Below, one piece after another: positions 1-31,841 of a DNA stretch of 31,841 bases. The notes under the pieces were generated by a model, which had not been told where the DNA came from, searched no databases, and was given only the letters and a program-made list of their open reading frames with translations. Origin of the DNA: Armatimonadia bacterium (GTDB taxonomy: Bacteria > Armatimonadota > Zipacnadia > Zipacnadales > UBA11051); the NCBI GenBank assembly GCA_039683575.1, contig JBDKRC010000246.1, positions 1 through 31,841 on the forward strand, in the 5' to 3' direction. The translations under genes were made by a program, and so were the position numbers. Positions within the stretch are counted from its first letter, which is position 1. Every line of letters starts with the position of its first letter.

Positions 1-83
1 TTGAGAGAGGCATAGAGCTTCTGGTTGTCCGTGCTCAGGTCCGAGATTTCGACCTGCATCCAAACGAGCTTGGAGTTATCCAT
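1..83 (-). CDS. 5' part of a leftward hypothetical gene (MDNSKLVWMQVEISDLSTDNQKLYASL..., runs off window)
   Basis: Manual translation of minus strand from ATG at 83; open to the window edge; phage-like codons; lies about 80 nt downstream of a good minus-strand promoter; absent from ORF track. Confidence 0.6.
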   Translation of the reverse strand, partial: MDNSKLVWMQVEISDLSTDNQKLYASL

Positions 84-165
84 CTTCACAACTTTCAATC
101 AGCAGGGGCCTTGGAAGACCCGGCCCCCTTGGGGGTCATCTCGGCGTCACCGCTTCGATGAGCCC

Positions 166-194
166 AATATGGCAGGAACGTCCCAATCCGTCAA
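166..194 (-). promoter_or_regulatory. sigma70-type promoter, leftward
   Basis: Minus strand TTGACG (194-189), 17 nt spacer, CATATT (171-166). Confidence 0.7.
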
Positions 195-362
195 ATCACC
201 CTGCTTTCACAGGCATTTGCGCTACGCGCCGTCGAGCGTTGCGCGTCGATCCGCGCCGCGCCGGGCAGGGTACTCCCCCCACCACATGGCTAAAGCAATC
301 TAGACCCCACGCGTATTGTAGGCAGGCTGTTTTACTACAGACCAAAAAAGTAATCAGGGGTA

Positions 363-390
363 TTGACACCATAAATCCATGTGATATACC
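363..390 (+). promoter_or_regulatory. sigma70-type promoter for HNH gene, probably leaderless transcript
   Basis: TTGACA 363-368, 16 nt, TATACC 385-390 preceded by TG; ATG at 398 with no SD. Confidence 0.55.
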
Positions 391-397
391 CCTACCT

Positions 398-877
398 ATG
401 ACACATCCATCTCAGATAAATTTCCGCGCTCTGTTCCGGTATGATCAGGCATTGGGCGTCCTCATTCGTCTCAGCACTGGAAAACCGACCTATGTCATGT
501 GGAAGCGCAAGAAAGATAAACGGGAGCGCCCATACGGTTTTGTAGATGTCAGCGGTAAACGCTATGCGGTACACCGGGTTGTATGGGCCGTGGTGCATGG
601 CGCATGGCCAGAGGGTGATCTTGATCACATCAGCCGAGATACAAAAGACAATCGGATTGAAAACTTGCGACTGGCACCCCCGGTTGTAAACTCCCGTAAC
701 AAATCTAAAGCAAAGAACAACACCAGCGGTCACAACGGCATTGACTGGTCGCAAGGCGGATGGCGCGTCAGGGTTGGAACGGTATTTGGCGGGCGCTACG
801 GCAGTCTTGAACTGGCGCTAAAAGTCCGAAATCTACTTTACAGTGAACTTGGATATTCCGACGACCACGGCGGTTGA
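398..877 (+). CDS. HNH homing endonuclease (HNH_3-like core, AP2-like C-terminus)
   Basis: HRVVW...WPEGDLDHISRDTKDNRIENLR...N motif, then NNTSG...W tail; start reassigned from 158 to ATG 398. Confidence 0.88.
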   Translation: MTHPSQINFRALFRYDQALGVLIRLSTGKPTYVMWKRKKDKRERPYGFVDVSGKRYAVHRVVWAVVHGAWPEGDLDHISRDTKDNRIENLRLAPPVVNSRNKSKAKNNTSGHNGIDWSQGGWRVRVGTVFGGRYGSLELALKVRNLLYSELGYSDDHGG

Positions 878-903
878 CAATCACCCCCACGTAAACATAT
901 CCT
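874..903 (+). promoter_or_regulatory. sigma70-type promoter for terS, probably leaderless transcript
   Basis: TTGACA 874-879 overlapping HNH stop, 18 nt, TATCCT 898-903, ATG 910, no SD. Confidence 0.6.
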
Positions 904-909
904 CCACCC

Positions 910-1398
910 ATGGATTTGAGCCCGTTCAACTACACCAAATGGTCCGACCGCTTGGCGTTCGACATGGCCCTCCTCTTGGAAGGCAGTGGTGAGCAGATGG
1001 ACGAACTGCTCCAGCGCCACCGCATCACCACCGACGAGATCGCCGCCTTCAGCAAGGACCCGGTGTTCCTCAAGAAGGTGGAGCATTACCGCGAGGAAGT
1101 CCGTGACAAGGGCCTCACTTTCAGGATGAAAGCGCGGGCACAGGCAGAGGAACTTCTTGTCACGTCTTGGACGCTGATCCATAGCGCGGACGTGAGCGCA
1201 GCCGTGAAGGCCGATCTTATCAAGCAGACGGTCAAGTGGGGCGGGCTGGAACCCAAGAATGACGCCGAGGTCAATGCCGGTGGCGGGGTCAAGATCACCA
1301 TCAACCTCAACTCACCCACGCCCTCCCTTGAGGAAGACGATGCCTACGCGGTGATCGAACACGATGAGGCCGCCGATGACGATTACCAGCCTGCCTGA
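910..1398 (+). CDS. terS: putative terminase small subunit
   Basis: 162 aa helical protein upstream of terL, ending in a beta-strand motif (GGVKITINL) and acidic tail; positional inference. Confidence 0.55.
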   Translation: MDLSPFNYTKWSDRLAFDMALLLEGSGEQMDELLQRHRITTDEIAAFSKDPVFLKKVEHYREEVRDKGLTFRMKARAQAEELLVTSWTLIHSADVSAAVKADLIKQTVKWGGLEPKNDAEVNAGGGVKITINLNSPTPSLEEDDAYAVIEHDEAADDDYQPA

Positions 1399-1591
1399 AG
1401 CCCTTTCGAGCCTGTTCGTGGAGAACCCCGCCACAGGCCAGTACATCGTCCAGATATATTCCGCCGTGGAGACCCGCGAGGTCGAGCGCAGACTGGCGGA
1501 ACACGGGATCAGCTATCAGACGCGGATTGTCCGCTCGCGCAAGCGCGGCGTCTATTTCCTGATCACCCTGCTGGAGGATGTCTATGCCTAA
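1376..1591 (+). CDS. hypothetical protein (71 aa)
   Basis: GAGG at 1366-1369 before ATG 1376; overlaps neighbours in operon fashion. Confidence 0.6.
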   Translation: MTITSLPEALSSLFVENPATGQYIVQIYSAVETREVERRLAEHGISYQTRIVRSRKRGVYFLITLLEDVYA

Positions 1592-1778
1592 GTCGCGCAC
1601 CGCCCCGGTCTACCACGTCACCCCGCAGAACGACCTCTACAAGCACGTCATCGACCGCGATGGCACCTGCTGGTGCTGCCCGGATACCGAGATCGACGAC
1701 GAGGACGACATGATCATCACCCACCACGCCTATGACCGGCGTGAGGATTACAAGGACGGCTTGCGCAAGCCGCACTGA
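1584..1778 (+). CDS. small His/Cys-rich hypothetical protein (64 aa)
   Basis: GGAGG at 1573-1577, ATG 1584; HVTP..D..KH...CWCCP...HHAYD. Confidence 0.7.
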   Translation: MPKSRTAPVYHVTPQNDLYKHVIDRDGTCWCCPDTEIDDEDDMIITHHAYDRREDYKDGLRKPH

Positions 1779-1786
1779 CCCCACCC

Positions 1787-3178
1787 ATGGCAATCGAGAT
1801 CAACTATACCCCGCCGCCCACCGGCAAGCTGTTCATGGAATGCGATGCCAAGATGCGCGTCCTCATGGGGCCTGTGGGTTCGGGCAAGAGCGTGACATGC
1901 AGTTTCGAGATCGTGCGCCGAGCATCCATGCAGAAGCCGGATCAGACCGGCAGACGCCGCTCCCGCTGGGCGGTGGTGCGCGAGACCGCGCGCCAGCTTC
2001 AGGACACCACGATGAAGACGTTCCTCGACTGGTTCCCGCCGGGGCCGTGCGGCACGTTCATGAAGACCACCAAGACGTATTTCTTCAAGGTCGGAGACGT
2101 TGAGGCGGAAATCATGTTCCGCGCGCTGGACGATGCCGACGATGTGGCGAACCTGAATTCGCTGGAGCTTACCGGGGCGTGGTTCAACGAGTGCCGGGAT
2201 ATCGACCCGGCGATTGTCGACGCGATGTCCAAGCGCATCGGGCGCTTTCCCAGCGCCAAGGATGGGGGCCCCTCGTGGTTCGGGATGTGGGGCGACACCA
2301 ACCCGCCCACCATGGACACATGGTGGTACTACCAGATGGAGGGGCTGGACCCTACCGATGGCGTAAATCCCAACGACAATGGCTGGTCGGTGTTCAAGCA
2401 GCCGTCCGGGCGCAGCCTGTATGCCGAGAACGTCGAAAACCTGCCAGAGGGGTACTATGACACGCAAGGACGCAGCGACGAGTATGTGCGGGTATACATT
2501 GACGGCGAATATGGCCTTAGCCTCGCTGGTATGCCTGTCTACAAGTATTTCCGCCCTGACTACCATATGGCTCGGGACCATATCCGCCCTTTCATTGGCG
2601 GCATTCGACCAGTCATCGTCGGCATGGACTTGGGGCTCACGCCCGCCGCCCTGATCGGGCAGCAAGACCCGCGCGGGCGCGCCCTCGTCATGGCGGAATG
2701 CGTCAGCTACGACATGGGTATCCAGCGGTTCGTGCGGACGCTGCTGAAGCCGATGCTGTTTGAGCGGTTCTCGGGCTGCCCGGTGATGGTGGTGGTCGAC
2801 CCGGCGGGCACCGCCCGTGCCCAGACCGACGAGCGCAGCGCCGTCGACATTATCCGCGCCGAGGGGTTCAAGGTCATTCCGGCCAAGACCAACACGATCT
2901 CGGCGCGCATCAGCGCCGTCGACGATTTCCTCATGCGGCAGGTCGACGGCGACCCGGCCTTCCTCGTGGACCCGTCATGCACGCATCTGAAAGCGGCGAT
3001 GATGGGCGGCTACCGCTACAAGCCCACGGGCGACAACCTGATCGACAAGAACAAGCACAGCCACGTTGCGGAAGCCCTCCAGTACCTCATGCTGCATATC
3101 AACACGGTGGGCGGGGATGCGATGTACCAGCACCTGAAGCGCGAGGTCAGGCCGATCTCGTCGTTCGGCTGGACCTGA
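1787..3178 (+). CDS. terL: terminase large subunit
   Basis: Walker A GPVGSGKS, Walker B-like AWFNE, coupling motif DTNP, nuclease VGMDLG, C-terminal SHVAEALQY. Confidence 0.95.
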   Translation: MAIEINYTPPPTGKLFMECDAKMRVLMGPVGSGKSVTCSFEIVRRASMQKPDQTGRRRSRWAVVRETARQLQDTTMKTFLDWFPPGPCGTFMKTTKTYFFKVGDVEAEIMFRALDDADDVANLNSLELTGAWFNECRDIDPAIVDAMSKRIGRFPSAKDGGPSWFGMWGDTNPPTMDTWWYYQMEGLDPTDGVNPNDNGWSVFKQPSGRSLYAENVENLPEGYYDTQGRSDEYVRVYIDGEYGLSLAGMPVYKYFRPDYHMARDHIRPFIGGIRPVIVGMDLGLTPAALIGQQDPRGRALVMAECVSYDMGIQRFVRTLLKPMLFERFSGCPVMVVVDPAGTARAQTDERSAVDIIRAEGFKVIPAKTNTISARISAVDDFLMRQVDGDPAFLVDPSCTHLKAAMMGGYRYKPTGDNLIDKNKHSHVAEALQYLMLHINTVGGDAMYQHLKREVRPISSFGWT

Positions 3179-3187
3179 TACAACCTA

Positions 3188-3216
3188 TTGCGTCCTGCCA
3201 CGCGTCATGCCATACT
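3188..3216 (+). promoter_or_regulatory. sigma70-type promoter just after terL
   Basis: TTGCGT 3188-3193, 17 nt, CATACT 3211-3216. Confidence 0.65.
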
Positions 3217-3222
3217 AATTGT

Positions 3223-3302
3223 GTCTCTGCGGTTGATCCACCCTGCTGTGGGGGCACTCCTCCCTGTTGGAACTTCCCCGGTGGTTCGCCACCGGGGCTT
3301 TT
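3223..3302 (+). ncRNA. candidate ~80 nt small RNA with CUCCUCCC anti-SD loop (cuckoo/alpha-r14-like)
   Basis: Bounded by promoter 3188-3216 and terminator 3276-3302; GGCA-CTCCTCCC-TGTT stem-loop at 3253-3268; 5' end estimated from promoter. Confidence 0.55.
3276..3302 (+). terminator. intrinsic terminator
   Basis: CCCCGGTGG-TTCG-CCACCGGGG 9 bp stem followed by CTTTT. Confidence 0.8.
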
Positions 3303-3312
3303 AGGAGACGCC

Positions 3313-3408
3313 ATGGCCAAGAAACCCGCCTTCAAGCCGTGTTCCAAGTGCCCCAGCCCGGCGAAGTGCAAGGCCGCTGGCCGTTGCATGGCCAAGGGCA
3401 AGAAGTGA
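3313..3408 (+). CDS. 31 aa Lys-rich, four-Cys peptide (MAKKPAFKPCSKCPSPAKCKAAGRCMAKGKK)
   Basis: AGGAG SD at 3303-3307, ATG 3313, stop overlaps next GTG. Confidence 0.75.
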   Translation: MAKKPAFKPCSKCPSPAKCKAAGRCMAKGKK

Positions 3409-3560
3409 AAGCCGTCTGGGACAAACCCCGGCCCAAGAAGCTGGGCAAGTCGAAGGCGCTGACCGCAGGCCAGAAGGCCAAGGCGCGGGCCACCGCCAAG
3501 AAGGCCGGTCGGCCCTATCTCAATCTCGTTGACAATATGAACGCCGCCAAGGGCAAGTGA
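3405..3560 (+). CDS. 51 aa basic protein (MKAVWDKPRPKK...AGRPYLNLVDNMNAAKGK)
   Basis: GTGA coupling with the previous gene and TGATG coupling with the next. Confidence 0.7.
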   Translation: MKAVWDKPRPKKLGKSKALTAGQKAKARATAKKAGRPYLNLVDNMNAAKGK

Positions 3561-3883
3561 TGGCCAAGACCCCTGCATGGCAGCGCAAGGTCGGGCAGAA
3601 CCCCAAGGGCGGGCTCAACGCCAAGGGGCGCGCCAGCGCCAAGGCGCAGGGCATGAACCTCAAGGCACCGGTCAAGGGCACCCCCTCCGGGCCGCAAGAG
3701 GCACGCCGCAAGGGATCGTTTCTGAGCCGTATGGGGGGGTCTCCGGGGCCTGAGCGCGATGCCAAGGGGCAGCCGACCCGGCTGCTGCTCAGCCTTCAGG
3801 CGTGGGGAGCCTCGTCGAAAGCGGACGCCAAGGCCAAAGGCAAGGCGCTTCTGGATAGGTATCGAGGCACCAAACCCAAATAG
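3560..3883 (+). CDS. basic phage protein, DUF6321-like
   Basis: AKTPAWQRK.GQNPKGGLNAKGRAS...LKAP...RKGSFLSRM pattern recalled as DUF6321; not searched. Confidence 0.7.
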   Translation: MAKTPAWQRKVGQNPKGGLNAKGRASAKAQGMNLKAPVKGTPSGPQEARRKGSFLSRMGGSPGPERDAKGQPTRLLLSLQAWGASSKADAKAKGKALLDRYRGTKPK

Positions 3884-3892
3884 GTTTTGCTG

Positions 3893-3930
3893 TTGCATGG
3901 GTTGACGTACTGAGATATCTTTCTGTAATT
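3893..3930 (+). promoter_or_regulatory. one or two overlapping sigma70-type promoters for the accessory virion block
   Basis: TTGCAT 3893-3898, 17 nt, TATCTT 3916-3921; also TTGACG 3902-3907 with TAATT at 3926-3930; GGAGG SD 3932-3936. Confidence 0.55.
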
Positions 3931-3943
3931 CGGAGGGATACCC

Positions 3944-4291
3944 ATGCCTACTGTTACCCCCAGCATTGTCACGACGACCGGTGTCCCGTGCGTCACATGG
4001 GCCGGGATGATTACCGGCGACACCATCAACGCCTTCACGATGCGGGAGCAGTGGGGTCTGGCCGGATCGGTCCAGATCAGCGGCACCTTCGGCGGGGCCA
4101 CGGTCAAGCTCCAGCACAGCAATGACGGCACCAACTGGTTCGACGCGGTGGATATCCGGGGCACTGCCGTCTCGGCCACGACAGCGGCCATTTTCGAGGT
4201 GACGATCTCATCGGTCTATTTCCGGGCCACCGTGACCGGCGGCTCAGCCAACAGCATCAACATGATCGTGGCCCTGCGCGGACTGTACTGA
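3944..4291 (+). CDS. small beta-rich virion protein
   Basis: Strong SD; SVQISGTFGGATVKLQHSNDGTNW...YFRATVTG all-beta pattern. Confidence 0.65.
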   Translation: MPTVTPSIVTTTGVPCVTWAGMITGDTINAFTMREQWGLAGSVQISGTFGGATVKLQHSNDGTNWFDAVDIRGTAVSATTAAIFEVTISSVYFRATVTGGSANSINMIVALRGLY

Positions 4292-5799
4292 TGGGTATCC
4301 ACCTCCCGCTCCTTCGTCGCAGACTGTTTAGCGGAACGACCTTCTCCCCCGCCGCACTCTTCGCCGCCAGCGAACCCGGCGTCTGGTACGACCCCAGCGA
4401 CCTCACGACGATGTTTCAAGACGCGGCTGGCACCACGCCAGTGACCGGGGTGGAGCAGCCCGTGGGCCTGCGGCTGGATAAGTCGAAGGGGCTGGTGCTG
4501 GGGAGCGAGTTGGTCACGAATGGCGACTTTGCGTCGGCCACGGGTTGGACGGTAGGCACCAACTGGGCGATTATCGGAGGCGCTGCTACCGCAACTGCGG
4601 CGGTTTACAATACGGACAATCTTGATACGAGCGTCACGCTCACCGCTGGCCGCACCTACAAACTGACATTCTCAATATCCGGCTACTCTGCTGGTTCCCT
4701 TCGCCTTGACGTTGTTGGCACCCAGTCTGTCATCACGGGCAGCGTCACGGCAAACGGTTCTTACACGTACTACTTTGCCGCAGCGTCTGGCGGGGCTAAG
4801 ACGTTCCGGTTCACAGGCAGCACGGGGACGGCATTCACTGGCTCTATCGACAACATCTCCGTCCGCGAACTCCCCGGCAACCACGCATTCCAGACCACGG
4901 ACATCAACAGGCCCGTGCTGTCTGCCCGCGTGAATAGGTTCGTGAACACGGCAACGCTGGCCACGCAGAACGTCACGACCGTTGCCGCGAACTACACGCT
5001 GCGCTTTGAAGGCACAGGTTCCATTGCGCTATCTGGCACGGCATCGGGCACCTACAGCGCCGGAAGTCACACGGTGACTTGCACGGCGGGTACGCTCACA
5101 GCCACCGTTACTGGCACCGTCACCAACGCTGATATTCGGGTGGCGAATGATGGTGTCGGGCTTCCGGTCTATCAAGCCGTTACCAGCGGCACCGAAGGCT
5201 CCGGCTCTGGCGGCCCCGGCACGATCACGTACGACACCACGGGCTTCCCGCTGTACCTCCGCTACAACGGCACGAACTCCACGATGCAGACGGCGGCCAT
5301 CGACTTCACAAGCACGGACAAGATGAGCGTGTTCGCGGGGGTGCGGAAGCTGAGTGATGCGGCGGCAATGCACTTTGTGGAGCGTTCCGCCTCTACATTC
5401 TCCAACAACGGCGCATTTACGTTAAATAACTTTAACCCGCAGAGCGGGGCAGTAAGCAGCCTATATAGCTTTATTTCAAAAGGAACTATCTACCCCATCA
5501 CAGCGCCGAGAGCATCGGGGTACGTTGCGCCTATCACGAATGTCGTAACAGCGCTTGGCGATATACCTGCCGACAGCGCAATATTGCGCGTCAACGGTTC
5601 GCAAGTGGCAAGCGACAACGGGGACCAAGGCACCGAAAACTACGGCAACCACCCGCTCTACCTCGGCGCACGCGCTGGCTCTTCTGGTTGGTTCAATGGC
5701 CGCGACTACGGCCTCATCGTCCTCGGGCGCACCGCGACAGCCACGGAGATCGCCAGCACCGAAGCGTGGCTGAATGCAAGGACCAAAGCCTATGCCTGA
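4291..5799 (+). CDS. receptor-binding/fibre protein, LamG/ConA-like scaffold with inserted carbohydrate-binding-like domain
   Basis: GVWYDPSDLTTMFQD N-terminus, GSELVTNGDF...IDNISVRE module, C-terminal LRVNG...LYLGAR...FNG; Thr/Gly/Ala-rich. Confidence 0.7.
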   Translation: MGIHLPLLRRRLFSGTTFSPAALFAASEPGVWYDPSDLTTMFQDAAGTTPVTGVEQPVGLRLDKSKGLVLGSELVTNGDFASATGWTVGTNWAIIGGAATATAAVYNTDNLDTSVTLTAGRTYKLTFSISGYSAGSLRLDVVGTQSVITGSVTANGSYTYYFAAASGGAKTFRFTGSTGTAFTGSIDNISVRELPGNHAFQTTDINRPVLSARVNRFVNTATLATQNVTTVAANYTLRFEGTGSIALSGTASGTYSAGSHTVTCTAGTLTATVTGTVTNADIRVANDGVGLPVYQAVTSGTEGSGSGGPGTITYDTTGFPLYLRYNGTNSTMQTAAIDFTSTDKMSVFAGVRKLSDAAAMHFVERSASTFSNNGAFTLNNFNPQSGAVSSLYSFISKGTIYPITAPRASGYVAPITNVVTALGDIPADSAILRVNGSQVASDNGDQGTENYGNHPLYLGARAGSSGWFNGRDYGLIVLGRTATATEIASTEAWLNARTKAYA

Positions 5800-6127
5800 C
5801 GTCTTCAAAACAATGATCCTCGCCGCCGACACCATCGACCTCGCCCGCGAGATTTGCGCCTCGTTTGGACCGGGCGGGGCTGGAATGTTCATCACGCCGC
5901 TCTCCGCAGACGGCACAGACCCCGCGACCCACTACATCTCTTCGGGGTACATCCCCGAAGCCTTCGCGCACCTCCTCGATGACCCCGTAGCCGTCTACGA
6001 GGCCGCTACGGCGCAGGGCGTCATCTGCACGCTGGAAGAGGTCGAAGCAGTCTTGGCATCGTCTGACATCAGCACTGATGAGCCATTTGCGGCGATGGCG
6101 CGTCTTGGATTGGTGATCGTACAATGA
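5792..6127 (+). CDS. hypothetical protein, possible fibre chaperone
   Basis: AAGGA upstream of ATG 5792; acidic; coupled directly after the RBP. Confidence 0.55.
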   Translation: MPDVFKTMILAADTIDLAREICASFGPGGAGMFITPLSADGTDPATHYISSGYIPEAFAHLLDDPVAVYEAATAQGVICTLEEVEAVLASSDISTDEPFAAMARLGLVIVQ

Positions 6128-6513
6128 CAGTCGTTCTCGCCAACAACGTAGCCACGACCCTTGCGCTGGACCTTTCCGCCGGGGCGGGGAGTATGCGTGT
6201 TGCAGGTGGCACCGGATCGCGCTTCCCCGCGATTGCCGCCGGGCAGTATTACTACGCCACGCTGATCGCGCCGGACAAGCGGCTGGAGGTCGTCAAGGTC
6301 ACGGCGCGCAGCGGCGATCTGCTGACCGTCACGCGGGCGCAGGAAGGCACGCAGGCTGCCGAGTTCTTCACGGGGTCCAAGGTCGAGCTTCGCATCACGG
6401 CCCAGTCGGTCGAGGACGCCATCGAAGATGGCCTCTCTCAGGTTCGCATTCATGTCGGCACCGCGCCGCCGGAAAACCCCACACTCAACATGCTCTGGAT
6501 CGACACCCGATAG
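6124..6513 (+). CDS. stand-alone tail-fibre anchor-domain protein
   Basis: Aligns by eye with the N-terminal ~100 aa of tail fibre 20453-21718; ends HVGTAPPENPTLNMLWIDTR. Confidence 0.75.
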   Translation: MTVVLANNVATTLALDLSAGAGSMRVAGGTGSRFPAIAAGQYYYATLIAPDKRLEVVKVTARSGDLLTVTRAQEGTQAAEFFTGSKVELRITAQSVEDAIEDGLSQVRIHVGTAPPENPTLNMLWIDTR

Positions 6514-6522
6514 GAGGCCGTC

Positions 6523-6945
6523 TTGGCGACTTATGTAAAATACGACAACTTCGTTCAGGTTCTGATGAACAAGGAAGTCGACCTGTTCGGCACCACGGAT
6601 ACGGTGCGGGCTGTCATCCACACGGATGCCCCCGTTGTCGCGTCCGACACGACCACCGCCAACCTGACCCAGATCACTGGCACGGGCTACACCGCAGCGG
6701 ACATCAACAATGATGCGACCCGCACGGGCGGCACCGTCACGATGACCGGCGTCGATTATACGTGGGTGGCGGGAGCCGCCGACTGGACGACCACGGCGCG
6801 CTATGTGTCGATCTACGACGACACGGCGGCGTCTCCGACCGCCGACCCGCTGATCGCCTACTGGGATTACGGCACGACCTTCGCCGTGGGCAACGGCGAG
6901 ACCTTTACTTTAGATTGGGGAGCAAGCATTCTTAGCTTGACGTAA
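6523..6945 (+). CDS. virion structural protein (beta-rich, 140 aa)
   Basis: AGGAGG SD, TTG start; GTGYT...LIAYWDYG...GETFTLDW pattern typical of phage fibre-associated proteins. Confidence 0.7.
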   Translation: MATYVKYDNFVQVLMNKEVDLFGTTDTVRAVIHTDAPVVASDTTTANLTQITGTGYTAADINNDATRTGGTVTMTGVDYTWVAGAADWTTTARYVSIYDDTAASPTADPLIAYWDYGTTFAVGNGETFTLDWGASILSLT

Positions 6946-6949
6946 TTTT

Positions 6950-7357
6950 ATGTTGACCAACCAGCCACGTACCCTTGCATGGGAGCCGCTTGACAGCGCG
7001 CATGTTCTCGCCTGCCCGCGCGTGCCGTATCTCAGCGTGCGCGGCATCATTGAGAACGCAGGCAAGGCCAAGTGGCTGATCGGCATACAGCAGAAGGCCA
7101 AGCATGACTGCTGCCGCAAGACGGACAACCTCGACATCGAAGCGTGGTACTCCAACGCCGAGCAGCGCGACAAAGGTACGCCCGACATATACAAGTTTTA
7201 CTGTAAGGTATGCGAACAGCATCCTGATGCCGGTGGGGATCGCGGCTACTGCCATGTCCAGTTCTGCGTAGGCGGTACGCATCCCCTCGGTTTCCTGCAC
7301 GGGATCAACGCCCGGTCCGATCTGTTCGACATTCGCCCGAAATGGAGTGCTAGGTAA
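6950..7357 (+). CDS. Cys/His-rich hypothetical protein
   Basis: Fills the gap exactly, TAATG-coupled to next gene; HDCC, CKVC, CHVQFC. Confidence 0.7.
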   Translation: MLTNQPRTLAWEPLDSAHVLACPRVPYLSVRGIIENAGKAKWLIGIQQKAKHDCCRKTDNLDIEAWYSNAEQRDKGTPDIYKFYCKVCEQHPDAGGDRGYCHVQFCVGGTHPLGFLHGINARSDLFDIRPKWSAR

Positions 7358-8235
7358 TGGCTGTTTCGCTCAAGCATAAATTTGCGTCTGCCAAGGCTGA
7401 CGGCGCTGATCCGTCTCTGGTCAAGCCGTCGAACTGGAACGACGAGCATGACCTGACCCTTGCGACCGATACCCTGCTGGGGCGTGCGACTGCTGGCGCT
7501 GGCGCTGTCGAGGAAGTTGCCTGCACGGCGGCGGGCCGTGCCCTGCTGGATGATGCGACCGCTGCCGACCAGCGCACGACCCTTGGCCTCGGCACGGCGT
7601 CCAACCCGCAGTTTGCCAGCATCGAACTGGGCAATGCCAGCGACACCACGCTGACCCGCGCGTCCGGCGGCACGGTGGCCGTCGAGGGTGTTAACCTCGC
7701 CAAGATAACGGATGTCACCGGGCAGCAGACGATCTGGGTTCCGGCGGGGGCCATGACATCCCGCACCACCAACGGTGCGGCGTCCGGTTCAATCGAGACC
7801 ACCACCAACAAGGTGATGCTGCGGACGCTCGACTTCGACACAGCCGTGGAGGAATACGCGCAGTTCGCCGTCCAGATGCCGAAAAGCTGGGACGCCGGGA
7901 CGCTGATCTGCCAGTTCATCTGGAGCCACGCGGCTACCACCACGAACTTCGGCGTGGTGTGGGGCATTCAGGCCATGTCGCTTGGCGATGGTGGAGCCGC
8001 TGACACGGCGTTCGGCACTCCGATCTACGTGTCTGATACCGGCGGCACGACCAACAACATCTATATCACCGCCGAGACCACCGCAGTGACCGTGGGCAGC
8101 ACGCCCACCGCCGAGAACTTGGTGGTCTTTCAGGTGTCGCGCTCCCCCACGAGCGGGTCCGACACGCTGGCTGCTGATGCCCGCCTGCACGGCGTCAAGG
8201 TCCACTATACCACCAATGCGGCAAAGGACGATTAA
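7357..8235 (+). CDS. fibre-like virion protein (shaft motif plus beta-sandwich C-domain)
   Basis: TAAGRALLDDATAADQRTTLGLG shaft motif; TIWVPA...LDFD...MPKSWD C-domain. Confidence 0.7.
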   Translation: MAVSLKHKFASAKADGADPSLVKPSNWNDEHDLTLATDTLLGRATAGAGAVEEVACTAAGRALLDDATAADQRTTLGLGTASNPQFASIELGNASDTTLTRASGGTVAVEGVNLAKITDVTGQQTIWVPAGAMTSRTTNGAASGSIETTTNKVMLRTLDFDTAVEEYAQFAVQMPKSWDAGTLICQFIWSHAATTTNFGVVWGIQAMSLGDGGAADTAFGTPIYVSDTGGTTNNIYITAETTAVTVGSTPTAENLVVFQVSRSPTSGSDTLAADARLHGVKVHYTTNAAKDD

Positions 8236-8238
8236 CCT

Positions 8239-9048
8239 GTGACCACGAACAACACCCCTACCTTGGTATCTTCCGCCCTCCCGCAGACCAGCCATATAAA
8301 CACGGCTGCGGCAAGACGTGTGGCAGAGATGCTTCCAGAGTTGATGTCAAAAGTGCATGCCTTCGACAGGCACAACACCCAGACAACGCTGACGCTTATG
8401 TCGCTGACCATGCTCAATGGTCATTCCCCATTTCGTTTGCTACGGCAAATCCTTGCGGAAACGGAAAGTCGCCTCATGGCGTTTTCCGAAGCGCAAGTAG
8501 GCTATGCGGAGCTTTTGGCCGAAATTGAAGACCTGAACGGGAAGCAGCCTACCCCCGTGGTAGAGGCGAAGCTTCGCCAGAAATACTTTGCCAAGGAGTG
8601 TTTGGAAGGCAAGATAAACGGCGCGATGAAGGATGTAGCCACGCTCGCTGATGCTTACGAGGCCATTAAAGCCAAGCATGGTATCGAAGAATGGGACGAG
8701 GTTGACGCCGAAGCGGCAGAGCGCACGCATCATACGCGAAGGGCATTCGAGCTTCTTTATCGAAACGTCATAGAAACCGGACGCGCCAAGGAGAGTTCAA
8801 TTGAATATCTTCAGCAGTATGGTGTGCATGCGCAGATCGCCCTCGCCGAAGTTATAGGGTATATCCAGCATACTGACAGCCTCATCAACGCCGGGGAACG
8901 CCCCACCGCCTCGCATCTTGAAGACTTCCTCGACCAGATGGCAGAGAAGTACAAACACTGCGCCGAGCAGGTTTCGGAGCGATTGTTCGGTAAGCGGGAC
9001 ATCGCAAATTCAGATTATATGTTGCAAAAGGCGAGAGGCGGGGAATAG
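8239..9048 (+). CDS. alpha-helical/coiled-coil hypothetical protein
   Basis: 269 aa, charged and helical; AAGGA before GTG; more AT-rich codons than core genes. Confidence 0.75.
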   Translation: MTTNNTPTLVSSALPQTSHINTAAARRVAEMLPELMSKVHAFDRHNTQTTLTLMSLTMLNGHSPFRLLRQILAETESRLMAFSEAQVGYAELLAEIEDLNGKQPTPVVEAKLRQKYFAKECLEGKINGAMKDVATLADAYEAIKAKHGIEEWDEVDAEAAERTHHTRRAFELLYRNVIETGRAKESSIEYLQQYGVHAQIALAEVIGYIQHTDSLINAGERPTASHLEDFLDQMAEKYKHCAEQVSERLFGKRDIANSDYMLQKARGGE

Positions 9049-9051
9049 GCC

Positions 9052-9960
9052 ATGCTTACGGTTAATTCCCTCATCGGGTTTGGGGCGATGGCGGCGGGGA
9101 GCATCACTCTCGGCGTCTTTGTGGGCGGGTCGATTAACGGCGCATCCCAAACCACCATGGATTACATCACCATTGCCGTTATCGGTAATGCGGCCACCTT
9201 CAATACATTGTCGACCTCAAGGCAGTCGCAGGGCATGTGTGCTGACGCCAATCGGGGCGTCTACGCTGGCGGTTATGTTTCGGGTACGAGAACCAATAAC
9301 ATCTCTTATTTTTCCATCCCCAATTTTAGCTCCAATACAAGCTTCGGCACGTTAAGCTCTGCGCGGCACTCTTCTGCGGGATGCAGTGATAAGAACCGTG
9401 GTCTTTTTGGCGGGGGAGACACTGGAAGCAAGGTCAACACTATTGACTATGTGACTATTCAGACGGTCGCAAACTCAACTTCCTTTGGATCGCTCACCGT
9501 GGGTCGTGATGGCTTGGGGGCTGTTGCAGACACAACACGCGGTCTGTTTGGCGGTGGGCTTGCCTTAAATGCTTCTGCGGTTTGTGATTACGTTACTATT
9601 GCCACGACAGGTAATGCCACCAATTTTGGCAATCTCACCCTAGCGCGGCTGTATCTTGCAGCCACGGAGAGCGACACGCGCGGGGTTTTCTTTGGTGGCA
9701 CAATCGGCACAACTAGGCAGACAAGGATTGACTATCAGGTCATTCAAACTTTGGCCGCAGCCACCACGTTCGGAACACTGGCGACCGCGAGAAGCTACCC
9801 TGCGGCGTGTTCAAATCTTTCAAGGGCTGTATTGGGAGGTGGCCTGTTGGCCGCTAACACTGCCACCATGTTATATTTTGACATAGCCACAACTGGAAAC
9901 GGGACATCATTCGGAGACCTTACACTAGCTAGAACTTGGTTTGCCGCAGTATCAGCCTAG
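9052..9960 (+). CDS. six-repeat Kelch-like beta-propeller protein
   Basis: Six ~46 aa repeats RG(L/V)FGGG...IDY.TI...N...FG.L...R. Confidence 0.8.
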   Translation: MLTVNSLIGFGAMAAGSITLGVFVGGSINGASQTTMDYITIAVIGNAATFNTLSTSRQSQGMCADANRGVYAGGYVSGTRTNNISYFSIPNFSSNTSFGTLSSARHSSAGCSDKNRGLFGGGDTGSKVNTIDYVTIQTVANSTSFGSLTVGRDGLGAVADTTRGLFGGGLALNASAVCDYVTIATTGNATNFGNLTLARLYLAATESDTRGVFFGGTIGTTRQTRIDYQVIQTLAAATTFGTLATARSYPAACSNLSRAVLGGGLLAANTATMLYFDIATTGNGTSFGDLTLARTWFAAVSA

Positions 9961-9973
9961 GCAGGAGAGAGAC

Positions 9974-10153
9974 ATGACTGAATACGCGCTTCTCATCGAC
10001 GGCGAGTTCAAGGAAATACGACTTTTCGATACGAAGCCGGTGAACATCCCGCATAAGTACATTGTCTGGTACGAGGTCGTGCGCGCTTACGGTGATACCT
10101 TCACAGGCATAGCCAACGGCAAATGGTACATCCTGACGCCTGAGCAGACATGA
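9974..10153 (+). CDS. 59 aa hypothetical protein, possible fibre chaperone
   Basis: AGGAG SD at 9963-9967, ATG 9974, ATGA coupling to next gene. Confidence 0.6.
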   Translation: MTEYALLIDGEFKEIRLFDTKPVNIPHKYIVWYEVVRAYGDTFTGIANGKWYILTPEQT

Positions 10154-10869
10154 CCACATACCAAGCCAGCGCATTCGATCTACAGGCTTTTGAGGCCACG
10201 CCCCTTGCGGTCGTTCTCAACGGCGGAAGCTATGTCGTCACCGGCACAGATACCAGCCTCAAGCTTAGCGAGGTCGTCGCAGCCAATGCCGGTGCATATG
10301 CTGTCGCTGGTTCGGACGTGGCGTTCTTTACCCAGACCGAGAGTTCCATCGTCGGTACTGGCGGCACCTATGCCGTTGCGGGTGCCACAGCATCCGTGTT
10401 TTACAACAGCGCGGTCATCGGCTTGCCCGGCACCTACGAGCTTGATGGCAAGACCGTCTCCCTGCGCAAGTCGACCAGCACCGATGGCTTTCAGTCGGAC
10501 GCGTTCCAGTATCTCAGCTACCAGATGCCGTTTGCGGCGGTCAGTGTACGGGTCGACAGCGCCAGCTATGCGCTCTCCGGGGGCGAGGCCCTGTTGCGGC
10601 CTTCCGTGACCAAGCTGGCACTGAACAGCGGGGTTTACGCCATCACGGGCGGTGACGCCGCCCTCGACACCCGCTGGTATACTGCGGCGGAAGCCGGGAC
10701 CTACGCCGTTACCGGCGCGAACGCATCCCTGCGCAAGCCGCTCAGCACAGGTTACGTCTTTGTCTGGATGGGCAATGACTGGAAAGAAAAGCCCGTCCGC
10801 GTCTGGGATGGCACAACTTGGCGGGCGTGCCCCCTCAAGTTTTATCGCAATGGTTGGAGGCTCGCATGA
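10150..10869 (+). CDS. repeat-containing virion protein
   Basis: Seven G-x-Y-x-x-x-G-type repeats; Trp-rich C-terminus VWMGNDW..KPVRVWDGTTW. Confidence 0.7.
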   Translation: MTTYQASAFDLQAFEATPLAVVLNGGSYVVTGTDTSLKLSEVVAANAGAYAVAGSDVAFFTQTESSIVGTGGTYAVAGATASVFYNSAVIGLPGTYELDGKTVSLRKSTSTDGFQSDAFQYLSYQMPFAAVSVRVDSASYALSGGEALLRPSVTKLALNSGVYAITGGDAALDTRWYTAAEAGTYAVTGANASLRKPLSTGYVFVWMGNDWKEKPVRVWDGTTWRACPLKFYRNGWRLA

Positions 10870-10898
10870 TTGTCACCGCGTCACCATTGGGATATAGA
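10870..10898 (+). promoter_or_regulatory. sigma70-type promoter for lysis cassette
   Basis: TTGTCA 10870-10875, 17 nt, TATAGA 10893-10898. Confidence 0.55.
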
Positions 10899-10929
10899 TA
10901 TGTTTGCTTGCGCTAGAGGGGTCCGTTTT

Positions 10930-11256
10930 ATGCCGCCAGTAGTGAATGACACAACCCTTTGGCTCAGGCAGGCGTTTCCCACGCCGGTTGTCGTGACGCT
11001 GATCCTCTACACGATGGGGGCGTCAACCTACGTCTCGTCGTGGAAGAGCGAGATCGAAGCCAAGCTGAGCGCATTGGAGAAGGTCGCCCTCTCCATGGGT
11101 TCGCACGAAAATCGGCTTGTCGTTCTGGAGCAGCAGTTCATCCAGATCAGGGAAGACCTTGCCGAGATAAAACTCATGCTGCGCGAGAAGCGGGCCAGCG
11201 CCATCCCCAAAATCCAGACGTTATCGCCCGCCAGCGCATTACCGGAGGTTCAATGA
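10930..11256 (+). CDS. single-TM plus coiled-coil protein, lysis-cassette associated
   Basis: GAGGGG SD before ATG 10930; hydrophobic PVVVTLILYTMGA then heptads; coupled to endolysin. Confidence 0.6.
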   Translation: MPPVVNDTTLWLRQAFPTPVVVTLILYTMGASTYVSSWKSEIEAKLSALEKVALSMGSHENRLVVLEQQFIQIREDLAEIKLMLREKRASAIPKIQTLSPASALPEVQ

Positions 11257-11687
11257 GCCGCAAAAGCACCAACTGGATTGTCCTGCACTGTTCCGCCACG
11301 CGCGGGGTTCAGGACATCGGCGCAGCCGACATCCGCCGCTGGCACAAGGACAAGGGCTGGAAGGACATCGGCTACCACTTCGTGATCCGCCGGGACGGCA
11401 AGGTCGAGAAGGGCCGCGCCATCGACGCCATCGGCTCCCATGTGCAGGGTCACAATATCAACAGCGTTGGCATCTGCCTTGTGGGCGGTATCGACGACAA
11501 GACGTGGCAGCCCGCTGACAACTTTACGGCAGCGCAATGGAAATCTCTCAAGCAGCTTGTCGACACCCTTGTAAAAAGATATCCTGCTGCAAAGGTTCTT
11601 GGCCACCGGGATTTTCCGAAGGTCCAGAAAGCGTGTCCGTGCTTTGAAGCCAAGGTCTGGGCCAAGAAGAACGGGTTTCCAGTCTAA
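11253..11687 (+). CDS. endolysin, N-acetylmuramoyl-L-alanine amidase (Amidase_2, T7 lysozyme-like)
   Basis: IVLHCSAT, IGYHFVI, GSHVQGHN, GICLVGG, GHRD, KACP; GGAGG before ATG 11253. Confidence 0.95.
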   Translation: MSRKSTNWIVLHCSATRGVQDIGAADIRRWHKDKGWKDIGYHFVIRRDGKVEKGRAIDAIGSHVQGHNINSVGICLVGGIDDKTWQPADNFTAAQWKSLKQLVDTLVKRYPAAKVLGHRDFPKVQKACPCFEAKVWAKKNGFPV

Positions 11688-11702
11688 CGAAAGGACAACC
11701 AG

Positions 11703-11882
11703 ATGTTTAGTTCCATCGACAAGGCCCTCGCCGCTCTCGTGATGGCGGTTCTGTTCCTTATCAATTACTTCTTCGGCGTCAACCTTAGCTGGGTGTCGCA
11801 GGACACGGTGGCGACCGTTATCGGTCTGCTGATGCCGGTGCTTGTCTGGGCGGTGCCCAACAAGGCGAAGCCGACCGTATGA
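11703..11882 (+). CDS. putative holin (59 aa, two TM helices)
   Basis: Manual translation MFSSIDKALAALVMAVLFLINYFFGVNLSWVSQDTVATVIGLLMPVLVWAVPNKAKPTV; AAGGA SD; follows endolysin; missing from ORF track. Confidence 0.7.
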   Translation: MFSSIDKALAALVMAVLFLINYFFGVNLSWVSQDTVATVIGLLMPVLVWAVPNKAKPTV

Positions 11883-12127
11883 TGTGGCAGGAAGCAGTCG
11901 CCACCGCAGTGGTGATCCTCGGCCTGTTTGCCGGGGCTTTCCTCTACGGTCGCCGTCCTGCTTTCTGGATCGAATTTGGGGTGCGCATCTTCACAGCGGT
12001 GCGGCCCGCTGTGTGGAACTACCTCACAAAGCGCATGAGCCCCGAAGATGAAGCGCGTATGCACGCCTGCATCAGACGTGGCGGTACGTGGGATAATTTC
12101 CGCAAGAAATGTAGAGAGAGCAAGTAA
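11882..12127 (+). CDS. small membrane-anchored basic protein
   Basis: N-terminal TM, Arg-rich tail with two Cys; coupled to holin and portal; start could be 11879. Confidence 0.65.
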   Translation: MWQEAVATAVVILGLFAGAFLYGRRPAFWIEFGVRIFTAVRPAVWNYLTKRMSPEDEARMHACIRRGGTWDNFRKKCRESK

Positions 12128-14205
12128 TGCCGGGACTTACCCTACTTCGCGTTGTCAGCAACGCCGACCTTGATGCGCAGGAGCGCCGTCAGCAGGACGC
12201 CGACCTTGAGGCCCGCCAGCAGAGCCCTCTCATCCTCGGGCTTGCAGCCTACCTGCGCGAATGCTGGGACGCCGCCCAGATGGCGAAACGCCCCATTGAG
12301 ACCGTTATGCTCAAGGCCATGCGCCAGCGCAACGGCGAGTACGAACCGGAAAAGCTCAACGCCATCCGGGCGCAGGGCGGCTCCGAAGTCTACATGATGC
12401 TGACCGAGATCAAGTGCCGCGCCGCCGAAAGCTGGCTGCGTGACATCCTGATGGATCAGGGCACGCCCCCGTGGGACTTGCAGGCAACGCCGATCCCCGA
12501 TCTGTCACCGACCGACATGGAAGAACTGAAGCAGGCGTTTGCCGAGCAGGTGCTGATCACCATGCGGCAGACCGGTCAGGCTCCGACCAAGGCCGACATG
12601 ATGGAACTGAAGGAGGTCGTCGCCCAGCAGTTCCGCTTCAAGCTGTTGCAGACGGCGCAGAACCGCGTCGAGCGCATGAAGACCAAGATCGAAGACCAGC
12701 TTGTGCAGGGTGGCTGGTCTGACGCCTTCAACGAGTTCATTACCGATCTGGCGACCTTCCCCTGCGCCTTCATCAAGGGGCCCATCGTTCGCCGCCAGCG
12801 GTATCTCAAGTGGAACACGTCACCCGAAGGGCGCACCACCGTGGAGCCCGGCGAGCGCATTGCGCCCGAGTACGAGCGCGTCAGCCCGTTCAATATCTAC
12901 CCCGAGCCCGGCGTTACCCGTATCAATGACGGCTATCTTTTCGAGCATCACGAACTGACCCGGCAGGCGCTGGCCGATCTCATCGGCGTTCCGGGCTATG
13001 ACGAGCAGGCCATCCGCAAGGCGCTGGAGAACGGCCCGCAGTCTTCGTGGGTGACACCCATGGAGGACGATGCCCGCGAGGAGGAAGAGCGCAAGTTCTA
13101 CACCGAGATGCGCCCGACCGATGTGTATGACGCAATCGAGTTCTGGGGCAAGGTGTCCGGCAAGATGCTCCGCGAGTGGGGCATGACCCCCGAAGAGATA
13201 CCGGACGAGGCCAAGGAGTATGACGCCAACGTCTGGATGGTCGGCACCATGGTCATCAAGGCCGTGCTGAACTACGACCCGCTGGGCGAGAAGCCCTACG
13301 CCAAGACCTCGTTCATCAAGACGCCGGGCTCGTTCTGGGGCCGGTCCATCCCCGAGATTATCGAAGACCTCCAGAATATCTGCAACGCGGCTGCCCGCGC
13401 ACTGGTCAACAACATGGGCATCGCGTCCGGTCCGCAGGTCGAGCTTAACCTTGAGCGCCTGCCGCCGAACGAAGAGATCACCACGATGCACCCGTGGAAA
13501 ATCTGGCAGGTTCTCAACGACCCGCTGGGCAGTTCCGCACCGGCCATCCGCTTCAACCAGCCGACCGACAACTCCGGTTCGCTGATGGCGGTCTACGAGA
13601 AGTTCAGCCGTCTGGCCGACGACCACTCGGGCATCCCCTCGTACATCTATGGCGACACGGACGTGCAGGGCGCTGGCCGCACGGCGTCCGGGCTTTCCAT
13701 GCTCATGGGCTCCGCTGGCAAGGGCATCCGGCAGGTGGTGATGCACATCGACCATGATGTGGTGAAGCCGATCATCCACCGGCAGTTCGTCTACAACATG
13801 CGCTACGACGATGACGAGAGCATCAAGGGCGATGCCCAGATCATACCGCGTGGTGCCGTCAACCTCGCTGTCAAGGAAACCACCAATGTTCGCCGCGTCG
13901 AGTTCCTGAACGCCACGGCCAACGAGATCGACATGGGCATCATCGGACCCGATGGCCGCGCGGCCATTCTGCGCGAGATTGCCAAGGGGCTCCAGATGCC
14001 GGTGGACGAGGTTGTGCCGTCCCGCGAAAACCTCGCGGCCAAGAAGAAGGCGCAGGAGCGCATGGCGATGCAGCAGATAGCAGCGCAGGGAGGCATGGGG
14101 GGTACAACCCCGCCGGGGCAGCAGCCCGCCGCCCAGCAGCTTGATCCCGGTGGCGCACCCCCCGGTGGCACCAACCTCGTCGCCAACCCGCAGACCGGCC
14201 AATGA
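12127..14205 (+). CDS. portal protein
   Basis: 692 aa; RVSPFNIYP, FWGRSIPE...LQ...N, GRTASGLSML, Gln/Pro-rich tail; position before scaffold and capsid. Confidence 0.9.
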   Translation: MPGLTLLRVVSNADLDAQERRQQDADLEARQQSPLILGLAAYLRECWDAAQMAKRPIETVMLKAMRQRNGEYEPEKLNAIRAQGGSEVYMMLTEIKCRAAESWLRDILMDQGTPPWDLQATPIPDLSPTDMEELKQAFAEQVLITMRQTGQAPTKADMMELKEVVAQQFRFKLLQTAQNRVERMKTKIEDQLVQGGWSDAFNEFITDLATFPCAFIKGPIVRRQRYLKWNTSPEGRTTVEPGERIAPEYERVSPFNIYPEPGVTRINDGYLFEHHELTRQALADLIGVPGYDEQAIRKALENGPQSSWVTPMEDDAREEEERKFYTEMRPTDVYDAIEFWGKVSGKMLREWGMTPEEIPDEAKEYDANVWMVGTMVIKAVLNYDPLGEKPYAKTSFIKTPGSFWGRSIPEIIEDLQNICNAAARALVNNMGIASGPQVELNLERLPPNEEITTMHPWKIWQVLNDPLGSSAPAIRFNQPTDNSGSLMAVYEKFSRLADDHSGIPSYIYGDTDVQGAGRTASGLSMLMGSAGKGIRQVVMHIDHDVVKPIIHRQFVYNMRYDDDESIKGDAQIIPRGAVNLAVKETTNVRRVEFLNATANEIDMGIIGPDGRAAILREIAKGLQMPVDEVVPSRENLAAKKKAQERMAMQQIAAQGGMGGTTPPGQQPAAQQLDPGGAPPGGTNLVANPQTGQ

Positions 14206-14426
14206 TCCGCCCGGAAGAAGACATCATTCAGATGATCGCCCGGATGTCCGGGCATTATCCTGAAATCGCCAAGTGGCTCAACGACTGGCGCACCCGCGAA
14301 CTGGAGCAGCTACCCAATGTGGGGGCCGCTGTGCAGATCGCCCAAGGCCGGTGCCAAGTGTTGACAGAGCTATGTAAACTTGTTAATAGTTCCCGTGAGT
14401 TGGCTGCACAACCGCGCAGACGGTAG
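14202..14426 (+). CDS. small helical protein following portal (Bbp19-like position)
   Basis: ATGA coupling; ...IAQGRCQVLTEL motif. Confidence 0.7.
   Translation: MIRPEEDIIQMIARMSGHYPEIAKWLNDWRTRELEQLPNVGAAVQIAQGRCQVLTELCKLVNSSRELAAQPRRR
14361..14389 (+). promoter_or_regulatory. promoter embedded in coding sequence, upstream of scaffold/capsid
   Basis: TTGACA 14361-14366, 17 nt, TAATAG 14384-14389 with upstream TG; local AT-rich island. Confidence 0.65.
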
Positions 14427-14474
14427 CATCCACCGCAAACAAATTAACGCACGCACACCGAGAGGAGCGTTTGT

Positions 14475-15473
14475 ATGGCCCTACCCGAGCAGATCAGAAA
14501 GCAGTCCGAGGCTATTGCCAAGCACTACGAGGAGATCAACGCCGATGCGGTTCAGGAAACTGGCGCAGGCGAAGACGCTTCCGTAGGCGAGGAAGCCAAC
14601 GGTGCCGCTGACCCTGCACCTGAAGCCGCGCTTAACGAGAAAAAGCGACCGGCTACCACCGTAGATGAAACTGCTGAGCAGCGGTATCGCACCCTTCAGG
14701 GTATGTATAACGCCGACACTGCCCGCTTGCGGGCTGATAAGCAGGAACTCGCCTCACGGGTTGAGCAGCTTGAAAGGCTGCTGTCGTCTCTATCTTCTGC
14801 GCCTGCACAGTCTACCGCTAGCTTTGCTAGCAACGAAAAGCTCATCACAGATAAAGATATTGAGGACTACGGAGACAGCATCGAAGTGATGCGCCGTGTG
14901 TCCAAAGAGGAAACCATTGCCTCCCAACGTAAGATTGCAGAGCTTGAAAAGCTCATCCGCGATCTTCAGGTGCAAGTGGTTCCTCGCGTCGAGGCGGTCG
15001 CCCAGCGACAGGCCAAATCTGCTGCTGATGCTTTCTGGACCGACCTGACAGCAGTCGTACCGAACTGGAGAGACATCAACCAGAACAAGGATTTCCATGC
15101 GTGGCTCCTTGAGGTCGACCCTCTGACTGGTGTGAACCGTCAGACCCACCTCGCGGATGCGCAGAAAAATCTGGATGTTCGTCGCGTGGCGGCGTTCTTC
15201 AGTACGTGGCAGGGGAACACTGGCCACAGCATTGCTCACGAACCTCGGGACGTTGCAAAGTCTCAGCTTGAGAAGCAGGTTGCCCCCGGACGTGGCCGCA
15301 CAGCGGCTGCCCCCTCGGCACCCCAGTCCAAGACGTATTCGGCGGAAGACATCAAGAAGTTCTTCAACGATGTACGGCGTGGCGCATTCAAGGGCCGTGA
15401 GACCGAGCGCGACCGTATCGAACGCGATATCTTCGCCGCCCAGCGCGAGGGTCGCATAGTCGCAAATGGTTAA
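14475..15473 (+). CDS. capsid scaffolding protein
   Basis: Acidic disordered N-terminus, RYRTLQGMYN coiled coil, directly before capsid gene; GAGGAG SD. Confidence 0.8.
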   Translation: MALPEQIRKQSEAIAKHYEEINADAVQETGAGEDASVGEEANGAADPAPEAALNEKKRPATTVDETAEQRYRTLQGMYNADTARLRADKQELASRVEQLERLLSSLSSAPAQSTASFASNEKLITDKDIEDYGDSIEVMRRVSKEETIASQRKIAELEKLIRDLQVQVVPRVEAVAQRQAKSAADAFWTDLTAVVPNWRDINQNKDFHAWLLEVDPLTGVNRQTHLADAQKNLDVRRVAAFFSTWQGNTGHSIAHEPRDVAKSQLEKQVAPGRGRTAAAPSAPQSKTYSAEDIKKFFNDVRRGAFKGRETERDRIERDIFAAQREGRIVANG

Positions 15474-15486
15474 ACGGAGCCCATAA

Positions 15487-16410
15487 ATGGCATTCCCTAC
15501 CGCACCCGGTCGCCCGAACTATTCGGGTAACTTCATCCCCGAAATCTGGTCGGGGAAGCTGATTGAGAACTTCTATGGCGCCACGGTTCTCGCGGCTATC
15601 TCCAACACTGACTACGAAGGCGAGATCAAGGGTCAGGGCGATACGGTCAACATCCGTACGCAGCCCAACATCACGATCCGCGATTACGTCAAGGGTCAGA
15701 ACCTCGTCGTCGAAACGCCGGACAAGCCGAAAATCCAGCTTCTCGTTGACAAGGGCGAATACTTCGCTTGCGTCGAGGACGACATCGACAAGGTGCAGAC
15801 CGATGTCAAGCTGATGGATATGTGGTCTAAGGATGCTTCCGAGCAGATGAAGATCAAGATCGACCAGCGCGTTCTGACCGACATCCTGCCGGACATCGCC
15901 GCCGTCAACAAGGGTACGGCTGCTGGCCGCGTCTCTGGCGCGTTCAACCTCGGCACGTCTGTCGCTCCGCTCACCGTCTCCAAGGACGGCGTTGGTGGCA
16001 CGACCTCCGTGGTCGACCTCATCGTTGACATGGGCACCGTTCTCGACGAAGCCAACTGCCCCGAAAGCGGTCGCTTCCTCGTGATCCCCGCGCGTATGGC
16101 CAACCTCATCAAGAAGTCGGAACTGAAGGACGCGTCGATCACGGGCGACAACCAGTCGGTTGTGCGCAACGGTCGTCTCGGCATGATCGACCGCTTCACG
16201 CTGTATGTCAGCCATAACATCAACATCTCTTCGGGCAAGTACAGCATCATCGCTGGCACGAAGATGGGCCTCACCTTCGCTACGCAGATGACCGAAATGG
16301 AAACCCTGCGTTCCGAAACCACCTTCGGTGACATCATTCGTGGGCTTCAGGTTTACGGCTACAAAGTCGTCAAGCCGGAAGCTCTTACGACCGCTGTCGT
16401 CCAGTTCTAA
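15487..16410 (+). CDS. major capsid protein (HK97 fold)
   Basis: FIPEIWSGKL, YEGEI..QGDTVNI, NGRLGMIDRF, RGLQVYGYKVVKPEAL. Confidence 0.92.
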   Translation: MAFPTAPGRPNYSGNFIPEIWSGKLIENFYGATVLAAISNTDYEGEIKGQGDTVNIRTQPNITIRDYVKGQNLVVETPDKPKIQLLVDKGEYFACVEDDIDKVQTDVKLMDMWSKDASEQMKIKIDQRVLTDILPDIAAVNKGTAAGRVSGAFNLGTSVAPLTVSKDGVGGTTSVVDLIVDMGTVLDEANCPESGRFLVIPARMANLIKKSELKDASITGDNQSVVRNGRLGMIDRFTLYVSHNINISSGKYSIIAGTKMGLTFATQMTEMETLRSETTFGDIIRGLQVYGYKVVKPEALTTAVVQF

Positions 16411-16422
16411 GGAGACCTGATA

Positions 16423-16893
16423 ATGGTTGCATATACCGACAGCCTTGGCATCAATAAGGGCGCAGTCGCCCTTGCTGGTTCCTACACCAACCGCCTATCG
16501 GTCATTGAGTACGATATCGACTTTCGTGCCATTGCCGCCGCCCGCACGGCAGCCGGTGCCACCGCACTGGCCGCTACCGACACGCTTGTGCTGGCGACCC
16601 TGCCGAAGGGCACGTACATCGTCGGCGGCAGCGTCCGCGTAATCCGCGCAGAAGGTGCCGCTGGCACCATCGACCTCGGCATTACCGGCACGCTGACCCT
16701 GTTCGGTGACGACATCAACTGCAATGCCGCCGCTGGCACCATGACCGGCACGACCACCGCTGCGTTCCTGACCGCTGACACCGCTCTGGTGATGACGGTC
16801 AACTCGAACAGCATGGACGTGGCCCGCGTGCTGCTGCGCGTCCTCGCAGTCGACATGGGTACTAACCCCGGTTCGATCCCCAACGTGACGTAA
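16423..16893 (+). CDS. capsid decoration/cement protein
   Basis: AAGGAG SD, directly after capsid; Ala/Thr-rich beta protein (LPKGTYIVGG...IDLG). Confidence 0.6.
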   Translation: MVAYTDSLGINKGAVALAGSYTNRLSVIEYDIDFRAIAAARTAAGATALAATDTLVLATLPKGTYIVGGSVRVIRAEGAAGTIDLGITGTLTLFGDDINCNAAAGTMTGTTTAAFLTADTALVMTVNSNSMDVARVLLRVLAVDMGTNPGSIPNVT

Positions 16894-16896
16894 CCT

Positions 16897-16918
16897 GATG
16901 GGGGCCGAAGCCCCCATC
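16897..16918. terminator. GC-rich hairpin after capsid/decoration genes (no U tract)
   Basis: GATGGGGGC-CGAA-GCCCCCATC. Confidence 0.55.
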
Positions 16919-16937
16919 CCCTCATAGGAGATCGAAC

Positions 16938-17306
16938 ATGGGTATGTATTCAGGCGTTGCGCGTGATAATGTCACCATCACCAGTGGCAACATCACCGTC
17001 CAGCGTTTCCGCAACACCAACAACTCGCCGGTCACGAAGACAGCTTCGTTCACCCTTGGTGCCGACGAGAACTTCGTTATCTGCAACGGCACGGGCTCTA
17101 TCACCGTGACGTTTCCGGCGGCGTCTACCGCTCCGGGCCGCGTGGTCTGGATCAAGACCATTGCCGCGCAGACGGTTGTGTCCGCGTCTTCCAACGTGGT
17201 TCCGGCCAACTCGGCCACCGCTGGCACGGCGATCCTCGCCGATACGGCTGGTGTCTGGGCCATGCTGGTAAGCAATGGGACGAACTGGGTCATCATGGCC
17301 AACTAA
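16938..17306 (+). CDS. small fibre-module protein
   Basis: TKTASFTL...ITVTFPAAS..GRVVWIK...LVSNGTNW, one phage fibre repeat unit; AGGAG SD. Confidence 0.7.
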   Translation: MGMYSGVARDNVTITSGNITVQRFRNTNNSPVTKTASFTLGADENFVICNGTGSITVTFPAASTAPGRVVWIKTIAAQTVVSASSNVVPANSATAGTAILADTAGVWAMLVSNGTNWVIMAN

Positions 17307-17307
17307 T

Positions 17308-17334
17308 GGCGGGGGCTTCGGCCCCCTCCTATTT
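17308..17334 (+). terminator. hairpin / weak intrinsic terminator
   Basis: GGGGGC-TTCG-GCCCCC followed by TCCTATTT. Confidence 0.55.
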
Positions 17335-17345
17335 GAGAGGTACAG

Positions 17346-18110
17346 ATGGCTACTGCGCTTACCGGGTCTCGTGTAAAAGACACGTACTCCCAGCTTCTGC
17401 ATGTTGACGGTGGCGTAGGTTCCGCCGAGAAGATCGTCCGCACGGGTACGGGCGCGGCCACCGCGCTGAGTGTAGGCACCAACTCCGTTGCCGTTGAGAA
17501 CATCCGGCTGGACGGCAACACCATTTCGACCATCAACGCGGACGGCGACCTGAACCTCACGCCCAACGGCACTGGCAAGGTTGTCATCGGCGCTGCACAG
17601 GTTACGGGCGGCACGGTTTCCGGCATCACTGATCTGGCCATCGCGGATGGCGGCACTGGCGCTTCGACCGCTGCGGACGCCCGCACCAATCTTGGCCTCG
17701 GCTCCATGGCCACGCAGAACGCTTCGACGGTGGCAATCACTGGCGGTTCCGTTCTTGCATCCACGGCTACCGGCTACGGCACAACGGGCGGCATCGGCGG
17801 CGGTGTCACACAGGATACGAGCAAGTCGACAACCGTGGTGTTGAACAAGCCCTGCGGCCAGATCACCATGCACAACGCCAGCCTTGCCGCTGGCGCGCGC
17901 GTGAGCTTCACACTGACAAACAGTTCAATTGCCGCTACCGATGTGGTAGTTGTGAATATATCCAGTGCTGCCACAGCGGACGCGTATGCACTTACCGTCA
18001 CAGCCGTTGCAGCGGGGTCGTGCCGTATCCAGCTTGCCAATCTCTCGGCCAGCCCTCTCGGTGAGGCATTGGTTTTGAACTTCGCCGTAATCAAAGCCAC
18101 TAACGCATAG
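17346..18110 (+). CDS. head or tail fibre-like protein
   Basis: LAIADGGTGASTAADARTNLGLG shaft motif; C-terminal VTQ.TSKST.V.LNKPCGQITM domain. Confidence 0.7.
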   Translation: MATALTGSRVKDTYSQLLHVDGGVGSAEKIVRTGTGAATALSVGTNSVAVENIRLDGNTISTINADGDLNLTPNGTGKVVIGAAQVTGGTVSGITDLAIADGGTGASTAADARTNLGLGSMATQNASTVAITGGSVLASTATGYGTTGGIGGGVTQDTSKSTTVVLNKPCGQITMHNASLAAGARVSFTLTNSSIAATDVVVVNISSAATADAYALTVTAVAAGSCRIQLANLSASPLGEALVLNFAVIKATNA

Positions 18111-18120
18111 GAGATGTAAT

Positions 18121-18732
18121 ATGGCTGGATCATCTACAAGGAACAAATCGGACGGTAGCGGGTATCAGCGCAACGAGAACGGCAAGTCCGATTTTTCGTC
18201 GCGCTCACGCACCAGCTTCGACAACGCGGTTAAGGCCAACCAGCGTATAAACAACTATACGCCCAAGGGCGACCGGGAGCAGAGCGTCAATCGCACCGGC
18301 AAGGGCAGCCGTCTGGCTGGTCCGCTGAGCGGCGCGCTAACGTCTTGGATGGGTTCTCAAAAACCGAAGGTCGCTGCTGCGCCCAAGCCCAAAGTAAAGC
18401 CCGTGGTTCCGGCTGTCCGCAAGCCGACCACGATCAATGTGCCGGGCGGCGGTCTGGCCACTGGCAAGAAAGCTTCGTCTGGCCCGATGTCGACCAAGCA
18501 GGCGCAGTCCATGAAGCCCGGCAACTACTCCAACAAGAGCGTGTCGATGGGCGGAAAGACCTACAACGGCTTCACCGTTGGCAGCCGCACGGACAGCAAG
18601 GGCCGCACCACCAAGTCGGTCGGCAACTGGACCTCTGCGCCGTCTCGCAACAGCGGCTCCACGGCGTCCAAGAGTGTGTCGTCCAGCCGCGCGTCGAACC
18701 CGGCCAACTCGCGCAACATGAAGAACTGGTAG
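18121..18732 (+). CDS. highly basic, low-complexity disordered protein
   Basis: AGGAG SD; Ser/Lys/Gly/Arg/Asn-rich with few acidic or hydrophobic residues. Confidence 0.75.
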   Translation: MAGSSTRNKSDGSGYQRNENGKSDFSSRSRTSFDNAVKANQRINNYTPKGDREQSVNRTGKGSRLAGPLSGALTSWMGSQKPKVAAAPKPKVKPVVPAVRKPTTINVPGGGLATGKKASSGPMSTKQAQSMKPGNYSNKSVSMGGKTYNGFTVGSRTDSKGRTTKSVGNWTSAPSRNSGSTASKSVSSSRASNPANSRNMKNW

Positions 18733-18741
18733 TATCTGGTT

Positions 18742-19014
18742 ATGAAAATGTGGCTCAAGCACACCGAAGATGGGTCGGTGTACGACTGGAACGAATACCT
18801 CGCCAAGCACCCCAAGCTGGTTGCCGTCAGCGACGAGGAGATGTTCCCCGAGAAGTACGCGCCGCCGCAGATTGTCGCCAAGATGGAGGCGATCAAGGCC
18901 AAGCGTACTGAACAGCTTGCGCTGTTCACCGACATCATCCCCGAAGAAGTTCCTCCGACCAACGAGGAACTGGATGCTGAGCTTACTGTCCGTACGAGGA
19001 AGCGTAACAAGTGA
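18742..19014 (+). CDS. hypothetical protein
   Basis: 90 aa, phage-like codons, GTGA-coupled to next gene. Confidence 0.7.
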   Translation: MKMWLKHTEDGSVYDWNEYLAKHPKLVAVSDEEMFPEKYAPPQIVAKMEAIKAKRTEQLALFTDIIPEEVPPTNEELDAELTVRTRKRNK

Positions 19015-19673
19015 CACCCGCCGATATCATAGCCGAGTGCCGCCGCCTGCTTAACGATACGGTCGAACCGTACCGCTACAGCACGACGATGTTGCTCGGC
19101 TATGTCAATCAGGCGCTGAAACGTACTGCCGTGCTTCGACCGGACCTGTTCGGGAAGGTGGTGGATATTGCCACCACCCCCAACTCGTCCATCCAAGACC
19201 TGCCTGCCGATGCCCATCGCCTGCTGGACATCTTTCAGATCAAGGACGGCACGACTGTCACCGAAACCGACCGCGAGACGCTGAGCCGCTACTCCCCTTC
19301 GTGGATGACGGAAACCGGCACGCCGGTCAACTTCATGCGCCACCCGCGCAACCCGACCAAGTTCTTTCTCTACCCCCGCCCCGGCAACGGCGTTGTCCTT
19401 GTCGGAGAATACGCATCCGCGCCCGCCGATGTCGCTGTCGATGCGGCGATCCTGCAACCAGCCGCCTCGTTCTTCGGCGCGCTGGTCGACTGCGTTATGT
19501 TCCTTGCCTCGTCGGTCGACGACGAGCATGTCAACAGCGGGCGGTCGAAAATCTTCCTCGACAGCTTTACGCAGCAGCTTGGCGTCTCGCTGGAGAACCG
19601 CCCGCTTACTGACACGAAGCAAGCCGGGCTCAGGCCCGGCGCTGGTCTGACCCCGCTCGGTGAGGTGTACTGA
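19011..19673 (+). CDS. head-tail adaptor / tail tubular A-like protein 1
   Basis: N-terminal helices (IIAECRRLLND...YVNQA), central FFLYPRP, C-terminal helices. Confidence 0.7.
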   Translation: MTPADIIAECRRLLNDTVEPYRYSTTMLLGYVNQALKRTAVLRPDLFGKVVDIATTPNSSIQDLPADAHRLLDIFQIKDGTTVTETDRETLSRYSPSWMTETGTPVNFMRHPRNPTKFFLYPRPGNGVVLVGEYASAPADVAVDAAILQPAASFFGALVDCVMFLASSVDDEHVNSGRSKIFLDSFTQQLGVSLENRPLTDTKQAGLRPGAGLTPLGEVY

Positions 19674-20443
19674 TGGCGTTGCGGATGTTCGACACTCTGG
19701 TGCCGCTGGTGCTTCCCTCGGTGCCGGGGGCACCCTACCCGCTGGTCCTCAAGTACATCCGCGAGGCCGCGATCCGCGCCTGCGAGACCACGCTGCTCTG
19801 GCGGCACGCCGAACCGCCGTTCGTTCTCCAGCCGGGCTCCTACGAGAATTTCTTCCGCAAGCCGATTGGCACCGTAGTTCACGTTGTGTTCCGGGCGTCC
19901 TGCAATGACCAGCCGCTGGCCCGCGTTTCGTTTGAGGATGCGCTGGATATGTATCCGGCATGGGCGCAGCGGTTCAACGGCCTGACACCGGACCAGCTTT
20001 GGGCGGGCACCGACCCCGACACGCTGAACGCCGAAGAGTTCAACGAGCAGCTTTTCAACGGTGACGCCGACATCAACCTGCCGCCGGAAGCGACCGAAGG
20101 TGGCGGCTCGCCGCGCATCTTCACCCAGATTAACCCCGACAAATATGTTGTGCTGCCGCTGCCCAACGATGAGCAGCCCTATACGCTGAAGCTGTTCTAC
20201 GCCCTCAAGCCCACCAAGGTGGCGACCGGGATGGACGAAACCATTCTCGACGAGCTTGAGGATGTCGTCATCCATGGTGCGTTGCAGCACCTTCTGGTCA
20301 TGCCCAAGGTTGTCTGGGGCGACCCGATGATGGCCAGCTACCATGCCAAGCAGTATCTCAAGACCGTCACCGAACGCCGCGCCCGCGCCAATCTGGGCAA
20401 CAGCCGCGCGACCCTGACGGTCCGCTTCAACGATTTCGCATAG
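19673..20443 (+). CDS. head-tail adaptor-like protein 2
   Basis: Same layout (YIREAAIRACE...VLPLP...YALKP...GALQHL); coupled to adaptor 1. Confidence 0.65.
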   Translation: MALRMFDTLVPLVLPSVPGAPYPLVLKYIREAAIRACETTLLWRHAEPPFVLQPGSYENFFRKPIGTVVHVVFRASCNDQPLARVSFEDALDMYPAWAQRFNGLTPDQLWAGTDPDTLNAEEFNEQLFNGDADINLPPEATEGGGSPRIFTQINPDKYVVLPLPNDEQPYTLKLFYALKPTKVATGMDETILDELEDVVIHGALQHLLVMPKVVWGDPMMASYHAKQYLKTVTERRARANLGNSRATLTVRFNDFA

Positions 20444-20452
20444 GGGGTCTAG

Positions 20453-21718
20453 GTGGGTATCGTCCTGTCAAACAACGCTGCCTCGCTACTGGCTGCGGAC
20501 ATCTCTGCCATCACTGGCACGATGACCATCACGCCCGGCGATGGCATCGAATTCCCCGACCCCAGTTCCGGTGATTACTTCTACTGCACGCTCATCGGCA
20601 CGGACGGCAGCATGGAGATTGTCAAGGTCACTGACCGGACGATTGACGTGTTCACCATCGTGCGCGCGCAGGAGAACACCACCGCCAAGGCGTTCCCCAC
20701 TGGAACGCTCGTTGAGCTTCGCGTCACGGCCCAGACCATTCTGGATGCCGTGGACACCGCCGTGGCGGATGTCACGCTGGATGACTTCGGTGTCACGGCG
20801 TCTTCCGCCGAGATCAACATCCTCGACGGGGCCACGCTCAGCACGGCGGAACTCAACATCCTCGACGGGGCCACGCTCAGCACGGCGGAACTCAATATCC
20901 TCGACGGCGTTGTGGCCTCTTCGTCGGACTTCAACAAGCTGGTGGGTCTGGTCGCCACGTCCTCCGAACTCAACAAGCTGGCCGGTACGACCGCGACCGT
21001 CTCGGACTTCAACAAGCTGGCGGCTGTCACCGCCTCGGCGTCTGAACTCAACAAGCTGGCCGGTGCCACACCGACGACTTCCGAGATCAACAAGCTGTCC
21101 GGCCTGACGGCTTCCACCGCCGAGCTTAACAAGCTGGCGGGCGTCACGGCTACGACGACCGAGATCAACTACCTGTCCGGCGTCACGTCCAACATCCAGA
21201 CGCAGATCAACAGCTTCGCCACGTTCCCTGCGGGGGCGATCATCCCCTACGCCGGTTCGGCGGCACCCACCGGCTGGGCCTTGTGCCAAGGGCAGGCAAT
21301 CAGCCGCACGACATTCGCCACCCTGTTCGCCGTTATCGGCACGACCTATGGTGCGGGCAACGGCTCCACCACGTTCAACGTGCCTGACCTGCGCGGACGC
21401 GTGGTGGCTGGTAAGGACGACATGGGCGGTGTCGCGGCCAATCGCCTGACCGGCACGTCCGGCGGCGTGACGGGCTCCACCCTTGGTGCATCCGGCGGCA
21501 CCGAGACGCACCTGCTTACCGTCACCGAAATCCCGGCGCACAGCCATGTGATCACCTATGACCGCGAGAGCCCGCAGGGCGGGTCCGGCGACAACGCCGC
21601 GTGGAACCTGCGGGCTACCGGCGGTGCCTACAGCGGCACGACGACTTCGGTCGGCGGCGGGGCCGCCCACAATAACGTCCAGCCCACGCTCATCATGAAC
21701 TACATCATCAAGACATGA
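20453..21718 (+). CDS. tail fibre protein with anchor, 13-aa repeat shaft and tail-collar domain
   Basis: Collar motif PAGAIIPYAGSAAPTGWALCQGQAISRTTFATLFAVIGTTYG.G.GSTTFNVPDLRGR, HSH, HNNVQP tip. Confidence 0.9.
   Translation: MGIVLSNNAASLLAADISAITGTMTITPGDGIEFPDPSSGDYFYCTLIGTDGSMEIVKVTDRTIDVFTIVRAQENTTAKAFPTGTLVELRVTAQTILDAVDTAVADVTLDDFGVTASSAEINILDGATLSTAELNILDGATLSTAELNILDGVVASSSDFNKLVGLVATSSELNKLAGTTATVSDFNKLAAVTASASELNKLAGATPTTSEINKLSGLTASTAELNKLAGVTATTTEINYLSGVTSNIQTQINSFATFPAGAIIPYAGSAAPTGWALCQGQAISRTTFATLFAVIGTTYGAGNGSTTFNVPDLRGRVVAGKDDMGGVAANRLTGTSGGVTGSTLGASGGTETHLLTVTEIPAHSHVITYDRESPQGGSGDNAAWNLRATGGAYSGTTTSVGGGAAHNNVQPTLIMNYIIKT
20791..21182 (+). repeat. ten tandem 39 bp (13 aa) repeats; two exact copies at 20814-20891
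   Basis: Units like ATLSTAELNILDG / VTASASELNKLAG. Confidence 0.85.
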
Positions 21719-24354
21719 CCGCGATAAAGATCACCAAGTTTCTCGGCACGGCCCCGCGCAACAGCCCGGAGCTTCTGTCGGAAACGTCTGCGCAGGTTGC
21801 TCGCAATGCCAAGCTGTATTCGGGCGACCTGATCCCGTATCCGCAGCCGGTCATCATTGGCAACACCAAGCGCACCGGCACGCTTCAGACCCTGTACGGC
21901 TTGCGTGATCATGCCAGCGCGGAGATCGCGTGGCTGTCGTTCAACAACTACGTAAACATCGTCACGCCCGCGACCGACGAGCTTGAGGAGCAGCGGTTCT
22001 ATTATACCGGTGACGGCCAGCCCAAGGTCAGTACCTACGATCTGGCGGTCGGCTCCAGTTCCGGCCCCTACCCCGTGGATTATTACGAACTCGGACTGCC
22101 GCTGCCCAAGACCGTTCCGACCCCCACGCCGGTCAAGTTCACCGCAGCGGTGGCGCTTACCTATTCCCGCGATGCAGCAAACATCGTCACGCTCAAGACC
22201 GTCGAACGCCACAATCTGAAAGCCGGGTTCGTGGTGTCAATCTCGGGCTTCGCCTATCGCTATGGCACGTACAGCCGGTCCGGCACGACGATCACCGTCA
22301 CGATCAACGACCACGGCATCACCACTGGCGGCACCATCTTCCTTGAATTCTCGTCCGGCACGGCGACGACCAACAGCTATGTCGTGACTGCCACTGGCAC
22401 CAACACCTTCGTGGTGACGGACACCGTGAGCGGCGCGACCAGCGGCAACGTGAAGTGGGACATCCGCGACCTCAACACCATTGCCGAAGCGGCGGTCATC
22501 GACGACACCACGATCTCGTACTTCTCGCCCGGTCCGCAGGTTGCCGAAACGACCGTCACGAACACCGGCACCTACACGCAGACGGCCAGCGCCACCGCGA
22601 CGATCACCAGCACCAACCACAGGCTGGCAACCGGTGATCAGGTTTATCTGCGTTTTACATCGGGCACCGCGATCAGCGGCGTGTACACGGTAACTGTAAC
22701 CGGCACCAATACATTTACCGTCATCCTGACGGCCAGCGCGACCACGAGCGGCAGCGTCGAGATATTCACGGCGGTCGGCAGGGTTGACCTTGGCGACCAG
22801 CTTCAGGCGCGCACCTACCTCTACACTTGGTTTACCCCGTGGCGCGAAGAGAGCATCGGCTCCGAGCCGACCGAACCGATCTACGTGCGCGAAGGCCAGA
22901 TTGTCACGCTGTCGAACCTGCCGAACATCAAGCCGCTGGGCAAGAACAACATCGGCGGCATCCGCCTGTACCGCACGCTCGCCACCACATCGGGCAGCAA
23001 CTTCTTCCTGCTCAAGACCCTGTGGTTCCCGGCGGCTGTCGTTCAGGTCAGCCGCACCACCGGCGCGGTCAGCGTGACCATGGCGCAGTACCACAACCTG
23101 CGTGTCGATGACCGCATCAAGCTGGTGTGTTCGTCCGACCCCACGTTCGACGCCGTGGATGCCGTAGTGACCCGCGTGGTGAATGCCGACACGTTTGAGT
23201 TTGCCCAACCCGGCGATGACGTGGGGCCTGCGCCCGCCATCGGTTCCCTCTACTACGACATCTCCGAGAAGAAGACGCTTCCTGCCCGCTACTGGGGTGA
23301 CGGCGGCGACTTCACGTTTACGGACGACTTCAACTTCCGCAGCCTGCGCACCACGCTAAGCTCGACCGAATACGAGATGCCGCCGGAAAAGCTGCGTGGC
23401 CTGACCGTCATCCAGAACAACATCCTCGCGGGCTTCGTCGGCAACGACCTGTATTTCTCGGAGCCCGGCCAGTACCACGCATGGCCCAGCCAGTACCGCC
23501 GCTCGCTGGAATACGACATCGTGGCGCTCGCCACCTACAGCGGCCTGCTGCTGGTGCTGACCACGGGCTTCCCCTACCTCATCGAAGGTAGCTCGCCGTC
23601 CACGCTGATCCCGCAGAAGCTGCCGGTGATGTATCCGTGTGTCAACGCCAAGTCTGTCGTGCAGACAAGCTTCGGCATCGTGTGGTCTACGCATGATGGT
23701 CTTGCCGTGTTCAACGGCAACAGCGCCCAGCTTCTCACCAAGTCCGTCCACCACAGCGATACGTGGAATAGCTGCACGCGCCCGGCCAATCTCGTCGGCT
23801 CCGTGTTCAAGGAGAACTACATCGCGTCTTGCGGGCAGGCGTCACTTACGCTGGAGAGCGTGGAGAGCGGCAGCGAGACCGGCCTGTCGTTTGTCGACCT
23901 AGACTTCGCATTCACCGCCGCGTGGTTCGACAACATCGCCAACGCCCTGTATGTCGCCCTTGGCACCAATGGTGACGTGTACCGCATCGACGATCTGGCG
24001 CAGCCATCCATGACGATCCGCTGGCGGTCCAAGGTGTTCATCGCCCCCATGCCGGTCAATCTCGGCGCGGCCCGCATCGTGGCCGACTATGACGGCGAAA
24101 GCGAAAGCCCGCTGTGGGAAGACATCTCCGAGACGTGGGAGAACGCCGACTACCTCTGGAACGGCGGCTCCGCTATCACCTTCAACCTGTATGTGGACAA
24201 GAAGCTCATCTTCACGACCGAACGCACCGACAGCGGCATCTTCCGCCTGCCCGCCGGGTACAAAAGCGATACGTTTGAGGTTGAGGTATTGAGTGCCCTG
24301 CGGGTACGCGCTATTCATATCGGTGATACGCCAACATCTCTGGTGACTGTGTAA
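21715..24354 (+). CDS. tail nozzle / stabilisation protein (tail tubular B-like) with inserted beta domains
   Basis: 879 aa; YLYTWFTPWREES.GSEP, RLYRT, LYFSEPGQYHAWP, WRSKVF, FRLPAGYK. Confidence 0.8.
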   Translation: MTAIKITKFLGTAPRNSPELLSETSAQVARNAKLYSGDLIPYPQPVIIGNTKRTGTLQTLYGLRDHASAEIAWLSFNNYVNIVTPATDELEEQRFYYTGDGQPKVSTYDLAVGSSSGPYPVDYYELGLPLPKTVPTPTPVKFTAAVALTYSRDAANIVTLKTVERHNLKAGFVVSISGFAYRYGTYSRSGTTITVTINDHGITTGGTIFLEFSSGTATTNSYVVTATGTNTFVVTDTVSGATSGNVKWDIRDLNTIAEAAVIDDTTISYFSPGPQVAETTVTNTGTYTQTASATATITSTNHRLATGDQVYLRFTSGTAISGVYTVTVTGTNTFTVILTASATTSGSVEIFTAVGRVDLGDQLQARTYLYTWFTPWREESIGSEPTEPIYVREGQIVTLSNLPNIKPLGKNNIGGIRLYRTLATTSGSNFFLLKTLWFPAAVVQVSRTTGAVSVTMAQYHNLRVDDRIKLVCSSDPTFDAVDAVVTRVVNADTFEFAQPGDDVGPAPAIGSLYYDISEKKTLPARYWGDGGDFTFTDDFNFRSLRTTLSSTEYEMPPEKLRGLTVIQNNILAGFVGNDLYFSEPGQYHAWPSQYRRSLEYDIVALATYSGLLLVLTTGFPYLIEGSSPSTLIPQKLPVMYPCVNAKSVVQTSFGIVWSTHDGLAVFNGNSAQLLTKSVHHSDTWNSCTRPANLVGSVFKENYIASCGQASLTLESVESGSETGLSFVDLDFAFTAAWFDNIANALYVALGTNGDVYRIDDLAQPSMTIRWRSKVFIAPMPVNLGAARIVADYDGESESPLWEDISETWENADYLWNGGSAITFNLYVDKKLIFTTERTDSGIFRLPAGYKSDTFEVEVLSALRVRAIHIGDTPTSLVTV

Positions 24355-24701
24355 TGGCCCGGTTCGTCGGTATTCCGTCTATCCCATTCGGCATCGACCC
24401 GGCAGTGTCACGCACGCTGTATTCGCTGAAGGAGAACGTGGAGCTTCTGACCAACCAGCGGGGCGAGCCTGACCTTGCCAGCGCGGCGCTCCTGTCCGGC
24501 AGCATCTCCACCCCCACCGCTGTTGGCCGGTTCCAAGGCAGTTCGGCGCGCGGCACCAGTGTGGTGGTCAACGGCGTTGCCGTCCCAACTTCGGCGGATT
24601 ACGCACGCCTGCTACAAGATTTCAACACGCTCGCTATAGACGTGGCCAATCTCCGCGAAACAGTTAACCTGTTGATCGCACAGTTGAGGAGCCAGCAATG
24701 A
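24354..24701 (+). CDS. small tail-associated protein
   Basis: Coupled after nozzle; SLKENVELLTNQRG and C-terminal coiled coil. Confidence 0.65.
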   Translation: MARFVGIPSIPFGIDPAVSRTLYSLKENVELLTNQRGEPDLASAALLSGSISTPTAVGRFQGSSARGTSVVVNGVAVPTSADYARLLQDFNTLAIDVANLRETVNLLIAQLRSQQ

Positions 24702-25501
24702 ACGAAGTAACGCCCGGTCTTACCGGCCTTCTCAATATGAGTACGATCATGACACCTCCTGCGTCCATGGCCACGCAGGAGAACGTACCCAATGCAAGCG
24801 ACACCACGGCGCTGATGCCGTCCTATGCGTTGGGTGGCATGGTCGGTCCCGGCGGTGAGCCGATCCGACCGAATATCCCCGGCCTACCCGGCCTGTCCGG
24901 CCCCTCCAGCGGCGGCATGGGAGCGCAGCAGATGGAGCTTGAGGCACGCCGTTTTGTCCAGCAGAACCCGCAGCAAGCCGCTGAAATCCGTGAGACCGTC
25001 GAAGAAGCCTTGGCCGAAGGCGACATCACTATGGATCAGGTTAAAGTGCTTTCCAATATGGCGCGAGTGGCACTTCAGAACCCGGAGATGTACCCACAAC
25101 TCAAGCAAGCCATCCTCTCGCAAGGCATTCTTGAGCAGGACGAGCTACCGCCCGACTTCGATCAGGGGGTGATGTTCATCCTGCTGCTCATCGGGCAAGT
25201 TGTCCAAGCCCCGGCAGCGCCGGGGTTAGCTGCCGGGAGTGGAGATGGGAGTGGGCCTGCCGCCCCGCCTGCCTCTGTTCCCGGCAGCGCCCAGCCCTCT
25301 GGTGCCCCTATCCCGATGGAGGGCGGCATGCCGACCATGGCCACGGGTGGCTCACTTCCGGCGCAGAGCCCGAACCCTGACGGGTCCATTCCGATCAAGG
25401 CACACGAAGGGGAATATGTTATACCGTCCCATGTTGTGCGGGCCAAAGGGACGGACTTCTTTGACAAGCTGGTACAAACCTATACACAGCCGGAAGAATA
25501 G
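24698..25501 (+). CDS. putative internal virion/ejection-associated protein
   Basis: Pro/Gly/Met-rich; YALGGMV and MATGGSL motifs; C-terminal HEGEYVIPSHVV..KG.DFF. Confidence 0.6.
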   Translation: MNEVTPGLTGLLNMSTIMTPPASMATQENVPNASDTTALMPSYALGGMVGPGGEPIRPNIPGLPGLSGPSSGGMGAQQMELEARRFVQQNPQQAAEIRETVEEALAEGDITMDQVKVLSNMARVALQNPEMYPQLKQAILSQGILEQDELPPDFDQGVMFILLLIGQVVQAPAAPGLAAGSGDGSGPAAPPASVPGSAQPSGAPIPMEGGMPTMATGGSLPAQSPNPDGSIPIKAHEGEYVIPSHVVRAKGTDFFDKLVQTYTQPEE

Positions 25502-25516
25502 AGTAGGATTGCGACC

Positions 25517-26542
25517 ATGGGGCTCTGGAAATCAATCAAGAAGGCCGTCAAAGGCGTTGGCAAGTCCGTCAAAAAGAACTGGAAGACCATCCTTGGCGTT
25601 GCCGCTGCGGTTGCCATTCCGTTCGCTGCCCCCGCCATCGGCGGGCTGCTTGCCGGTAGCGCCTTCCTGTCGAGCGTGGCTCCGGGCGTAGCCGCGTTTC
25701 TAGGAAGTGGTCTCGGGAGCGCCGCCATCGGCGCAGGTCTCGGCGGTCTGGCTGCCGGTGCAACCGGGCAGAACCCGCTTCTCGGTGCCGCCCTTGGCGG
25801 TCTGGGTGGTTATGCCGGTGCGGCGGCGGGCCTTGGGAATATGTTTGGCGGTATTGGCAGCGGTGCTGCCGGTGCTGCGGCCCCTGCCGGGGCGTCTTTC
25901 GTTCCTGCCACGGGTGGTATCCTCGACATCGGTGGTGCCACGGTCAACGCGGCGACCGGTCTGGCCGCTGGCGGCGCAGCCGCTGCCCCCGCTGGTATTT
26001 CGATAGGCTCCATCGCCACCAAGCTGGCAACCAACCCGCAGTCCCTTGGCGCTCTCGCCCAGCTTGCCACCGTGATGTTCAACAAGGACATGACGGAACT
26101 GACGCCGGAAGAAGAAGCCCAGCTTCAGGAGGTCGCGGCGCAGGCGGCGACCAACCGCGCGCTGTTTGAGCAGAAGGTAACAGAGGCCCGCAAGGTCGTT
26201 CAGGCGGGCACGCCCAATCCCGAGCAGGCATACGCCAACGCCCGCATGCAGGCCGAAGCCCAGTCCGACGAGCAGATACGCGGCATGCCCGCTGGTTTGC
26301 AGGAAGCTGCCGACCGCAAGGTCGCCATCGAAGGGGCCAAGCTGGGCACGCAGGGTGCCGCCGTGGATTACGTGCAGGCGATGAACACCCGGCAGGTCGG
26401 GCTCAACATGATGCCCGATGAAGCGCCGACTGGTTACAACCAGCTTGCCATGCCGACCTACAATTCGCTCTACGAGCGGCAGAACGACTACAACGAACAG
26501 ATGAGCAAGGCCGTGGGCAACCTGTTCGGTTCTCTGGCGTAA
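25517..26542 (+). CDS. DNA ejection/pilot protein
   Basis: Basic amphipathic N-terminus (GLWKSIKKAVKGVGK), long Gly/Ala hydrophobic tract, Gln-rich C-half. Confidence 0.7.
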   Translation: MGLWKSIKKAVKGVGKSVKKNWKTILGVAAAVAIPFAAPAIGGLLAGSAFLSSVAPGVAAFLGSGLGSAAIGAGLGGLAAGATGQNPLLGAALGGLGGYAGAAAGLGNMFGGIGSGAAGAAAPAGASFVPATGGILDIGGATVNAATGLAAGGAAAAPAGISIGSIATKLATNPQSLGALAQLATVMFNKDMTELTPEEEAQLQEVAAQAATNRALFEQKVTEARKVVQAGTPNPEQAYANARMQAEAQSDEQIRGMPAGLQEAADRKVAIEGAKLGTQGAAVDYVQAMNTRQVGLNMMPDEAPTGYNQLAMPTYNSLYERQNDYNEQMSKAVGNLFGSLA

Positions 26543-26553
26543 AGGGGGCGTAG

Positions 26554-28881
26554 ATGGCCGCACCGCAGCAGTATTCCGGCAAGGGCTTTATCCTTGGCGG
26601 CGTCACTGACGACACACCCGATTGGCTGGGCTCGTATAACGAGGGCGTTCAGGGCGCGCAGCAGCAGACCCAGAACCGACTGAACCAGCAGGAAAGCAAG
26701 CAGCGGATGGCGCAGAACGCTGCGGCGGAAGCCCGGCGTGCGACCGAGTTCGACTGGCAGTCACAGGACCGTGCCCGCACGGAAGCCGCTTGGACCGACC
26801 AGCAGGGACTGCCCGGCCTTCAGACACCGCAGGGACCGGCACTTGGTCCAATGGACCCCATGGTCCTCCCGGCTCCCATCGCGCCCAGCCCCGGCCTCAT
26901 GGAGGACGCCACTCCTGCCGCGCCCGGCAACAACGGCGCGATCACGCGCGAGCAGTTCATCCAGCTTCTGCCTGAGTGGGCGCGCATTGAGCAGGCCGAA
27001 GGTCTGCCGCCGAACTATCTCGAAACCATCTCCATGCTGGAAAGCTCCGGTGGCACCAACACCGGCAGCGGCAACAAGTACACCGGCATCTTTCAGGTCG
27101 GCCCCGAAGTCGCCGCCGACTTCGGCGTAACCCCCGAACAGCTTCGTGATCCGCGCATCAATGCGCAGGTGGCAGCCAAGCTGGCCGCTCGCAACGCCAA
27201 GCTACTGCGGGCGCGTCTGAACCGCGAGCCGCAGCCGTGGGAGCTTTATCTGGCGCACCAGCAGGGCGCTGGCGGCGCTACCTTGCTTTTGCAGAACCCC
27301 GACCGCAATGCGGTAGATGTATTAACGGCTGCTTATAGCAACGACCGCACGCGAGCGCAGCAGGCTGTAATCCAGAACGGCGGCGACCCTCGCATGACCG
27401 CTGGTGAGTTCGCCCAGCTTTGGGCCAGCAAGTTTGGCGGTGCCCGCCCGCAGCCGTTCACCGGCCAGCCCGGTGTGCAGACGGATGGACAGGTTCCCTT
27501 CACACGCGATCCGAACCGGTCGGACCTTGCCAACGACTTCGGCGCGGCCAGCGCCCAGACGGATGCCGACTTCGCCATCGGCACCATCATCAAATCGCTC
27601 ACGGACTTCAGTGGCGGCGGCGGTCGTACCAACGCGTTCCAGCAGGGGCTGGCCTACGCCTTTGGTGAGAGCGGCGAAGCCGGTAACATGATGGCTGCCA
27701 ACGAGCAGGCAGAGGCCGCTCGCTCGTGGTATATGTCGTTCGACACGCAGGCTTGGCTGCGCAGCAACCCACAACTTATTGCTCAGGCCCAGTCCGACCC
27801 CATCGCGGTCTATAACCAGTACAAGGATCAGGTCGCCCCGGCTGCGCCCGAAGCAGCCAAGGGTGATCTCCCCGCTGGCGTGCAGGAAACCATGCCCGCT
27901 GCGCCCGCTCCCGCGCCCGCTGCTCCTGCCCCCACGCCTGAGCCCGGTATCGCCCCGCCCGCGAGCGACGAAGCGTTTGTGACCGCCGCGCAGAGCATCG
28001 GTACGGATATCGTCCCGGCTGTCAGCAATGCTGACTTCGCGGGCGTAACCGCGCCCGGCATCGGCACCATCGCCCAGCAGATCATGCGTGCGCCGCCCGG
28101 CCAGCAGGCAGCCCTGCCGGACAGCGGGCTCTACATTGCCGAGCCTGCCAAGATCAGCGCCGACCTCAACGAACTGATGACCGCCCGGCAGATGCTGGAG
28201 CGCCGCTACAATGACGCCATGCGCTTCCGCGACCGGCAGACGATGCTCGACATCGAAAGCAAGGTCATAGAAGTCGACGCGGCCACCCGCCTGCTCCAGA
28301 ACATGCAGTCCATCGCGGCACTGGAGGGCGGCGACACGAACCAGATTTCGCAGACGCTCTCCCGTCTCACGGGGGGCCAGACGCGCATTCAGGAGGTTCA
28401 GCCCGGTGGCACGTTCAACATCTACCAGAACGGCCAGCTTGCCTATCAGAACGTACCCAAGCAGGCGCTCATCGCCTCGCTGCGCTCGCAGTTCGACCAG
28501 CAGTACCAGCAGATGATCAGCGCCCGCGCCAAGCAGGCCGATGCCATTGAGATGGAGCAGGTCAAGCAGGCTGGCCAGACCAACATGGAAGTGGTCAAGC
28601 GGCAGGCCGACACGTACAAGGAACTGGCGATCAAGCGCGCCGAGCAGCAGTACAACTCCGACCCGCGCAATGCCGAGTACAGTGCGTCCACCCAGACCGG
28701 ACCCGATGGCTCCCCGATCCTGTTCCTCACACCCAAGCGCGGCGGGCTCCCGCCGCAAATCTGGCAGCTTGTGCCTGATCTCGGTGTCGATGGTCAGCCG
28801 CTTGCCGGGCCGGACGGCAACCCCAAACTTAGCTGGAAGCAGCAATCAACCGGTGGTAACAACACAGTACCGGTGCAGTAA
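26554..28881 (+). CDS. internal virion protein with SLT lytic transglycosylase domain
   Basis: GLPPNYLETISMLESSG (catalytic Glu), GIFQV, DPRIN, YLAHQQGAGGA. Confidence 0.8.
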   Translation: MAAPQQYSGKGFILGGVTDDTPDWLGSYNEGVQGAQQQTQNRLNQQESKQRMAQNAAAEARRATEFDWQSQDRARTEAAWTDQQGLPGLQTPQGPALGPMDPMVLPAPIAPSPGLMEDATPAAPGNNGAITREQFIQLLPEWARIEQAEGLPPNYLETISMLESSGGTNTGSGNKYTGIFQVGPEVAADFGVTPEQLRDPRINAQVAAKLAARNAKLLRARLNREPQPWELYLAHQQGAGGATLLLQNPDRNAVDVLTAAYSNDRTRAQQAVIQNGGDPRMTAGEFAQLWASKFGGARPQPFTGQPGVQTDGQVPFTRDPNRSDLANDFGAASAQTDADFAIGTIIKSLTDFSGGGGRTNAFQQGLAYAFGESGEAGNMMAANEQAEAARSWYMSFDTQAWLRSNPQLIAQAQSDPIAVYNQYKDQVAPAAPEAAKGDLPAGVQETMPAAPAPAPAAPAPTPEPGIAPPASDEAFVTAAQSIGTDIVPAVSNADFAGVTAPGIGTIAQQIMRAPPGQQAALPDSGLYIAEPAKISADLNELMTARQMLERRYNDAMRFRDRQTMLDIESKVIEVDAATRLLQNMQSIAALEGGDTNQISQTLSRLTGGQTRIQEVQPGGTFNIYQNGQLAYQNVPKQALIASLRSQFDQQYQQMISARAKQADAIEMEQVKQAGQTNMEVVKRQADTYKELAIKRAEQQYNSDPRNAEYSASTQTGPDGSPILFLTPKRGGLPPQIWQLVPDLGVDGQPLAGPDGNPKLSWKQQSTGGNNTVPVQ

Positions 28882-28890
28882 GAGGGCGAC

Positions 28891-31841
28891 ATGGTTGGAC
28901 TGAAAGAACTCGACCAGTTTGACTACGGCGTTCAGTACCAGCGTGGCCAGCCGAGCGTAACGCAGGTTTCCGGTCTTGCCGGGCTGGCATCGCCCGCCAC
29001 CGTCAATATCTCCAACGCCACGCAGAACTCGCTCAACGACATGCGCCGTCTGGGCGAGATGCCTGTGGCACCGCCCCCGCTGCCGTCCGCGCAGCCGCAA
29101 GGGCCGGTCCTCGCCATCAGCCGTTCGACGGGTAAAATCTGGGCCAACGGCAAGCTGTTCACCAGCGACGATGCGCAGGGCGCGGTCGAGAGCGAACCGT
29201 TTGTAAATTCGGCACCCGTGCCTGCACCCGCCGCTGAAGCCAGCGACTGGGAGCCGCTGTCGATGGAAGCCTATTCGCAGCACCTCCAGAAGATCAAGAA
29301 CCCCGGCCTTGGCACGCTGGCGTCCAAGAACTTCGGCATCGGCGTTGATAACATGCAGATGCTTGCCGGTTACGGCATGCAGTTCCTTGGCGCGGAGGAG
29401 ACCGGGCAGGCTGTCGTCCAGCAGCAGCTTCAGGACATCAACAAGAACGCGCCGTACCAGCGCAATTTCGAGGACGTTGGCTCCAGCCCGGAGCGTGGCT
29501 ACCTCGACTGGTTCGTTGCCAACCTCGCCCAGCAGGGTCCGAACCTCGTCGAAAGCGTTGTCACGGCTGCCGTTGGTGCAGGCGCTGGTGCCCTCGCGGG
29601 TGGCGGTCCCAACCCGGCCACTGCCGCAGGCGGTGTGCTGACCGCACTTGTCGGCAAGCAGGCGTTCAAGCAGGCACTGCTCAGCGCCGCCAAGAAGTAC
29701 ACGGCGGGCGAAGCCCTCGACGCCGCCGAGAGCAAACTGCTGCGCGAAGCCGCTGGCCTGACTGCCGCCGCGCGCAAGGAACTGTTCGATAAGGTCGGCA
29801 CCATGTCGACCAATACGGCGGGGGTCACTACGCGCTTCGGCGCTGATGACGCGGTTAGCGCCGCGAACACTATCGTCGGTACAGGTGCCACGAACATACT
29901 GACTGCTGGCAAATCTCAGGCCATGCTGGGCGGTGCCGCGCTTGCGTCCGGCCTTCAGAACTACGCCACGGGTGTCTCTGACCTGTACGGTGAAAGCGTC
30001 GAAGGCGGCGATCCCAGCCGTGGGCTGGCTGCCCTTGGTGGTATCCCGTACGCCGCGCTCGAAACTGTGCCCGAGTACATCGCGGCCATGCGCATCTTCA
30101 AGGGCATCGGCGCACGCACCACCGCGCTGGCTGGCAAGAGCAAGCTGGGCAAGGCCGGTGAAATCGGCGCTCGTGTGGGTATTGGCGCTGGCGCTGGTGC
30201 GGCTATCGAAGGCAGCACGGAGGTCGGTCAGGAACTGCTGGGCATCGGGATGAACGATGCTGTCGACGCCGACAGCCCGGAGGGCATGTCCCGCATCCTC
30301 AACGCCTTCGCCGCTGGCGCTGCCATCGGCGGCTTCATCGGAGCCGGGTCCAACCTCAACACTGGCAAGCCCCACGATGTCCTGTCTGGCGGCACCAAGC
30401 CTGCCGACATGGGCGACACCACGCTGACCGGCGAGATCATCCCGCCAGACAGGCCGCGCAGCCCCATCGGCCCTGACGGTTCTGTTGCCGCACTGCCGCC
30501 GCCTTCGGCTCCCGCCCTTGGCGGTTCTGCGATCCCCATGCCCGATCAGTCGGCTGCCGCCCCGACCGGCGGTGTGAGCCCCCAGACAGTAGTGCCTCCG
30601 GGGGTAGGTCAGACACAGCAGAATATGTTTTCGCAGCAGCCTGCCCAGCAGGCGCTGCCCCCTGCCACAACGATCTACAACCCGGCACCTGCGCCGAGCC
30701 CCATGCTCACCGGGCCGGAAATTCCGCAGCGCCCTGCGCCGTCCACCACGCCGTCGGTCATCCCCATGGGTGGTCCTGCCGCTGGCTCCGCGCTTCAGCA
30801 AGCAGCCGAAGGCACGCTGACTGGTGGCATCCCCGCTGGCCCGCTGGCCAACCGCTTGCAGCAGCAGGCGGCAGAGGCGCGTGCGCGTGCCACCCAGCAG
30901 GCCGAGCGCAATCGCATCACGGCGCAGCAGGATCAGGTTGCCGCAACCAGTGGCTCCGCACTGGCCCAGATCGGTCGTGGCGAGATGGTTCCGCCTATCG
31001 ACCAGCCGGGCGGTCGCGTCTCCATGGGTGGCGAAGCCACCGGCCAGATGGTCGAGCCCATGACGGGCAAGGCCAAGCTGAAGCGCCGCAAGAAGGGTCA
31101 GCCGCTTATCGAAGGAGCGCCCGTTGCCACGCAGCCCCAGCCCGAACCCGGACCAGTTCAAGCGGCAGAGCCAGCAGCAGCGCCAAAGGGCGCGGCTCTT
31201 AAGCGAGGTAAAGCGCCGGAAGTCGCTAAAGGCGCAGCGCCGGAAGCCGAAGTAAGCGCCGCCCCGGTCCATGACCGGTACATCGCGGAAGTCGATGACG
31301 CCCTGCTGAACCTTGAGAGCAAGGGCAAGCTCAAGGGTATCATCAAGCGCGCCATCCTCGCTGGTGTCATGACGCAGAAGCAGGCCGATGGTCTGGACTA
31401 TCTGTTCAAGGACCGGGACACCAGCGTGGAGGACATCGCGCCGGACCTGTCCAGCATCATCGAAGCCAACAAGCCGAAGGCCAACAAGCTGAAGCGTGGC
31501 AAGGCTACCGAGCAGGGCAAGGAAGTCGTGCCGACCGAGGTGAAGACCGAGGTGGTGCCTGACAAGAAGGAACCGCCGAAGCTCAAGGAGCGCCAGCGCC
31601 TACCGAAGCTGGACCTCGCAGCAAAGGACGAGCCAAGCCCAAAAGCGGAAGGGGCCGCAGCCGCCCCCGCGCAAAAGGCTGAACCCGGCACCGCCCTCGC
31701 ACTGGTTGACGACAAGAAGACCCACTTCGTTGACCCGGAGATCGAAGCGTATTTGAACGCCAAGCGCAGGCGCGAGCTTGCCGACGAAGCGGATTTCGAG
31801 ACCTCCGACGAGGATATGGTTCAGGATATGATCGACGTTGT
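28891..31841 (+). CDS. large internal virion/ejection protein, 3' truncated (at least 983 aa)
   Basis: GAGGG SD, ATG 28891 (MVGLKELDQFDYG...); frame appears open to window end; Gly/Ala hydrophobic segments then Pro/Ala/Lys-rich linker; missing from ORF track. Confidence 0.8.
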   Translation, partial: MVGLKELDQFDYGVQYQRGQPSVTQVSGLAGLASPATVNISNATQNSLNDMRRLGEMPVAPPPLPSAQPQGPVLAISRSTGKIWANGKLFTSDDAQGAVESEPFVNSAPVPAPAAEASDWEPLSMEAYSQHLQKIKNPGLGTLASKNFGIGVDNMQMLAGYGMQFLGAEETGQAVVQQQLQDINKNAPYQRNFEDVGSSPERGYLDWFVANLAQQGPNLVESVVTAAVGAGAGALAGGGPNPATAAGGVLTALVGKQAFKQALLSAAKKYTAGEALDAAESKLLREAAGLTAAARKELFDKVGTMSTNTAGVTTRFGADDAVSAANTIVGTGATNILTAGKSQAMLGGAALASGLQNYATGVSDLYGESVEGGDPSRGLAALGGIPYAALETVPEYIAAMRIFKGIGARTTALAGKSKLGKAGEIGARVGIGAGAGAAIEGSTEVGQELLGIGMNDAVDADSPEGMSRILNAFAAGAAIGGFIGAGSNLNTGKPHDVLSGGTKPADMGDTTLTGEIIPPDRPRSPIGPDGSVAALPPPSAPALGGSAIPMPDQSAAAPTGGVSPQTVVPPGVGQTQQNMFSQQPAQQALPPATTIYNPAPAPSPMLTGPEIPQRPAPSTTPSVIPMGGPAAGSALQQAAEGTLTGGIPAGPLANRLQQQAAEARARATQQAERNRITAQQDQVAATSGSALAQIGRGEMVPPIDQPGGRVSMGGEATGQMVEPMTGKAKLKRRKKGQPLIEGAPVATQPQPEPGPVQAAEPAAAPKGAALKRGKAPEVAKGAAPEAEVSAAPVHDRYIAEVDDALLNLESKGKLKGIIKRAILAGVMTQKQADGLDYLFKDRDTSVEDIAPDLSSIIEANKPKANKLKRGKATEQGKEVVPTEVKTEVVPDKKEPPKLKERQRLPKLDLAAKDEPSPKAEGAAAAPAQKAEPGTALALVDDKKTHFVDPEIEAYLNAKRRRELADEADFETSDEDMVQDMIDV

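Follow-up and report, generated by a model that had tools for sequence, protein, structure and literature searches.

A candidate SorX/SorY-like small RNA directly behind the large terminase gene of an uncultured phage

The region directly downstream of terL in this phage contig carries an element best explained as a phage-made, SorX/SorY-like small RNA that would act in trans by pairing with G-rich ribosome binding sites, a reading to which we give a probability of about one half. Transcription of the RNA would begin shortly after terL, from a weak promoter of the extended -10 form; the RNA would probably also be released from the 3′ end of terL transcripts, and would end at the terminator listed in Table 1. 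Its predicted build is that of SorX and SorY of Rhodobacter sphaeroides, with a 5′ hairpin, a single-stranded C/U-rich seed (CCUCCCUGUUGGA) and a terminator hairpin. The seed, and perhaps also the C-rich loop AUCCACCC, would pair with the G-rich ribosome binding sites of host mRNAs, phage mRNAs or both, and so block translation start late in infection. An earlier note, made from the DNA alone, was right in kind but misnamed the family: the element is a SorX/SorY-like phage variant that scores below the curated cut-offs.

The window, by which we mean the whole stretch of DNA analysed, is an entire 31.8-kb contig from a 352-contig, 6.2-Mb metagenome-assembled genome (MAG), and its gene content is exclusively that of a phage. 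Besides the packaging genes in Table 1 it encodes tail-fibre-like, SU10-type portal, major head, internal virion and transglycosylase proteins. An 808-aa ORF at the end of the structural module (28846-31272, - strand) has no PHROG match.

Table 1. Positions of the element and its neighbours in the window
Feature	Position	Strand	Details
HNH endonuclease	158-877		
Putative terS	910-1398		conserved 162-aa protein in the terS position
terL, large terminase	1787-3178	+	Pfam Terminase_3, PHROG 2; conserved upstream neighbour of the element; stop TGA 3176-3178
Promoter-like site	3188-3216	+	TTGCGT 3188-3193, 17-nt spacer, CATACT 3211-3216
Predicted small RNA, ~80 nt	3223-3302	+	start placed from the -10; end at the U tract
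5′ hairpin, 11 bp	3223-3233 with 3245-3255	+	loop 3234-3244, UGAUCCACCCU
Seed CUCCUCCCUGUUGGA	3257-3271	+	anti-SD-like; mostly unpaired in the predicted fold
Intrinsic terminator	3276-3302	+	stem CCCCGGTGG 3276-3284, TTCG 3285-3288, stem CCACCGGGG 3289-3297, C 3298, TTTT 3299-3302
AGGAG SD and 31-aa Cys-rich ORF	3303-3408	+	SD 3303-3307; next ATG after terL at 3313 (not 3314); first of three small ORFs
Three small basic ORFs	3313-3883		31-aa product with four Cys; 51-aa Lys-rich product, phrog_34011; 107-aa DUF6321 protein
orf115	3944-4291		next gene shared with relatives

The earlier note had described a promoter pair, about 80 nt with no credible ORF and a UUCG terminator, and the hexamers, the stretch and the hairpin with its four U are all where it put them; ORF conservation across the element is absent in the window and four relatives. 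The -35 hexamer agrees with the sigma-70 consensus at three of six positions and the -10 at four of six, with 17-nt spacing, and a TG at 3208-3209 gives the extended -10 form (TGc-CATACT). The terminator has a 9-bp GC stem and a UUCG loop (-19.1 kcal/mol); no other hairpin on the window's + strand is both strong and terminator-like. The tail of one C and four U falls below the rule of our scan, where relatives have five to six U, and a U tract this short makes read-through likely. A simple consensus scan of the window accordingly listed neither the promoter (-35 at 3/6) nor the terminator (only four U).

The predicted fold consists of a single 11-bp 5′ hairpin, a mostly open CUCCUCCCUGUUGGA and the terminator. 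The strings from which two small hairpins had been drawn are there (CCAC 3238-3241, GTGG 3248-3251, GGCA 3253-3256 and TGTT 3265-3268), but the two-hairpin fold itself is not what is predicted; the motif CTCCTCCC, read directly from the sequence at 3257-3264, is exposed under either fold. A weak 3-bp UCC/GGA stem within the seed is predicted to leave UCCCUGUU open. The mean probability of being unpaired for CUCCUCCC is 0.66 if the RNA starts at 3223 and 0.40 if it starts at 3226, the seed being less exposed in the second case because the G run at 3250-3254 pairs with it. The loop UGAUCCACCCU is a second exposed C-rich motif. The original proposal of a self-contained small-RNA unit that exposes a C/U-rich, anti-SD-like stretch is still the best reading of this anatomy.

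The fold from 3223 (-36 kcal/mol, z = -2.86) was equalled by two of 200 shuffles. Taken by itself the motif does not exceed chance: allowing up to two mismatches, a window should contain 0.88 matches, and at least one turns up in 65 of 100 shuffles. As the motif is non-significant and the scan lists neither promoter nor terminator, the case rests on the relatives and not on the window alone.

The terL gene has more than 600 relatives in IMG/VR, of which we kept the best 80 for analysis, and a further eight in MAGs of unrelated taxa; the best identity to a cultured phage is 43.8%. None of the DNA matches to the phage collection covers the intergenic region, and blastn with the RNA returned terminator-like pieces only (19 records, E at least 0.7). 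The window's type of element is shared by five loci (L007, L009, L010 and L006/L008) at 86-89% terL identity. In an alignment of the window with L007 and L010, identical columns made up 5/6 of the -35, 12/12 of TCATGC plus the -10 and 11/15 of the seed, as against 1/11 of the spacer, 7/46 of the 5′ hairpin and 0/11 of the region after the terminator, and the terminator arms covary among close relatives. In L009 the promoter-like pair is instead TTGACT-17-CATTCT and in L006 TTGACC-17-TAGGGT, and both loci keep UCCACCC in a hairpin loop, on stems different from that of the window. Read from these alignments, the footprint of conservation fits a promoter, seed and terminator, not a coding region or a neutral spacer. 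About 60 nt past the first terminator of L006 there is a second C/U-rich stretch (GCCTTCCTTTGACG...) with a GC hairpin and a T run (L006:3075-3160), which may be a tandem second element.

The three small ORFs, which overlap at their stop and start codons (GTGA, ATGA), are an insertion peculiar to this phage when it is compared with its closest relatives, where the RNA is followed directly by a homologue of orf115. As the insertion is absent from relatives, the RNA belongs with terL and not with the 'micro-protein operon' to which it had been linked. A family search with the 31-aa ORF gave no match. The HNH, putative terS and terL genes all lack an SD sequence, as had been noted, but for terL this has an explanation other than the proposed immunity to the RNA: in relatives the start of terL overlaps or abuts the upstream stop codon, so that coupling to that stop, rather than any special immunity, explains the missing SD. 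Directly before the ATG of both putative terS and terL there is a C-rich CCACCC in place of an SD (895-909 and 1772-1786).

Across the whole window no Rfam family scored at or above its gathering threshold. When 3100-3400 was searched permissively (E<=10) there were seven matches, the best to SorX (RF02784) with 29.0 bits over 3240-3303 (E = 2.9e-5), which does not reach the cut-off of 46.6; SorY (RF02651) also fell short (26.5 bits; cut-off 111). What supports each of the two alignments is an identical CCUCCCUGUUGGA (3259-3271), a short spacer and the terminator. When the SorX model was run against the whole 6.2-Mb genome the window was the better of two matches (E = 1.4e-4), although it was not among the matches of the SorY model in the same genome. 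In 30 related genomes no SorX match passed the cut-off, the best reaching 24.3 bits, and all were below the window's 29.

The likeness to SorY is a likeness to a tested seed. In the SorY study the predicted pairing sites lie at positions 35-55, and mutations introduced at +39, +49 and +52 make takP repression weaker (PMC4615379); it is within this experimentally probed region that the shared 13-mer is found. SorX is described in a review as Hfq-dependent, cut from the 3′ UTR of RSP_0847 and repressing translation of potA (PMC9438474). In the window's predicted fold the SorX-type seed ACCUCCCUGUUGGA is single-stranded between the 5′ hairpin and the terminator. The identity of the seed to that of SorX and SorY lends support to the suggestion that the phage RNA mimics a host regulator.

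The combination of seed and terminator recurs in other phages. The 14-mer CCTCCCTGTTGGAA was found in 116 viral stretches, and in 18 of the 80 that we examined it was followed by a hairpin and T run within 45 nt, as compared with 0/80 on the other strand and 13/1600 at random places. One of the 18 is the contig of L007. Outside the terL group there are 15 distinct module sequences whose terminator stems are unrelated, which argues that the single-stranded motif is itself under selection. At three loci the module stands between a Mu-type major head gene and a Mu-gpT-DE RNA; in the others the upstream gene is either an HNH gene, with a tRNA on the far side of the module, or an ORF without a family match. 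In the Mu-like loci L127, L151 and L152 a CCUCCCUGUUGGAA-terminator module begins 7-11 nt behind the stop of gpT, the Mu-type major head gene, and the Mu-gpT-DE RNA (RF03012, 72.8-75.4 bits) follows directly after it. Roseobacter phage CRP-902 (L225) shares this arrangement behind gpT with the variant CUCCUCUCUGUUGGG and a terminator, and a related module also follows gpT in Roseobacter phage CRP-901.

With a longer pattern, 12 stretches yielded one more virus-derived locus and three from metagenomes. The SorX model scores them at 50.7 bits for L223, which passes the cut-off, 42.5 for L218, 40.4 for L215 and 40.0 for L220, and the genes upstream encode DUF2303 and GapR-like proteins, which are typical of alphaproteobacterial phages and prophages. 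L112 (37.3 bits), L105 (31.8 bits) and L007 (25.2 bits) score lower. By these scores SorX-like RNAs, which are common in phage DNA, form a graded series with the window at its far end. On the - strand of L112 (3939-4760) an HNH gene of the window's PHROG is followed by the SorX-like RNA, a tRNA directly after that and then a 461-aa ORF, so that the module there occupies a different slot of a related packaging region.

Among the other explanations, the one that survives best is a passive end of the terminase operon, in which the element is simply the terL 3′ UTR and its terminator, with the C/U tract serving termination, stability or protein binding in cis. We regard this as possible, if unlikely. 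The element always directly follows terL and holds the one strong + strand terminator of the window, and elsewhere the module is found 7-11 nt behind the stops of the Mu-type major head gene and other genes. In several of those phages this spacing leaves no room for a promoter, so that the element may be part of a 3′ UTR and its role not necessarily in trans. Termination, however, needs no exact single-stranded motif of 13-14 nt beside unrelated stems, and promoter-like sites are enriched before the element. An origin in a 3′ UTR is also compatible with action in trans, SorX itself being cut from one.

A second alternative is that the element is a leader or attenuator, with transcription from the promoter-like site mostly stopping at the terminator, and regulated read-through expressing the small ORFs and structural genes. 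The lambda PR′-tR′ RNA, a short terminated RNA, offers a parallel. CUCCU would then mask the AGGAG SD in the read-through RNA, which is the pairing in cis that had been offered as an alternative to action in trans. The consensus scan found no promoter-like site on the + strand between the terminator and the next genes, the SD begins 1 nt after the U tract, and the minimum free energy structure of 3223-3345 does pair 3257-3261 with 3303-3307. Pairing in cis is therefore possible in the read-through RNA, but the minimum free energy structure has a frequency of only 0.05 and the pairing is absent from the centroid. The small ORFs and their adjacent SD are an insertion found only here, and with the SD directly behind the terminator peculiar to the window, pairing in cis cannot be a conserved function. 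Most relatives have a strong promoter after the terminator, and the module recurs in unrelated contexts. We consider an attenuator distinctly unlikely.

The wider group of terL relatives shows how general the arrangement is. A terminator lies within 260 nt in 61 of 67 distinct regions downstream of terL, and 54 of these 61 carry CCUCC, CUCCU, UCCUC or CUCCC between the stop codon and the terminator hairpin, counts that overstate independence because terL relatives share ancestry. Loss of the motif in relatives, which would have spoken against the original proposal, is thus not what is seen. The density of such pentamers in this interval is 35.9 per kb, as compared with 3.4 (+ strand) and 4.1 (- strand) per kb in the loci overall. 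A promoter-like site (score >=8) precedes the RNA in 49/61 relatives, which are again related by descent, and in 9.1% of 1220 control intervals; its offset differs between lineages.

Most relatives carry a different sequence type, which we call class B. It is found in L013-L093 directly behind terL (for example L014:4415-4479), and consists of a -10-like TGATATGAT over the stop codon, a hairpin, a single-stranded UUGUCACCUCC, a second hairpin of 5-7 bp with the loop (U)CUCCUUC and a terminator, after which there is a strong promoter for the next gene. The single-stranded part contains UCACCUCC. A covariance model (R1) built from 13 class B sequences found 48 loci at E<0.01, every one directly behind terL. 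The second hairpin occurs with more than 20 stem sequences and has compensatory changes in all six pairs. Its covariation score is 0.230, although the alignment was fitted to the R1 model and the score therefore favours structure; shuffles gave 0.098 (0/500 reach the observed score) and alignments with the partners slid at most 0.086. RNAalifold on 33 relatives recovered the terminator only, and an Rfam search of 20 relatives gave no family match. On this covariation we regard class B as a structured RNA motif absent from Rfam. The R1 model has no match in the window at E<=1, and matches L010, L007 and L009 only at E = 0.047-0.88. Because R1 misses the window, the window's type and class B are positional counterparts, not demonstrable homologues. 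Relatives also share, just after the terminator (for example L014:4485-4560), a promoter-like block of high conservation, TTGACA ... TGTATACTT, with a palindromic 5′ leader (CACACTACAATATGTAGTAGTGTG), a GGAGG and the next gene behind it in that order. Behind the window's terminator it has no counterpart.

A third alternative is that these RNAs are decoys of the 16S rRNA 3′ end, copying a helix 45 strand and the anti-SD tail and so sequestering SDs or a factor that binds the end. E. coli rrsH (L213) ends in CCTGCGGTTGGATCACCTCCTTA, positions 3227-3242 of the window read CTGCGGTTGATCCACC, which resembles CTGCGGTTGGATCACC... of rrsH, and most relatives (class B) have GCAGTTGTCACCTCC after a hairpin. 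In 16 of 61 elements the match to the last 25 nt of 16S rRNA is at a level reached by at most 2/200 shuffles (reverse complement, 0/61), but the comparison is post hoc and much of the score comes from the anti-SD core itself. The scores of 32/61 elements are unremarkable, with more than 10/200 shuffles reaching them, and the window's 16S-like string is built into a hairpin, as its 5′ arm and loop, instead of forming a 3′ tail. Decoy binding is a proposal from sequence likeness, and as an account of the window we find it doubtful. A little less doubtful, though still improbable, is the broader version, in which a large uncultured phage group makes RNAs that display an anti-SD tail at the end of the terminase operon and act as decoys of the 16S rRNA 3′ end. 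Most would present UCACCUCC after a helix-45-like hairpin and CUCCUU in a covarying loop, while the window's clade would present CCUCCCUGUUGGA. If this were true, SD sequences or end-binding factors would be sequestered and translation reprogrammed late in infection, a phage strategy hitherto undescribed.

True membership of the cuckoo family (alpha-r14/NfeR1, CcsR), which the earlier note had proposed, is very improbable: CUCCUCCC does have eight of the nine motif letters, and the element's positional counterpart in L009 matches ar14 weakly (31.1 bits, E = 0.037), but Rfam ar14 (RF02344, cut-off 58.8 bits) has no match at E<=10 in 3100-3400, and the window has one copy of the motif, in a linker. 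The family is defined by two to four adjacent hairpins with CCUCCUCCC in each loop and helices of at least 6 bp (PMC4615179). We rejected the identity on these grounds, the window having a single CUCCUCCC on a stem of at most 3 bp, and its only long hairpin having the loop UGAUCCACCCU.

The MAG has a one-piece tmRNA with the tag ANQPLALAA and no GapR, and neither it nor its 30 relatives has a SorX over the cut-off; it is probably not an alphaproteobacterium and probably stands outside the host lineage of SorX. No short match, CRISPR-like or other, joins the window to the rest of the MAG, binning being the sole link, and terL relatives occur in MAGs of six unrelated phyla or classes, so that binning is no guide to the host. 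Scanned for duplex targets, the window yielded the antisense self-match and sites within genes but nothing else, and at its start sites most of the pairing energy comes from generic SD pairing. Apart from the opposite strand of the element itself, the MAG contains no copy of the seed's complement, TCCAACAGGGAGG; allowing one mismatch gives 11 matches, one of them the self-match, and none is clearly at a start codon. No RNA data set was listed as containing 1787-5800. Two wastewater runs that may be RNA and two metatranscriptomes contained fragments of the contig only, mostly from relatives, with almost no depth over 3127-3394, coverage that speaks neither for nor against expression.

To our knowledge a mode of action is established for few regulatory RNAs of phages, all of them from cultured phages of enterobacteria or Pseudomonas. 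The candidate described here sits in a virion-gene module and carries the seed validated in two host stress sRNAs. The module's presence downstream of terL, of an HNH gene and of Mu-type capsid genes suggests repeated borrowing of this host sRNA seed by phages, presumably to switch off similar mRNAs, such as transporter or SD-led messages. Anti-SD RNAs behind terL are apparently a larger, undescribed habit of these phages. The titles and abstract openings of the SorX literature revealed no phage-borne copies, and a search of such records for phage-encoded anti-Shine-Dalgarno small RNAs found only a Caulobacter sponge RNA. Both the window's RNA and class B can be tested with reporters before any of the phages is cultured.

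Several known systems resemble the element in part. With the cuckoo RNAs (alpha-r14/NfeR1, CcsR1-4) it shares an anti-SD C/U-rich motif, of which the window exposes two, the loop AUCCACCC and the seed, but it lacks their repeated CCUCCUCCC hairpin modules. The icaR mRNA of Staphylococcus aureus reportedly has a C-rich anti-SD stretch in its 3′ UTR that pairs with the SD of the same mRNA; the C-rich anti-SD stretch in a 3′ UTR is similar here, whereas terL has no SD. The Mu-gpT-DE RNA (RF03012) is likewise a phage RNA element behind a late structural gene, but is a separate structured motif absent from the window. The likeness to SorX is closer, with a hairpin, a single-stranded ACCUCCCUGUUGGA and a terminator, all in sense orientation where a gene ends; the window's 5′ hairpin is longer and unrelated, the element seemingly has its own promoter, and it lies behind a phage terL where SorX lies behind the OmpR-type gene RSP_0847. 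Outside the shared 13-mer and the terminator build SorY has no other sequence likeness to the element, but it has the same 13-mer in its probed seed region and, as proposed for the phage RNA, is independently transcribed with a 5′ hairpin, seed and terminator.
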